A program made the position numbers and the translations under genes. Of a DNA stretch of 64,000 bases, positions 1 through 64,000 are shown one piece after another (the first letter of the stretch is position 1; each line of letters starts with the position of its first letter). Where the stretch lies: positions 1,602 through 65,601 of the forward strand of contig PKEU01000137.1 of NCBI GenBank assembly GCA_002919195.1, in the 5' to 3' direction. The DNA is from a bacterium. Its GTDB lineage: Bacteria > Bacillota > Limnochordia > DTU080 > RSA5. The notes beneath the pieces were generated by a model. It was not told where the DNA came from. It saw only the letters and a program-made list of their open reading frames with translations, and made no database searches.

Positions 1-572
1 AGCAACGCGACGCCGATAAGGACCAGCACGGGGATGGGTATTCCAAGAAGGGCCCCGTAAAACACCGGCCGGTAGGTCGCGCGGACCCCAAAGTTGAGCG
101 ACAAGGTGCCCCCGTCCGCAAAGTAGGTTACGAGCGACCGGAAGATCCCCATGGTCCCCAGTGTCACGATGAAGGCGTCGATCTTTCCCCGAGTGGAGAC
201 CAGGCCGTTGACGAGGCCCGCCGCCATGCCGAGGAGCAGCCCCACCGCCATGCCGATGAGAATGGTGATCCAACCGGTCCCCGTGGCCGGGACGAGCCGG
301 TTCATGATAATGATCATCGACCCTGCGATCCAGGCCGCCATCGAACCGACGGAAAGGTCGATGCCGCCCGCGATGATGACGAGCGTCGCGCCGACGGCGA
401 TGATCCCGATAAACGCGGTGCGGCTCAAGACGTTGGTCAGGTTGGCGACCGAGAGGAATGTCGGATTGATGGCAGCGCCGAGAGCGATCAAGGCGATGAG
501 CGCGATCAACGGACCGAGCGCAGTCAACCGGCCCCACATCAGGTGGGCAGTTCGAGGAGTTTCCTGGGCCAT
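1..572 (-). CDS. Sugar ABC transporter permease (RbsC/branched-chain-type). N-terminus is in the window (ATG at 572); the C-terminus runs off the 5' edge.
   Basis: The reverse-complement translation from ATG 572 gives MAQETPRTAHLMWGRLTALGPLIALIALIALGAAINPTFLSVANLTNVLSRTAFIGIIAVGATLVIIAGGIDLSVGSMAAW..., a hydrophobic multi-TM sequence typical of CUT2 permeases. It sits 16 nt downstream of the ATPase gene. The track ORF 151..621(+) is its antisense. Confidence 0.6.
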   Translation of the reverse strand, partial: MAQETPRTAHLMWGRLTALGPLIALIALIALGAAINPTFLSVANLTNVLSRTAFIGIIAVGATLVIIAGGIDLSVGSMAAWIAGSMIIIMNRLVPATGTGWITILIGMAVGLLLGMAAGLVNGLVSTRGKIDAFIVTLGTMGIFRSLVTYFADGGTLSLNFGVRATYRPVFYGALLGIPIPVLVLIGVAL

Positions 573-590
573 AGGTGTCGATCTCACGGT

Positions 591-2093
591 CTATGCGGCT
601 CCTTTCACTCCGGTGGCGTAGAGCATGATCTCTTCCTCCGTGATGTCGTCGCCGCTCAGGACGCCTGCGATGCGGCCGGAGCGCATCACGACGACGCGGT
701 GGCAAAGGCCGATGATCTCTTGCATCTCCGACGAAATGACGACGACGGATTTGCCAGTGGCGGCAAGGTCGTGGATAAACTGGTAAATCTGCTGCTTGGT
801 CCCCACGTCGATCCCCCGAGTAGGCTCGTCCAGCACGATCACCTGGGGATCGATGGCCATCACCTTAGCCAAGGCCAGCTTTTGCTGGTTGCCGCCGCTG
901 AGCTCGGCGACCAGCGAACGCAGGCTCGGGGCTTTGATGTCGTACTCGCCAATGGCCCGCTCCAGCTCTTGAAGCTCCTCCCTGCGCCGCAGCCAAAACC
1001 CAGCCTCTCGCACCGAGGACATCAGCGTCAGGTTGGGCGCGAGTTCCATCAAGGTGATCAGCCCTTTGCCCTTGCGGTCCTCGCTGAGATAGACCATGCC
1101 GCAGTTGATCGCGTCTTTGAGGCTGTAGATCTCGACCGGCCGACCGGCACGCTCGACGAAGCCGCCAGCCCTTGGGCGCAGGCCGAAGATCCCCTCAAAG
1201 AGCTCGGTCCGCCCGGCGCCGATCAACCCGGCAAAGCCCAAGATCTCGCCCCGGTAGAGCTCAAAGCTGCAGTGGTACGCGAACCCGGGAACCGTCACAT
1301 CGCGAACGGTTAAGACGGGTTGAACCTCGGGAGGAGGCGTCTTGGGCAAAAACATGTCTTCGAGAGAGCGGCCGACCATGCGCACCGCCATCTCATCGGC
1401 AGAGAGAGCCTCCGTGGGCTCGGTGGCGATGCGGTGGCCGTCGCGCAGGATGGTCACCCGCTGGGAGATCTCCTTAACCTCATCGAGTTTGTGGGAGATG
1501 TAGACGATGGAAACCCCGCTTTGCACGAGGCGGCGGATCACCTTGAAAAGGATTTCGACCTCGTGCGAGGTGAGGACGGCGGTCGGCTCGTCCATGATGA
1601 TAACGTCGGCTTTGCGGGAAATGGCCTTCGCGATTTCGACCATCTGCTTTTGACTCACGCTGAGGTCGCGCACGCGCGCCGTCGGGTCGATGTCGGTCTC
1701 GAGTTCGGCCAGGATTTCCCGGGAGAGCCTTCGCATTGCCCGCCGGTCGAGGAGCCATCCTTTTCGCAGTTCCCGTCCGAGAAAGATGTTTTCTTCGACC
1801 GTGAGGTCTTCGGCAAGGTTAAACTCCTGGTGGATCATCACCACGCCCTGGCGCTCGGCCTCGCTGACGCCCAGGGGCCGCCAGGGCTGCCCTTTATATG
1901 TCAACTCCCCTTGGGTCTGAGGGATGAGCCCGCACAGGATCTTGACCAAGGTCGACTTGCCGGCGCCGTTTTCGCCGATCAGCGCGTGGACCTCGCCTCG
2001 CCGCAAGGAGAAGTCGACGTCAAAGAGAACCCTGACAGGACCATAGTCTTTACAAATGCCTCTAGCCTCAAGGAGCACGTCCGAAGAGTCCAA
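591..2093 (-). CDS. Sugar ABC transporter ATP-binding protein (tandem ATPase, CUT2 family; RbsA/MglA-like).
   Basis: 500 aa with two nucleotide-binding domains. It carries a Walker A motif (GENGAGKSTL) and an LSGGNQQK signature. The start codon is TTG at 2093. Confidence 0.85.
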   Translation of the reverse strand: MDSSDVLLEARGICKDYGPVRVLFDVDFSLRRGEVHALIGENGAGKSTLVKILCGLIPQTQGELTYKGQPWRPLGVSEAERQGVVMIHQEFNLAEDLTVEENIFLGRELRKGWLLDRRAMRRLSREILAELETDIDPTARVRDLSVSQKQMVEIAKAISRKADVIIMDEPTAVLTSHEVEILFKVIRRLVQSGVSIVYISHKLDEVKEISQRVTILRDGHRIATEPTEALSADEMAVRMVGRSLEDMFLPKTPPPEVQPVLTVRDVTVPGFAYHCSFELYRGEILGFAGLIGAGRTELFEGIFGLRPRAGGFVERAGRPVEIYSLKDAINCGMVYLSEDRKGKGLITLMELAPNLTLMSSVREAGFWLRRREELQELERAIGEYDIKAPSLRSLVAELSGGNQQKLALAKVMAIDPQVIVLDEPTRGIDVGTKQQIYQFIHDLAATGKSVVVISSEMQEIIGLCHRVVVMRSGRIAGVLSGDDITEEEIMLYATGVKGAA

Positions 2094-2306
2094 CAGTTCC
2101 CCCGCCCCATGGTTTTCTGTATTTTTGAGGAGTTTTTAGACGGTAGTCATCTTTTTCCTCCTTTTGGGGTGCGCAAAGGGCACGGAGCGGCGGGGGGCTG
2201 CATAACCTGGGGCCGCTAGACGCTCGATTGAAACGCTTTGAGCCCTGCCGAAGCCTAAGGGCTGCGTTGGCGTGGCGCACGGCCGCGCCGGAAGAGGTGT
2301 TGGAAC

Positions 2307-3410
2307 TTGAACCGTGCGCGTCACTTTTTCCCTGGCAGCAATACGCCACAAGGGTTTTTCTCGTATTACGACCACATCTTGCCCCACGAAAAAGCCGAGC
2401 GGATCATCATCCTCAAGGGCGGCCCGGGCACCGGGAAATCGACACTGATGAAGCGCCTGGCCGACGACTGGGAAAGGCGCGGTCTAACGGTCGAGCATCA
2501 CCACTGCTCGGCTGATCCCGGCTCTCTGGACGCGGTGGCGCTTCCGGAGGCGGGCGTCGCCGTCGTCGACGGCACGCGGCCGCACACCATCGATCCCCGA
2601 TTTCCCGGAGCCGTCGACGAGATCGTCCACCTGGGCGAATACTGGGACGAAGAAGGCATCCGCCGCCACCGCGACGAGATCGCGGCTTTGAGCGCCCTTT
2701 CGAGCCAGGCCTACCAGCGGGCTTACCGGTACCTGGCCGCCTCCCGCCTCGTCTACGAAGAGGTGGTGGCCATCCATTCCCGGGCCTTGGACCTGGGCCG
2801 CCTCAACCAGATGGCGCAAGCGCTCATCGCCCGGTGCCTCTCGACGCGGCCCGCCGCGGCAGTACCCGGCCCCGTCCGGCGACTCTTTGCCAGCGCGATC
2901 ACGCCCCGCGGGCACGTCCACTTCGTCGACCGCCTGGCCGCCGGTGCGAGCCGCGTGGTCGTGATCCAAGGTCCGCCGGGCACGGGGAAGTCCACCCTCG
3001 TCGAAAAGCTCGCGCAAGAAGCGAGTCGTCAGGGGATCGCTGTCGAGTGCTTTCACTCCCCGTACGATCCCGTCCGGGTCGACCACCTCGTGGCGCCTGA
3101 GCTCGACCTCGCCGTCATCACTTCCGCTCCTCCCTACCTTTGGGCGGGAAGCGCTGAAGAGGTGGTCGACACGCGCGAAGCGCTCTTGGAAGAAAGGCTG
3201 CAGCCCCACCGGGAGGAACTGAAAGAGGCGGAGCAACAGGCGCTCCGCCTCCTGGAGATAGCGATCCGCTCGCTCGCGCAGGCCAAGGCGTACCACGACC
3301 AGCTCGAGCAATACTACGTACCCCACATGGATTTTCCCGCCATGGAAGAACTCTACCAGCGGTTGCGGCGCAAGCTGGAGGCGCACCTCGACAGGCTCGT
3401 CACGCCGTAG
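2307..3410 (+). CDS. Uncharacterised P-loop NTPase with two Walker A motifs (PRK06851-like tandem ATPase).
   Basis: 367 aa containing GGPGTGKSTLMK and GPPGTGKSTLVEK motifs. The N-terminal HFFPGSNTPQGFFSYYD segment fits my recollection of the conserved Firmicute 'hypothetical ATPase' family. The start codon is TTG. Confidence 0.55.
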   Translation: MNRARHFFPGSNTPQGFFSYYDHILPHEKAERIIILKGGPGTGKSTLMKRLADDWERRGLTVEHHHCSADPGSLDAVALPEAGVAVVDGTRPHTIDPRFPGAVDEIVHLGEYWDEEGIRRHRDEIAALSALSSQAYQRAYRYLAASRLVYEEVVAIHSRALDLGRLNQMAQALIARCLSTRPAAAVPGPVRRLFASAITPRGHVHFVDRLAAGASRVVVIQGPPGTGKSTLVEKLAQEASRQGIAVECFHSPYDPVRVDHLVAPELDLAVITSAPPYLWAGSAEEVVDTREALLEERLQPHREELKEAEQQALRLLEIAIRSLAQAKAYHDQLEQYYVPHMDFPAMEELYQRLRRKLEAHLDRLVTP

Positions 3411-4215
3411 CCTCAGGCGGCGTGTAGACCACGGTGCTGTTGCGCGGGATGATGAGCCGCTCCGGCCGGTCGCTGGGGAACGCTGCCGACCATTCGTGAG
3501 GATCGTAGTTGCGCTTGACAAAGCAGTCGTAGTGAGCGGGCACGGCCGTGACGAGCCCGATCTTGGTGGCCATAGCCACGGAGCCGTCGAAAAACGGGAA
3601 CTCGCCTTCCGTCGGGTGAGTCGTCAAAAAGCCGATGTGAGGTTTGAGCTCCGCGATGGGCCGGATAAGATCGTCCCGCTCGGCGAAGGTGTTGATGGGA
3701 TCTCCCGAGACGTACACCCGCACGCCGCCCGCGTCGATCACGTAACCCAGGTGGGTGACGTCCGGAGGCGCGATGCCTCGTTCCGGGTCCCCTTCCGGGG
3801 GTTTGGCGTACACCGCGGCGACCTGGAGCCCGTCCAGCTCCAGCCGGTCGCCTGCGCGTACCGTGATCGTCCTCTCTTGGGGGATCCCCGCCTCCACCAT
3901 CGCTTGCACGCTTTCGACGGGCCCGGCAAAGCGCGCCTTGGGCCAGGCGTCGCGAATCCGGAGCAAGGACTCGATGCAGGTGTGGTCGCTGTGGTTGTGG
4001 GTGAGCAGCACCCAGTCGGTCCGCACCTCCGCCTCGTCCACCGGCGGCTCGGCATGAATGTATTTCTCGGGCGGCCGCTGGCGGGGAAAGTACGGGTCGA
4101 TCATCACGATGGTCCCCTTCGCGTCTTTGAGCGCGTAGGAACTCTGCTCAAACCAGTGAATCGCGACGGAACCCGGGTTGACCGTCGCGGCTTCGATGGC
4201 GTGCATCGGCATCAT
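3400..4215 (-). CDS. MBL-fold metal-dependent hydrolase.
   Basis: 271 aa with the LLTHNHSDH (HxHxDH) metallo-beta-lactamase motif. Confidence 0.7.
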   Translation of the reverse strand: MMPMHAIEAATVNPGSVAIHWFEQSSYALKDAKGTIVMIDPYFPRQRPPEKYIHAEPPVDEAEVRTDWVLLTHNHSDHTCIESLLRIRDAWPKARFAGPVESVQAMVEAGIPQERTITVRAGDRLELDGLQVAAVYAKPPEGDPERGIAPPDVTHLGYVIDAGGVRVYVSGDPINTFAERDDLIRPIAELKPHIGFLTTHPTEGEFPFFDGSVAMATKIGLVTAVPAHYDCFVKRNYDPHEWSAAFPSDRPERLIIPRNSTVVYTPPEATA

Positions 4216-4242
4216 CCTCCTCGACGTTGATCTGCTGCCGGC

Positions 4243-5622
4243 TCAAGACTTTAGACCGTCACGGGCAGCCTCCTGCCAAAAGAGCGCGACCGCCTCCCGG
4301 GCGACGCGGAAGGTCTCGACGCTGAAGCGCTCGTTAGGCGCGTGGGCATTGCTGTCAGGGTCGGCAAAGCCCATGAGGACGCACGGGACGCGAAGGAGCC
4401 GGTCGAAGCTTTCGACCACAGGGATCGAGCCCCCCGTGGGCGCGAGGGCCACGTCCTTTCCAAAGGTCCTTTGCAGGGCCCGGATCGCGGCCTGGAGAGC
4501 CGGGTGCTCGAGGTCGGCCTTCCAAGGCCGGGCACCATGCCCCGGCGTCACTTCGACGCGGGCGTAGGGCGGGCAAAGGCGCTGGAAGTGGGCGGTCAAG
4601 AGGCGGACCACCTCCTCGGGGTCTTGGCCGGCCACCAAGCGGCACGTGATCTTCGCGTGGGCCTCGCGGGGGATCACGGTCTTGGACCCCTCGCCCAAAA
4701 AGCCGCCCCACATGCCGTTGACCTCAAAGGTGGGCCGGACGGTCATCCGCTCAAAAGGCGTGTAGCCCGGCTCCCCGTCCCACCCGCCGAGCTCGAGCCG
4801 CTCAAGGAGCTCCTTTTCATTAAACGGCAGAGCGGCGTAGGCTTGCCGTTCCCGGGGCGTCGGCTCGATCACCCGGTCGTAAAAGCCGGGCACTGCGACG
4901 CGCCCCTGATCGTCCTTGCTCGCCGCGATCAACTGGGCCAGGACCTGCAGCGCATTGGGTGCAGCCCCGCCGTAGAGCCCTGAGTGGAGATCGGTCGCCG
5001 CCGTCGTCACGTGAAGCTCCACCGCGGCGATCCCCCTCAGCCCGGTGCACAAGGTGGGAAGGCCCGGTGCAAACATCGATGTGTCGGAGATAACGACAAA
5101 ATCGGCCGAAACCAAGTCGGGCCGCTCCTGCAAGAACGGCTCGAGGCTGGGCGAGCCCACCTCCTCTTCCCCTTCGATCAACACCCGCACGTTGACGGGA
5201 AGTTCCCCGTAGCAAGCGAGCAGCGCTCCCAAGGCGGCAAGATGCACCATCACCTGCCCCTTGTCGTCGCTAGCTCCCCGCGCGTAGATCCGCCCCTGCC
5301 GGACCTCGGGTTCGAAAGGCGGCGACTCCCAAAGATCGAGCGGGTCGACAGGCTGGACGTCGTAGTGGCCGTAGATCAGCGCCGTAGGCTTGTTGGCGTC
5401 TCGAATCCAATCGGCGTAGACAATCGGATGCCCAGGTGTCTCGATGACTTGGACATTTTCCAATCCCACCCGGCGCATGGCCGCGGCCAGCCACTCCGCC
5501 GCCCGGTGCATGTCCGCCCGGTGCTCCCTCAACGCACTGACGCTCGGGATGCGAAGAAACTCGATGAGGTCCGAAAGATCTTGCTCAAAGCGAGAGGCGA
5601 GTTGCTCTTGGAGTGAAGACAT
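4243..5622 (-). CDS. M20 family metallopeptidase (dipeptidase/ArgE-DapE-like).
   Basis: 459 aa. It carries the YGHYDVQP and ARGASDDKGQ motifs typical of M20 peptidases. Confidence 0.8.
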   Translation of the reverse strand: MSSLQEQLASRFEQDLSDLIEFLRIPSVSALREHRADMHRAAEWLAAAMRRVGLENVQVIETPGHPIVYADWIRDANKPTALIYGHYDVQPVDPLDLWESPPFEPEVRQGRIYARGASDDKGQVMVHLAALGALLACYGELPVNVRVLIEGEEEVGSPSLEPFLQERPDLVSADFVVISDTSMFAPGLPTLCTGLRGIAAVELHVTTAATDLHSGLYGGAAPNALQVLAQLIAASKDDQGRVAVPGFYDRVIEPTPRERQAYAALPFNEKELLERLELGGWDGEPGYTPFERMTVRPTFEVNGMWGGFLGEGSKTVIPREAHAKITCRLVAGQDPEEVVRLLTAHFQRLCPPYARVEVTPGHGARPWKADLEHPALQAAIRALQRTFGKDVALAPTGGSIPVVESFDRLLRVPCVLMGFADPDSNAHAPNERFSVETFRVAREAVALFWQEAARDGLKS

Positions 5623-5782
5623 CGGTCTACCTGCCTTCCATCTCAGCGTCTTTCCACCGTTTCACCGATGACAAGCACGACGGCAACCTTAGGTGCTTAT
5701 TCCCGCTCAGCAGGGAGAGGCCTGCCGGCGTGTAATGTGAGGGATAATGCGATCGATCAACCTGGGAAAGGGACTTGTGTCG

Positions 5783-6448
5783 ATGCCATTTCTTGGAATC
5801 GTCTTCGACTTCGACGGGACCATCGTCGACACCGAGCGAGTGATCTACGATTGCTGGCGTGAAGTGTTTCGCAAATACGGGCACGATCTCCCTCTCGAGG
5901 CGTGGGTCCAATACGTCGGGGCGGCGACCGGCGCCATCGATCCATACCAGATGCTGGAAGTGAAGCTAGGAAGGCCGGTCGATCGCGTCGAGGTCGACGT
6001 TTACCGGCGCCCCTTGGAAAAAGAGATGCTGGCCAAGGAACCGATGCGCCCCGGCGTTTCCGAGCTGATTGAGGACGCGAGGCGGAAGGGTTTGAGGCTC
6101 GCTGTGGCCTCTAATTCCCAGGAACCGTGGGTGACCCGGGGGCTTGAGGCGCTGGGCATCGCCCATCACTTTGAAGCGGTGTGTACCCCCGACGACGGGG
6201 TCGATCCCAAACCCTCCCCCGCCCTGTACCTTTTGGCTGTCGAACGGCTTGGCATCCCGCCCGGCCGCGCCCTGGCCATCGAGGATTCTCCCCTAGGCGC
6301 CCAGTCCGCCGTGGCGGCCGGCCTCGCTTGTGTTGTGGTCCCCAGCGCGCTGACGAAGCACGAGAGCTTCCCGCCGCAGTGCGTGGTTTTGGATACCCTC
6401 GAGGGTCTTGACATCGACCAGCTGGTCGACCTGGGACAGAGGTCATGA
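5783..6448 (+). CDS. HAD-family hydrolase (beta-phosphoglucomutase-like subfamily).
   Basis: The FLGIVFDFDGTIVDTE motif I is present. The internal ATG at 5783 is preferred over the track start at 5747. Confidence 0.75.
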   Translation: MPFLGIVFDFDGTIVDTERVIYDCWREVFRKYGHDLPLEAWVQYVGAATGAIDPYQMLEVKLGRPVDRVEVDVYRRPLEKEMLAKEPMRPGVSELIEDARRKGLRLAVASNSQEPWVTRGLEALGIAHHFEAVCTPDDGVDPKPSPALYLLAVERLGIPPGRALAIEDSPLGAQSAVAAGLACVVVPSALTKHESFPPQCVVLDTLEGLDIDQLVDLGQRS

Positions 6449-6494
6449 TGTCATAGGCCTCCCACCAATTCACCGGCAAAGGAGCGATGCTGCC

Positions 6495-7982
6495 GTGCAA
6501 CTGACTACCGTGCACCAAAGCATTACGGACGTCGCCGCCGACGCGATCGTCGTCAACCTCTTTGAAGGCGTCACGCATCCAGGCGGCGCGACCGGCGCTG
6601 TCGACAGAGTCACCGGAGGCTTGATCCGCAAGCTGATCGAGAGCGGCGGCTTCAAAGGGAAAAAGGGCGAGTGCGCAACGCTCCATTTCCCCCCGGGCCT
6701 CTCCCAGCGAAGCGTCATCATCGTCGGTCTAGGTCCAGCCAATGACTTTTCCCTCGACCGGGTGCGGGAAGTGACCGCGGCTTCCCTCAAGGAAGCGGCC
6801 CGCATCGGCGCCCGCCGCGTGGCCACCATCGTCCACGGCGCGGGGATCGGAGGTCTTGAGACGGGCGCTGCCGCCCAGGCGGTGGCCGAAGGGGCTTTGC
6901 TTGGGACCTACCGGTATACCCGGTTTAAACAGGAGCCCGACGAAAAACGCGTCGAAGAGCTGATCATCGCCGAGATGGCCGCGGAAAAGATCGAAGCCGT
7001 TCGCCAAGGCGTCGCCAAGGGGAGAATCCTCGCGGAGAGCACAAATTTCGCGCGGGACCTCGTCAACACCCCCAGCAACCACTTGACGCCGGCGATGCTC
7101 GCGGAGGCTGCCGCCGAAATGGCCCGGGAGGTCGGACTCTCCTGCACGGTCATCGAGCGGGAGGAGATGGAGCGGCTGGGCATGGGCGCGCTGCTGGGCG
7201 TGGCCAAGGGCAGCGCTGAGCCTCCCAAGCTCATCGTCCTCCGAAATGAAAAAAGGAGCGGCGGCCCCTTGACCGCCCTCGTCGGCAAAGGCGTCACCTT
7301 TGACACCGGGGGGATCTCCCTCAAACCCGCCCAGGGGATGGAAGAGATGAAGAGCGACATGGCCGGCGCCGCTGCGGTGCTCGGGGCCCTGCGCGCCATC
7401 GCGCAGCTGAAACCGGAGGCCGACGTCATGGGCGTGATCCCCGCGGTGGAAAACATGCCGTCGGGCACGGCGCTCAAGCCGGGCGACATCGTCAGGGCCA
7501 TGACGGGCAAGACCATCGAGGTTGACAACACCGACGCCGAAGGCCGGCTGATCTTGGCGGACGCCGTCGCCTATGCCGCCTCGCAGGGCGCCGAGAGGAT
7601 TGTCGACGTCGCCACCTTGACCGGGGCGTGCGTGGTGGCCCTAGGACGGGTGTACACGGGTCTTGTGGCCAACGACGATCAGCTGGTGGCCGAGCTGCTC
7701 GAGGCGGCCCAAGAGGCGGGCGAGAAGTTGTGGCGCCTGCCCGCCGATCCCGACTACAAAGAGCAGTATAAGAGCGACGTGGCTGATATGAAAAACACCG
7801 GCGGCCGGGAGGCGGGCGCCATCACCGGCGCTTTGATCATCGGTGAGTTTGTCGGCACGGCCAAGTGGGCCCACCTCGACATCGCCGGCACGAGCTTCTC
7901 CCGCTCCGAGAAGGGGTACCACCCCAAAGGCGCGACGGGCGTGGCCGTCCGCACACTGGCTCAGTGGGTGGCCGGAAACTAA
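6495..7982 (+). CDS. pepA: Leucyl aminopeptidase (M17).
   Basis: It carries the NTDAEGRLILADA signature and VGKGVTFDTGGISLKP. A GTG start at 6495 is preceded by the RBS AAAGGAG at 6478-6484; the track ORF starts upstream at 6408. Confidence 0.85.
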   Translation: MQLTTVHQSITDVAADAIVVNLFEGVTHPGGATGAVDRVTGGLIRKLIESGGFKGKKGECATLHFPPGLSQRSVIIVGLGPANDFSLDRVREVTAASLKEAARIGARRVATIVHGAGIGGLETGAAAQAVAEGALLGTYRYTRFKQEPDEKRVEELIIAEMAAEKIEAVRQGVAKGRILAESTNFARDLVNTPSNHLTPAMLAEAAAEMAREVGLSCTVIEREEMERLGMGALLGVAKGSAEPPKLIVLRNEKRSGGPLTALVGKGVTFDTGGISLKPAQGMEEMKSDMAGAAAVLGALRAIAQLKPEADVMGVIPAVENMPSGTALKPGDIVRAMTGKTIEVDNTDAEGRLILADAVAYAASQGAERIVDVATLTGACVVALGRVYTGLVANDDQLVAELLEAAQEAGEKLWRLPADPDYKEQYKSDVADMKNTGGREAGAITGALIIGEFVGTAKWAHLDIAGTSFSRSEKGYHPKGATGVAVRTLAQWVAGN

Positions 7983-8043
7983 CGTACGGGCGGCACGGCT
8001 GAGATAGAGAACAAACGAGGGGGCGTTTTGCCCCCTCCCCAGC

Positions 8044-8889
8044 TCACGCCAACCCCGCGGCCGTCCAGACTTTCTCGACGGCCGCGGCGGTCACGCGCAC
8101 AGCTTCCTCCGGCGGGAGCGTGTAGAGCCGCGCGCTAAAGGGCTCAGGCGTCACCGGGCCGTCATACCCGATCTCCCGCAGCGATTGCAAAAAGACCGTG
8201 ATGGGGATCACGCCCGTCTCGCCCGGCAGGCAGCGGACGTTGTCTATTTGCTCATCGACGGGGATGCCCTCCGGTGCGTCGTTGATATGCACATCGACGA
8301 CGTCCTGCTTTCTCAAGGCTTTGAGCTGATTTTCGTCGCCCCCTGACGTGTACCAGTGCCAGGCGTCAAGGAGCAGGCCCACGTTGCCCGTGCCGATGGC
8401 TTCGCAAAGCTCGAGCATCCCCTCGAGGGTGTGGATGAACTCGTAAGGTTTCCCGTGCCGGAGCGTCTTAGGCCCCAAAAACTCCAGCCCCAGGGCGATG
8501 CCTTGGTCAGCGAGGATCTGCGCGGCCGGCCGCAAACGGTCCCGGTGAAACTGGAAGTTCTCTTTGAAATCCAAAGTCTCGCTCCACGACAAGATGTAGG
8601 TCGAGCAGCGGGTGCATCCGGTTTGCCGCGCCGCCTTGGCCTTCTCCTCCAATTGGTTTAAACTCTCTTGATACTCTTTCTCTCCCTCTCGAAACGCGAC
8701 GGGAAGGCCAAAAGACCCGGGTCTCAGCCCCAGCTGGTCGAGGAGGTCTCGTGCCTTTTGGGGTCCCTCTTTGACGACAAAATCCAGGTCGAGTTGAATT
8801 CCTTGAAACCCGTGGGCCGCGGCGAGCCGCGCTGCTTCGGAAAAGGGCACGCCGACGCCGATCGCGCCCGGGCTCAAACACGTGTACAT
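8044..8889 (-). CDS. Sugar phosphate isomerase/epimerase (xylose-isomerase-like TIM barrel).
   Basis: TIM-barrel AP-endonuclease 2/xylose-isomerase-like pattern. An internal Met start at 8889 is likely; the track start is 8922. Confidence 0.6.
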   Translation of the reverse strand: MYTCLSPGAIGVGVPFSEAARLAAAHGFQGIQLDLDFVVKEGPQKARDLLDQLGLRPGSFGLPVAFREGEKEYQESLNQLEEKAKAARQTGCTRCSTYILSWSETLDFKENFQFHRDRLRPAAQILADQGIALGLEFLGPKTLRHGKPYEFIHTLEGMLELCEAIGTGNVGLLLDAWHWYTSGGDENQLKALRKQDVVDVHINDAPEGIPVDEQIDNVRCLPGETGVIPITVFLQSLREIGYDGPVTPEPFSARLYTLPPEEAVRVTAAAVEKVWTAAGLA

Positions 8890-9063
8890 GCCGTTCTCCC
8901 CTTCCTTGGCGATGGCTCCCACCGTTCGATTCTTCCCGCCGCCAGGGATTTCCTCGCGGGAGGGGCCTCAGCTCGATTTTCCCCGGAGGATCTTCCCAAC
9001 ACGGCAGGAGTGTAACGGGCTGCGAGAGAAACATCGGGGCACATTGGTGAAACGGGGTGTCCT

Positions 9064-9636
9064 ATGCGCCTGCTTTGGCTCGGACTTCCGTTGGTTATCG
9101 TGGGCTCCATCGTCTTGCCGGCGATGGTGGGAGGAGCCTACAGTCCCACTCGCTCCCGCGCCGTCAGAAAGATGCTGGAGCACGCCCGTATCCAGCCGGG
9201 AGACGTCCTGGTCGACCTGGGCGCGGGCGACGGCCGGATCCTCCTCCACGCGGCGCGGCAGTACCGGATCCCCGTCGTCGGCATTGAAATCGACCCGTTG
9301 CGCTGGTGTTACTGCCGGCTGCGTTTGAGCTTGAGCGGCGTCCGCCATCTGGCGACGGTCCGGCTCGCCAACTTCTTTGACGTCGACCTCTCCTTTGCGA
9401 CGGTCGTCACTTTCTATCTCTCGCAGGCGGCCGCCGACAAACTCAAGGCCAAGTTTGAGGCTGAGCTTCCCGACGGCGCCCGGGTCGTCTCTTACCGCCG
9501 CCCGATCCGGGGATGGATCCCAACGCTCCACGACCCGGAGGACGACGTGTATGTCTACACCATCACCCGGACGAGCCGGGGAGGCTCGTCGGGGGACGAC
9601 CGGCCCGGGCCTTCCCCAGGGGAGGAGTCGCGCTGA
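9064..9636 (+). CDS. Class I SAM-dependent methyltransferase.
   Basis: Carries VLVDLGAGDGRILLHAA (motif I, GxGxG) followed by VVGIEID. Confidence 0.6.
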   Translation: MRLLWLGLPLVIVGSIVLPAMVGGAYSPTRSRAVRKMLEHARIQPGDVLVDLGAGDGRILLHAARQYRIPVVGIEIDPLRWCYCRLRLSLSGVRHLATVRLANFFDVDLSFATVVTFYLSQAAADKLKAKFEAELPDGARVVSYRRPIRGWIPTLHDPEDDVYVYTITRTSRGGSSGDDRPGPSPGEESR

Positions 9637-9659
9637 GACTTTTCCGGTCTATCACCATC

Positions 9660-10304
9660 GTGTGTGCCGTCGCGTCCTTGGGAGGCTTGGTCTTGCTCGC
9701 CCGGGCGACCGGCGCGCTTGAGCTCTTGTCCCAAGACAACGTCGAGGCGGTCGCAGCGAGCCTGCGCGCGTACGCCCCTTGGACCCCTTTGGTGAGCCTA
9801 GCGCTGTTGATCTTGGAGACCGTCATCCCTCCCTTGCCCGCCTGGCCGATCTTGGTCGCGAACGCCGCGATCTACGGCATTTGGGGCGGCATCGCGCTCT
9901 CGTGGCTCGGCGGCCTCTTGGGCGCGGTGGCCGCCTTTTGGCTCGCACGCTCCTTTGGGCGCTCGTACGTGGAGCGATGGATCCGAAGCGAACACTGGGA
10001 GACAATCGACAAGATCAGCCGGGAAAAGGGGTTTTACATCCTCTTGATCGCCCGCGTCTTTCCCGTCACCTCGGTCGACGTCTTGAGCTTCCTTGCCGGC
10101 CTCAGCGCGATCAGCTTTGGGCGGTTTCTCCTGGCCACCGCCCTGGGCCTATTCCCCGGAGTCGCCCTCTACACCCTCTTCGCGCATGACCTCGTCGTGA
10201 CCCGGACGGTGACCGCCCGGCTGGCCTTGAGCCTCTTGGCCGCGCTTTTGGTGTATGCCGCCTATCGGCTCCTAAGGCGCAGGGCCTTAGGGAAGGCCAC
10301 ATGA
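9660..10304 (+). CDS. DedA/TVP38/TMEM64-family membrane protein (start uncertain).
   Basis: Multi-TM protein with the DedA-like motifs WLGGLLGAVAAFWLARSFGRSYVERWI. The track start at 9513 overlaps the methyltransferase gene. A GTG at 9660 is chosen as start; a CTG at 9633 with an upstream GGAGG is an alternative. Confidence 0.5.
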   Translation: MCAVASLGGLVLLARATGALELLSQDNVEAVAASLRAYAPWTPLVSLALLILETVIPPLPAWPILVANAAIYGIWGGIALSWLGGLLGAVAAFWLARSFGRSYVERWIRSEHWETIDKISREKGFYILLIARVFPVTSVDVLSFLAGLSAISFGRFLLATALGLFPGVALYTLFAHDLVVTRTVTARLALSLLAALLVYAAYRLLRRRALGKAT

Positions 10305-10495
10305 ACAAGCACGGCTCTCCCTCCCGCCTGAACCCAGCATGCTCCTCGTTCGCCCCGGAAAAGCCCTCGCCTTCAGTACCGCGCTTTCCGGGGGACGATG
10401 CTCAAGCCGGGGAGAGCGTTGAAGTCCCTGCCTGGTTCCCAAGAGAAGGGAGCGGCCTCCATCGTGAGGAACTCTTCGCACGAGACGATAGACCT

Positions 10496-11266
10496 ATGAT
10501 GGAGGCGTGTGCAGTGGCTCAAAACGTCGGCGTCCAGTTGTACACCGTGCGGGAGTTTACCAACACAGCGGAAGGCCTTGTGGAATCGCTTAAGAAGATC
10601 CGCCAGATCGGGTATACAGCGGTGGAAATGTCGCCCTTTGGTCCCCTGGAGCGGGAGGAACTGAAAAAGGTGCTCGACGGCGAGGGGCTCTCGTTCCCTT
10701 CGACCCATCTCGGCGTCGACCAGATTCTCAACGATTTTGACCGCGTCAGTGAGACGCTGCTCTTTTTTGACTGCCGCCACGTGGCAAGCAGCGGCCGGGC
10801 AAGCGACGCCGACGGCTATAAAAAGCTTGCGGCTGACTTGTCCCAGGCCGCCGAGAAGCTGGAGAAAGTGGGCATCGCTTTGAGCTACCACAACCACCAC
10901 TGGGAGTTTCAAAAATACGGCGATCGCACGGGACTGCAGATCCTCGTCGATGAGACCGATCCCAAGGTCAACTTCCAGCTCGACACCTACTGGGTGCAAG
11001 AAGGCGGCGGCGATCCCATCGATTGGATCCGCTCGGTGTCGGGCCGCATTCCCTACCTCCACCTCAAAGACATGACGATCATCGACGCCAAGGTGCACAT
11101 GGCTGAAGTGGGCGAGGGCAACCTCAACTGGCCTGGCATCTTCGCCGCCGCCAAAGAGGCGGGCACCCAGTGGTACATCGTCGAGCAAGATCATTGCCAG
11201 CGGGATCCCTTTGAAAGCATCGCCATCAGCTTGCGCAACCTGAAAGCTTGGGGGATCGCAGGCTGA
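10496..11266 (+). CDS. Sugar phosphate isomerase/epimerase (xylose-isomerase-like TIM barrel).
   Basis: The LYTVREF motif near the N-terminus and HLKD.../YIVEQD motifs fit this family. An internal ATG at 10496 is preferred to the track start at 10301. Confidence 0.6.
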   Translation: MMEACAVAQNVGVQLYTVREFTNTAEGLVESLKKIRQIGYTAVEMSPFGPLEREELKKVLDGEGLSFPSTHLGVDQILNDFDRVSETLLFFDCRHVASSGRASDADGYKKLAADLSQAAEKLEKVGIALSYHNHHWEFQKYGDRTGLQILVDETDPKVNFQLDTYWVQEGGGDPIDWIRSVSGRIPYLHLKDMTIIDAKVHMAEVGEGNLNWPGIFAAAKEAGTQWYIVEQDHCQRDPFESIAISLRNLKAWGIAG

Positions 11267-11402
11267 GGCCCCACCATCTCGGGCTGTCGCGTTGTTTCTT
11301 GACGCCGGCCTTGCCCGGCTTCTTAGCCCCGGCCGGATCGCCTGCGGCGGTCCGGCCTGCTTTTCCCCATGGCAGCTTCCTTCCAGGAGGGTAAAAACCG
11401 CG

Positions 11403-12362
11403 TTGATCGACACCAACGACGGGGCTTTCTTAAGTTTCGAGGTGACCGAAGAGCAGGAAGGGATGCCGCTTGTGAGCTACCTCCGCTCCGCCTTTGGCAT
11501 GTCGCGGGCGATGATCCGGCGGCTCCGAAAGGACGCTTCGGTGAAGGCCGACGGGATCCCCGTTCCCATGCGGCACCGGCTACGCCGAGGAGAGCGGATC
11601 ACGCTCCATGTGCCGCCGGGGCTTATGAGCAATGTGGAGCCGGAGCCCCTGCCCCTGGCCATCTACTACGAAGATCCCCATCTCTTGGTGGTGGAAAAGC
11701 CCGCGGGCCAGCTCGTCCACCCGGCTCACAGCGAGTTTAGGGGGACGCTCGCCAACGGGGTGGCGTACCACCTCTTAGCTCAAGGCGAACCCAGCACCGC
11801 GGGGCCGGTCACACGCCTTGACCGCAATACGTCGGGTCTCGTCCTTTTCGCCAAGCACCCTCACGCCCACCACCGGCTCAACCAGGCCATCGCCAGAGGA
11901 GGGCTCGACCGGCACTACCTCGGCATCGTCGAGGGTCAGCCTGAGCGCGATGAGGGGACCATCGACGCCCCCATCGTCAAGGCGGGCGAGACCTCCAGCG
12001 AAAGGCGGGTAGCCCCCGAAGGGCAGCGGGCGATCACCCACTACCGGGTCGTGCGCCGCTTTGCCCCGAGCGACGCCTGCCAAGACGGCGCGGCGTTGGT
12101 TGAGTTTTCCCTCGTCACAGGGCGCACCCACCAGATCCGGGTGCACGCGGCGCACTTAGGGCATCCCCTTATCGGCGATCCTCTGTACGGCAACCCCCGG
12201 GAGGACCTTATTGGCCGCCAAGCCCTCCACGCGCACCGCCTCGACTTGACCCATCCCATCGACGGTACACCCTTGACGGTGGAAAGCCCGCTCCCGGACG
12301 ATCTTTCCCGTCTTGTCGAGCGCCTTGCGGGCGAGCAGCCCCGTCATGGCCGCCGGTGTTGA
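11403..12362 (+). CDS. RluA-family 23S rRNA pseudouridine synthase (RluD-like, with S4 domain).
   Basis: Contains HRLDRNTSGLVLFAK (the catalytic-Asp motif) and GRTHQIRVH. A TTG start at 11403 follows AGGAGG at 11385-11390. Confidence 0.8.
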   Translation: MIDTNDGAFLSFEVTEEQEGMPLVSYLRSAFGMSRAMIRRLRKDASVKADGIPVPMRHRLRRGERITLHVPPGLMSNVEPEPLPLAIYYEDPHLLVVEKPAGQLVHPAHSEFRGTLANGVAYHLLAQGEPSTAGPVTRLDRNTSGLVLFAKHPHAHHRLNQAIARGGLDRHYLGIVEGQPERDEGTIDAPIVKAGETSSERRVAPEGQRAITHYRVVRRFAPSDACQDGAALVEFSLVTGRTHQIRVHAAHLGHPLIGDPLYGNPREDLIGRQALHAHRLDLTHPIDGTPLTVESPLPDDLSRLVERLAGEQPRHGRRC

Positions 12363-12790
12363 AGGTACCGCCGGGCCTCGGCGGCGTATTTGCCAAAGAC
12401 TTGCTCAGCCAGAGAAGCGAGGAGCTTCCCTGCCTCCTCTTTCCTCCCGGCTTGGTCGAGGGCGATCCCCAGGTAAAACCGGAACCGGTCGCGCTCTTCG
12501 CCGGGGTCTATGATGCTCTCAAGCCGCGCCAGCGCGCCCGCCAGTTGCCAAGATTGGCCCGGAGCGTGCTCGATGTGGGGTTCAGCTCAAACGCCCCGAG
12601 GTACAGCCGTCCGGCCTCGTCAAGATTCCCCTCCTGCGCATACAAGAAGCCGAGGTTGTTATGGGCTGTCGGATTGTCTGGATTACCACGAGTTGAAAGC
12701 TGGCCCAGGAGGAGTCACTCAGCCCGGGCAAACGTGACGTTGGGCCACGACCTCCAGTCCCCAGCGGGCCTTCGCATAGGCCGCGTTGCA
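12345..12790 (-). pseudogene. Fragmented TPR-repeat ORF (remnant).
   Basis: One minus-strand frame reads NPDNPTAHNNLGFLYAQEGNLDEAGRLYLGAFELNP (12714..12508) and another reads QLAGALARLESIIDPGEERDRFRFYLGIALDQAGRKEEAGKLLASLAEQ (to the stop at 12345). Neither piece has an ATG start, and stops separate the pieces. Confidence 0.35.
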
Positions 12791-12869
12791 GGTGGGAACA
12801 CCATCAGGGATGGGTTCTTTTCTTCAAATCACGCGATGCCAAGCGAGGTGTCGTGCCCTGGAGAGGCGG

Positions 12870-14174
12870 ATGCTCCTTCCCTTTGCCATCCTCGCGATGG
12901 TCCCCTTTATCATGGTGCTGGGCAACTCGATGCTCATTCCCGTCTTTCCCCTCTTGGAAGAGGAGCTCAAGCTCAGCCAGTTCCAAGTGGGCCTGCTCGT
13001 CACTGCCTTCTCCCTGCCCGCGGGCATCGTGATCCCTTTTGCCGGGGCGCTCTCGGATCACGTGGGACGAAAAACCGTTATGGCCCCCGCCCTCCTCCTC
13101 TACGGGGCGGGCGGGCTGATCGCCGGCTTTGCTTCGCTGTGGCTCTCCCGGCCCTTCGGCTGGATCCTGGCGGGGCGCATCCTCCAGGGCGTCGGCGCGG
13201 GCGGCACCTATCAGATCGCCCTAGCCCTCACGGGGGACCTCTTTCAGGGGCCGGAGCGGGCCAAGGCAGTGGGCATTCTCGAGGCCGCCAACGGGTTGGG
13301 CAAGATGGCAAGTCCCATCGCCGGCGCCGCCTTGGGGCTGATCATCTGGTTTGCGCCTTTTTTCGCGTATGGGATCCTCGCGATCCCCATCGCGCTCTTG
13401 GTCTGGTTTCTGGTCCAGGAGCCGGCGAAACGACGAAACCAGCAGAGCGCCAAGGAGTACCTCGCCTCTTTGAGCGGCATCTTCAAAAAGAAGGCCGCGC
13501 CGCTCCTTGCTTGCTACCTCGCCGGGGCGGTAGGTCTTTTTCTCCTCTTTGGCCTCCTGAGCTTTATCTCCGATGAGCTTGAAGCCAGCTACCGCATCAC
13601 CGGGGTGATGAAAGGGCTGGTGCTGGCCATTCCCGTCACGGCGATGACGATCACCTCGTACACGAGCGGGCTCGCCTTGCAGCAGCGGGACGAGTGGCTC
13701 AAGCCGGCCGTCGCCGCCGGCCTCGTCGCCGTCGGCGCGGGGCTTGCCGCGTTGGGCTTGACGACCGGCCTCCGTGCGCTCCTGGCCTGGGCTTCGTTTA
13801 TGGGTATCGGTGTGGGCGTCATGTTGCCCGCCCTCAACACGCTGATCACCGGCGCGACAGACGCCCAAGAGAGGGGATTGATCACCGCCCTCTACGGAAC
13901 CGTCCGCTTCTTCGGTGTTGCGCTGGGCCCACCGGCCTTTGGGCTGGTGCAAGGCGGAAGCCGCCTCGCGATGTTTCTCATCGGAGCGGCCATTGCCGGC
14001 GTCGCCTTGCTCGCCGTGCTCTGGCTGGTCAAACCCGCCCGGTTGATGACGGCCTCGAGCGGCGCGAGAAAGAAGGTTTCGTCCCTCGAGGCCCCCACAC
14101 ACGCCCCGGGCGCCGGCGTCGACGAGCGGCCGGGAGCCTCTTCCGACCCGTCTTTCGACTACTGGCCTTTTTGA
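12870..14174 (+). CDS. MFS transporter.
   Basis: 12-TM profile. It carries a GxLSDHVGRK motif in the loop 2-3 position. An internal Met at 12870 is used as start. Confidence 0.75.
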   Translation: MLLPFAILAMVPFIMVLGNSMLIPVFPLLEEELKLSQFQVGLLVTAFSLPAGIVIPFAGALSDHVGRKTVMAPALLLYGAGGLIAGFASLWLSRPFGWILAGRILQGVGAGGTYQIALALTGDLFQGPERAKAVGILEAANGLGKMASPIAGAALGLIIWFAPFFAYGILAIPIALLVWFLVQEPAKRRNQQSAKEYLASLSGIFKKKAAPLLACYLAGAVGLFLLFGLLSFISDELEASYRITGVMKGLVLAIPVTAMTITSYTSGLALQQRDEWLKPAVAAGLVAVGAGLAALGLTTGLRALLAWASFMGIGVGVMLPALNTLITGATDAQERGLITALYGTVRFFGVALGPPAFGLVQGGSRLAMFLIGAAIAGVALLAVLWLVKPARLMTASSGARKKVSSLEAPTHAPGAGVDERPGASSDPSFDYWPF

Positions 14175-14236
14175 CCGGGACATGCCGTGTTTTCCCTTTT
14201 GAAAAGCGATGGCGTGGACGACTCCGCATCAACTCT

Positions 14237-14246
14237 GGTGTATAAT
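14237..14246 (+). promoter_or_regulatory. Extended -10 (TGTATAAT) candidate promoter for aconitase.
   Basis: The sequence ggTGtTATAAT lies 40 nt upstream of the acnA ATG. There is no good -35; TTGAAA at 14199 is too far upstream. Confidence 0.35.
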
Positions 14247-14286
14247 GGAGGGCGAAGAGTGCAGAGGCAGTCAAGGAGGCATTCGG

Positions 14287-16965
<2,679 letters not shown>

Positions 16966-17018
16966 AGCGAAGGGAACCGTTGCAACGGGAAAAGCAATTG
17001 TGGACAAAGGGACAAGAA

Positions 17019-17054
17019 GCGGCCGCTCCGGCATCGTCTGGGGCGGCCTTTTTC
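17019..17054 (+). terminator. Intrinsic terminator downstream of acnA.
   Basis: GC stem GCGGCCGC...GCGGCC followed by TTTTTC. Confidence 0.5.
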
Positions 17055-17181
17055 GGCGAGCCTTTCCCGGAGCAGGGCAAAGGCTCTCGGGGACGAAGGA
17101 TTTTACTGGAATAACTAGGCCGGCCAGGAGCGCCTTGGGCCAGGGGCTCGAGAGGGCGCGCATGCAAGGAGGTCATCATCG

Positions 17182-17856
17182 ATGAAAGCGCTGATCGTCT
17201 GGGGCGGTTGGGAAGGCCACGAACCGGACAAGGTCGCCGAAATTTTCCGGCGGGAGATCACCGCGATGGGAGGCCAGGCGGACGTCTTTAACACCCTCGA
17301 CGCCTTTGTCGAGCAGGACTTGATGCGCTACGACTTGATCATCCCCATCTGGACGATGGGCGAGATCACCCAAGAGCAGGTCAGCGCGGTCACCTCCGCG
17401 GTGGCAGCAGGCGTCGGCCTTGCGGGCTGCCACGGAGGGATGTGCGACGCCTTTCGCAACTCCGTTGAATGGCAGTTTATGACCGGAGGCCAGTGGGTCG
17501 CCCATCCGGGAAATGACGGCGTCGAATACACGGTCAACATCGTCAAAGGCTCGCACCCGATCGTCGAAGGGCTCGAGGACTTCCAGGTCAAGAGTGAGCA
17601 GTACTACATGCACGTAGACCCGGCCGTCAAGGTGCTGGCAACCACCCGTTTCCCGGTGGTCGATGGCCCCCACGTGCCCAACGGGCCCGTCGATATGCCG
17701 GTGGTCTGGATCAAATACTGGGGCAAAGGGCGGGTCTTTTACTGCTCGCTCGGCCACCAGGCCGACATCGTCGAAATGCCCGAAACCTTAGAGATCATGC
17801 GCCGCGGCTTTCGCTGGGCTGCTGAAGGGAAAAAACTCGCGTCGGGCGTTGCTTAA
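17182..17856 (+). CDS. ThuA-domain protein (class-I glutamine-amidotransferase-like fold).
   Basis: 224 aa with trehalose-utilisation ThuA-like architecture. The RBS AGGAGG lies at 17167-17172. Confidence 0.6.
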   Translation: MKALIVWGGWEGHEPDKVAEIFRREITAMGGQADVFNTLDAFVEQDLMRYDLIIPIWTMGEITQEQVSAVTSAVAAGVGLAGCHGGMCDAFRNSVEWQFMTGGQWVAHPGNDGVEYTVNIVKGSHPIVEGLEDFQVKSEQYYMHVDPAVKVLATTRFPVVDGPHVPNGPVDMPVVWIKYWGKGRVFYCSLGHQADIVEMPETLEIMRRGFRWAAEGKKLASGVA

Positions 17857-18671
17857 AAGACCTTTTCGGAGGCTCCGGCGCCCTGGCGGTATTCGCTGCT
17901 GCCCCCCGAAGGCATCGCGACGCTCAGGGCGCCATCGACTCCATACACGGAGCCCGAGACGTACGCCGCCGCGTCCGACGCCAAAAACAGCACGACGCGG
18001 CCCACTTCTTCCGGCGTTCCCAAACGGCCCCAGGGCAAGAGCGCTCCCTGGCGCATGATCTCCTCTTCGCTCATCCACTTGCGCTCGCCGGGCGTGTCGA
18101 TCCAACCCGGCACGACCAAATTGACCCGGATGCGATGGTGCGCGAGCTCGTTGGCCATGGTCATCGTCATGTGGTGGAGGGCGGCCTTGGCCACGTTGTA
18201 ATCAAAGGCCAGCGGCAACGGGTAGACCGCATGGAGCGAGCCGATCACCGTAATGCTTCCGTGAAGCTTGGCTTCCACCATGCGCCGGGCGGCCAGCTGG
18301 CAGACGTGAAAATTCCCAAAAAGCGCCACATCCAGCGTGCGCTTCAACGATGCGACGTCGGTCTCGAGAAAGCTTTTCCGGGAGCTGGTGACCGCATTGG
18401 CGACGACAATCTCCACGGGGCCCAAATGTTCAAAGGCCCCTTGGATCATCGCCTCGACGGCGGCCCGGTCGGCGATGTCGGCCTGCCAGGCCATTGCCCG
18501 GCCGCCCTCTTTTTCGATGGCAGCGACCACTTCCTCGGCCGCTTCCCGTTGCCTTAAATAATTGACGAGGACTTTAGCTCCCGCTCGTCCGAGGGCGAGA
18601 GCGCATCCCCTCCCGATTCCCCTGGAGGCGCCTGTGACCAGCGCCACTTTCCCGTCGACTCGGATCTCCAA
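17853..18671 (-). CDS. SDR-family oxidoreductase.
   Basis: It carries the TGASRGIGRG Rossmann motif, NAV, and the catalytic YxxxK motif (YNVAK). Confidence 0.8.
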   Translation of the reverse strand: MEIRVDGKVALVTGASRGIGRGCALALGRAGAKVLVNYLRQREAAEEVVAAIEKEGGRAMAWQADIADRAAVEAMIQGAFEHLGPVEIVVANAVTSSRKSFLETDVASLKRTLDVALFGNFHVCQLAARRMVEAKLHGSITVIGSLHAVYPLPLAFDYNVAKAALHHMTMTMANELAHHRIRVNLVVPGWIDTPGERKWMSEEEIMRQGALLPWGRLGTPEEVGRVVLFLASDAAAYVSGSVYGVDGALSVAMPSGGSSEYRQGAGASEKVF

Positions 18672-18719
18672 CGCGCTGACCTCCTCCCGCCGGCGTTGGA
18701 AAACGCGCTGTCCCGTCCA

Positions 18720-20075
18720 TCAAGGGGTATTTCCAGCCGGCTCCCCAAACTTTCGTCGCCAAGCCTCCGCGAGCTCCAACAATAGGGCGTCGCGGCCAAA
18801 GGAACCCGCTTTCGTCACCACGCAGGCTCCCTCGGAGCGGCCACCGCGGATACGGCTGACTACGACGCCGGGAGCGTGCTCCCCCACGATTTCCAACGCG
18901 CCAGCCCCGAGAGCTTTCAGCACGCTGGCGGCCGTCTCTCCACCCGTCAAGAGGAGCGTATCCGGCGGCGCCACCTCTTCCACGTGCTGCACGACCTCCG
19001 CCAACCGAAAAGTGATGGTCTCGGGCTTAAGCCCCTCACCCGCTCCCTTGACGCCGATCGCTGCGGCGCCGCAGTGCCGCAAAGCCGCGGCGGCTTTCCT
19101 CGCCACCTCCTGGACCGCCCGCGCTGCTCCTTGTGAGCTTTCCTGGAGTTGCTCAAGCTCGACATCCACGCGGGCGACCCATGGAGCTTGAGCGTGCAGC
19201 ACGTCAAGCTGCGCCCGAGCCCGGGAGCTCTTGCTGCCGACGACAAAAAGGAACCCACGCCGCGACGAACCATGGGGTGTGCGGCATGGACGAGCCCCAC
19301 CGTCTCCCGGCCGCCGCTCGCCCATGGCGGGATCGTGTGTCCCGCGCACCCCGTCTCGCCTCCGGTCGCTCCGCCGCTCCAACTGCCGGGCGAGCGCAGC
19401 GGCCAACCCCGCCGTCCCGCAGAGGAGAAGCGCAGGGTCGCCAAGCGCTGCCTCGGCGAGGATCTCCAGATGCCCGTCGGTTTCGGCATCGGCGGCCAGC
19501 GCCCGGACGGCAGGCTCGAGGGTCGAAAGCCACTCTGCCACCGCGGCGGCTCCCCGGCGGACGTGAGCCAGAGGGAGATAGGCCACCTTCCCGGGCCATT
19601 GGTGCTCGAGGAGCGCAGGAATGGACGAGATCCGGACCGGCGAGACGGGATCGCGGGCCATTTCGGTCAGGTGCACGGGCTCGCCATCGATCCTCTGTTG
19701 GCCCCCCACCGTGGTCCGCCCCATCGCAGGAAAAGCAGGGGCAACCAACACCCGCCGGAAGCGGCCGCAAGCCTCCATCAAGGCGCCGAGCTCCGCGGCA
19801 ATTGGGCCGCGGAGCGCCGAATCGATCTTTTTATAGACGATGTCGTGGGGGCCGGGATGAAACGTCTCAAACAGCCGGGAGACGGCACGCCCCGCCTCCG
19901 AGGTTGAAAGGCCCCGGCTCTCGGTGGAGAGCGCCACCACCTCGTAGCCCAGCGCACGAAGGCAGGTCGCCTCCTGCAGCCTCAAGAGGGTCGCCGCCCT
20001 GAAACCATGCCGGACGAAGGCCGCCGCCGTGTCGTTAGCCCCCGTCAGGTCGTCCGCGACGATGACGATCGGCAC
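18720..20075 (-). CDS. Four-carbon acid sugar kinase family protein (OtnK/YgbK-like, DUF1537+DUF2090).
   Basis: The N-terminus MPIVIVADDLTGANDTA is the hallmark of 3-oxo-tetronate kinase-type proteins. Confidence 0.7.
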   Translation of the reverse strand: MPIVIVADDLTGANDTAAAFVRHGFRAATLLRLQEATCLRALGYEVVALSTESRGLSTSEAGRAVSRLFETFHPGPHDIVYKKIDSALRGPIAAELGALMEACGRFRRVLVAPAFPAMGRTTVGGQQRIDGEPVHLTEMARDPVSPVRISSIPALLEHQWPGKVAYLPLAHVRRGAAAVAEWLSTLEPAVRALAADAETDGHLEILAEAALGDPALLLCGTAGLAAALARQLERRSDRRRDGVRGTHDPAMGERRPGDGGARPCRTPHGSSRRGFLFVVGSKSSRARAQLDVLHAQAPWVARVDVELEQLQESSQGAARAVQEVARKAAAALRHCGAAAIGVKGAGEGLKPETITFRLAEVVQHVEEVAPPDTLLLTGGETAASVLKALGAGALEIVGEHAPGVVVSRIRGGRSEGACVVTKAGSFGRDALLLELAEAWRRKFGEPAGNTP

Positions 20076-20087
20076 CGCCCGCTCCCC

Positions 20088-21131
20088 TCATCCCGGGATA
20101 TAGGTCGAGCGGCAGCGGTCGAGCACTTCCAATTGCAGCCGCACGCTCTCGGGAGTGACCATGAGCGGTTCGCCGTGGCGGATCGAACGGTACAGGTTCT
20201 CGTAGACCACCGCAGTCGGCGACTCGCCGCTGGGGTGGATCTCCTGGACTTGCCAGGGCACCTTTTCACCGGTGCCATACCGCCTCCCCGGCGCCGCGCC
20301 GGGATCGGCCTCGATCGGCGGCAAAGCTCCCTCTTCGACCCACTGCACGGTGAGGGGGTTTCCACCCTGCAGCATCCCCCGCTCACCGATCACCACCCAC
20401 GTCGGCCCGGGCACCATCGGGCAGGCGCTAAAGATCTCCACGTCGACCACCATCTCGCTCCTCTTGAGCGTCACCTTGACGTGGTCTTCGGCGTCACCCG
20501 CCGAAACCGTCCGCCGCAGATCGCAAAAGAGCTCGTCGTATTGCCCGCCCAGGAGGATGAGGGCCTGGTCGATGCGGTGCGCGCCCCAGTTGTTGAGCAT
20601 GCCTCCGCCCAGCCGCGTCAGCGTCTGCCAGTCGCGGCGGCGGTCATAGCGGTAGTTGCCGACGCGGACGAAAAAGACGCGGCCAAGGAGCCCGCTTTCA
20701 ATGATCCGCTTCACTTCCAGGAAGTCCGGGTCGGCTCGCCGGTTTTGAAAACACGTAACGAGCCTGCCTACGGCCTTGGCCTTGGCGATCATCTCATCGG
20801 CCTCAGCAGCGTTGAGGGCGAAGGGCTTTTCCACCTGGACGTGCTTGCCCGCCTCCAAAGCCTTGATCGCCAATTCCTTGTGGGTGTGCGATGGAGTCGC
20901 GATCACCACCAACTCGACCTCGTCGTCCGCGAAAAGCTCCTCGGGCGTCGCGTAGGCGCGGCGCACGCCCCGGGTCTCAACGGCCTCGTCCCTCCGCTCT
21001 TTGAGCGGATCGGCGACGGCCACCAGCTCAAAGCGATCCGACGCTGCCAAATAGGCGCAGTGGATGTCCCATCCGCTGCGGCCCAGTCCTACGACGCCTG
21101 CTTTGACGGGAGTTAAATCGTGGCTTGCCAT
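20088..21131 (-). CDS. Gfo/Idh/MocA-family oxidoreductase.
   Basis: N-terminal GVVGLGRSG Rossmann motif and an EKP motif, followed by the C-terminal domain. Confidence 0.8.
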   Translation of the reverse strand: MASHDLTPVKAGVVGLGRSGWDIHCAYLAASDRFELVAVADPLKERRDEAVETRGVRRAYATPEELFADDEVELVVIATPSHTHKELAIKALEAGKHVQVEKPFALNAAEADEMIAKAKAVGRLVTCFQNRRADPDFLEVKRIIESGLLGRVFFVRVGNYRYDRRRDWQTLTRLGGGMLNNWGAHRIDQALILLGGQYDELFCDLRRTVSAGDAEDHVKVTLKRSEMVVDVEIFSACPMVPGPTWVVIGERGMLQGGNPLTVQWVEEGALPPIEADPGAAPGRRYGTGEKVPWQVQEIHPSGESPTAVVYENLYRSIRHGEPLMVTPESVRLQLEVLDRCRSTYIPG

Positions 21132-21149
21132 CGGAAAAAGCAGCTCCTC

Positions 21150-22316
21150 TCAGATCGTCTCTGCCAGTCTCCAGATGCTAAACTCCTTGTGCCCAAAAAG
21201 CTCGGCTGCAGCCGGCTTTCCGTTCGCCACCGCGAGGACCTGGTCGAAGATCTCCCGGCCGACGCTCTCCAGGGTGCCTTTTCCTTCGAGGATCACGCCC
21301 GCGTCCACATCGATGTGCTGCGGCATGCGCCGGTAGATCCGGGAGTTGGTGCTCACCTTGATCACCGGGGCGATGGGCGAGCCGGTGGGCGAGCCTCTCC
21401 CTGTCGTAAAGACCACGATTTGGGCCCCGCCGGCCGTCATCCCGGTGACCGAATCCACGTCGTAACCGGGCGTGTCCATAAAGACGAGCCCCCGCTCTTT
21501 CGGCCGGTCGGCGTACCGCACGACCTCCATCAGGGGCGTGCTGCCTCCCTTTTTGATGCACCCCAGGCTCTTCTCGTCCAGGGTCGTGAGCCCACCTTTC
21601 ACGTTGCCGGGAGACGGGTTTGCCGAGCGGATGTCGGTGCCGGTCGCGAGCATCCGGTTTTCGTAGGCGGCGATGATGTCCAGGAAAGCCTTGGCCACCT
21701 GGGGGCTGATGGCCCGCGCCGCCAAGATGTGCTCGGCGCCGATGGCCTCCGTGGTCTCCGAAAGGATGACGGTCCCGCCGTACCCGACGATGATGTCCGA
21801 GGCGACTCCCAGAGCCGGGTTGGCCGTCACCCCGGACCATGCGTCGGAACCGCCGCACTCAAGGCCGACGATCAGCTCCGACACCTTGGCGGGCATCCGG
21901 GGGATGGACTCGGCCTCCGCAAGCTGCCGCCGCAGCCACGCAGCCGCCTCCTCGACAAACGCCGCGACGCTGGGCGCCTCTTCCAGGATCAAGGCGTGGG
22001 CGGTGCGCCCCCGGGCCCTCACCCTTTCGGCCAGCTCCAGCGCGGTCTCTTGCTCGCCCCCAAGGCCGACAAAGAGCGCCGCCGCGACATTGGGATTCGC
22101 GGCGTTACCAGCCAGCGTCCGGAGCGTCTGTTCCCTATCTTCGGGAAACTGCGCATAGCCGTGGTGATGCACCACGGGGACGACGCCCGCCGCCGCGTCC
22201 GCAATCCGCTGCACGATGGTCGCCGCCTCGGCGACGCTGTTCATCACCACCACGTGGTTGCGCACGCCCACGGTCCCGTCAGCGCGCCGGTACCCCATAA
22301 ACTCAGGCTCAGCCAT
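21150..22316 (-). CDS. UxaA-family hydrolyase, large (C-terminal) subunit (altronate/galactarate dehydratase-like).
   Basis: Homologous to the C-terminal part of altronate dehydratase. Its ATG overlaps the stop of the upstream SAF-domain small subunit (ATGGCTGA). Confidence 0.7.
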   Translation of the reverse strand: MAEPEFMGYRRADGTVGVRNHVVVMNSVAEAATIVQRIADAAAGVVPVVHHHGYAQFPEDREQTLRTLAGNAANPNVAAALFVGLGGEQETALELAERVRARGRTAHALILEEAPSVAAFVEEAAAWLRRQLAEAESIPRMPAKVSELIVGLECGGSDAWSGVTANPALGVASDIIVGYGGTVILSETTEAIGAEHILAARAISPQVAKAFLDIIAAYENRMLATGTDIRSANPSPGNVKGGLTTLDEKSLGCIKKGGSTPLMEVVRYADRPKERGLVFMDTPGYDVDSVTGMTAGGAQIVVFTTGRGSPTGSPIAPVIKVSTNSRIYRRMPQHIDVDAGVILEGKGTLESVGREIFDQVLAVANGKPAAAELFGHKEFSIWRLAETI

Positions 22317-22608
22317 TGACCGCCACCCCTCGCTCCTCGGGCTTGAGGCCCCGCACATTGTGGACGTGAACATGCTCACCCGGCTCGATGTCGGCCGTCG
22401 CGATCCCCATCCGCTCGCCGTACTTGATCACCGGCTCCCCCGCTCGGATCGGCCGGAGAGCGACTTTGTGCCCGTACGGAATGGCCTGCCGCGCCAGCGT
22501 CACCGGCTCCTCGCCTTCGGCTAAAAGCACCGGATCCCCGGGAGCAAGGTCCCGGACCAACACGGCCACCGAGTCGTCCGGGTGCATCCGCAAAGCGTTC
22601 ATCGACAA
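22309..22608 (-). CDS. UxaA-family hydrolyase small subunit (SAF domain).
   Basis: 99 aa with a SAF/AFP-like N-terminal domain as found in split altronate dehydratases. It is translationally coupled to the large subunit. Confidence 0.65.
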   Translation of the reverse strand: MSMNALRMHPDDSVAVLVRDLAPGDPVLLAEGEEPVTLARQAIPYGHKVALRPIRAGEPVIKYGERMGIATADIEPGEHVHVHNVRGLKPEERGVAVNG

Positions 22609-22632
22609 CTCCCCTTTTCTTGGAGCGCTGCG

Positions 22633-23760
22633 TCAAAACGACGTCCAAAGCTGCGAGATGGCAAACTGACCGAGCCTCTCCCGCTCAGCGACGCAAAGCT
22701 CGCCGGACGCCACATCCAGGAGCCTCCGCAAGATGCGCTCTGCTTCCAGAGAGGTATCCTCGCTTTCCACCCGGTGGTCGACAAACTCGTCCAGCGCGCT
22801 CGTCCGCTCCGCCGCCGGCGCCACCACCACGCTGGGTGAGGCGATGCTCCCTGCGAAAAGACCGCGGCTTGCGGCGACGAGGATGATGTTGGCTCCTCCC
22901 GCGACCAGCCCGGTCATGGCTTCCACCGGATTTTGAGAGACTGTCATGAGGTGGAGCCCTGGGCCGCTGGGGCGCTCGGCGTACGCGACGACGCTCGCCA
23001 CCGGGGCCGAACCGCTCAAAGGCAGCTCCTTCTCCGCGCGGGCCCGTTCCTGATCGGAGTAGGGGCGGACCACTCGATCGCTCTGGCTTGCTTCAAGCCA
23101 CGCCTTTCGGGTCAACCCTTCCGCGAGCTGGGCAAGGCGCTTTTGGGCATCGCCGGTCACGGCCCGGTCGATCAGGGCATCGGCCCGAGGGGCCATGGCC
23201 CCTGAGACGCCTAAGATGACCCGGGCGCCCGCGGCGACGAGCCGGTCGATCACCGCGCCCACCGCGGGATAGACCGCACGGTACGCTCTCTCGTCGGCTT
23301 CGACACCCAGCACACCGACGCAGAGGCCCTCCGCCCCCTGGAGCGTTCGGCTTTCGGCCTCCCGGTCTTTGGCAAACCTCTCGACGATCTCAATCCCCAA
23401 ACGGCGCACGACATCGCTGCCGCCAGCTTCTTGAATCCCTAGCACCTCGATGGGCTTTCGCGCCGGGATATGTTGGGCCAAAACATCCGCTTGGTTGGTT
23501 TCGCACCCCAGTCCTACGAGCAAAACGGCGCCGATGTTGGGATTTGCTGCGACCCCTGCCAGGGTTCGTCGGGTCTGACTCAAGTCGTCCCCGACCTGCG
23601 ATCACCCAAAGGGATGGACAAGCGCGACGGCTTGAGGCACTTCATGGGCGATCTCCTTGACCGGCGTCGTGGAGCAGATCACCGAGGCCATCACGCCGAC
23701 GAAGTTTCGCGTTCCCACTTCTCCGTTTTCGCGCAGGAATCCCCAAAACTCTAATTTCAT
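22633..23760 (-). pseudogene. Second UxaA large-subunit paralog interrupted by an in-frame TGA at 23602-23604 (pseudogene or recoded).
   Basis: The N-terminal 52 codons from ATG 23760 (MKLEFWGFLRENGEVGTRNFVGVMASV...HPFG) and the downstream 316-aa ORF are in the same frame. Both align colinearly to the 21150..22316 paralog. The TGA aligns with a Tyr in that paralog. Confidence 0.5.
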
Positions 23761-23811
23761 TGCGCACACCTTTCTTTTCCGGGGCGACCGTCCTTTGTCT
23801 TCCTCAAGAGC

Positions 23812-24357
23812 TTATTGATCCTCGCCAAGGGCCGGTGCATCGTCAAACTCGCGGCCTGCGGCCACCTCGTCGACCAGCGCCGGCGGCTCGGCGTCCACCT
23901 CCTCCACGCTGCTCACCAGTTGATCGATGCGACGGAGAAACTCCTCGGCAGCCCTCCCCACCGCCGCGCGAAACTCCTGGGCGTCCCGGCGGAGCCGCGC
24001 CGTGCGGACCGAGGCCTCTCGAGCCTCTCGCCGGACGTCTTCGAGAAGCTCCTGGGCCTTTGCGCGCGCCTCCTTCAACGTCGCCTCGGCTTCCTTTCGC
24101 GCCGCTTCCTTGAGGTCGTCCGCCGTCCGTTGGGCCAGCGCCAGGGTCTCTTCGATCTGGCGCTCGGTGCGGGAGTACTCGTCGATCCTTGCCTCGAGTT
24201 CCTTGATCCTTTCCCGCAGTCGCTCATTTTCACGATAAAGGGTTTCATACTCCCCGACGACCCGGTGCAAAAAGGCGTCGACCTCATCGGGGTTGTACCC
24301 TTTCCATACCCGCTTAAACTCTGCCTGGAGTATATCCCTGGGCGTGAGCACCGCCAT
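23812..24357 (-). CDS. divIVA: Cell-division protein DivIVA.
   Basis: The N-terminus MAVLTPRDILQAEFKRVWKGYNPDEVDAFL is followed by a coiled coil. It occupies the dcw-cluster position. Confidence 0.8.
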   Translation of the reverse strand: MAVLTPRDILQAEFKRVWKGYNPDEVDAFLHRVVGEYETLYRENERLRERIKELEARIDEYSRTERQIEETLALAQRTADDLKEAARKEAEATLKEARAKAQELLEDVRREAREASVRTARLRRDAQEFRAAVGRAAEEFLRRIDQLVSSVEEVDAEPPALVDEVAAGREFDDAPALGEDQ

Positions 24358-24362
24358 CCCCC

Positions 24363-25157
24363 TCAGACGTAACGCTTGAGTAACAGGCTGATCCTTCCCT
24401 TGCGCGTGGTCCCCTGGACCTCTTCGACCACGACCCGGCCCCTGCCCCGGATCGAGAGGGTATCGCCTTGAGCGACGCTGTGGGCAGGGTCCCGCACAGT
24501 CTTCCAGTTGAGCTTGACCCTCTCCCCTTTGATCTCGCGCGCCATGCGGGTCCGGGAGACGCCGAACCCTAAGCTTGCAACGGCGTCGAGCCGCAGAGAA
24601 GCGACGGTCGCCCGGATCTCTTTGACCCGTTCCGGCGGGACTTCGAGCCGCTCCGGATCGATCCGCTCCACCGTGACCGGTATTTTCCCGACGTGGGTCA
24701 GGTGAGTCAAAAGAAAATCGGCGACCTCCACAGCGACGACCGCCTGGAAGCCCCGGCTCGTGACGATGATATCGCCCACCTTGTCCCGCTCGAGGCCCGT
24801 GCCCAGGATCGCGCCCAAGCAGTCCCGGTGACCGGCCCCGTCAAACTTGCTTTCCAGCGTAAGATCAAGCGCCGCGATCGGCTCATCAAACTCCTCATGG
24901 GAGTCATATTCGGGAAAGATCAAAAGGCGCCTCCGCTCAGCCTTGGGATAGCCGCCGTACGCCCTATAGGAGACTTCAGGAATCGACCCTAAAATGGACT
25001 GGGCAATCTTTTGCCCTAGAGGATCGAGGAAATCGCTCGCCAGTGGACGATCGTCGCGGAGGGCCCGCTCGGCAAGGTCGACCAGGCGAGCTCCGATGGC
25101 CCGCTCCTCTGCGCCTTGGAGGTGTAAGAGAAGCCGCTCCCTATCCATCGTCCTCAC
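24363..25157 (-). CDS. ylmH: YlmH-type S4-domain RNA-binding protein.
   Basis: C-terminal S4 domain. It occupies the position between yggT and divIVA. Confidence 0.7.
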   Translation of the reverse strand: MRTMDRERLLLHLQGAEERAIGARLVDLAERALRDDRPLASDFLDPLGQKIAQSILGSIPEVSYRAYGGYPKAERRRLLIFPEYDSHEEFDEPIAALDLTLESKFDGAGHRDCLGAILGTGLERDKVGDIIVTSRGFQAVVAVEVADFLLTHLTHVGKIPVTVERIDPERLEVPPERVKEIRATVASLRLDAVASLGFGVSRTRMAREIKGERVKLNWKTVRDPAHSVAQGDTLSIRGRGRVVVEEVQGTTRKGRISLLLKRYV

Positions 25158-25417
25158 AGCCCCACCCCGATCAAGAGCCGGACCACGAAGTTGCCGACGA
25201 TGCGCAACACGATAAAGACGATGATCGGGGAGAAATCGAGCCCGCCCGCCGGCGGGATCAGCTGCCGGGCCGGCCGGAGCACCGGTTCGGTCACCCGGTA
25301 GAGAAAGGAGATGATCGGGTGATCGACGTCAATGCGAAGCCACGAAAGGATCAGCCGGGCAAAGATCACCCATCCATACAACTCAAACAAGGTCCTCACT
25401 AAAGGCGAGAGCAGCAC
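25154..25417 (-). CDS. YggT-family membrane protein.
   Basis: 87 aa with 2 TMs. Its position matches that of B. subtilis ylmG. Confidence 0.7.
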   Translation of the reverse strand: MLLSPLVRTLFELYGWVIFARLILSWLRIDVDHPIISFLYRVTEPVLRPARQLIPPAGGLDFSPIIVFIVLRIVGNFVVRLLIGVGL

Positions 25418-25418
25418 G

Positions 25419-26234
25419 TCAGGACGTCCCCTCTCCGAGTTGTCGTGAGCGCCGGGCCGCTTGGCGCACCGCTTCCCGCAAGGCGCCGCGCACCCCGCTG
25501 GTTTCGAGGACGCCCATCCCCTCCGCGGTAGTCCCCGCAGGGGAGATCACGCGATCTCGCAACACCGCCGGGTGCTCTCCCGTCTCCAGCATGAGCTTGG
25601 CCGCTCCCAGCACGGTCTGCGCCGCCAGCTCCAGCGCCACGGCCCGGGGCAGCCCCTCGGCCACCCCACCGTCGGCAAGGCTTTCGATGACCGTCAGCAC
25701 GTAGGCCGGGCCGCTGCCCGAAAGGCCCGTGACTGCGTCCATCAACGCTTCGTCCACAAAGACGACGCGCCCCGTGGCCTCGAGGATCGCCGCCGCCTCT
25801 TGGGCGTGCTCCCGGGTGGCGTGCCGCCCCTGGCAGACGGCGGCCGCGCCGGCGCCCACCACACAGGGTAGGTTGGGCATCACCCGGACCACGGGCACGC
25901 CCGCGGGCAAAAACGACTCGATCGTCGCCGTCGAGACGCCAGCCATGATCGAGACGACGGTTTTCCCGGCGTCCAGCTGGCCGCCGATCTCGCCCAAGAC
26001 GTCCGCCGCGTGCTGCGGCTTCACCGCGAGCACCAGCACGTCGGCGAAGGCGACGACCTGCCGGTTGTCGTGCGTGACCCGGATGTGGTGTTTCTTGGCA
26101 ACCGCCTCCCGCCGGGCTTCGCTCACGTCGGACGCGATCAACCGCTCCGCGGTCACCAGCCCAGAGCCAAGGACACCGGCGATGAGGGCTTCAGCCATCA
26201 TGCCGGCGCCGATAAAGCCTATGCGCCGCTCCAT
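25419..26234 (-). CDS. proC: Pyrroline-5-carboxylate reductase.
   Basis: The N-terminus reads MERRIGFIGAGMMAEALIAGVL. An internal ATG at 26234 overlaps the sepF stop (TGATG). Confidence 0.8.
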   Translation of the reverse strand: MERRIGFIGAGMMAEALIAGVLGSGLVTAERLIASDVSEARREAVAKKHHIRVTHDNRQVVAFADVLVLAVKPQHAADVLGEIGGQLDAGKTVVSIMAGVSTATIESFLPAGVPVVRVMPNLPCVVGAGAAAVCQGRHATREHAQEAAAILEATGRVVFVDEALMDAVTGLSGSGPAYVLTVIESLADGGVAEGLPRAVALELAAQTVLGAAKLMLETGEHPAVLRDRVISPAGTTAEGMGVLETSGVRGALREAVRQAARRSRQLGEGTS

Positions 26235-26698
26235 CAGGAAAAGATCTCCTCCTCGTGCCACGAACGGGCGGTTTCGGCGTCGATGGTGACGTTGACCGGG
26301 GCAAAGAGGAAGATCTCCTCCCCGATGCGGTGCACTTTCCCGTCCAGCGCGTACGTCGTGCCGCTCATAAAGTCGATGATTCGCCGGCAAAGGGGTTTGT
26401 CGACCCCTTCCAGGGAGAGGATCACCGGCTGGCGTTCTTTCAAGTGGTCGGCGATCTGCTGCACTTCCTCGTACGACCGGGGCCGGATCACCGAGACGCG
26501 AAACTGCCCGCCGGCCCGGTTGGGACCGGGGAGGCTGACCAACCGCCCCCGTTTCGGCGACTCGGAGGACGCGGCTTGAGCGCGGGGGGGTTCAATCGGT
26601 TCGGGGAGCGGCTTTTCCGGCTCCTCAGCCACTTGTTCTTCTTGGATTCCCATAAACTGTAGGATCCTGTCCAAGAACCGGCGTTGCTGTTGTGACAC
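26234..26698 (-). CDS. sepF: Cell-division protein SepF.
   Basis: Conserved C-terminal SepF domain (VILSLEGVDKPLCRRIIDFMSGTTYALDGKVHRIG). A GTG start at 26698 follows GGAGGG. Confidence 0.8.
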   Translation of the reverse strand: MSQQQRRFLDRILQFMGIQEEQVAEEPEKPLPEPIEPPRAQAASSESPKRGRLVSLPGPNRAGGQFRVSVIRPRSYEEVQQIADHLKERQPVILSLEGVDKPLCRRIIDFMSGTTYALDGKVHRIGEEIFLFAPVNVTIDAETARSWHEEEIFS

Positions 26699-26793
26699 CT
26701 CGTGCGCCCTCCTTGAAACCGGCGAGGATCCGGCGGCCAAAGGCGCTGGCCTCGCCGGCGCGGCGGATGTTCCCCCGGATCAGCGCGCCAAGA

Positions 26794-27486
26794 TCACGTG
26801 CGCGGCCCAAAGATGGCGCTCCCCACCCGGATCATGGTGGCGCCCTCTTCGATCGCGATGGGGAAGTCGTTGCTCATCCCCATGGAAAGGTGCTCCATCG
26901 ATACGCCTGCGATATTTGCTTTTTCGATCTCTTGACTGAGGCTGCGCAGCGATGCAAACACCCAGCGGATCAGGCCGGTGTCGCCGGTCAAAGGCGCCAT
27001 CGTCATCAGTCCCCTGACCCGCAGGCCCTCGACCTCGGCCACCTGCTCCACCAGCTCCAACGCCCTTTCAGGAGCCACGCCGTGTTTGGTCTCCTCTCCC
27101 GAGACGTTGACCTGGATTAAACAATCGATCGTCCGCCCTTCCCGCTGGGCCCTCTTGCCCAAGGCTTGGGCCAGCTCGATGCGGTCGAGGGAGTGCACCC
27201 AGTCAAAGAGGCCTGGGATGTAACGGGCTTTGTTGGTCTGGAGGTGGCCGATCAAGTGGCGGACGACGCCCGCCGGCACGTGGGGAAACTTGTCCCGTGC
27301 CTCTTGCACCCGGTTTTCCCCGATGTGCTCGACGCCGGCGGAGATTGCGGCCTGGATCACGTCGGCTGGGATCGTTTTCGTCACCGCGATCAGCGTCACC
27401 TCAGCCGGGTCGCGCCCGGCACGCGCACATGCCTCAGCGATCGTCTCTTTCACCCTCGCGAGGCGCTCCGCGATCAACTCTTTCAC
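26794..27486 (-). CDS. YggS-family pyridoxal-phosphate homeostasis protein.
   Basis: The Lys-containing motif IAVTKT is present together with an alanine-racemase-N-like fold. A GTG start at 27486 follows GGAGG. Confidence 0.8.
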   Translation of the reverse strand: MKELIAERLARVKETIAEACARAGRDPAEVTLIAVTKTIPADVIQAAISAGVEHIGENRVQEARDKFPHVPAGVVRHLIGHLQTNKARYIPGLFDWVHSLDRIELAQALGKRAQREGRTIDCLIQVNVSGEETKHGVAPERALELVEQVAEVEGLRVRGLMTMAPLTGDTGLIRWVFASLRSLSQEIEKANIAGVSMEHLSMGMSNDFPIAIEEGATMIRVGSAIFGPRT

Positions 27487-27582
27487 CCAAACGGCCTCCA
27501 CACACAACTTATCTCGGTATTCGGCAACGGCGACACCGCTCCTTCACACAGGCCTCGCGCCTCGAAAAAGCCAAACCGCTGT

Positions 27583-28848
27583 TTAGCGGGTCCTAAGGCG
27601 CGACGGGTTGACGACGACCCGGGCGCCCACTGGCACGCCGACGACCCCATCGACCACGGCCTGGCGCTCGTTGGCCCCTAAGACCCTGACCTCGCGAAAG
27701 ACGGGAGTGTCGCCAGCCAAGATATAAACGCCCTTCTTTCCCCTTTCCTCAACAATGGCCGAGCGGGGCACCACGATCCCCTCCCGCCGTTCGGTCGTGA
27801 GGATCACGTCGGCTTCCCGGCGGTGGATGAGGCTGAAGTCAAAGGCGTCGAGCTCGACTCGCCCGTAAAACTCGCCGTCGACGGTCGTGCTTTCGACCAA
27901 GCGGCCCGAAAAACTCCGCTCGGGGATCGAGCGGAAATCCAGGATCACCCGGGTGCCCGGAGCCAGAGCCGTCCCTTTGACCCGGATCGCCACTTCGACA
28001 CGGGCCGTTTCCACGACGCGAAAAAGAGGATCCCCACGTTCGACCCGCGCGCCGTCGGCCAACCGCTGCTCTCTGCCGGCTTTTTTCGCAAAGAGCGTCG
28101 CGGGATTGGCCCCGGGGATAAACTCGTCTTCGAGCCCGTCGATGGCAAAGCTGATCATCCCCGCTGACGGCGAACGCACCAGGGTCCTGTCCCCCGGACG
28201 GAGCGAAAGCAGCGCCTCGCGCTGAGAAAGGAGTTCGCGCCGCTCTTGCTCCTCCATGCGGTCGAGATCGGCCAGGGCCTGGTCGATGCCGGCCAGCTCG
28301 CGCTCGATGGCCTGCCTGCGGCTTTCCGCATCACGCGCCGCCTCGGTTTCCCCTTTCGCTAAGGCCTCGCTCAGTACTTGCCGCGCGTCGGCGAGCCTGC
28401 GTTGGACCTCTTGGCGGAGCAACAGGAGGCGGCCCCGCTCGGCGGCCAAAGCCGTCCCCGTCTGCGCGAGCCTGCGGTTGATCTCCTCCACCTGCCCAAG
28501 GGAACGGGCTGCCTGCGAGGTCTCGCTCAATTCGACGATGACGTCGCCCGTGCGCACGTGGCGGCCTTCGCCCACCAACAGCGTGACGCGCCCCGGCAGA
28601 GGAGCATACACGACGTGTTCGTTGCGGAGAAAGACGGCTTTCCCCTCGTAACGGGTCTCCACGGAGCCATAGACCGCCTCGGCCGTCCGCAGCCCTAAAC
28701 GAAAGAGGGCGCGATCGCCCTTGCTCGCTGCATACCAGAGAAGAAGAACCGCCAGCAGGATTTGTCCTACCAGCTTTAAACGGGGAAAATCGCCGCTTTT
28801 GGGGCGGTCGCTTGCGGCCACTGCTCTTCCCTCTCCCTCAAGGCCCAA
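27583..28848 (-). CDS. HlyD-family secretion/membrane-fusion protein.
   Basis: N-terminal TM, then a long coiled coil, then a beta-barrel C-terminal region. This is the typical architecture of periplasmic adaptor subunits. Confidence 0.55.
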   Translation of the reverse strand: MGLEGEGRAVAASDRPKSGDFPRLKLVGQILLAVLLLWYAASKGDRALFRLGLRTAEAVYGSVETRYEGKAVFLRNEHVVYAPLPGRVTLLVGEGRHVRTGDVIVELSETSQAARSLGQVEEINRRLAQTGTALAAERGRLLLLRQEVQRRLADARQVLSEALAKGETEAARDAESRRQAIERELAGIDQALADLDRMEEQERRELLSQREALLSLRPGDRTLVRSPSAGMISFAIDGLEDEFIPGANPATLFAKKAGREQRLADGARVERGDPLFRVVETARVEVAIRVKGTALAPGTRVILDFRSIPERSFSGRLVESTTVDGEFYGRVELDAFDFSLIHRREADVILTTERREGIVVPRSAIVEERGKKGVYILAGDTPVFREVRVLGANERQAVVDGVVGVPVGARVVVNPSRLRTR

Positions 28849-28911
28849 GCGCTTTCCGGTTAGCGTTTCACGCTCCTTTCATTCGACGGCGCGTGATACC
28901 GTCCTTGCGCG

Positions 28912-29712
28912 CTATGACCGGCCTACGAGCCACAGCGCAAGGAGCCCGGCAAGCCAGGTGTAGACGGCAAATCCTTTGAGCGAGCCGCTTTTCAAGAAAC
29001 GCAAGAACAGGGCGATCGACGCGTACCCGGCCAAAGCCGCCGAGGCGGTGCCGGCTAAGATGGGAACGCTGGCCTCCATCCCGTTTTCAAACAGCGAGGG
29101 AAGCTCGATCAAGGTGGCGCCCAAGATCGCTGGAATCGCCAGCAAGAAGGCGAAACGGGCCGCCCCCTGCCGGTCAAATCCCCGCATGAGACCCGCCGCC
29201 AAGGTCGAGCCGGAACGGGAGATTCCGGGCAAGATCGCGAGCGCCTGCCCGCAGCCGATCCAGAGGGCGTCCGAAAGCGTGGGAATCGTCAAGGACGAAC
29301 GATCGCGCCGCTCCGCGGCCCGGTCGGAAAACCAGAGGATGGCTCCGGTGACGAGCAGCATCGCCGCGGCGAAACGGGGCGCGGCGAAGAGCTCCTCCAC
29401 CTGGTCTTTCAACAAAAGGCCGGCCGCCGCCACGGGAAGGCTGCCCACTAACACCGCGAGAAATCGCTTCCTTCCTTCTTGCTTGTGCTGCGGATGACCC
29501 AGCACACCCAGGAGGATGGGGTACCAGTCGTCTTTGAGCGCGACGAGCACCGCGATGAGGGTGCCAAAGTGCACCATGATGTCAAAGGTCAAGCTCTCCC
29601 TGGGGACGTCAAGGAGCGCCCCCGCGATCACCAGGTGGCCGGAGCTGCTCACCGGCAAAAATTCGGTGACGCCCTGTACCAGACCGAGCACGATCGCTTG
29701 CCAAATCGTCAA
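28912..29712 (-). CDS. uppP: Undecaprenyl-diphosphate phosphatase.
   Basis: The N-terminus reads MTIWQAIVLGLVQGVTEFLPVSSSGHL, which is the BacA/UppP signature. Confidence 0.85.
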   Translation of the reverse strand: MTIWQAIVLGLVQGVTEFLPVSSSGHLVIAGALLDVPRESLTFDIMVHFGTLIAVLVALKDDWYPILLGVLGHPQHKQEGRKRFLAVLVGSLPVAAAGLLLKDQVEELFAAPRFAAAMLLVTGAILWFSDRAAERRDRSSLTIPTLSDALWIGCGQALAILPGISRSGSTLAAGLMRGFDRQGAARFAFLLAIPAILGATLIELPSLFENGMEASVPILAGTASAALAGYASIALFLRFLKSGSLKGFAVYTWLAGLLALWLVGRS

Positions 29713-29834
29713 CGCAATGCCCCCTTTACGGACAGCTCAACGACTTTGGCTCGATTCCCCGCTGTCCGCTTCACTCCTGCAACGTATCTCAGACGTTCTC
29801 TCAAGGCGCGGCTTGCCCATTGAAGGATCGATCG

Positions 29835-30785
29835 CTAGTCGCGGCCGGAGCGCTCCTGGTCTCCGGCAAGGCGCGCGATCCTATCGACAAAGGGCAGCGC
29901 CACGGCGACGGTGATGACGTTGAACAGAGTGTGGGCGTGGGCTACTTGCCTTCCCGGGGCTACGGCCAACCCCGCGAGCCACGGGGCGAGGTACGGCATG
30001 AAGACTAGGGCGATGAGGGCTCCCAGGAGGTTGAAGCCCAGATCGAGCCAGGCGGCCCGGCGGGCGAGCGGACCGCCCGACAGGCTGGCTAAGATGGTCG
30101 TCGTCACGGTGCCTATGTTGCTCCCCAGGGTCGCCGCGATCGCCGCACGCACCGGAAGGACGCCGGCATCGGCCAGGCCCACTAAGAGACTGGTCACCGC
30201 CGAGCTGCTCTGGACGACGGCGGTCAACAGCGCGCCCGCGGCCAGCGACGCCCCGTCGCTCGCTTGAGCGGCCGCCAGAAAGGCTCCGAGCCCCGACGCC
30301 GCGCCGAGCTGGGCGAGAGAGCCGCCGAGGGCCCACAAGCCGTAAAAGAGTCCACCGACGCCCATCAGCGCTTTCCCGCCTGCGTGGATGCCGGGACGTG
30401 GGACCCACTGCAAGAAAAAGCCTGCTACAAGCAGGGGAAGGCCCAGATCACCGAGCCCCAAAGCGACGATCTGGCCGGTGATGGTCGTGCCGACGTTAGC
30501 GCCCAAAATGACGGCAAAGGCGTGCTTCAGGCGCAGCACCCCCGCCGCCACCAAGCCGACGGCCATCGAGTTGGTAGCGCTGGAGCTTTGAATCAACGCC
30601 GTGACGAGAAAGCCGAGGAGCGCGCCCTGAAGAGGATGGCCGGTGGCCCGGCGCAGCCACGGGCCCACCCTAGGCTGGAGCGCTTCCAAGCTCTCTTTTA
30701 GAAGGAAAAGGCTGCAAAAAAAGATCGCCAGCGCGACCAAGACAGCGAAGAGAGACAACAAGAAAGACACCCCTTCCATCAACAT
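29835..30785 (-). CDS. Na/Pi-cotransporter family protein (short form without a PhoU-like domain).
   Basis: It has two Na_Pi_cotrans repeats (QSSSATNSMAVGL and QSSSAVTSLLVGL). Confidence 0.7.
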   Translation of the reverse strand: MLMEGVSFLLSLFAVLVALAIFFCSLFLLKESLEALQPRVGPWLRRATGHPLQGALLGFLVTALIQSSSATNSMAVGLVAAGVLRLKHAFAVILGANVGTTITGQIVALGLGDLGLPLLVAGFFLQWVPRPGIHAGGKALMGVGGLFYGLWALGGSLAQLGAASGLGAFLAAAQASDGASLAAGALLTAVVQSSSAVTSLLVGLADAGVLPVRAAIAATLGSNIGTVTTTILASLSGGPLARRAAWLDLGFNLLGALIALVFMPYLAPWLAGLAVAPGRQVAHAHTLFNVITVAVALPFVDRIARLAGDQERSGRD

Positions 30786-30832
30786 CTACGGGAAGGGGTG
30801 TCCAGCTAGACCACGGTTGGAAGGATGAGCTT

Positions 30833-32185
30833 CTAGAGGGTGGTCTCGCCCTCGCTCGTGCGGACGATGCGCAGGATCTGTTCTTCGTCGCCGGTTTGGG
30901 CGTTGATGTAGACGAGGAAGCGGTCACCCCCTAATGAGGCCGGCACCTCCCACGTGAGAACTTCGTCAAGCGTCTCTGTGGGAATGACGGCCAGGCGGAC
31001 CTCACCCGTCACCTCCAGCCCCATCGCCACCCGCTCGCGCGCTTCGTCGGGGGTGATCTCGGGAGCGGGGATCTTTCGCTCGTGGTGAGCCATGAGGTAA
31101 CCCATGGCTTCAAAGCCCACGATTTCGCCGTTGTCGAGCGCGACGCTCACTTTCACGAGGTCGGGGTAGATCCTAACGCCCCCCTTGACCGGGACGAAGG
31201 GGATCACCGCGACGTTTTCCGCCTCCGTGAGATAGGTCGCCTCCATTCCCTCAAAGCCCCGCTCCCGCAGGAACGCCCGCGCCCTCTCGATCGCCTCGTC
31301 AAAGGAGAGTATCGCCTCCTTGACGTCCCGTTTGGTCAGCATCCAGACCACGTGGCCGCCTTTGACGCTGACGTCCATCACCACTTCGACGCCTGTCTCC
31401 TCTGGGCGGACGACGATGCCGTAGGCAGGGATGCGGCCTTCGACCCGGCGGACGGCCTCAGCGCGGTAGCCGTCGCGCCGCTCGGGAGCGACAAACTCCA
31501 GCGCGATCCTCTCAGCTTCTTCTTCACTCACGTCGTCGCCCGTGAGCCCGCGGGGCTTCCGCTGCAAGACGTGGTCCGAGAAGGGACCGTCGTATTGGAT
31601 CACGGGGATCTTCTGGAAATGGTCCTCGAGACGGGTGAAGCCCGCGTCGGGTTGCTCCTCTTGTCTAAGGCGCCGGCGCGTCCTACTCTGCAGTTCGCCC
31701 CAGGGCATGCTCCCTTTGGCGGCTTCCCGCTGGATCTCGTGCAGCGCCGCGCTGATGCGAGCCGCTTCCTCCCGCATCCTCCGGATGAGCGACATCTCGT
31801 CGTCGCTGGGAGGTGTGCCCTTGGCCGCCTTTTTGGCCAGCGTAAAGCCAAAGTCTCCTACCTGCGTGAGGAACTTGCTGGTTTCGATGAGCGTCCCCTG
31901 AACCAGGGGCAGCAGGGTGAGATTGGCCTGCGCTGCAAAAGCCTGCTGCCTCAGGTCAGAAAAAATCTCGGCGAGCTGCCCGGGCGTGGAGGCCGCGATC
32001 CCCTTGGAGAGCAGCACTTCCACGTTTTCCACGTGGCCGACGGCGTCGAAAAACGCCTGCTGATAGCGGGCGGCCAGCTCCCTTTCGATCGCCTGCCGGC
32101 TCCGCATTTGCTCTGCTCCCCAGAGGGCGGCGAGCGCGACGCCCACCACCAAGAGCAGCGCCGCCGTGCGCCAGTGCTTCGACAC
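30833..32185 (-). CDS. ypeB: Germination protein YpeB.
   Basis: 450 aa with an N-terminal TM and PepSY domains (KGGHVVWMLTKRD, ALDNGEIVGFEAMGY, INAQTGDEEQI). It lies immediately downstream of sleB. Confidence 0.8.
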   Translation of the reverse strand: MSKHWRTAALLLVVGVALAALWGAEQMRSRQAIERELAARYQQAFFDAVGHVENVEVLLSKGIAASTPGQLAEIFSDLRQQAFAAQANLTLLPLVQGTLIETSKFLTQVGDFGFTLAKKAAKGTPPSDDEMSLIRRMREEAARISAALHEIQREAAKGSMPWGELQSRTRRRLRQEEQPDAGFTRLEDHFQKIPVIQYDGPFSDHVLQRKPRGLTGDDVSEEEAERIALEFVAPERRDGYRAEAVRRVEGRIPAYGIVVRPEETGVEVVMDVSVKGGHVVWMLTKRDVKEAILSFDEAIERARAFLRERGFEGMEATYLTEAENVAVIPFVPVKGGVRIYPDLVKVSVALDNGEIVGFEAMGYLMAHHERKIPAPEITPDEARERVAMGLEVTGEVRLAVIPTETLDEVLTWEVPASLGGDRFLVYINAQTGDEEQILRIVRTSEGETTL

Positions 32186-32202
32186 CCTTCATCTTCCTTT
32201 CG

Positions 32203-32934
32203 TCATACGGCGAAGACGTGATTGCCGATTCGGGCGACGATTTGCCTCGTCCAGATCCAGGGAGAGACCGGCTTGGACGGGTTCCAGAAAAAGACCGCCC
32301 CATAGGTGGGGTCCCAGCCGTTGAGCGCGGCCCGCGCCGCCCGGTACGCCTCCTCCGTCGGGGTGCGCCTCCAGATGAGGCCGTTGGTGACCGATTCAAA
32401 AGCGTGGGGTTGATAGATCACGCCGCTCAGGGTGTTGGGAAAACGGGGATCGTTGACCCGGTTGAGGATGACCGCGCCCACCGCCACCTGTCCTTCGAAG
32501 GGCTCCCCCTGCGCTTCCGCGGCGATGACGCGGGCTAATAGCTCGAGCTGATCGCTGCGATTGACGGCGCCCCCCGCCGAACCTGTGGACGTGGAACCGC
32601 CTCCCGCGACAGCGTTGTAGAGCCCGAGCGCCCTCCACGTGTTGGCCCCGACGACGCCGTCGGCGGGCCAGACTCCGTTCCTCCGTTGAAAGTTGACCAC
32701 CGCCCGGTAGGTCTCGGCGCCGTAGACCCCGTCGATGCGGCCTTGGTAATATCCCCACTGCTGCAGCCGCCACTGCAGCGTCCGCACCGCTTCCCCCGTC
32801 GATCCCCACCGGAGCACCGGGACGCTTTGAGCCTCGACCCGGTTTTCCTCAAGGCGAAGCGCTGCCCGAGGAAGCGAAACGATCGCTCCCGAAACCACGG
32901 CGATGATTAACGCGGCGAGCACCCGTCGCTTCAT
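32203..32934 (-). CDS. sleB: Spore cortex-lytic enzyme SleB.
   Basis: PG-binding domain (LRWGSTGEAVRTLQWRLQQWGYY) plus a Hydrolase_2 domain (VIAAEAQGEPFEGQVAVGAVILNRV). The RBS GGAGGG precedes the start. Confidence 0.85.
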   Translation of the reverse strand: MKRRVLAALIIAVVSGAIVSLPRAALRLEENRVEAQSVPVLRWGSTGEAVRTLQWRLQQWGYYQGRIDGVYGAETYRAVVNFQRRNGVWPADGVVGANTWRALGLYNAVAGGGSTSTGSAGGAVNRSDQLELLARVIAAEAQGEPFEGQVAVGAVILNRVNDPRFPNTLSGVIYQPHAFESVTNGLIWRRTPTEEAYRAARAALNGWDPTYGAVFFWNPSKPVSPWIWTRQIVARIGNHVFAV

Positions 32935-33142
32935 CGTGCCATCCCTCCGCTGCTCAAAAGAAGCAGTCGCGCAATCCGCCTCTATTCTTTCCGTCCTTTG
33001 CCCGCTCTTTGCATCGCGCGGGTAGGATTAAAGACTCACCAATCACCAGGGGCGTTCATAGTGTGTAGTGATTTTCGGCGAGCCCGTGCCTTACGTAGCT
33101 TGAGGAACGGGCGAGGTCAAACAAAGGAGGGAAAAGCCACCC

Positions 33143-33781
33143 ATGGCCAAGAGCCAGAGCCTGCAGCTCAACTATTGGCAGAAAAAGGAGCAGCCCAATC
33201 TCGCCCCGATCGGCGGTGGCGGCGGTGGCGACGACTACGGCCCCGAGTGCATCATCGTCGACAAAGTGTACGATGAATGCACCGTCACCGAGTGCCCGAC
33301 GTTCCGCTTCACCGACCTGATCCCCGAACCGGCCAACGTCATCGCTTGCGACGTCGCCAACGTCAGGGTGATCGACGCCGGCATTCCCCGGGACGGCGAG
33401 GTCGAGTTCACCCTCGAATGGGATCAGACCGTCACCTTCGCCGACTCCGACGGCTACGATCACACCGTGACCAAGACCTTCCGGTTCCGCAAACGGGCCC
33501 GGCTCCAGGGCGCCCGTCCCGAGATGGACCTGCGGTTTTTCCATCTGGTCAGGTGCCTCAACTGCCGGATCCGCGAGACGGACGGAGAGGCGGACACCAT
33601 CGAGTGCGAGGTCGGGCTCTTCGTCGTCGTGAAAGTCACCTTTACGGTGCAGCTCGAAGTGAAAGAGGCTCGCTTTTGCCCCCAGCCGCCCGAGTGCGTG
33701 CAGGTGTCGCCCATCGGTTGCCCCGAGTGGGCCGACATGGTCCAGCGGGGCGAGTTTTGGCCGCCCTTTCCCATCCACTGA
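33143..33781 (+). CDS. Hypothetical Cys-rich protein (possible spore-coat/SPOCS-like).
   Basis: 212 aa with an N-terminal Gly run. It has multiple Cys pairs (CTVTEC, CLNC, CPQPPEC, GCPEW) and a beta-rich repeat-like core. The RBS AAAGGAGGG precedes it. No confident family assignment. Confidence 0.4.
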   Translation: MAKSQSLQLNYWQKKEQPNLAPIGGGGGGDDYGPECIIVDKVYDECTVTECPTFRFTDLIPEPANVIACDVANVRVIDAGIPRDGEVEFTLEWDQTVTFADSDGYDHTVTKTFRFRKRARLQGARPEMDLRFFHLVRCLNCRIRETDGEADTIECEVGLFVVVKVTFTVQLEVKEARFCPQPPECVQVSPIGCPEWADMVQRGEFWPPFPIH

Positions 33782-33814
33782 CGGCGGCGCGAGCCGATCC
33801 GCCAGGCGCAAAAC

Positions 33815-33850
33815 CGCTGTAGGCCTCGCATCTCGGCGAGGCCTACAGCG
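33815..33850 (+). terminator. Perfect 15-bp GC hairpin (terminator-like, no U-tract).
   Basis: CGCTGTAGGCCTCGC-atctcg-GCGAGGCCTACAGCG, 34 nt after the stop of the 33143 gene. Confidence 0.4.
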
Positions 33851-33928
33851 CGCCTTGTGGCGCTTGACTCAAAACACGCTGCCTTGCGTTTTGACGAAAC
33901 GGGGCGTCGCCTGCGGGGGGAACAAGCG

Positions 33929-34912
33929 TTGCGCATCGTCATGTACGCAGACCGGCCGGCATCCTTTGGGGGCATCGAGACCCACATGGCCACACTCGCC
34001 AAGGAGCTGGCCCTTCTCGGCCAGCAAGTCACCCTGGCTTTCCCCCGCATCCTTGAGGACGGACTCTTTGCCGACGCGAAAGCCCACGGTGTGCGGGTCG
34101 TCAAAGCCGGTCCGCAGGAGGTTCAAGAGCTGGCCGCGAGCGGCAAGGTCGACGTGCTGCACGCCCACTCGGCCCGAGCCTCGCGTCTTGCCCACGCCCT
34201 CCAGCGCCGGTATCCACTGCTCACGGCGACGACGCTCCACGGCCCGGGCCAGCTTCTCCCGCCTTGGCGCCACGGCCGGACCGCCATCATCGCGGTGAGC
34301 GGCGAAATTTCGGAAAGCCTCTCGCAGCAGGGCATCCCCCACATCACGATCGAAAACGGGGTCGATTTGAAGCGCTTTCACCCCCGAGCCCCGGGACTTC
34401 GCCGGCCGCGGCCGCTGCGGATCGTCTACCTTGGACGGGTCAGCCCTTCCAAAATGCCAGGCCTTCTCGCGCTCGACCAGGCCGCCGCCTTCCGCCAGGA
34501 GGTTGACGTCCGCTACGTCGCGGACTGGGCCCCCCGGGCCCAAGAGGCGCCTTCTCCTGCGGTGGAACACGAGCTTTCGGGAGCGGATCTTGTCTTTGCC
34601 ACCGGCAGGGGCATCCGCGAGGCGATGGCCTGTGGGGCCGCCGCCGCCGTGCTGGGCGTCTTTTGGGACGGCCTGGTGACGCCCGATACAGTCTCCCGGC
34701 TCGAGTGGTGCAACTTCAGCGGCCGGGCAAGCCGCGAGCCTCCCACGGCCCGGCGCATCAGCCTCCTGTTAAGGGAGCTGCTGGCTGATCCCAAGAGGCT
34801 TGAGCAGCTCAAAACCTTTGGGGCAAGCTACGCTCGCCGCCACTGGGACGCTCGAGTCATGGCGGAAAAGACCCTTGAGGTGTATCAACGCCTTAAGCGC
34901 GAGGCCTCATAA
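33929..34912 (+). CDS. Glycosyltransferase, GT-B fold (GT4 family).
   Basis: N-terminus (M)RIVMYADRPASFGGIETHMATLAKEL, followed by a C-terminal Glycos_transf_1-like region. A TTG start is assumed at 33929. Confidence 0.65.
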   Translation: MRIVMYADRPASFGGIETHMATLAKELALLGQQVTLAFPRILEDGLFADAKAHGVRVVKAGPQEVQELAASGKVDVLHAHSARASRLAHALQRRYPLLTATTLHGPGQLLPPWRHGRTAIIAVSGEISESLSQQGIPHITIENGVDLKRFHPRAPGLRRPRPLRIVYLGRVSPSKMPGLLALDQAAAFRQEVDVRYVADWAPRAQEAPSPAVEHELSGADLVFATGRGIREAMACGAAAAVLGVFWDGLVTPDTVSRLEWCNFSGRASREPPTARRISLLLRELLADPKRLEQLKTFGASYARRHWDARVMAEKTLEVYQRLKREAS

Positions 34913-35429
34913 AGATCTGTGCGATGTGCCACTTTCCGCCGGAGCGGTACACCCCGACGCCCACTTGGGTGTATCCTGCGCTCAGGATGTTAGCCCGGTG
35001 ATCGGGGCTTTCCATCAGGGCTTGGTGGGCCGCGACGAGGCTCGTCGCCCTCGCGATGTTTTCCCCGGCCCATTTGTAGGCAACGCCCTCGCGGCGAAGC
35101 ATGTCGAAAACCGTGCCCAAAACCGGCGAGACGTGGTCAAAGTAGCCCCTTTCCGCCATGTCCCTTGCCTTTTCCCGCGCGAGCCGCACCAGCAGGGGAT
35201 CGACCGCCAGCGCCTCACGTCCCTCCGCCAGCCGCTCCTCGTTGATTTTCTGGAGAAGGTAGGCTTCCGCCTCGCTCTCCTCTATGATCTCAAGCGCCGG
35301 CGTTCCGGCTCTTGCGGCCAGGGCTTGTCCCGTGATGAGCGTCACTGCCAACAAGAGCCCCAAAACGGCCCCGATCCAGACGGACGTCGCTCTCCGGCGG
35401 AAGTTGCCTGAGTGCTGCATGATCCGCAA
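34893..35429 (-). CDS. CAP-domain (SCP/PR-1, YkwD-like) secreted protein.
   Basis: Signal/TM segment followed by a CAP domain (GYFDHVSP...WAGENIA...HRANILSAGYTQVGVGV). Confidence 0.7.
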   Translation of the reverse strand: MRIMQHSGNFRRRATSVWIGAVLGLLLAVTLITGQALAARAGTPALEIIEESEAEAYLLQKINEERLAEGREALAVDPLLVRLAREKARDMAERGYFDHVSPVLGTVFDMLRREGVAYKWAGENIARATSLVAAHQALMESPDHRANILSAGYTQVGVGVYRSGGKWHIAQIFMRPRA

Positions 35430-35572
35430 GCCTCCTTCGGTGGTTTCACCGTCGCGGAGGCTTCCACAACCGCAGGGGCCGCGCCTTTGATCACTCTCTT
35501 CCTGCCTTGGCGCGCCGTGGCGTCATTGTCAAGCTCCGGGGGGAATACCCATACACCGAGGAGTGATCGGCT

Positions 35573-36208
35573 ATGGCACACGAAACCACCGGCGCGGCCA
35601 CCCGGGTGACGATCACTCTCGAAGGGGGCGGTCGCCTGGCCCAGGTCGCGCAAGTCCTCCAAGTGAAACTCGAAGCCCGGGACCTCCAGTGGGAACCCGT
35701 CGACCAGCAGAGGCTGGCCGTGCGGGGAGAGATCCATTCGTACCTCTACTTCCTCCGGGCGGGAAGTCGCAAGATCGAGGGCGAGGGCCTAGCCATCCCC
35801 TTTTCCCGCACCGTGAGCGTGCCAGGACTCGACCTTAGCCGGGTGGACGTCGCCGTCGAAGAGCTGGTTTCCGACCACGATTTCGATCCGGTCACGTGCG
35901 ACTTCCAGCACCGGATCCGGGTCATCGTCCGCGTGTCGGAGCGGCCTCGCCCCGAAGGCGAGACCGGCGAGCAGGGCCACCGGGACATTGCAGAGCCCAT
36001 CCCCTCCGCCCCCGCCCAACGAGACGAGATCCGCCTCTCAGAGGCGTCAGGCGAGACGCGCCTTTCCCAGGTGAGGCAAGGCCCGTCGCCCTTTCCCGAG
36101 CCCGAAGAGGAGGCCGCCCCACCCGCTCCCAGCGAGCCCCCTCCTTCGGCCGACGAGGGCCAGCGGGTCATTGTCTGGAAACCCTTTCCACCCCCCATCG
36201 ACAGTTAA
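35573..36208 (+). CDS. Hypothetical protein, possibly SPOCS/DUF3794-like, with an acidic Pro-rich tail.
   Basis: 211 aa with a beta-rich N-terminal half (LAVRGEIHSYLYFLRAGSRKIEGEGLAIPFSRTVSVPGL). The C-terminal tail is low-complexity P/E/A-rich. Confidence 0.35.
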   Translation: MAHETTGAATRVTITLEGGGRLAQVAQVLQVKLEARDLQWEPVDQQRLAVRGEIHSYLYFLRAGSRKIEGEGLAIPFSRTVSVPGLDLSRVDVAVEELVSDHDFDPVTCDFQHRIRVIVRVSERPRPEGETGEQGHRDIAEPIPSAPAQRDEIRLSEASGETRLSQVRQGPSPFPEPEEEAAPPAPSEPPPSADEGQRVIVWKPFPPPIDS

Positions 36209-36214
36209 AAACCC

Positions 36215-36855
36215 TTATGGGCGGCGGCGAAACACGGAGGTCGACGCCCAGGGCGCTTGCGGTCTTGGCGAGGTGTTCCGGGAGGGCGGCAGCAACGGCG
36301 CGCTGGCCATTTTTCGGGGCGCCGAGCGAGCGCCCCCCTCCTTTGGTTGCCCGGACACCTTGGTGGAAGGAAGTTGAGGCCCAGCGCCCGGCTGCCGGAG
36401 CGGCGTCGTCTCCGCGCCGCGCCATGCGCCGCGGGCAAAATGCTCGAACGCCGCCCAACCGCTCTTACGCTCTCTTAGACTCGGCTGTGACGGCGGCCCC
36501 GCAGCAAGCCTCTTGGGACCGTTGCTGCCGCCTTTCCCTCGCTCGCCCAGCAAGCGCTCCACATCTCTTTGGATAAAGGTGGGCGAAAACAGCCCGTGGT
36601 ACCGGACGGCGCCGTCGATCACCACGAGGGGCAGCGCAGGCCTCTGCGGCCCGCTGAGGGACTGTTGGATCGCGGGAAACTGGGCAAGATCCGCGCTCTT
36701 GACGTCGACGAAGCGGCAAGCGACGGCGTCGCCAAAGTTTTTATGGAGCCGTTTAGCCAACGAACCCGTGATCTCTTCCAGAGATCGCCCTTTGGCTCAC
36801 CCGTAGCAGAGTTTGCTCTCCTTGTCGGCGATGACGACCACTTCGACACGGTCCA
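36215..36855 (-). CDS. YuzD/DUF1462-like thioredoxin-fold protein with an in-frame UGA at the second Cys of its CxxC motif (candidate selenoprotein, CxxU).
   Basis: ATG at 36855 with RBS AAGGAG reads MDRVEVVVIADKESKLCYG-[TGA 36798..36796]-AKGRSLEEITGSLAKRLHKNFGDAVACRFVDVKSADL...PLVVIDGAVRYHGLFSPTF. This is colinear with B. subtilis YuzD as I recall it (…LVVYGAEQICASCVNMPSSKET…PLVLINGEIVGEG). The 3' end is uncertain because the frame stays open into a P/G/R-rich tail. Confidence 0.5.
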
Positions 36856-36940
36856 TGCGACATGCGCTCCTTGAAAGAGATGTTGCGGACGTGTTGCACG
36901 GACCAGTCTATGCAAGTCAAAAAGGACGGGTGTGCGGGAG

Positions 36941-37165
36941 CTAGCCGGATGAGGGGGTGGAGACGAGCGTCACGATGGTTCCCGGCTGAAGCTCGGGCAC
37001 GAGAAAATGGTCGGGATCCGTGGAGAGCAGCCGTTCAAGGCGCGCGGTGCCGTCGCCGAGCGGGGTGACCAGGACCCGGATCCCTCCCATAGAGGCCTCG
37101 ATCTGGGCGGGCTCGGCGTCGTCGGAAAAGATCTCTTCCGGTGGGATGATCGTGTATAACACCAT
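36941..37165 (-). CDS. ylzJ: YlzJ-like protein.
   Basis: 74 aa, in the conserved position downstream of tepA. Resembles B. subtilis YlzJ. Confidence 0.65.
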   Translation of the reverse strand: MVLYTIIPPEEIFSDDAEPAQIEASMGGIRVLVTPLGDGTARLERLLSTDPDHFLVPELQPGTIVTLVSTPSSG

Positions 37166-37177
37166 AGGATTCGCCCC

Positions 37178-38041
37178 TTAAACGGGCGGGAGAGGCGCCG
37201 GCGGCGGATTGGGAGGATAGCCGAAAGCAGCGCCCGCGGCCGCCGGCGCCGGCTGGTTGTTGACGGGAAAAGCAAAAGCCGGCGAGACCGGGTGTGGGAA
37301 AGAGCCCAGATACCCGCCGGTCGCCCTCTGGATTTCCCCCCGCAAGTAAGCCAGGGCTTCGGCCAGTCCCCCCACCTGGTCGATGAGCCCCACCTCGACC
37401 GCCTCGCGGCCGATCAAGACGGTGCCCACGTCGCGCACCAGCTCGCCCGTGCGAAACATGAGCTCTCTCAGTGCGCCTTCCGAAATCCGCGAGTTTTCGA
37501 CGATAAAGCGGATCACCCTGTCTTGCATCTTGTCGAGGTACTCGTAGGTCTGCGGCACGCCGATCACGAGCCCCGACAGCCGGATCGGGTGCACGGTGAC
37601 GGTCGCCGTGCTCGCAATAAACGAACGCCGGGCTGCGACGGCGATGGGCGCGCCGATGGAGTGGCCTCCGCCCAGGATGAGTGAGACGGTGGGTTTGGAA
37701 AGGCTGCGGATCATCTCGGCGATGGCAAGCCCCGCCTCGATATCGCCGCCCACGGTGTTGAGGACGACGATGAGCCCCCGGACGGCAGGGTTTTGCTCGA
37801 CCGCGACCAGTTGAGGAATCACGTGCTCGTACTTGGTGGTCTTGCTCTTGGCGGGCAAGACCACGTGCCCTTCCACCTGCCCGATGATGGGCAGGCAGTG
37901 GATGCCCCCCTCCATCCTCGGCGGGAGGTTGGATTGACCCAGCTCTTGAATCGCCTGGAGACGGGGAGATCCTTGCGGGGACACAGGCTGAGTCGATTGC
38001 TGCTGGCCCCGGTCGATCTCGGCATCGAAACCGCCGTTCAT
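37178..38041 (-). CDS. tepA: ClpP-like translocation-enhancing protein TepA.
   Basis: ClpP/crotonase fold ([10 protein letters not shown]...[19 protein letters not shown]). Its position between rnj and ylzJ matches B. subtilis. Confidence 0.8.
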
Positions 38042-38122
38042 GCCAAGCCCACCCTTCCGCCGGTCAGCGCTCCTATTGACCCGGCAAGCCTAGTATGGCC
38101 CAAGACCGGCGGAAACATGTGG

Positions 38123-39790
38123 CTATACTTCCATGATGATCGGCAGGATCACCGGCCGGCGCTTGGTCTTTTCGTAGAGGTGGCGCTGGAGCACGTCGCG
38201 CACCTCACTCTTGATGGGCCCCCACTCGGTGATTCCTTGGGCCGCGAGCGGCGCTAGCGCCTCATTCACGACGCCGCGCGCTTCGTCGATAAGGCTCTCC
38301 GACTCCCTCATGTACACAAAGCCGCGCGAGATGATATCGGGACCGGCCACGATCTCGCCCGTCTGCTTGTCGATGCTGACGACGACGATGAGGATGCCGT
38401 CCTGCGAGAGCTGTTGCCGATCCCTGAGGACGATGTTGCCCACATCGCCCACGCCTAGGCCGTCGACCAGCACCCTGCCGGCTTCCACCGGCGCGCCTTT
38501 CCTGATCGAATGGGGCGTAATCTCGATGCGGTCGCCGATCTCGGGGATGACGATATGTTGTTCGGGAATACCCACTTGCTTCGCGAGTTCGGCGTGAGTG
38601 GCCAGCATGCGGTACTCCCCGTGAATGGGGATGAAAAACTTGGGCCGCGTGAGGTTGAGCATCAGCTTGAGCTCCTCTTGGCTTGCGTGCCCGGAGACGT
38701 GCACCCCGCTGACGGCGTGATAGATCACTTTGGCCCCCAGCTTAAAGAGGTGGTTGATGGTCTTTCCCATCGATCGCTCGTTTCCCGGGATCGGCGTGGC
38801 CGAGATCAAGACAGTGTCGCCCCGCCCGATGGCCACCTGGCGATGCTCGTTCATCGCCATGCGCGTCAGGGCCGCCATCGGCTCGCCTTGGCTTCCCGTG
38901 GAGATGACCACGATCCTTTCAGGGGGATAGTCGTCCAGCTCGTCCACGTCGATCATCATCCCGTCGGGGATACGCAGGTACCCAAGACGCGAGGCGATGT
39001 CGACGTTTTTGACCATGCTGCGGCCGATGAAGCAGACTTTGCGGTTAAAACGGTGAGCGGCGTCGACGATCTGCTGGATCCGGTGGATGTGAGACGCGAA
39101 GGCGGCGACGACGATCCGGCCTTCCGCTTCGCGAAAGACGTCGAGGAGCGTTTCGCCGACGATCCGCTCGGACATGGTGTAGCCGGGCCGCTCCGCGTTG
39201 GTGCTGTCGGCCATCAGGCACAATAGGCCCTCTCGCCCCAGCTCCGCCAGCCGATGCAGATCGATCACTTTTCCATCGATCGGCGTGTGGTCAAATTTAA
39301 AGTCGGTCGCATACAGGATGACGCCCGCCTGAGTGGTGACGGCCATGGCGACGACGTCGGCGAGGGAGTGGTTGACGTGGATAAACTCCACGGAAAAGGA
39401 GCCGAGTTTGATCACGTCGCCGGCCTTGATCTCGTGTAAGCGGACGTCGCCTTTGAGTCCGTGCTCCTCCAACTTCGCTTCGACGAGGCCTAGGGTGAGC
39501 CGCGTGCCGTAGACCGGCACATTGAGCTGGCGCAAGATGTAAGGAAGAGCGCCGATATGGTCCTCGTGGCCGTGGCTCAGCAAGATCGCTTTGACGCGGT
39601 TTTCCCGTTCCTTGAGGTAGGAGATGTCGGGGATAACCAGGTCCACCCCCAGCATCTCCTCGTCGGGAAACATCACCCCGCAGTCGAGGACGAGGATCTC
39701 ATTCCCCTGCTCCAAGAGCCACATGTTTTTGCCGATCTCTCCGACGCCTCCAAGGGGAATGAGAGAGACTGTCGATTGAGTTTTTGCCAT
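38123..39790 (-). CDS. rnj: Ribonuclease J.
   Basis: MBL domain (HGHEDHIG) plus beta-CASP and C-terminal domains. An internal ATG at 39790 (MAKTQSTVSLIPLGGVGEIGKNMW) is preferred to the track start at 39952. Confidence 0.85.
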   Translation of the reverse strand: MAKTQSTVSLIPLGGVGEIGKNMWLLEQGNEILVLDCGVMFPDEEMLGVDLVIPDISYLKERENRVKAILLSHGHEDHIGALPYILRQLNVPVYGTRLTLGLVEAKLEEHGLKGDVRLHEIKAGDVIKLGSFSVEFIHVNHSLADVVAMAVTTQAGVILYATDFKFDHTPIDGKVIDLHRLAELGREGLLCLMADSTNAERPGYTMSERIVGETLLDVFREAEGRIVVAAFASHIHRIQQIVDAAHRFNRKVCFIGRSMVKNVDIASRLGYLRIPDGMMIDVDELDDYPPERIVVISTGSQGEPMAALTRMAMNEHRQVAIGRGDTVLISATPIPGNERSMGKTINHLFKLGAKVIYHAVSGVHVSGHASQEELKLMLNLTRPKFFIPIHGEYRMLATHAELAKQVGIPEQHIVIPEIGDRIEITPHSIRKGAPVEAGRVLVDGLGVGDVGNIVLRDRQQLSQDGILIVVVSIDKQTGEIVAGPDIISRGFVYMRESESLIDEARGVVNEALAPLAAQGITEWGPIKSEVRDVLQRHLYEKTKRRPVILPIIMEV

Positions 39791-39941
39791 GATGCGGTCA
39801 AGACACCTCCAAGGCGCGTCCGCTCCGGCCCCGGCGGCCTGGGCACGGGCGCGAGCGCCGTACTCGGTCACAAAGTCGCTCCGTCGCCATGGCCTCGCGG
39901 CAATGCGAGCGAAAGAAACCCGAACCAGCACATTATCAATG

Positions 39942-39969
39942 ATTATACTCAACGCCGCGCAAAAGTGAA
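39942..39969 (-). promoter_or_regulatory. Sigma-A-type promoter candidate for rnj (TTCACT-N16-TATAAT).
   Basis: A perfect TATAAT sits on the minus strand (plus-strand attata, 39942-39947). The -35 is TTCACT, giving a ~150-nt leader to rnj. Confidence 0.35.
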
Positions 39970-40004
39970 AGCGAAAGGCCCCGTCGAAAAGACGACGGGA
40001 CCCC
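39961..40004 (-). terminator. Intrinsic terminator after dapA.
   Basis: On the minus strand: GGGGTCCCGTCG-tctttt-CGACGGGGCC followed by the U-rich tttcgctttcactttt. Confidence 0.5.
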
Positions 40005-40010
40005 AGGTCT

Positions 40011-40907
40011 TTACCGAGCTGCCGGCTGGATCAACCCGTACCGCTCTAGTGTTTGTTGGATGCGCTCCTTTTCCGCTGGCGTCGGCTCCACCAGGGGGAG
40101 GCGGAACGGGCCCATGTCCATCCCCAAGAGGCTCATCGCCCACTTGACCGGTATCGGGTTGGTCGTCACAAACATCGCCTTAAAGACCGGCATCAGCTTT
40201 TGATGGAGCTCGGTCGCTTCGGCGGTCCTTCCTTCCTTGAAAGCCCGGATCATCGCTTTGATGTCGTCGCCCACCACGTGGCTCGCGACGCTCACCACGC
40301 CCACGGCGCCCAGGCTCAGCATGGGCAGGGTCAGGCTGTCCTCGCCGCTGTAGATGGCAAAGCTCTCGGGCGTCGAGCGGCGAAGCTGCGTCACTTGCTC
40401 CATGTCGCCCGCAGCCTCTTTGATCGCGACGACGTTGGGAAGAAGCGCCAAACGGGCCACGGTCTCGACCTCGAGATTGCGGCCGGTGCGGGACGGGACG
40501 TTGTAGAGCATCACGGGGAGGCGGGTCGCCTCGGCGATCGCGCGAAAATGCCGGTAGAGGCCTTCTTGCGGAGGCCGGTTGTAATAGGGCACCACCAGCA
40601 TGACGCCGTGGACCCCCACCCCCTCAGCCCGCCGGGTGAGCTCGATGCTTTCCCGGGTGTCGTAGGTGCCTGTCCCGGCGATCACCTTTGCCCGGTCCCC
40701 CACGGCTTGCATCACCGCTTCAAAGAGGCCCACCTTTTCGTCGGCGTCTAGGGTGGGCGACTCGCCCGTGGTGCCGCAGACCACCACCCCGTCGGAGCCG
40801 TGGTGGACCAGGTACTCGGCCAGCTTTGCCGCCTTGTCGAAATCGACTGCGCCGTCTTGGCGCATCGGCGTCACCATCGCGGTCAGCAGTTCTCCAAAGG
40901 GGGTCAT
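40011..40907 (-). CDS. dapA: 4-hydroxy-tetrahydrodipicolinate synthase.
   Basis: N-terminus MTPFGELLTAMVTP, DHDS family. The catalytic Lys is in the IKEAAGD context. The RBS AGGAGGG lies 7 nt before ATG 40907. Confidence 0.85.
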   Translation of the reverse strand: MTPFGELLTAMVTPMRQDGAVDFDKAAKLAEYLVHHGSDGVVVCGTTGESPTLDADEKVGLFEAVMQAVGDRAKVIAGTGTYDTRESIELTRRAEGVGVHGVMLVVPYYNRPPQEGLYRHFRAIAEATRLPVMLYNVPSRTGRNLEVETVARLALLPNVVAIKEAAGDMEQVTQLRRSTPESFAIYSGEDSLTLPMLSLGAVGVVSVASHVVGDDIKAMIRAFKEGRTAEATELHQKLMPVFKAMFVTTNPIPVKWAMSLLGMDMGPFRLPLVEPTPAEKERIQQTLERYGLIQPAAR

Positions 40908-40947
40908 CTCGATTCCCTCCTGAGCTTGGCAAGTCCGACTTCCCAAC

Positions 40948-42171
40948 TCATGATTTGCCCAACGCAAACTCCCGGTGCAGGGCCGAGACAGCTTTCGAAA
41001 CCTCTTCCTCCCGGATGAGACAAGAGATGTTCGCGTGAGAGTCAGTCGTCTGCAAAATCTCGATCCCGGCCTGGTGCAGGGCTCTTGCGATCTTCGCCAT
41101 CACACCTGGAACGCCGTGCATCCCGGCGCCGACTGCGGAGACTTTGGCCAAGCCACCCGTCACCGCGTGCGGCCAACCGAGTTTCTGCAAGACAGCTTTC
41201 ATGCGCCCTTCGAGGTTTCCTGCCACGATAAAGGCGATGCGGTCCGGCGAAACATAAATCATGTCCGCGCTGATGCCGGCCGCCGCCAGGGCCTCAAAGA
41301 GCTGCACGGCGGCGCTGGAGTCGCCTGCCGGCGGCGAAACCACCGCCTGGCAGCGATCGACAATGTGGGCGATACCCGTCACCGGCCGGTCTTCCGGCTC
41401 GGCTTCCATGGGGTCTAGGAGGGCGTCGTCGCACACCAAGGTCCCCGGCGCATCCGACGTCGTCTGCCGGATGCGGATGGGGATCTTCCCCTTCATCGCG
41501 ATCTCCACCGCCCGGGGATGGATGATCTTGGCCCCGACGTGGGCCAGCTCGGCCACCTCCCGGTACGTCGCCCGCTCGAGGGTGACGGCCTCGGGGAAAA
41601 GCCTGGGATCTGCGGTCTTAATGCCGTCGACGTCGGTGTACACTTCGAGCGCCTCAGCGCTTAACGCCACCGCGAGCGCCGCGGCGGACGTGTCGCTCCC
41701 GCCCCGGCCCAGGGTCGTCACTTCCCCGTCTTGAGAGATCCCCTGAAAGCCTGCGATCACCGGAATTTCGCCGGCGGCCAGCGCCTCCAAAACGCGGCGG
41801 GGCTCAACTCTCAAAATGCGCGCTTCACCAAACCGCCCGTCGGTGATCAGGCCGGCCTGCGCCCCCGTCAAGGCCCGCGCGACGTGGCCGCGCCTTGTCA
41901 GAAAGCGCGAGAGGACGACCGTCGCGATCACCTCGCCGCAGGAAAGCAACAAATCCACGTCGCGCCCGTTGGCGCTTTCCCCGGCTTCTTGCACCAGTTG
42001 CAGCAACGTATCCGTCGCGTAAGGGTCGCCGGCACGGCCCATGGCGCTGACAACCACCACAGGCCGCAGCCCTTCGCTGATCGCGCGCTCGATATGCCGG
42101 GCGACGCATGCCCTCAGCTCCTCCGTCGCCACGGAGGTGCCGCCAAACTTCTGGACGACGATGCGGTCCAT
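40948..42171 (-). CDS. dapG: Aspartate kinase.
   Basis: N-terminus MDRIVVQKFGGTSVA plus C-terminal ACT domains. It lies between asd and dapA, as dapG does in B. subtilis. Confidence 0.85.
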   Translation of the reverse strand: MDRIVVQKFGGTSVATEELRACVARHIERAISEGLRPVVVVSAMGRAGDPYATDTLLQLVQEAGESANGRDVDLLLSCGEVIATVVLSRFLTRRGHVARALTGAQAGLITDGRFGEARILRVEPRRVLEALAAGEIPVIAGFQGISQDGEVTTLGRGGSDTSAAALAVALSAEALEVYTDVDGIKTADPRLFPEAVTLERATYREVAELAHVGAKIIHPRAVEIAMKGKIPIRIRQTTSDAPGTLVCDDALLDPMEAEPEDRPVTGIAHIVDRCQAVVSPPAGDSSAAVQLFEALAAAGISADMIYVSPDRIAFIVAGNLEGRMKAVLQKLGWPHAVTGGLAKVSAVGAGMHGVPGVMAKIARALHQAGIEILQTTDSHANISCLIREEEVSKAVSALHREFALGKS

Positions 42172-42241
42172 CGTTCTCCCCTACCAGCCACAGTGTCATC
42201 GGACGCCCGGCCTTGGCGCGCCTTGAAGAAGGCAATCGCTC

Positions 42242-43276
42242 TTAGAGCCAGCCGTTGGCGCACGCGACCTCGGCGATCTGCAAGGCATTGAGGGCGGCGC
42301 CTTTGCGGATCTGGTCGCCCACCACCCAAAGGTTGAGCCCGTTTTCGATCGACGGATCCCGGCGAATGCGCCCGACGTAGACCGGATCTTTGCCGGTGGC
42401 CGTAATCGGCATCGGGTAGGCCATCGCTTGGGGATCGTCGATCACCTCCACGCCCTCGGCCTCGCTGAGGATCCTCCTCGCCTCTTCGACGGTGAGCGGC
42501 TTTTCGGTCTCGATGTTGATCGACTCCGAGTGGCTGCGCCAAACCGGCACCCGCACGGTGGTGGGCGAGACGGCAAGACCGGGCTCGTCCAGGATCTTGC
42601 GAGTCTCGTAAACCATCTTCCACTCTTCTTTGGTATAACCTAGCTCCTCAAACACATCGATTTGAGGAATGAGGTTAAAGGCGATGGGATAGTGCTTGTC
42701 GGCGGAGGCCACGGGCAGCACCTGGGCCGTTACCGGCTCGCCTTGGGCGTACGCCCGCACCTGTGCCTCCAGTTCGGCCATGGCTTTGGCCCCAGCGCCC
42801 GAGACCGATTGGTACGTCGAAACCACAATGCGCCTGATGCGGGCCGCCCGGTGGATCGGCGCCAAAGCGGTCACCATGATGGTGGTGGAGCAATTGGGAT
42901 TGGCGATGATCCCCTTGTGCGTCCGGATCGCGTCCCGGTTGACCTCGGGCACGACCAAAGGCACTTCGGGATCGAGGCGAAACGCGCTGCTGTTGTCGAT
43001 CACCACCGCGCCGGCAGCCACCGCCTTGGGCGCCCATTCCTTGCTGACGCCGCCTCCGGCGGCGAAAAAGGCGATGTCGATGCCGCGGAAGGAGTCTTCG
43101 CCCACGGCCTCAACCACCAGCTCCTCCCCGCGAAAGGGGACGCGTCGCCCCGCGCTTCTTGGCGACGCCAAGAGCCGGAGTTCGCCTACGGGAAAATCGC
43201 GCTCCTCCAAGAGTTGGATAAACTCCGTTCCTACGGCGCCTGAAGCTCCCAGGATCGCGACCTTGTACGTCTTCAC
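42242..43276 (-). CDS. asd: Aspartate-semialdehyde dehydrogenase.
   Basis: N-terminus MKTYKVAILGASGAVG, and the active-site Cys in the NPNCSTT motif. Confidence 0.9.
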   Translation of the reverse strand: MKTYKVAILGASGAVGTEFIQLLEERDFPVGELRLLASPRSAGRRVPFRGEELVVEAVGEDSFRGIDIAFFAAGGGVSKEWAPKAVAAGAVVIDNSSAFRLDPEVPLVVPEVNRDAIRTHKGIIANPNCSTTIMVTALAPIHRAARIRRIVVSTYQSVSGAGAKAMAELEAQVRAYAQGEPVTAQVLPVASADKHYPIAFNLIPQIDVFEELGYTKEEWKMVYETRKILDEPGLAVSPTTVRVPVWRSHSESINIETEKPLTVEEARRILSEAEGVEVIDDPQAMAYPMPITATGKDPVYVGRIRRDPSIENGLNLWVVGDQIRKGAALNALQIAEVACANGWL

Positions 43277-43311
43277 CAGACCTGACCCCTCTCGTCCTCG
43301 CGTGCGGAAGA

Positions 43312-43926
43312 CTATCTCACCGCCCTCTTGGCCCGCTCGATGAGCACCGGCTGCAGCTGGCGCCCTTGGAGGGCCGCAACCACGGTGTCGGCGATGCGAT
43401 CAAAATCCGCGACGCAAGAGTTTGGTTTCTCTTCAGGATTGTCCTGGCCAAACGGCACAAAATAGACGTTGCGCGTGTTGAGCAAGATCCCGATGTTTTT
43501 CGCGTTGTTTCCCAGCGCGTCGTTGGTCGAGATGGCGATGACGACGGGCCTGAGGTTGCGCAATGTGCCTTTGGCGGCCATCAGCACCGGCGTGTCGGTG
43601 AAGGCGTTGGCCAGCTTTGCCAACGTGTTTCCGGTGCACGGCGCGATGACAAAGCAATCAAAGCTCTTCTTCTGCCCCGTCGGCTCGGCCTCCACGATGC
43701 TCGTGATCGGTTTGTGGCCCGTGAGCTCTTGGAGCCGCCGAGCGAGGTTTTCCGGCGTGCCGAAACGGGTCGTCGTCGTCACCGCAGCGTGCGACAGCAC
43801 GGGCACCACCGACGCGCCTTCCTCCAACACAGCCTGGACCTGGGGCAGCACCTCTTCATAGCTGCAGTGCGATCCGCACACTCCCCATCCGATCGACTTT
43901 CCTCTCAGCCGCATCTTTGCTCGCAC
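43312..43926 (-). CDS. spoVFB: Dipicolinate synthase subunit B.
   Basis: Flavoprotein-like fold (GVCGSHCSY...CTGNTLAKLANAFTDTPV). Its position between spoVFA and asd matches B. subtilis. Confidence 0.8.
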   Translation of the reverse strand: MRAKMRLRGKSIGWGVCGSHCSYEEVLPQVQAVLEEGASVVPVLSHAAVTTTTRFGTPENLARRLQELTGHKPITSIVEAEPTGQKKSFDCFVIAPCTGNTLAKLANAFTDTPVLMAAKGTLRNLRPVVIAISTNDALGNNAKNIGILLNTRNVYFVPFGQDNPEEKPNSCVADFDRIADTVVAALQGRQLQPVLIERAKRAVR

Positions 43927-43969
43927 CCCTCGCGTCCTCTTTGATGAGGTACATGGGATGCGCCGCCCG

Positions 43970-44869
43970 TTACATGCGCGCCCTCATGAGGTCGTCGAGG
44001 ATGAGCCCGGGAATCACCCTGGCCAAGATCTCTCCGGCCGTTTCCGGCGCCACCTTTCCCGGAAGGCCCAGGTCGAGAAAGGCCTTGATGCCAAGCTCAT
44101 CGGCTGCCGCGAAATCGGTGCCGCCCGGCGCTTGGGCGATGTCGATGACCACGGCGTCTTTGCGCATCGCCGCGAGCACTTCCCGGGTGAGGAGCAGCGC
44201 GGGCGCCGTGTTAAAGACCGCCCTGGCATCGCCGACGGCTTGCTTGAGCCGCTCGACGGGCTCCGCACTGAGCCCCATCTCGTATGCGCGGGCCCGCTGC
44301 GCCGCCCCCCGGGCGACGACTCGCACCCTGGCGCCGATCCCTGCCAGCATCCGGGCCAGTGTCATCCCGCAGCGACCAAAGCCGACCACCACCACGGGAC
44401 TGCCGTGCAGCGTTACGGGGAGCTCTTGCATCGCCCGCTGAATGGCTCCCTCCGCGGTGGGGATGGAGTTGAGGATGGCGAGTTCGTCGAGCTCGGCGGT
44501 CTGGACCAGCCTGACCTTAAAGCGGGTGGCAAGCCTCGCGATCATGGGCTTGGCGACACCGATGTAGAGCGTCTTTCCAGGACCCATGGCCCGAAAGGCG
44601 GCCTCGTCCAAGACCAGCCGGGCCGACGGGTCAAGCCGCGCCCGGATCTCGCCCCGCTCGTCGGTGTTGCTCATGGGAGCGATGACGGCGTCGGCGTCCC
44701 GCACGGCCTCGACGACCCCCTCGACTCTCCGGGCCCGCGCGATCTGGGGGAGAGGCGGGTATCCTGCCACCGTCACCTCGGCGCCCCGTTCGATCAGGGC
44801 GCTGACCAGAATCAGTTCCCGTTGGTCGCCACCTAGCACCGCAACGCGGATCCCGCCGAGGTCGGACAA
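43970..44869 (-). CDS. spoVFA: Dipicolinate synthase subunit A.
   Basis: N-terminus RVAVLGGDQRELIL with an NAD-binding domain. TTG start follows the RBS AAGGAGG. Confidence 0.8.
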   Translation of the reverse strand: MSDLGGIRVAVLGGDQRELILVSALIERGAEVTVAGYPPLPQIARARRVEGVVEAVRDADAVIAPMSNTDERGEIRARLDPSARLVLDEAAFRAMGPGKTLYIGVAKPMIARLATRFKVRLVQTAELDELAILNSIPTAEGAIQRAMQELPVTLHGSPVVVVGFGRCGMTLARMLAGIGARVRVVARGAAQRARAYEMGLSAEPVERLKQAVGDARAVFNTAPALLLTREVLAAMRKDAVVIDIAQAPGGTDFAAADELGIKAFLDLGLPGKVAPETAGEILARVIPGLILDDLMRARM

Positions 44870-44915
44870 TCACGGCGCCTCCTTGAAGCCAACAGGGTCG
44901 CATGCCCATGTACGC

Positions 44916-44943
44916 CACTACTGTATGAGCCGGGTGCGACCCT
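44916..44943 (-). promoter_or_regulatory. SigK-type promoter candidate for spoVFA (AC-N17-CATACAGTA).
   Basis: The minus strand reads AC-cagggtcgcacccggct-CATACAGTA, about 45 nt upstream of the spoVFA start. This matches the SigK consensus AC-N16-17-CATA---TA. Confidence 0.4.
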
Positions 44944-44965
44944 GGTGAGTTGTGCCCCGCGGCGC

Positions 44966-45769
44966 TCACGCATCAAAGAGAAGGCGTTCCAACCCGTACA
45001 CCAGGCCCGTGACTTCCCGCACCTTGCGGATCGCGAGCAGCACCCCCGGCATAAACGAGCTCCGATCCAGCGAGTCATGGCGGATGGTGAGCGTCTGCCC
45101 CACGTGGCCCAGGATCACCTCTTGGTGGGCGACCAGCCCCGGCAACCGCACGCTGTGGATGCGGATGCCGCGGTGCTCGCCCCCGCGGGAGCCGCTTATG
45201 ACCTCCATCTCGCCGGGAATCTCGAGCTTTTTCTCTCCCCGGGCCTCCCAGATCATCTCGGCGGTCTTGATGGCCGTCCCCGAGGGGGCGTCCTTCTTTT
45301 GATCGTGGTGCAGCTCGATGATCTCCACGTGCTCCATAAAGCGGGCCGCCTCGGCGGCAAACCGCATCATCAAGACCGCGCCGATCGCGAAATTGGGCGC
45401 GTGGATCACCCCAAGATCCTTGGCCCTCGCCACCCGGTCGATCTCCGAAAGCTCGCTCTCGCCCAGCCCCGTCGTGCCAAAAACGACCCTCTTGCCTGCT
45501 TCGAGGGCCTCCATCACGTTGCCAAAGGCCGCGGCGGGCGTCGTAAAGTCGACGACGCAGTCGGCGTCCGCTTTGGTCAACGCCTCTTTGACGGAGCTGG
45601 CGACCGGAACGCCTAGCTCCCCGAGGCCCGCGAGGATTCCGGCATCGCCGCCGGCATGTTGGGGATCGGCCGCGCCGGCAAGCTCCATGTCCTCGGCGCC
45701 GCAAACCGCCCGCACGACCTCCCGGCCCATCTTGCCGCCGGCGCCGCTTACGATGACGCGGATCTTCAA
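44966..45769 (-). CDS. dapB: 4-hydroxy-tetrahydrodipicolinate reductase.
   Basis: N-terminus (M)KIRVIVSGAGGKMG, plus the EIIELHHDQKKDAPSGTA motif. TTG start at 45769 follows GGAGG. Confidence 0.85.
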   Translation of the reverse strand: MKIRVIVSGAGGKMGREVVRAVCGAEDMELAGAADPQHAGGDAGILAGLGELGVPVASSVKEALTKADADCVVDFTTPAAAFGNVMEALEAGKRVVFGTTGLGESELSEIDRVARAKDLGVIHAPNFAIGAVLMMRFAAEAARFMEHVEIIELHHDQKKDAPSGTAIKTAEMIWEARGEKKLEIPGEMEVISGSRGGEHRGIRIHSVRLPGLVAHQEVILGHVGQTLTIRHDSLDRSSFMPGVLLAIRKVREVTGLVYGLERLLFDA

Positions 45770-45803
45770 GCCGATCGCCTCCTCAAAAAGCCGCTTCTTG
45801 TGC

Positions 45804-46056
45804 AAAAAGAAACGGTTGGCTGTCGAAAGCCAACCGCACGCGCCACTGCCCAGGCAGTGGTCTCTGCCACATATGAGCAGGCATAGCGCTCCGCCGTGAC
45901 CTGTGCCAATGGGCATCGGCGGCAGTCCGGAGGCTTTTCGCCCCCGGCCCAGCTTGTCCCGGTGGGCGGCGGGACAAACTTCGGCGGGATCCCCTTTCCC
46001 TCTCGGTCATCGGCTGCCCTGCCTACCCGTGAGGTACTCTTGTCACCCGCGCCTCT
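45804..46056 (-). ncRNA. Lysine riboswitch (L-box) with intrinsic terminator in the dapB leader.
   Basis: The minus-strand leader contains AGAGGCGC...CAAGAGUA...GAGAGGGAAAGGGGAUCCCGCCGAAG...GCUGGGCCG...GGUCA...GGAGCGCUAU. These match the conserved L-box blocks of the B. subtilis lysC leader as I recall them. It ends with the terminator GGTTGGCT-ttcgac-AGCCAACC + GTTTCTTTTT (45804..45837), ~35 nt before the dapB RBS. Confidence 0.75.
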
Positions 46057-46077
46057 ATGGCCCTCGCAGTCTCTCTT

Positions 46078-46106
46078 ATTCTCGCCCATCAGGAAGGGCT
46101 TGTCAA
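46078..46106 (-). promoter_or_regulatory. Sigma-A-type promoter (TTGACA-N17-GAGAAT) driving the L-box/dapB leader.
   Basis: Perfect -35 TTGACA (plus-strand tgtcaa, 46101-46106), a 17-nt spacer, then -10 GAGAAT. The L-box starts ~20 nt downstream. Confidence 0.45.
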
Positions 46107-46130
46107 TAGCCCGGCCTTAAGGGCGCGCCT

Positions 46131-46157
46131 GGAGGGAGGGGCTTTGCCGCTCCCTCC
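46131..46157 (-). terminator. GC-rich hairpin after the YflT-like gene (terminator-like).
   Basis: GGAGGGAG-cggcaaagcccc-CTCCCTCC, 26 nt after the stop codon. There is no U-tract. Confidence 0.35.
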
Positions 46158-46183
46158 ATGAGCCGGAGATGATCGTGCCGGAG

Positions 46184-46684
46184 CTACTGGTAAATTTTCA
46201 CCTGATCGGCGCCAAATTCCCGCAGGATGTCTTCCGCGGTCTCGGCCCTGGTCCCGTCGGCGTCGACGACGGCCAAGACTTTCCCCTGCTTCACGTCCTC
46301 CTCGTAGGCCTTCCCTTCTTCTTCGGGAATGCCCATGTCGAGGAGGCCTCCGGCCACTCCGCCGGCGACAGCTCCGGTGAGGGCCGCAGCCAAGGGGCCC
46401 GCGGCGACGATGGGGCCAATGCCGGGAATCGCCAGCGCGCCGACGCCCGCCAAAAGGCCGGTCACGCCGCCAAGGGTGCCGCCCCAGGCCGCGCCGTCGC
46501 TGGCTTCACCCATGCCCATTCCCTGATCTTCCGCCGCCTCCATCTCCGTGCCCTGTCCTTGGCCTTCGCGCCGTTCGTCTTTGGCTGCGATACTGATCTC
46601 CTTCTCAAAGCCCTGGTCCCTCAGGGCCTTGACCGCCTTTTCAGCGTTTTTCCGGTCCGAAAAGACGCCTACGATTTTCGCCAA
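46184..46684 (-). CDS. General stress protein 17M-like (YflT family).
   Basis: N-terminus (M)AKIVGVFSDRKNAEKAVKALRDQGF. A Gly-rich hydrophobic middle is followed by the C-terminal segment KVLAVVDADGTRAETAEDILREFGA. TTG start follows GGAGGGGAG. Confidence 0.6.
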   Translation of the reverse strand: MAKIVGVFSDRKNAEKAVKALRDQGFEKEISIAAKDERREGQGQGTEMEAAEDQGMGMGEASDGAAWGGTLGGVTGLLAGVGALAIPGIGPIVAAGPLAAALTGAVAGGVAGGLLDMGIPEEEGKAYEEDVKQGKVLAVVDADGTRAETAEDILREFGADQVKIYQ

Positions 46685-46765
46685 GAGTACCCTCTCCCCT
46701 CCGTGATACTGGGACCACGCCCCCGGTCACCGGGTCACGTGTAGTCTGGCCTTGGCGCGCCGGGG

Positions 46766-47029
46766 CTATTCGGCATCCCAGTATCCTCTCCCGGAGGGGC
46801 CGGTTTTTCCTAAGGAGACGATGATGAGGTCGACACCGATCTTTTTGATGCCGGCCCAGGGGATGACAAGCTCCCGCCGGCCCCAAAACCGCCCGCGCGT
46901 GGGGATGATCATGGAGTGTACCCGGCCCCGTTCGCAGTCGATCACGAGGTCGGTCTCGTTGATCACGCCCACCCGCGCGCCCTCGTCGATGTCGATGATT
47001 TCTTTGCCTGCAAGGTCACTATATCGCAC
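46766..47029 (-). CDS. ymxH: YlmC/YmxH-family sporulation protein (PRC-barrel).
   Basis: The sequence MRYSDLAGKEIIDIDEGARVGVINETDLVID is present. It lies in the position of ymxH, upstream of spoVFA. Confidence 0.75.
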   Translation of the reverse strand: MRYSDLAGKEIIDIDEGARVGVINETDLVIDCERGRVHSMIIPTRGRFWGRRELVIPWAGIKKIGVDLIIVSLGKTGPSGRGYWDAE

Positions 47030-47098
47030 CGGCGCCCACCCGTTAGGGTATATGCGCGCGCGGGACCGATCATGACAGCAGCTGGATCGACGATCGCC

Positions 47099-47554
47099 CT
47101 AGATCCCCGTGTGGCCGAATCCCCCAGCGCCGCGGCCTGTCGGCTCCAGTTCTTCGACGACCATCAAGTCGGCCACGTACACAGGCAAAAAGACCATCTG
47201 AGCGATGCGGTCGCCCGGGCGGATCTCAAAGGGCTCCGATCCGCCGTTGACCACGGCGCAGAGGATCTCGCCCGTGTAGTCGCTGTCGATGACGCCGACG
47301 CCGTTGGCAAGGTGGATCCCCGCCCTCGCGGCCAGGCCGCTGCGGGCAAAGAGAAAAGCCCCCACGTGGGGGCCCGGAAGCTGGATGGCGATCCCCGTGG
47401 GGATCAAAGCTCTCTCACCGGGCAAAAGCGTCCGCGGCTCCTCGATGCACGCGGCCAGATCCAGCCCGGCGGCCCCCTCGGTCGCGTACCTGGGCAGGGG
47501 GACCGTCCGGCCGATCAGCGGCGATACCGGCTTCACTTTCACCTCGATCTTCAC
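47099..47554 (-). CDS. dut: dUTP diphosphatase.
   Basis: Carries the IEVKVKPVSPL...RYATEGAAGLDL...GVIDSDYTGEI motifs. A GTG at 47554 (or ATG at 47563) is used as start; the track start at 47683 is an upstream extension. Confidence 0.8.
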   Translation of the reverse strand: MKIEVKVKPVSPLIGRTVPLPRYATEGAAGLDLAACIEEPRTLLPGERALIPTGIAIQLPGPHVGAFLFARSGLAARAGIHLANGVGVIDSDYTGEILCAVVNGGSEPFEIRPGDRIAQMVFLPVYVADLMVVEELEPTGRGAGGFGHTGI

Positions 47555-48827
47555 ATCGTCCATCCTTTCTAACGCGCATCTCGTCCAGCGCCCGATGAAG
47601 CTCGTCCTCTCGCAGCGGGCCGACAGCCGCGACGACGAGGTCGCCGCCGAAAAGCTCCCGCAACACCCGGTGGACGTCGTCAAGGCTCACCCTGTCGATG
47701 GTCTCGATGAGCTGGTCGGGCGTGAGGAGTTCCTCATCAAAAAGCTCGGCTTGAGCGATCCGGCTCATCCGGTTGGCCGTGTTTTCGAGCCCCAGCATGA
47801 GGCTCCCTTTCAGCTGCTCCTTGGCCCGCTGCAACTCCGCGGGTTCGAGTCCGTCCCGCACCACCCGGTCGAGGCCGTCGCGGATGAGGTGGAGGACTTC
47901 CAACAGGTTGGCCGGGCTCACGCCAGCATAAATGGTAAACAGGCCCGTCTCCTGGAAACTCGCGTGATAGGAGTAGGTGGAGTAGACGAGCCCCCGCTCC
48001 TCCCGCAGCTCCTGGAAAAACCGGGAGCTCATGCCGCCTCCCAAGGCGACGTCGATGACGTGCACAGCGTAGCGGTCCGCGTGGTTGCGAGGGAAAGAGC
48101 GGGCGCCGACGCAAAGGTGCACCTGCTCCGTCTCTTTCGGCTGTATCCTGAGCGGGAAGGCCTTATTCGGCGGGATCGCTCGGTCGTTGCCGCTGCCCCT
48201 TGGCAAACCTCCAAACCAGCGTTGCACCATCTCGACGATCTCGTCGTGAACGAGGCGTCCCGCCGCCGCGACCACCAGGTTTTCCCCTACGTACCGTTGA
48301 TCGATGTACGCGAGCACGTCCTCCCGCCGGATGGCCTTGACCGTCTCCTCGTGCCCCAGCACGCTCTGGCCCAGCGGATGGCCGGCAAAAGCCGCTTCGG
48401 CAAACAGATCGTGTACGATCTCGTCGGGGGAGTCCTCGTACATCTTGATCTCTTCGAGGATCACCCCTTTTTCTTTTTCCATCTCCCCGGGCGCAAAGAC
48501 GGAGTTGAGCAGCATGTCCGCGAGGATCTCGATGGCAAGGTCCACATGCTCGTCGAGGACCCGCGCGTAGTAACAGGTGTGTTCCTTGCTGGTGTACGCG
48601 TTCATCTGCCCGCCCGCCGCGTCGATCTCTTCGGCGATCTGCTTGGCGGTGCGGTTTTTGGTCCCCTTAAACATCAAATGCTCGATCAGATGCGAGATCC
48701 CGTTCTTTTCAGGCGTTTCGTCGCGAGAGCCCGCCCGATACCAAAAGCCGATCGCTGCCGACCGGACGTGGGGGATCGTCTCCGTGACGATCCTGATTCC
48801 GTTGGGAAGTACGGTGCGTTGATACAA
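47415..48827 (-). CDS. M16-family zinc peptidase (MlpA-like).
   Basis: The inverted zinc motif HLIEHLMFKGT and EE are present. The C-terminal ~50 aa are R/G-rich and overlap dut, so the 3' end is doubtful. Confidence 0.75.
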   Translation of the reverse strand: MYQRTVLPNGIRIVTETIPHVRSAAIGFWYRAGSRDETPEKNGISHLIEHLMFKGTKNRTAKQIAEEIDAAGGQMNAYTSKEHTCYYARVLDEHVDLAIEILADMLLNSVFAPGEMEKEKGVILEEIKMYEDSPDEIVHDLFAEAAFAGHPLGQSVLGHEETVKAIRREDVLAYIDQRYVGENLVVAAAGRLVHDEIVEMVQRWFGGLPRGSGNDRAIPPNKAFPLRIQPKETEQVHLCVGARSFPRNHADRYAVHVIDVALGGGMSSRFFQELREERGLVYSTYSYHASFQETGLFTIYAGVSPANLLEVLHLIRDGLDRVVRDGLEPAELQRAKEQLKGSLMLGLENTANRMSRIAQAELFDEELLTPDQLIETIDRVSLDDVHRVLRELFGGDLVVAAVGPLREDELHRALDEMRVRKDGRCEDRGESEAGIAADRPDGPPAQVRDRGGRRAGSGRVHRGAADAFAR

Positions 48828-49121
48828 ACGAAAAAACCTCCGGCAGACGAGGAATTTTGACTGGGAAAACCGGCCGAGAGGGCCGCGCCCCTTTCACCGT
48901 CGTCGACACAATATAGGAAATCCAAAGGACGCCGGTGCAGGAACGAGTTGGCTCCTCTTCCTTTCTCCTGTTCTACCAGCGGTTTTTGCCTAAAGGATGG
49001 CCCCTTCACCTGTAGAAGCCAACGGTGTCGCCGCTGGACTCGGCGGGCGACGAGGCATTGCGCTACGATTGCGGCCCGAGACACCCACCGGGAACCCATC
49101 CCCCGCGGAGGAGGCAGAAGC

Positions 49122-50423
49122 GTGTCGCAGACCGCCCTCATCACACTCCTCGCCATACTCCTTTTCACCGGCGGTTTTTTTGGCGGCGGCTCGCCGTCGA
49201 AAGACGACGCCGGCCGCGTGCCTCCCCCAGCGACGTCCACCACCGAGGCGTATGGAGTGATCCGGGCCAACACCGTGGCCGTCCACGCGGCCCCCAAAAG
49301 CCGCGAGGTCATCGCCCACCTCGTCCGGGGCGATCAAGTGACGATCCTCGGGGAGACGGACGGCTGGTACCGCATCCGCATGGCTAACGGCCAAGAAGGA
49401 TACGTCAACACGTTCGCCGTCGCGAGCGGATCTACCTCCATCGCGCGTCCAACAAGCGGCAAATACCAGGTCGTCGCATATTACGTGACGGACAGCCGGC
49501 TTCCTTCTTTGCCTTCCCTGCGGGAAAACCTGGACGTCATCACCACGGTGATCCCCTGGATGTGGCAAGTGACCCCCCTCGGGCTGGTTGAGGACTTCAG
49601 CGTCAGCGACGTGGCGGGCGCGCTCCACCTCGCGGGCACCCACGGCATCAAGAGCCACGCCCTCATCCACAATATCGGCGAGACGCAAACGGGGACCGTC
49701 AATTTCAGCGGTAGCATGATCCACCAGGTCCTCGCCGACCCCACGACCCGGTCCCGCACGATCGAGACCATCTACCGGCATCTTGTCAACTGGGGCATGA
49801 ACGGCGTCCACGTGGACTTTGAAAACGTGCAGCCCAGCGACCGGCAAAACCTCAACCAATTTCTCAAAGAGCTCTACGAGCGGATGAAGCCGGCAGGGAT
49901 CGAGGTGTCCATCGCCGTCCCCGCCAAGACGCAGGAAAACTACGTCAACGCCTTCTCGGGCGCCTATGACTATGCTACCATCTCGCGCTACGTCGACGCC
50001 ATGATGATCATGGCTTACGACGAGCACTGGCGGGGCGGGCCTCCGGGGCCGGTCGCCTCGATCGGATGGGTGGAACGCGTGGTGCGCTACGCGATTTCCG
50101 CGGGCGTGCCGCCTGAAAAGATCATCTTGGGAGTGCCGGCCTACGGCTACGACTGGCCGCCCAACGGCCGCGGGCGGGCCGTCACCTACCGGCAGGCCAT
50201 CGAGCAGGCCAGTCAACATGGGGCCAAGATCCAGTGGGACGATACGGCCAAGGTGCCGTACTACCGCTACGCGGGAGGAAGGGAAGTGTGGTTTGAGGAC
50301 CGCTCGAGCCTCTCGCACAAGCTGGAGATCGTGAAAAAGTATGGGCTGGCGGGCATCTCCCTGTGGCGGCTGGGCCAAGAGGATCCTGGGATCTGGTCCG
50401 TGATCCGCGAGCAGCTGCGCTAA
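49122..50423 (+). CDS. GH18 (chitinase-like) spore peptidoglycan hydrolase with an SH3-like domain (YdhD/SleL-like).
   Basis: Signal/TM segment, then an SH3b-like domain (GWYRIRMANGQEGYVNT), then a GH18 catalytic domain (VHVDFEN, MAYDEHW). GTG start at 49122 follows GGAGG. Confidence 0.75.
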   Translation: MSQTALITLLAILLFTGGFFGGGSPSKDDAGRVPPPATSTTEAYGVIRANTVAVHAAPKSREVIAHLVRGDQVTILGETDGWYRIRMANGQEGYVNTFAVASGSTSIARPTSGKYQVVAYYVTDSRLPSLPSLRENLDVITTVIPWMWQVTPLGLVEDFSVSDVAGALHLAGTHGIKSHALIHNIGETQTGTVNFSGSMIHQVLADPTTRSRTIETIYRHLVNWGMNGVHVDFENVQPSDRQNLNQFLKELYERMKPAGIEVSIAVPAKTQENYVNAFSGAYDYATISRYVDAMMIMAYDEHWRGGPPGPVASIGWVERVVRYAISAGVPPEKIILGVPAYGYDWPPNGRGRAVTYRQAIEQASQHGAKIQWDDTAKVPYYRYAGGREVWFEDRSSLSHKLEIVKKYGLAGISLWRLGQEDPGIWSVIREQLR

Positions 50424-50451
50424 GACCTAGCCGCCCGCCCCAAAAGGCGCA

Positions 50452-51213
50452 TTACTCCGCCTGCATCATCTGCCACAAGGGCACGAGGCGAAACCCCTTC
50501 TCCTGAAGCCCTTCGATCATCCGGGGAAGCGCTTCGACGGTCTGGGGTTTGGGATGCATCAAGACGATGGCGCCGTGCCGGGCCCGGGGGACGACGCGCT
50601 CGAGGATGGTGTCGGGCGGAGGTTCTTGCCAGTCGATCGTGTCCAGTGTCCACAGGGTGGTGAAGTAACCCAGCTCGGCGGCCACTTGCACCACCCTGTG
50701 GTTTTGTTCTCCGTAAGGAGGGGCAAAGAGCGGCACCGGGCGGACGCCCGTCGCCTGCTCCAACACCTGAGTGTTGGCCGCGATCATCTCCGTGAGCTGC
50801 TTTCGGGAAAGCTGGGTCGGGTGGGCGTGGGAGAGGCCGTGATTTCCGATCTCATGCCCTCGCGAGGCGATCTCCCGGGCAAGGTCGGGAAAAGCCCGGG
50901 CCCATCGCCCCGTTAAGAAAAAAGTCGCTTTCACGGCGTACTGGTCCAAGATGTCCAACATCTCAACGAGCTCGTCGTTTCCCCAGTCGACGTTGATGGT
51001 GAGCGCCATCATCCCTTCGGCCGACGGCACTTCTCGTACGGGCTGGTCGAGGCTGAGTTCGGGGCGCACAGGGGCTGCGGGTGTGACGCTGGCCGCAAGA
51101 TCCTTCCCGGAAAACAGGGCGGACCACGCTCCGGCGATCAGCCCGGCGACGAAAAAGAAAACCGCAAGCTGCCTGCGGGTGACGACGATGATCCCCCACT
51201 GGCCCCGGGTCAC
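50452..51213 (-). CDS. Polysaccharide deacetylase (NodB domain; PdaA-like sporulation type).
   Basis: NodB motifs (TINVDWGND, HEIGNHGLSH) are present. Confidence 0.8.
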   Translation of the reverse strand: MTRGQWGIIVVTRRQLAVFFFVAGLIAGAWSALFSGKDLAASVTPAAPVRPELSLDQPVREVPSAEGMMALTINVDWGNDELVEMLDILDQYAVKATFFLTGRWARAFPDLAREIASRGHEIGNHGLSHAHPTQLSRKQLTEMIAANTQVLEQATGVRPVPLFAPPYGEQNHRVVQVAAELGYFTTLWTLDTIDWQEPPPDTILERVVPRARHGAIVLMHPKPQTVEALPRMIEGLQEKGFRLVPLWQMMQAE

Positions 51214-52010
51214 TGGCCCTCCTCCTCCGGGCGCTGCTCTGCAGCAGGCAATCTCTTTTGGATTCCCGAGTGGCTTTCGATCATGTAATGATCTTGATAG
51301 ATCAGTTCCGAGATGGGCACGATCTCGTACCCCGCCGCCTTCAGCTTAGGCAAGAGCCGCCGCACCGCTTCGGGAGTGTGCTTGCCGGCGTTGTGAAACA
51401 GGATGATCTCGCCAGGCCCCGCCCTCTCCATGATCCTTTGCACCATGAAGTCGGCGCTCACATCCTTCCAGTCGAGGGAATCGATGGACCACTGGATCGT
51501 GAAATACCCTAACTCCTCGGCGACTTCGATCACCTTGTTGCTGTACTCGCCAAAGGGCGGCCGGAAGAGGAAGGGTTCGGTCCCCGTCAGCTCCTTGAGG
51601 AGGTTGTGGTTGCGCAGGAGGTCGTTTTTGATCTGTTCCCGGGTCAAGCTGTTCATGTGGGGGTGCTCGTAGGAGTGGTTTCCGACCTCATGTCCCCGCG
51701 CGACGATCTGCTGGACGTGCTCGGGATACTTCTCTGCCCAGTAACCGGCAAGAAAGAACGTCGTCTTGACGCCGTGCTCGTCCAAGATTTCAAGGAGTTC
51801 CCCGGTCTGATCCGCCCCCCACGTGGCATCAAAGGAGATGGAGAGCTTCCGGTCGTCTCGTTCCACCTTGTAAATAGGGACTCGGCGGCCTGAGATCGCT
51901 GTGGAGACCATAGCGGCCAGAGGCGCGACCGCCTGGGTCGCGACCCAGACGCCGACGACGACGATCAACAGGCCCACGAGGAGGCGGCGCCCCTGGATGA
52001 CGATGAGCAT
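51210..52010 (-). CDS. Polysaccharide deacetylase (PdaB-like).
   Basis: NodB motifs (FDATWGAD, HEVGNHSYEH) are present. Its stop overlaps the downstream deacetylase gene (ATGA). Confidence 0.8.
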   Translation of the reverse strand: MLIVIQGRRLLVGLLIVVVGVWVATQAVAPLAAMVSTAISGRRVPIYKVERDDRKLSISFDATWGADQTGELLEILDEHGVKTTFFLAGYWAEKYPEHVQQIVARGHEVGNHSYEHPHMNSLTREQIKNDLLRNHNLLKELTGTEPFLFRPPFGEYSNKVIEVAEELGYFTIQWSIDSLDWKDVSADFMVQRIMERAGPGEIILFHNAGKHTPEAVRRLLPKLKAAGYEIVPISELIYQDHYMIESHSGIQKRLPAAEQRPEEEGQ

Positions 52011-52080
52011 GAGCCCCTCACCTCCGCTGGCACACTCCCTACATGGCTATGTGGACGGGCGAAAGGGTATGTCGAGGGCC

Positions 52081-54207
52081 TCATCCCAGAAAACGCTCGA
52101 TCGCCGCGGCGATGGAGGACGTATCGCCGCTGATCCGGCGGCAGGGAGGAAGGGAATCGAGAAAGACGCGCCCGTACGCCTTTTCATGGATACGGCGATC
52201 CAGGATGACGACGGCGCCCCGGTCCGCCCGTGTCCGGATCAACCGGCCGAAACCCTGTTTGAGCTTAAGGACGGCCCGGGGCAGCGCGTACTCGGCGAAG
52301 GGCGAGCGGCCCATCTCTTGGAGCCTTTCGGACCGGGCCGCGGAGATGGGCTCGGTCGGCACGTCAAAAGGCAGGCGGGTCAGCACCACCAGGGAAAGAG
52401 CCTCCCCCGGCACGTCAACGCCTTCCCAAAAGCTGTCGGTCCCCAGGAGCACGGCCCCCTTCCCGCGGCGAAACGCATCGAGAAGCCGGGTCCGGGGCGC
52501 TTCCCCCTGGGCCAGAAGTTCGAGGCCGAGCTCTCTCAAGGCTGGAGCGAGCTTGATCCTGACGCGTTCCAGCAACGCGATGGAGGTAAACAAGACGAGC
52601 GCCCGGCCGCGGCTTGCCGCCACTAGCGTTTCCAGGGCCAGGGGCAGCCGTTCTGCATACTCGGGGTGGGCGGGATCAGGAAGATCGACGGCGATGCCCA
52701 AGAGCGCTTGGCTTTCGTAGTCGAAGGGGGACGCGATGCTCAGTTCGTGCACGTCCATCCTGCCAGCGACGGGACGTGCGCCATGGAGGCCCAGCCGCTC
52801 TTTGAAATAGCGGAAGGAGCGGTCTACGGTCAGCGTCGCCGAGACCAGGACGATGCTCCGGCACTGGGCGGCGATCCATTCGTACACCAGAGGGCCCACG
52901 TCGATGGGAGCCGAAAGGAGCCGGACGTGCTCCTTGATCCCTCCCTCTCGTTCGAGCCAGTACACCTGCTCAAGGGTGTCGAGCTGTGAAAAATGCTGCA
53001 GGCTCACGCCGAGCGCCCGCAGCCGGTAGCTGGCCGCCCGGAGCTGGGCTATGAGCGTGAGCGCGGCGCCCTCCGGTTCTCCATCGCTTTCCAGGTCTTG
53101 CGCCTCCGCCTCGAGCATGGCGGCAAGCGCTTCCACCTCGCTCACGGCCGCGCGGGAAGGCAGGGCCGCCTCCACCTGCCACCGAGCCGCGTCCTCCCCG
53201 GCGATGCGCTCTCCCGGCCAGCGGCGGGCCAGCGACAGGACGCCGTCCACGGCGGCTTCCGACCTGTGGATCGCGGGGATCAGCTCCTGCTCGATCCGGG
53301 TCAGACGCTCCCACGCTCCCCGCTCACTCAAAATTCGCCGGAGTCCCGCGACGACGCCCCGGCCTCTCCCGCCCTGGGCGCGATAGATGCGGCCAAAAAG
53401 CTGGGCTACGCCCCGGGACGTAAGGGCGACGCCCAGGTGGTCGGTGGCCACGTCCTCGAGGTGGTGCGCTTCGTCGACGATCACCGTATCGTAGCCGGGT
53501 AACACGGCAGTATCCGGGCTCCAGTCCAGCTGCCGGCGGACCGCCACGTCGCTGAAAAGGAGGTGGTGATTGACCACCAGGAGGTGAGCGCTGGCCATCT
53601 CGGTCCGGTCTCGGATCAAAGGGCACCGCTCAAAGTGCGGGCAGCGGTTGCGCAGGCAGCTGTCGCTTTCGGCGCACACTTCGTCCCAGACGGCGGCAGT
53701 GGGCTGAAAAGGAAGATCCGACAGCGTGCCGTCCTCGGTCTCACGCGCCCAGGCCGCGATCTGGGAAAGCTCGCGGTCGTGCTCGGGCTCCAGCAAGTCG
53801 CCGGGCGCCGAGAGCGCGGTCTCCAGCCGCAGGTAGCAAAGGTAGTTGCGCCACCCCTTGACCAATGCCGCCTTGAGGTCGGGGAAGATCGTTTGCACGA
53901 CGGGGATGTCTTTCCCGATCAGCTGCTCTTGGAGCGAAATGGTGTAGGTCGAAACCACCACCGGCTTCGTCTCACCGAGGGCGTAAAGGGCCGCCGGGAT
54001 CAGGTAGGCGAGCGATTTTCCCGTGCCGGTCCCCGCTTCAAAAAGGCCCACGTCGCCCCGGGAAAGCGTCCGCATCACGTGCAGGGCCATCTCCTCTTGC
54101 TCGCGGCGGTGCTCGTACTCGGGCAAGAGCTCCGCTAGCCTTCCGCCGGGGCCAAAGTATTGCCCGATCAGGGACTTTCCCTTAAGGGCGGCGCCGCTCG
54201 CCTCCAT
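52081..54207 (-). CDS. ATP-dependent DNA helicase, DinG/Rad3 family (no exonuclease domain; YpvA-like).
   Basis: Walker A (EAGTGTGKSLAYL), a DEAH box (VIVDEAHHL) and the Helicase_C_2 C-terminal region are present. Confidence 0.8.
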   Translation of the reverse strand: MEASGAALKGKSLIGQYFGPGGRLAELLPEYEHRREQEEMALHVMRTLSRGDVGLFEAGTGTGKSLAYLIPAALYALGETKPVVVSTYTISLQEQLIGKDIPVVQTIFPDLKAALVKGWRNYLCYLRLETALSAPGDLLEPEHDRELSQIAAWARETEDGTLSDLPFQPTAAVWDEVCAESDSCLRNRCPHFERCPLIRDRTEMASAHLLVVNHHLLFSDVAVRRQLDWSPDTAVLPGYDTVIVDEAHHLEDVATDHLGVALTSRGVAQLFGRIYRAQGGRGRGVVAGLRRILSERGAWERLTRIEQELIPAIHRSEAAVDGVLSLARRWPGERIAGEDAARWQVEAALPSRAAVSEVEALAAMLEAEAQDLESDGEPEGAALTLIAQLRAASYRLRALGVSLQHFSQLDTLEQVYWLEREGGIKEHVRLLSAPIDVGPLVYEWIAAQCRSIVLVSATLTVDRSFRYFKERLGLHGARPVAGRMDVHELSIASPFDYESQALLGIAVDLPDPAHPEYAERLPLALETLVAASRGRALVLFTSIALLERVRIKLAPALRELGLELLAQGEAPRTRLLDAFRRGKGAVLLGTDSFWEGVDVPGEALSLVVLTRLPFDVPTEPISAARSERLQEMGRSPFAEYALPRAVLKLKQGFGRLIRTRADRGAVVILDRRIHEKAYGRVFLDSLPPCRRISGDTSSIAAAIERFLG

Positions 54208-54312
54208 CTGACAAAGCCTCCTCGCGCCCCTGGACGAAAGCGCAGGTTTTCCCCCTTACGCTTCGCCCCAGGTCGCGGGCTCCCCTTTTCGCCCCCTTTT
54301 TGGAGGTAGCGA

Positions 54313-55239
54313 TCAGCGGCCCCAGCGGTCGAGGCGCGAAAGCAGCGGCACGGACTCGATCAAAGCGGAAAGCGAGCGGCGTTCGGCGTAAAGGTGCATA
54401 AGGAGCAAGAGCGCGACGACGAGGACCTGCCACGAGAAAGGAGCCGACGCCCACACGATGCCTGCAGCGGCGCCCAGGACGTTGGCGCCGGTATCCCCCA
54501 GCATCAGAGTTCCTTTGTGATCCGGGCGCCACAGGGCGCACGCGGCTCCTATGGGCGCGGCGGCGTGTACGATCGAGGCCCCGGCCCAGGCGCCAGGATG
54601 CTGCCACGCTGCGCCGGTCCCGAGGATAAAGCTGACAAGAGCTCCCTTGAGAGCCCGTCCGGGCCGGACATCGAGGAGGTTCATCGCGTTGGCGAAGAGC
54701 GCGATCAAGAGGCCGCCGACGAGCCCCGCGAGCGTCGGGCCGTGGAGCCAAAGGCCCCCGACGAGGCCGAGCGCTCCTCCAAAGAGTGCCTTGAAGCTCC
54801 CGGTCGTGGGCCGGCCCGAGAGCAACGCCCGGAGATGCCCTTTAAGCCCTCTGGTTTCCCGGTTTCCCAGCGCGTCGTCCAGCAGTCCCAAGAGCGCCAT
54901 GCCAAAGAGCAGCGCGATCCATAAAGCGGTCGGGGCGCTAAAGCGAGATTCTCCCTCACCTCCCGCGGGAATGAGGAGGAAGAGCCCCCATGGTGCGAGC
55001 GACGCCAAGGGAATGACGATCCCCGCCCCCGTGGCAAGCTCGTCCCCCCGGTAGTTGCGTCGGACCAGCCCCCCTTGGGTCAAGAGGAAAAGGGCCGGCG
55101 GCAACAGCGCGCGGGCGGTCCCATACGCCAAAAGGCCGGCGGCCAAGGCCGCAACAAGGATCAACGTGCTACCTCCCCCAAGGCTTTTCGGCGCCTTTCC
55201 CAGGCCAACCGTCCCAAGGTGACGAGAACCGCCCCACAT
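54313..55239 (-). CDS. MraY/WecA-family polyprenol-phosphate sugar-1-phosphate transferase-like membrane protein.
   Basis: Multi-TM protein with NAMNLLD and LMLGDTGANVLG motifs (compare VFMGDTGSLxLG in MraY/WecA). The start is uncertain because the track ORF overlaps the upstream GT2 gene. Confidence 0.55.
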   Translation of the reverse strand: MWGGSRHLGTVGLGKAPKSLGGGSTLILVAALAAGLLAYGTARALLPPALFLLTQGGLVRRNYRGDELATGAGIVIPLASLAPWGLFLLIPAGGEGESRFSAPTALWIALLFGMALLGLLDDALGNRETRGLKGHLRALLSGRPTTGSFKALFGGALGLVGGLWLHGPTLAGLVGGLLIALFANAMNLLDVRPGRALKGALVSFILGTGAAWQHPGAWAGASIVHAAAPIGAACALWRPDHKGTLMLGDTGANVLGAAAGIVWASAPFSWQVLVVALLLLMHLYAERRSLSALIESVPLLSRLDRWGR

Positions 55240-55865
55240 TGCCGGCCCCGGTGAAAGAAGCCCGCGAGATTCTTCCCGGTTTCCCGGTGGCTGAGCGCGA
55301 TGGGAACTTCGATGACGTCAAGCCCTCGTTCGATCGCCTTGACGGTCATCGCCACTTCGACGCCCCACCCGGCGGGAAACGCGGCGGCAAGATCCAGCGC
55401 CCTGCGGGACAAGGCCCTCTGCCCCGAGAGGGGGCTTGCGAAAAGGCGGCCCGTGAGCCGGTAAATGCCCGCCGCTGCGATCCTTTTCGCCAGGCCAAAC
55501 CCTCCTCGGGACGAAAAAGAAGCGATGGCAAGATCCTTTCCCTGCTCCCGCACCGCCTGCACCAAGGGAACAAGGCGAGCCGCCGCCGGCCCAAGATCCG
55601 CGTCCGCGAGCAGCAGGACGTCGACGCCCGCGCCCCCTCGCAGCACTTCCTCGACGCCGCGGCGAAGCGCCCGGCCTTTTCCCCCGTTGCGAGAAAGGGC
55701 CACAACGGCCGCTCCCGCTCTCCTCGCCCGCTCTCCTGTGGCGTCGTGCGAGCCGTCGTCGACCACGACTACCCGGTCGCAGCGCACGCCCTTATAGAGG
55801 GCCGCCACGGTGGCTTCAATCCGCTCCTCTTCGTTAAACGCCGGCACCACGGCCCACAAGCTCAC
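55161..55865 (-). CDS. GT2-family glycosyltransferase (polyprenol-phosphate glycosyltransferase-like).
   Basis: Carries VVPAFNEEERI...VVVVDDGSHD...LLADAD. A GTG start at 55865 follows GGGAG. Confidence 0.7.
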   Translation of the reverse strand: MSLWAVVPAFNEEERIEATVAALYKGVRCDRVVVVDDGSHDATGERARRAGAAVVALSRNGGKGRALRRGVEEVLRGGAGVDVLLLADADLGPAAARLVPLVQAVREQGKDLAIASFSSRGGFGLAKRIAAAGIYRLTGRLFASPLSGQRALSRRALDLAAAFPAGWGVEVAMTVKAIERGLDVIEVPIALSHRETGKNLAGFFHRGRQCGAVLVTLGRLAWERRRKALGEVAR

Positions 55866-56614
55866 GTGCCGCCGCTCCCTGTCGTGGCGCCCAGCAAGTG
55901 CTTGGGCCAGAGGGGAAGATCCTCTCCCGCGCCGTAGCGCCCCGCCTCCCCTGCCTCGAGGAGGAGGACGAGGCTGAGTTCCCCGGCAGGGGAACGCCCG
56001 TGGGTCAGGTACGGCACGTCCCAAGCGGCGAGAGGGTCGCGCCAACTGGAAGGGTCTTCGACGACGGCCACCAGGGGGCGCCCGGATTGCCGCGCTTCCC
56101 GGAGGAGCTCTTCCCAGGGCGCCCGGCGCTCTGCGTCCCCTTCTCCCACGATGGCCACGACCCCGTCGACGCCGGCGACGAGCTCCGGGAGGGCCGGATC
56201 GTCCCGACGAGGGTTCGTTCCCCCCACAGCGCCGGCCTGGACCGGCCCCACTACAGCGGCGCCCGCCCGCTCCAGAGCCTGCACCACTGCGTCGACGCTC
56301 GCCGGATTTTCCCCCACCGAAACCACTCCGAAAGTGCGCCCCTCCAACCGCCCCGCAACCACGGCGGCCACCAGGTCCGCGCTAAAGGCGCGGTAGAGGT
56401 CGCGCTCGGCCTCAGCCGCAGCCAGCCGCCCCGCCACCTCTCGCCGCTCAAGGCGGAGGGCTTCCAACTCCTTTTCGATGGCCTGGATCCACTGCTCCCC
56501 AAGTTCACGACCCTGTCCGCCTGAAGCGAGCGACATGCCTACGAGGATGCCGAGCCCCAAAGCGAAAAAGATGGCGACCAGCGACGCCAGGTGGTAGCGG
56601 ATATCCACGACCAT
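55862..56614 (-). CDS. SteB/MctB-like (DUF3186) membrane protein.
   Basis: N-terminus MVVDIRYHLASLVAIFFALGLGILVG, resembling MctB/SteB, followed by a coiled coil. It lies immediately downstream of the SteA homolog. Confidence 0.55.
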   Translation of the reverse strand: MVVDIRYHLASLVAIFFALGLGILVGMSLASGGQGRELGEQWIQAIEKELEALRLERREVAGRLAAAEAERDLYRAFSADLVAAVVAGRLEGRTFGVVSVGENPASVDAVVQALERAGAAVVGPVQAGAVGGTNPRRDDPALPELVAGVDGVVAIVGEGDAERRAPWEELLREARQSGRPLVAVVEDPSSWRDPLAAWDVPYLTHGRSPAGELSLVLLLEAGEAGRYGAGEDLPLWPKHLLGATTGSGGT

Positions 56615-56621
56615 GCGGCCA

Positions 56622-57812
56622 TCACATCCCCAGCGAGAGGCGGGCGTAAACGAGAAAGAGACGGAACAGCTGGCGCACCGGCGCCGAAAGCAGCGCAACC
56701 AGCGCCAAGGGCAACAAAGCCGCGATCAAGACCAGGAGCGAGTAGCGCCTTTTGGGCTGACCCCGGTACACTTGGCTCAAGCCCTTCGCGTCCACCAGGA
56801 TGCTCCCCACTTTGAGGCGGACCAAAAAGGTGCTGGCCATCCCCCGCCTTCCCTTTTCAAAGAAGTCGACGATGTTGGAGTGGGTGCCGACGGCCACGAT
56901 GAGCCGGGCTCCCAGCTCGTACGCCATGAGCAGGGCAACGTCTTCACTGGTGCCGACCGAAGCCACCTCATGCCACGAAAGCCCTAGCCGCGCCAGCCGC
57001 TCTCTGCCCGGCGCTCTTCCGTCGGGATACGCGTGGACCACCAGCTCCGCGCCGGAAAAGAGCGCCGCGTCGCTCACACTGTCCATGTCGCCCACGATGA
57101 TGTGGGGAGAAAAACCCAGCTCGAGCAGGGCGTCAGCCCCACCGTCGACCCCGATGGTCACCGGGCGCACCTCGTCGATGTACGAAGCGATGGCCCGCAG
57201 GTCTTCACGGTAACCCGGTCCTCGCACCACGACGACGACGGGCCGGCCGTCAATTTCGACTTTGAGCTTTGGGAACCGGACGGAGCCGAGGATGATCCCC
57301 TTCTCGCGGCGGGCGTACTGCAGCGTGTTTTCCACGAAGGCTTCTATCTCGGAGGCAATGTTTTCCCGGGCCTTCTCATAGGCTGCGTCCACCCACTCCC
57401 GGGTCAGCTCCCTGCCCTCCGCGATGAGGGCGCCCTCGCGGTAGAGGCGCCCGTTATCGATCTCCACCCAGTCGCCGTCCGCGAGCTTTTCGAAAACCTC
57501 GCCACCCACGTTGTCCAAGATCGGGATCCCAGCTTCGAGCAGGATGGAAGGGCCGGGATTGGGGTACCGCCCGCTGATCGACGGGCGGGCGTTGACCACG
57601 GCCGCGGGTTTGCGGTCGACAAGCCCCCGGGCCGCCACTTCGTCCAAATCCTCGTGGTCGAGGATGGCCACTTCGCCCGGCTCCAGCCGGGAGACCAGCT
57701 CCTTGGTCCTCCGCCCAAGTCGCGCCCTGCCCCGCACCGGCAAAGCCTCCCCAGCCGCATTCGGCGCAAAAAGAAAAAAGGGAGCACCTGCTCCCTTAGT
57801 ATCGGTGTCCAT
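56622..57812 (-). CDS. Putative cytokinetic-ring protein SteA (thiamine-pyrophosphokinase-like domain).
   Basis: 396 aa with a TPK-like catalytic fold (HIIVGDMDS) and a C-terminal TM. It is the homolog of Corynebacterium SteA/Mtb Rv1697, and is paired with an MctB-like gene. Confidence 0.6.
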   Translation of the reverse strand: MDTDTKGAGAPFFLFAPNAAGEALPVRGRARLGRRTKELVSRLEPGEVAILDHEDLDEVAARGLVDRKPAAVVNARPSISGRYPNPGPSILLEAGIPILDNVGGEVFEKLADGDWVEIDNGRLYREGALIAEGRELTREWVDAAYEKARENIASEIEAFVENTLQYARREKGIILGSVRFPKLKVEIDGRPVVVVVRGPGYREDLRAIASYIDEVRPVTIGVDGGADALLELGFSPHIIVGDMDSVSDAALFSGAELVVHAYPDGRAPGRERLARLGLSWHEVASVGTSEDVALLMAYELGARLIVAVGTHSNIVDFFEKGRRGMASTFLVRLKVGSILVDAKGLSQVYRGQPKRRYSLLVLIAALLPLALVALLSAPVRQLFRLFLVYARLSLGM

Positions 57813-57831
57813 CGCCGCTGGTATACGGCGC

Positions 57832-58587
57832 TTAGCTTGCCATCATCTCCATCCGCACCTGGTCTGCCAGGCGGGCGATAAACGAGGAGTTGGTCGGTTT
57901 CCCCTTATTGGCGTCAATGGAATAGGCAAAGAGCCGCTCGATGGAGTCAAGATTGCCCCGGGTCCAGGTGGATTCGATCGCGTGGCGGATCGCCCGCTCC
58001 ACCTTTTCCGGGCTGCTCTTTCGCATTTGGGCCACCAAGGGGTAGAGCTTGGTGGTGACGTGTCCCAGGAGGTCGGGATCGAGCGCCACCAGCGTCACGG
58101 CGTCTTTCAGATACATGTACCCTTTGAAGTGGGGAGGAACGCCGAGGGTGGAGAGCTGCTTTGCCACTTGCTTCTCGATCAACTGCCTCCTGCGCTCCTG
58201 CTGGAAGGTGGCAGCCGCTGACGCCGGGTCGGCGATCTGCCGCACGCGGACGATCAGCGTCGGGATGTCAAAGGGCTTCATAATGTAGTAGTCGGCCCCG
58301 AGGTTGGACGCCCTTTGGATGAGATTTTCATGGCCAAAGGCGGTGAGCATCAACACCTTGGGCCGGTGCTCAGCGCCCCGTATCGCCTCGAGGACGCCGA
58401 GCCCGTCGAGGCTGGGCATCACGTGGTCGAGGATGATCAGGTCGGGAGAGTGCTCGCGTATGGCGGCCAGCGCCGCTTCACCATCGTGCACGCAGGCGAT
58501 GCACTCCATGTCCTCTTGGGCATTGATCGCCTCACGCAAGATCTCGCAAAATTCAACATTGTCATCGGCCAGCAGGATACGGATCAT
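57832..58587 (-). CDS. spo0A: Stage 0 sporulation response regulator Spo0A.
   Basis: Receiver domain (MIRILLADDN...IILDHVMPSLDG) followed by a C-terminal DNA-binding domain carrying the SFIARLAD signature. Confidence 0.9.
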   Translation of the reverse strand: MIRILLADDNVEFCEILREAINAQEDMECIACVHDGEAALAAIREHSPDLIILDHVMPSLDGLGVLEAIRGAEHRPKVLMLTAFGHENLIQRASNLGADYYIMKPFDIPTLIVRVRQIADPASAAATFQQERRRQLIEKQVAKQLSTLGVPPHFKGYMYLKDAVTLVALDPDLLGHVTTKLYPLVAQMRKSSPEKVERAIRHAIESTWTRGNLDSIERLFAYSIDANKGKPTNSSFIARLADQVRMEMMAS

Positions 58588-59933
58588 CCGATCCAAAGCG
58601 GTGCACCCCCGACAAGGGCTTCGCCAGGCACCGGGAAAATTCCTCCAATCACGAGCCCTTTCGCGGGGACGGCGCTGTCGGCCACGCCCAAACCCGCTTC
58701 GTAGGCCATCCACTCGGCCAGAACTCCGTAGCCTCGCAAGGGATCGTTGATAAAGACGTGCGTTACGGCTCCGATCAACTTCCCGTCTTGAAGGATGGGG
58801 CTGCCGCTCATGCCCTGCACGATGCCGTTGGTCCGGGCGATCAGGCGGGGATCGCTCACCCGGATCACAAGCCCCTTGCCTCCGGGCCGGGACTGCCGGT
58901 GCACCGCCAGCACCTCAACCTCAAAGGCCTCGACATGCTTGCCATCGAGGACGGTCAAGATCTCCGCCTTTCCCTCTTTAATCTCGTGGCTCAGGGCGAT
59001 GGGCACTGGGTCGGCCACGGCCTCCGGCGGCCTCATGAGCTTTCCGAAAATCCCCACCGGCGTGTTTTTCTCGATGGTGCCCATGGCCTCCCCCGGTTCA
59101 AAGACCCCTACCTTTTCTCCGGGCCGGCCTCGCCCGCTGGGATTGATCCCGTGGATGAGGGCGGGCACGATGAGCCCGTCCGAAAGGGTGGGCGCCTCGC
59201 CGCCTTGCGCTACCATGTGCCCCAGGGCGCCGTAGCGGCCCGAAACGGGATCCCAAAAGGTGAGCGTGCCCACCCCGGCCGCGGGATCTTTGACGTAAAC
59301 GCCCAGCATGTGCCGCATGCGGTTGCGCTCGGGATCCCGCGCCAGTTGGGGTCTAACGACCACCCGGACCTCCTTGTCGCCCCGGCGGATCAAAAGCGGG
59401 AGCTCCCTGCCCTGGCGTCCATAACTTTGGACCACTTGCTCAAGCTCCAGTGGATGACTGACAGGCTCGCCCCCTGCTTCGACGATGATGTCGCCCGCCC
59501 TCACCCCTGCCTCCTCCGCCGGCCAACGGTGCGAGCCGTCGGCCAGCAGCACCGGGGCCGTGCGGACCACGACGAGGCCTTGGGAACTTAAAAGGATCCC
59601 CACCGCCTGCCCACCCGGGATGACCGACGTCTCGGGGACCACCCGCACCAGCGCCCGCTGCAGCGGCAGCCACCCCAAGAGCCTCAGCTCGACTTCATAT
59701 TGGCTCAAAGGCTCCTCTAAGACATCTCCGTCAGCCGCTCGAGCCGGCGGGAGCGGGACCAGGGTGAAAAAAGGCCCCGAGTCGAAAGCCACTTCTTGCC
59801 CGGGAAATACCCTGAGCTCGTCGGGAAAGGATAAGAGGACGCCCACAGGTTGGGCTGCTGCAAAGAGAAGAAAACCAAAGAAAAAGGCCCAGAGCCACCG
59901 GCGATAGCAAGCCCGCATGCTCACGCGCACCAC
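58584..59933 (-). CDS. spoIVB: SpoIVB peptidase (S55).
   Basis: PDZ domain plus a serine protease domain (GIVQGMSGSPI). It lies upstream of spo0A, as in Bacillus. Its stop overlaps the spo0A ATG. Confidence 0.85.
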   Translation of the reverse strand: MVRVSMRACYRRWLWAFFFGFLLFAAAQPVGVLLSFPDELRVFPGQEVAFDSGPFFTLVPLPPARAADGDVLEEPLSQYEVELRLLGWLPLQRALVRVVPETSVIPGGQAVGILLSSQGLVVVRTAPVLLADGSHRWPAEEAGVRAGDIIVEAGGEPVSHPLELEQVVQSYGRQGRELPLLIRRGDKEVRVVVRPQLARDPERNRMRHMLGVYVKDPAAGVGTLTFWDPVSGRYGALGHMVAQGGEAPTLSDGLIVPALIHGINPSGRGRPGEKVGVFEPGEAMGTIEKNTPVGIFGKLMRPPEAVADPVPIALSHEIKEGKAEILTVLDGKHVEAFEVEVLAVHRQSRPGGKGLVIRVSDPRLIARTNGIVQGMSGSPILQDGKLIGAVTHVFINDPLRGYGVLAEWMAYEAGLGVADSAVPAKGLVIGGIFPVPGEALVGGAPLWIG

Positions 59934-59980
59934 TCCCTGGGGCGTAGCATGCCCGGGGCCTGCTGGGGGCAGTAACCTTA

Positions 59981-61714
59981 TTAGCTGGCTGTTTTGGCTT
60001 GCTGGGCCATGGCAAGCAGCGCTTTGGCGTGGTCAAAGCTGGTGGGGGTCGAACGGCCGTCCAGCATGCGCGCGATCTCCCACACCCGCTCCTCGCCCTC
60101 AAGCTGCCGCACGGAGACCGTGGTCCGGTCGCCTTCCGCGTCCTTGCTGACGGCCAGGTGGCGGTCAGCCCGCGCCGCGATTTGCGCGAGGTGGGTGACC
60201 ACCAGCACCTGGTGGGTCCGCGCCAGCTCGACCAAGGCGTCCGCGACGCGCTCGGCGGTTTCGCCGCCGATACCCGCGTCCACCTCGTCAAAGATCAGGG
60301 TTGCTGCCGGGTCGACCGCCGCCAAAGTCGCCTTGATGGCCAGAGCGACGCGAGACATTTCGCCGCCCGATGCGATCTTGGCCAAGGGCCGGGGCTCTTC
60401 TCCAGGGTTTGCCGAAAAGAGGAACTCCACCCGGTCGACGCCGCGGCGGCCGACGAAAAGCCGCCGGCCGTCGATCTCGACGCCCTGGGGATCTTCTTGG
60501 ACGCTGAAAGCCACTTCAAAGCGGGCGTGCGGCATCGCGAGCGCCCTCAGCCGTTCACTGACCGAGGCTTCGATGCCTGCCGCGGCCTTGCGCCTTGCCT
60601 TCGAGAGGCTTTGCGCCGCCTGCGACAGCTCCTTTTCCACGGAAGCCAGCCTTCGCTCGAGCTCCAGCAGGCGCTCCTCCGAGCTCGTCAATGCGTCCAG
60701 CTCGGCTTGAGCGTCTTGGGCAAAGGCGAGGATCTCCTCGACGGTCGCGCCGTACTTGCGCTTGAGCCGGTTGATCTCTTCGAGCCGGCTTTCCACTTGG
60801 GACAAACGCTCCGGATCGGCTGCCAGCTGTCCCAGGTACCGCCGCAGATCGTGGGCGACCTCCTGCATCGATACGACCGCTTGCTCCAGCGCGTCGACGA
60901 GCGGCGCAAGTTGCGGATCGTACTCCACAAGACCTTGGAGCCTCTCCAAGGCACTGCCTGCGAGATCCACGGCGCTCCTTGCGCCGGGGCCGCCCTCGTA
61001 AACTTCCCCGTAGGATTGCCGTACGCCGTCCACGATCCGCTCGACGTGGGCCAGGCGGGCCCGCTCGGCTTCTAGTTCGGCGTCTTCTCCCGGCGAAAGC
61101 TGCGCGGCGGCGATCTCCTGGATCTGGTACGTCAAGAGATCCTCGAGGCGAGCCCGCTCCCGCTCCCCCTCTCGGAGCCGCTCAATCTCTTGGAGCAGTC
61201 CATCCCGCTCCTCGACCAAGCGGCTCACCTGTTCGCGCAAGCCCAAAATCGCGTCGCCGCCGAGGGCGTCGAGGAGGTCGAGGTGGGAGGAGGGGTGAAA
61301 GAGCGACTGGTGGTCGTGCTGCCCGTGGATGTCGACCAGGACTTTCCCGATCTCCGCCAGCGCCGAAACGTTGGCTAAACGCCCGTTGATCCGGCATTTG
61401 CTCCGCCCCGCCGCCGAGATCTCGCGGACCAAGATCACCGTGTCGTCGCCGTCGCCTGCTTGGACGTCCAACGCCGCGAGGCGCTCCTGGACAGCCGGGG
61501 CCGTGGCGAGAAAGGCCCCCTCAAGGATGGCCCGCTCCCTTCCCTGGCGCACGTGGTCGGCGCCCACGCGGCCCCCGATCAGCGCCGAGACCGCGTCGAT
61601 GATGATCGATTTGCCAGCGCCCGTCTCACCGGTCAACACGTTGAGACCTGGCCCAAACTCAATCTCCACGCGGCCGGCCAGGGCGAAGTCCTGGATGTGG
61701 AGGGCGAGGAGCAC
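59981..61714 (-). CDS. recN: DNA repair protein RecN.
   Basis: Carries Walker A (GETGAGKSIIIDA), an SMC-like coiled coil, and a Walker B/ABC signature near the C-terminus (LIFDEVDAGIGG). Confidence 0.9.
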   Translation of the reverse strand: MLLALHIQDFALAGRVEIEFGPGLNVLTGETGAGKSIIIDAVSALIGGRVGADHVRQGRERAILEGAFLATAPAVQERLAALDVQAGDGDDTVILVREISAAGRSKCRINGRLANVSALAEIGKVLVDIHGQHDHQSLFHPSSHLDLLDALGGDAILGLREQVSRLVEERDGLLQEIERLREGERERARLEDLLTYQIQEIAAAQLSPGEDAELEAERARLAHVERIVDGVRQSYGEVYEGGPGARSAVDLAGSALERLQGLVEYDPQLAPLVDALEQAVVSMQEVAHDLRRYLGQLAADPERLSQVESRLEEINRLKRKYGATVEEILAFAQDAQAELDALTSSEERLLELERRLASVEKELSQAAQSLSKARRKAAAGIEASVSERLRALAMPHARFEVAFSVQEDPQGVEIDGRRLFVGRRGVDRVEFLFSANPGEEPRPLAKIASGGEMSRVALAIKATLAAVDPAATLIFDEVDAGIGGETAERVADALVELARTHQVLVVTHLAQIAARADRHLAVSKDAEGDRTTVSVRQLEGEERVWEIARMLDGRSTPTSFDHAKALLAMAQQAKTAS

Positions 61715-61727
61715 GACGATCCTCCTC

Positions 61728-62219
61728 TCACGACTCTTCCTTCCACGAGCGAAACATGCGCCACAGCTCGGTGGGCCGCCCGGGTGGGGGCTGGCTCTGC
61801 CCGTCGGAAAGCACCACTAAGATCGCGTCATCGCCGGCCACCGTGCCGACCACGCCGTCGATCTCGACGCTGTCCAGCGCGGCGGCCACCACTTGGGCGC
61901 TGCCCGGCGTCGTCTTGAGGAAAATGAGATGACCGGAAAACGCGATGTCGACCACAAAATCACGAAACGCCCGCTGCACCCTGCCCAGGGCGTCCGCAGG
62001 GAGGCTCGTGACCGGCGGAGCGGCGTAACGGTACGTCCCGTCTTCGCCTGCCACTTTGATGAGGCGCAACTCCCTCACGTCCCGGGAGATGGTGGCTTGC
62101 GCGACGTCAAAGCCGGCCCGGCGGAGCTCAGCCGCCAGCTCTTCTTGTGTGCCGACCGCCTTTTCGCGGATGATGCTCAAGATCGCCCGGTGGCGCTCCT
62201 CCTTGGCGGATGTCACCAT
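61728..62219 (-). CDS. argR: Arginine repressor.
   Basis: Winged-helix N-terminus (QEELAAELRRAGFDVAQATISRDVREL) plus a C-terminal oligomerisation domain (GTVAGDDAILV). Confidence 0.85.
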   Translation of the reverse strand: MVTSAKEERHRAILSIIREKAVGTQEELAAELRRAGFDVAQATISRDVRELRLIKVAGEDGTYRYAAPPVTSLPADALGRVQRAFRDFVVDIAFSGHLIFLKTTPGSAQVVAAALDSVEIDGVVGTVAGDDAILVVLSDGQSQPPPGRPTELWRMFRSWKEES

Positions 62220-62229
62220 GGGACCTCCT

Positions 62230-63078
62230 CTAATCCTTTCCCAGGAGCAAACGGTTGTGAATCAGCGTGTAGAAGTTGCGGTTGTCGAAGCTGATCAGCC
62301 GTGCCGGCTTGGACGCCCGGTAGACTACCACCTGATCCCGCGCTTTCAAGCTGACTCCCTCTTGCCCGTCGACAGTGAGCATGGCATCATCCCGCGACAA
62401 TATGCGGATCGTCACCCGCTGCTCGGGCATCGTGAGGATGGTGCGCGCCCCGATGGTGTGCGGGCAGATGGGCGTGACGATCAACGCTTCGACTCCGGGA
62501 TGGACGATGGGACCCCCTGCCGATAAGGAGTAGGCCGTCGAGCCGGTGGGCGTCGCGACGATGACGCCGTCGGCCAGAAACGTCCCCACCACCGCGCCGT
62601 CGATCAGGGTTTCAAATTCGATGACCCGGGCAAAGACGCCGCGGGTGACGGCCGCGTCGTTGAGGCCGAAAAAGGCGGCCGCCTTTTTCCCTTCACGGAA
62701 CACTTCCGCTTTGAGCATCAGCCGCTCCTCGACGCTGTACTCGCCGCGAAACACCCGGAGGAGCGCGTCCTTGACGCCCGCGGGCTCCACCGCCGTCAAG
62801 AAGCCCAGGTGGCCCAGGTTGACGCCGAGGATGGGAACGCCGTGAGGCGCCGCCCGCCGCGCCGCTTTTAACAGGGCGCCGTCGCCGCCTAGCACCAACG
62901 CGACGCCCGCCTTTTTCAGTTCTTCGTCATCCCCCGCCAGATCGGGACGGCCCAAAAGAGAGGCAGCCTCCGGTTCGAGCCAAAGGGGCACGGACCGCTC
63001 TTCGAGCCAAGCGATCAGGTCTTTGGCTAGCTCCAGGGCGTCGTCCTTTCCCGAATGGGGCATCAGGGCGACTTTCAA
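62230..63078 (-). CDS. nadK: NAD kinase.
   Basis: Carries the LVLGGDGALL (GGDG) motif and NxGxLGFL. Confidence 0.85.
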   Translation of the reverse strand: MKVALMPHSGKDDALELAKDLIAWLEERSVPLWLEPEAASLLGRPDLAGDDEELKKAGVALVLGGDGALLKAARRAAPHGVPILGVNLGHLGFLTAVEPAGVKDALLRVFRGEYSVEERLMLKAEVFREGKKAAAFFGLNDAAVTRGVFARVIEFETLIDGAVVGTFLADGVIVATPTGSTAYSLSAGGPIVHPGVEALIVTPICPHTIGARTILTMPEQRVTIRILSRDDAMLTVDGQEGVSLKARDQVVVYRASKPARLISFDNRNFYTLIHNRLLLGKD

Positions 63079-63134
63079 ATCGATCTCACCTTTTAGGAAT
63101 CATCGATCTTTCGACTGCGAAAAGCCCGCGCATG

Positions 63135-63950
63135 TTACATGAGGGCTTCGTGAGCTTGCGCGACCACCTGCGAGACCGTCTCAGCGTCTACCGATGAGGT
63201 TGTCTCGCCCTGAGGGCTGCGTTTCCACCACACGAAAAACTCGATGTTTCCTTTGGGACCTAAAACCGGCGAATAAGTGAGGGCGATGGGCCTCCATCCC
63301 AAAGCTCCCGCTCCAGCAAGAAGGTTTTGGATCACTTCGCGGTGCACGCCGGCATCGCGGACCACGCCGCCTTTTCCCACCGCCCTCCGCCCCGCTTCAA
63401 ACTGGGGTTTGATCAGCGCGACGACGTCCCCGTCGTCCTTGAGGGTCCCTTGGGCGGCGGGGAGTATTTTGATGAGCGAAATAAAGGAGACGTCGATCAC
63501 GATCAGGTCGGCCCGGGGAAGATCTCCCGGTTGCACGTGGCGGAAGTTGGTCCGTTCGACGACGACCACGCGCGGGTCTTGCCGGAGTTTCCAATCCAGC
63601 TGGCCGTAGCCGACATCGACGGCGTACACCCTGGCTGCGCCCCGCTGCAGCAGGCAGTCGGTAAACCCGCCCGTCGACGCGCCGACGTCGATGCACGTCC
63701 GTCCGGCCACAAGGACGCCAAACCGGTCGAGAGCGTGCTCCAATTTCAGACCGCCCCGGCTGACATAAGGGTTGGCAGGCCCGCGCACTTCCAGCTGGGC
63801 GTCGGGAGAAACCGCGCTTCCCGCTTTACCTGCCCTTTGGCCGTCGACATAGACCACTCCGGCCATGATCGCAGCCTTGGCCTTAGCCCGGGTGGGAAAG
63901 AGCCCCCGCTCGACTAACAGAGCGTCTAAACGCACACCTTTTCTTGCCAC
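63135..63950 (-). CDS. tlyA: TlyA-family rRNA 2'-O-methyltransferase.
   Basis: S4 domain N-terminus ([30 protein letters not shown]) followed by an FtsJ-like methyltransferase domain ([13 protein letters not shown]). Confidence 0.85.
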
Positions 63951-64000
63951 GTCACAACCTGCCGGTGGCGGCCTCGGACGATTGCCGCTGGCCCAAAAGT

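Follow-up and report, generated by a model that had tools for sequence, protein, structure and literature searches.

The locus and its reading frame

The gene examined here lies on the minus strand of a 64-kb stretch of DNA (hereafter the window) at positions 36856-36215, where it is the last gene of a co-directional cluster with the order dapB-dpaA-dpaB-asd-dapG-dapA-rnj-tepA-ylzJ in Limnochordia-like Bacillota. Immediately upstream, across an 84-nt gap, is ylzJ (36941-37165, minus strand; Pfam YlzJ, E = 1.3e-19), preceded in conserved synteny by a tepA-like gene for a ClpP-family protease (37178-38041, minus strand; Pfam CLP_protease, E = 6.5e-22) and by the genes for RNase J and DapA (38123-40967, minus strand; identified with Pfam), which are upstream members of the dap/dpa cluster. 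The RNase J/dapA gene order is the same in loci L013 and L008, and a lysine riboswitch stands ahead of the dapB-ylzJ cluster in both the window and L008. The gene also directly follows ylzJ in L002, L008, L009, L010, L011, L013, L015 and L016, all of which carry the TGA form described below, and ylzJ has the same position relative to a Cys-containing ortholog in L024. On the other side, a convergent ORF of 211 amino acids (35573-36208, plus strand) gives a weak, sub-threshold match to SipL/SPOCS (Pfam SipL, E = 0.0074) and has homologs at the same position in L002, L008, L009, L013 and L014; it ends 7 nt from the stop of the gene under study, so the two do not overlap. A CAP-domain gene lies beyond it.

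A Shine-Dalgarno sequence, AAGGAG (36867-36872, minus strand), read directly from the DNA, is followed 10 nt downstream by an ATG (36856-36854), and L008, L009 and L011 have similar purine-rich sites ahead of their inferred starts. From this ATG a single frame passes through an in-frame TGA at codon 20 (36797-36799, minus strand) and reaches its first true stop, a TAA, at 36217-36215, giving a complete coding sequence at 36215-36856 on the minus strand of 213 residues if codon 20 is counted as selenocysteine (Sec20). The translation reads MDRVEVVVIADKESKLCYG up to the TGA and AKGRSLEEITGSL...RDVERLLGERGKGG after it, followed by a Pro/Gly/Arg-rich tail of about 110 residues; in longer extracts, the part between the TGA and these Pro/Gly/Arg-rich residues reads AKGRSLEEITGSLAKRLHKNFGDAVACRFVDV...PLVVIDGAVRYHGLFSPTFIQRDVERLLGERGKGG. 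An earlier sequence-only reading of this DNA had described an ATG preceded by AAGGAG, an in-frame TGA, a hairpin and a long open frame. All of these are present, and its translated sequence is identical to ours, but its positions were one base off: the ATG begins at 36856 rather than 36855, the TGA occupies 36799-36797 rather than 36798-36796 and the hairpin 36786-36770 rather than 36785-36769. As it had also remarked, the mechanical list of ORFs splits the gene and begins the downstream piece at a TTG (36760). The public gene calls P0001 and P0009 of the same gene are truncated in this way too, and the copy in L009 is annotated at NCBI as a truncated hypothetical protein.

Residues 1 to ~105 (36542-36856, minus strand) make up a thioredoxin-fold domain with the order b1, CxxU, a1, b2, a2, cis-Pro, b3, b4, a3. 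Within it, a TGC at 36806-36808 (minus strand) encodes Cys17, with which the C-x-x-U redox motif begins, and the cis-Pro is Pro76, within LPLVV. A confident AlphaFold2 model of the Cys homolog P0002 shows a thioredoxin fold in which CxxC lies where b1 meets a1, and fold searches agree. The clade has a signature of its own, GLFSPTFIxRD. The domain is followed by a variable, low-complexity linker rich in Pro, Gly and Arg (36254-36541, minus strand), which is predicted to be disordered (low pLDDT in the equivalent tail of P0002), and then by a conserved C-terminal motif, PWASTSVFRRRP (36218-36253, minus strand), with the consensus aromatic-[AS]-[ST]-[ST]-V-x-R-basic as judged by eye. The tail differs between lineages in length and sequence and is absent from L009 and L016, but most tailed members, in Sec and Cys forms alike, have related C-terminal endings by eye and without a motif statistic (e.g. 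HFSTSVHRHKR, GFATSVIRSKG, SFSSTVHRSQG, NWATESRPAKR and AWASESRFASRS, alongside the window's own ending). The run of ~110 Pro/Gly/Arg-rich codons at the 3' end, which had at first seemed odd, is thus genuine coding sequence, in which a disordered linker leads to a conserved C-terminal motif.

Conservation of the TGA and of the hairpin behind it

The TGA is present in all six independent SRA assemblies of the same species (L002-L007), which share ~99.5% identity with the window. Further lineages came from scans of genome and metagenome collections and from look-ups of N-terminally truncated database proteins, and the same alignment column is an in-frame TGA in L008 (a Limnochordia MAG), L009 (a Bacillota MAG), L010, L011, L013, L014, L015 and L016, which we count as seven further lineages; carriers of the TGA form include the MAGs JAWLDA01 (Limnochordia) and DULU01 (Bacillota). 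Around the TGA (asterisk), the window reads KLCYG*AKGRSLEEIT, and the corresponding stretches are RICYG*ERGRSLEEIT in L009, TYCYG*ERGRSLEEIT in L013, KICYG*ANGRSLEEIT in L014 and RICYG*NKGRSLEEIT in L016, with TCIGSG*EKGRSLEEIT in L008, GCFGSG*AKGRSLEEIT in L011 and MCYGSG*EKGRSLEEIT in L015. In each of the eight TGA lineages a Cys thus precedes the UGA, at a distance of three residues (CxxU) or, in three lineages, of five (Cx4U). Alignment of the orthologs covers the whole domain and extends through the 19 residues N-terminal to the TGA; this segment, which comprises strand b1 and the first Cys, is conserved and can also be aligned with full-length Cys homologs. Domains in the TGA lineages are about 49-62% identical to that of the window, with L010 closer at 94%. 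In the lineages compared for these genes (L008, L009 and L013), the neighboring RNase J, DapA and TepA share only 59-75% identity with their counterparts in the window, and the TGA is nonetheless found in every lineage; it has thus been kept across deep divergence. The sequence-only reading had named a recent nonsense mutation as an alternative to selenocysteine and a sequencing error as a possible refutation, and had called for a search for Sec-containing orthologs in relatives; the presence of the TGA at the same column in six runs and in seven further lineages excludes both the mutation and the error and supplies such orthologs.

In a rough neighbor-joining tree, constructed without bootstrap, the eight TGA forms fall into one clade, the Cys forms linked to the tRNA-Sec gene (selC) make up its sister clade and P0022 and P0021 are basal. 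This single clade argues for one maintained origin of the TGA rather than repeated independent origins. UGA is otherwise an ordinary stop codon in the window, where it ends 18 of 38 coding-like ORFs, and since it terminates about half of them there is no genome-wide reassignment of UGA. Two further same-frame TGA junctions in the window were considered as selenoprotein candidates and rejected, as each separates complete and unrelated genes.

Homologs with Cys in place of the UGA were found as well. At least ten of them (P0002-P0008, P0012, P0020 and P0022) have Cys at the TGA column, so that the UGA stands at the second Cys of a CxxC motif, as had been proposed. The motif is CASC in P0002-P0006 and P0008, CATC in P0007, CSSC in P0020, CRSC in P0012 and CYGC in P0022. 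P0022 is encoded directly after ylzJ, which makes it the positional Cys ortholog of the CYGU forms, whereas the other Cys forms sit outside the ylzJ context. Four of these others (P0002, P0005, P0007 and P0020) have a tRNA-Sec gene 70-210 nt upstream on the opposite strand, with outer flanks that differ among them. The tRNA-Sec genes at the loci of these relatives (L001, L020, L021 and L022) were identified with ARAGORN and confirmed with Rfam RF01852 at 61-65 bits, and their position beside Cys forms of the family indicates that organisms of this group can decode Sec. The 64-kb window itself has no tRNA genes, and a tblastn search for selA, selB and selD over 178 kb of DNA, for which E. coli seeds served as approximate queries, returned no match.

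The stem of a 17-nt hairpin begins 10 nt after the UGA (36770-36786, minus strand). In the minimum-free-energy fold it has the form of a bacterial SECIS core, with a 7-bp stem (GAUCUCU/AGAGAUC) and a GGA loop that lies 17 nt after the UGA and is closed by a U-A pair (U-GGA-A). Folding energies range from -8.1 to -12.0 kcal/mol over a 24-nt context and from -6.0 to -6.6 for the bare 17-nt hairpin. The model of the bacterial SECIS element (bSECIS) is given in PMC13188914 as four constraints, and the window hairpin conforms to all four. A search of Rfam matched the hairpin to no family, the sole match at E <= 10 being noise.

The hairpin is present in all eight TGA forms and in none of the seven Cys forms whose DNA was examined, in which it is missing even where the peptide still reads RTLEEIT. 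In every TGA lineage, RSLEEI is encoded as (C/A)G(A/G) TCT CTG GA(A/G) GAG ATC, which yields the 7-bp stem and the GGA loop. Counted over the alignment, 56 of 56 stem cells are paired across the eight TGA lineages versus 21 of 49 in the seven Cys forms. The stem has undergone only two substitutions, both of them synonymous changes from A to G that retain a G-U wobble pair. A covariation test found no double compensatory changes in the stem among the eight lineages; the pattern is therefore one of conservation rather than covariation, and support for the structure comes from this conservation, from the wobble-preserving changes and from the difference between Sec and Cys forms.

Selection on the hairpin is also apparent in codon usage. 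Four of the six hairpin columns (codons +4 to +9) have an invariant codon, in contrast to none of the 21 other columns with an invariant residue (Fisher p = 8.5e-4), and the remaining two hairpin codons vary only outside the stem or in ways that preserve pairing. The fixed codons include CGA and TCT despite a genome of ~65% GC. At the protein level, RSLEEIT is invariant in the Sec forms, whereas most Cys forms read RT[LWM][ED][ED][IV]T, which again points to a constraint acting on the RNA. The recurrence of the TGA column and the hairpin in eight lineages, with their frozen codons, is far more than chance. The suggestion that a bSECIS-like hairpin follows the UGA at a distance of 10 nt thus held up, and presence of the hairpin tracks that of the UGA perfectly.

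Probable selenocysteine insertion and competing explanations

If the TGA were a real stop, the locus would encode a 19-residue leader peptide and a separate C-terminal domain that lacks CxxC and is translated from an internal codon (e.g. the TTG at 36760), and the conserved hairpin might serve as an element of translational coupling, attenuation or mRNA stability. Gene callers do annotate exactly this downstream ORF (P0001 and P0009-P0018). However, the 19 residues before the TGA match b1 and the first Cys of the full-length CxxC homologs residue by residue, and the internal 'starts' vary between lineages and fall inside helix a1, such that a domain begun there would be without b1 and without its active site. 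The hairpin, moreover, fits the SECIS model in distance, loop and size and occurs only where TGA replaces Cys, and we regard termination at this codon as very unlikely. We consider it highly unlikely that near-cognate or suppressor decoding places a standard amino acid (Cys, Trp or Gly) at the UGA instead of selenocysteine. Low-level read-through of UGA as Trp or Cys does occur in bacteria, but UGA closes roughly half of the window's coding-like ORFs, which speaks against reassignment, purifying selection acts on a SECIS-type hairpin at precisely this site, the alignment of UGA with a redox Cys is the classic signature of Sec and tRNA-Sec genes are found at the loci of relatives.

A pseudogene or sequencing error would imply that a TGC or TGT codon recently became TGA, from which either is one step away, and that the hairpin arose by chance, as a single two-copy inverted repeat in a single genome well could. 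The recurrence of the same TGA in six runs and seven other diverged lineages refutes this, as does the freezing of the hairpin codons while every other synonymous site has diverged; frame, domain and C-terminal motif are also all intact downstream of the TGA. The probability that we assign to such an origin is negligible.

The selenocysteine reading, for its part, is strongly supported by the standard comparative criteria of a UGA in eight lineages with coding conservation on either side, Cys homologs and a bSECIS hairpin. We conclude that the gene at 36856-36215 (minus strand) very probably encodes a ~23-kDa selenoprotein composed of a thioredoxin-fold domain of the DUF1462/YuzD superfamily with a CxxU motif, a disordered linker and a C-terminal motif. 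The redox motif would be Cys17-Tyr-Gly-Sec20. By analogy with the established bacterial Sec pathway, SelB-GTP-Sec-tRNA(Sec) would bind the hairpin at 36786-36770 when a ribosome arrives at the UGA (36799-36797), selenocysteine would be inserted at codon 20 and translation would then run on to the TAA at 36217-36215. To judge from the fold, from where the motif lies and from the existence of CxxC homologs, Sec20, with which helix a1 starts, would form a reversible selenenyl-sulfide with Cys17, and in the Cx4U variants the partner may be the Cys five residues upstream. The protein would thus be a thiol/selenol-disulfide oxidoreductase and a functional analogue of CxxU proteins such as SelW.

What the protein does in the cell we infer from its fold, motif and neighborhood, and a role connected with spore formation is speculative. 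The adjacency of Cys forms to selC is a hint that the family may be functionally linked to selenium metabolism. Cys paralogs stand head-to-head with selC in four diverged lineages whose outer flanks differ, an arrangement that suggests the handing over of selenium to the Sec pathway or its sensing. The C-terminal motif might dock the Sec form, encoded by the last gene of the dpaAB-tepA-ylzJ cluster, to a partner. That the family is functionally tied both to selenium/selenocysteine metabolism and to sporulation is doubtful; if true, the protein would be either the first case of a selenoprotein specialized for making endospores or a selenium-trafficking factor that had been missing from Bacillota.

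A divergent relative of DUF1462/YuzD and its comparison with known selenoproteins

The sequence-only reading had assigned the protein to YuzD/DUF1462 (PF07315). As regards membership by Pfam threshold this did not stand, since scans of the window protein gave no match to any Pfam family, PF07315 included (full length at E <= 10, domain only at E <= 1), and direct membership in a Pfam or NCBIfam family was rejected for both the full-length protein and the domain. Remote homology, on the other hand, was borne out. For all six Cys forms scanned (P0002, P0005-P0008 and P0020), PF07315 is the top Pfam match, although at 12.6-18.3 bits it remains below the gathering threshold of 25 bits. When compared with 1xg8, a strong PF07315 member, the family profile aligns over the full length with CxxC on CxxC and LPL on YPL (E = 0.07), and hhalign gives 67.6% probability (E = 5e-5). 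An exhaustive profile search retrieved 230 relatives, of which roughly 40 are N-terminally truncated, among them the bona fide DUF1462 protein P0061 (102.6 bits on PF07315) at a whole-library E of 3e-8, as well as P0130 and P0132, which are likewise above threshold; 22 of 45 intermediate relatives match PF07315. Judged from these profile, hhalign, sub-threshold Pfam and intermediate-relative matches, the clade belongs to the DUF1462/YuzD superfamily as a divergent branch that Pfam's present boundary leaves out.

The sequence-only reading did not count YuzD/DUF1462 among the listed selenoprotein families, and this agrees with what is on record. Table 1 of a 2026 catalogue of 119 prokaryotic selenoprotein families (PMC13188914) has no DUF1462/YuzD entry. 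Searches of NCBIfam release 20 with the window protein, two further orthologs of the TGA form and four Cys forms gave no significant match; TsoX scored highest, with 13.9 bits where the cutoff is 52 bits. Our literature searches returned nothing linking DUF1462 or YuzD with selenocysteine and nothing relevant on selenoproteins of Limnochordia or Limnochorda, or on ylzJ with tepA. On the selenocysteine reading, this is a new selenoprotein family within a well-known kind, namely the thioredoxin-fold redox selenoproteins with a standard bSECIS.

The prokaryotic selenoproteome would thereby gain a family that is absent from the PMC13188914 catalogue and from the NCBI selenoprotein models, and that is at present mis-annotated everywhere as a truncated hypothetical protein. 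For DUF1462/YuzD, a domain of unknown function present in Bacillus and Staphylococcus, it would also supply a first strong functional hint, as the exchange of Cys and Sec at the second CxxC position would mark this residue as catalytically redox-active. Two functional leads are the gene's conserved place behind tepA-ylzJ, within the dipicolinate/diaminopimelate cluster of spore-formers, and the likewise conserved pairing of Cys paralogs with selC. The locus further offers a compact example of a SECIS, a 17-nt element within RSLEEI in which RNA structure freezes both codons and peptide.

Among known thioredoxin-fold proteins, ArsD (PF06953) resembles the family in its fold and in having an N-terminal Cys-rich loop, and the fold searches also retrieved ArsD structures. 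Unlike ArsD, however, the window's family has neither vicinal Cys pairs nor an ars operon context. Weak matches to ArsD and to Thioredoxin_3 were confined to distant relatives, those to ArsD being sub-threshold and absent from the window's clade, and both assignments were rejected. Selenocysteine-containing thioredoxins, glutaredoxins and other thioredoxin-fold selenoproteins (PMC13188914, Table 1) share with the present family the fold, the use of Sec in place of a redox Cys, the existence of Cys homologs and a standard bacterial SECIS directly after the UGA. In those families Sec comes first (UxxC), whereas in the window's clade it would come second (CxxU, or Cx4U in three lineages), and the window protein does not match PF00085, PF00462 or any selenoprotein-specific NCBIfam model.

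The best functional analogue is probably the SelW-like/Rdx family (PF10262), which has a minimal thioredoxin-like fold and a CxxU of the same orientation in the b1-a1 loop. A sequence relationship is nevertheless not detectable, as PF10262 gave no match at E <= 10 and hhalign against mouse SelW (an approximate sequence) gave a probability of 0.4%. The likeness to DUF1462/YuzD (PF07315; 1xg8, S. aureus SA0798) goes further. Both are small thioredoxin-fold proteins of similar size with a CxxC-type motif at b1-a1 (ICASC in 1xg8 and CASC in the Cys forms of this clade), a similar helix after it and a cis-Pro motif before b3 (YPL in 1xg8 and LPL here). In contrast to DUF1462, the present clade carries an additional disordered tail that ends in a conserved motif, bears its own GLFSPTFIxRD signature and occupies different genomic contexts, either after ylzJ or adjoining selC.

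Redox loop and tail of the protein

In three of the lineages that carry the in-frame TGA proposed as selenocysteine (L008, L011 and L015), the first Cys lies five residues before Sec, not three, and the redox motif reads C[IFY]GSGU, a Cx4U in place of CxxU (at ~9976-9993 in L008, ~790-807 in L011 and ~535-552 in L015). The length of the redox loop is therefore variable inside the Sec clade. As DNA, the stem of the SECIS hairpin 3' of the TGA (window 36770-36786) is a perfect palindrome with GATC, a Dam/MboI-type site, at either end.

At the other end of the protein, after a variable disordered linker, a conserved motif, aromatic-[AS]-[ST]-[ST]-V-x-R-basic, is found in the window protein (36218-36253, minus strand) and at the C-termini of the homologs P0002-P0023. 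This tail motif may be a docking peptide. A second motif, EY[LM]RR[MLI]FA, occurs mid-tail in L008, L011, P0019 and P0035.

Gene neighbourhood of the Sec form

In both the window and L008, the selenoprotein gene is the last gene of a co-directional dapB-dpaAB-asd-dapG-dapA-rnj-tepA-ylzJ cluster headed by a lysine riboswitch (window 45876-46065, minus strand, 111.8 bits; L008 582-781, plus strand, 78.5 bits). The window also has a convergent 211-aa ORF (35573-36208, plus strand) with a sub-threshold match to SipL/SPOCS (E = 0.0074) and a CAP-domain gene (34893-35429, minus strand). Both neighbours are kept in L002, which is from the same species as the window, and in L008, L009 and L014; the convergent ORF likewise lies beside the Sec form in L013. 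With the SipL/SPOCS-like ORF and the CAP-domain gene as neighbours, the surroundings of the Sec form take on more of a sporulation flavour.

tRNA-Sec genes beside Cys forms

Four genes with Cys at the TGA column (P0002, P0005, P0007 and P0020) have a divergent tRNA-Sec gene, selC, 70-210 nt upstream (L001 2363-2459, L020 2693-2789, L021 1717-1813 and L022 115-211, all on the minus strand; Rfam RF01852, 61-65 bits). The outer flanks of the pair are unlike among L001, L020 and L021 (AXE1 esterase, MR_MLE enzyme, NIF3). This arrangement suggests either that the family is functionally tied to the Sec pathway or that the gene pair has long been conserved.

TGA junctions and short gene calls

Two further pairs of long ORFs in the window, at 20088-22379 and 3400-5622 (both minus strand), each share a frame with a single TGA between them. 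Both were rejected as candidates, since each turned out to be two ordinary genes side by side, altronate dehydratase next to a Gfo/Idh/MocA oxidoreductase in one case and an M20 peptidase next to an MBL-fold hydrolase in the other.

The gene-finder call for P0012 (L017 236-697), a Cys form with CRSC and no TGA, is N-terminally truncated as well, and a short call in this family is therefore not always the sign of a Sec codon. By an approximate tally from the profile-search table, about 40 of the best 150 distant relatives (P0027-P0159) are N-terminally truncated calls that start just past the CxxC/SECIS region, and some of these may represent additional, so far overlooked Sec forms from the wider DUF1462-like superfamily.
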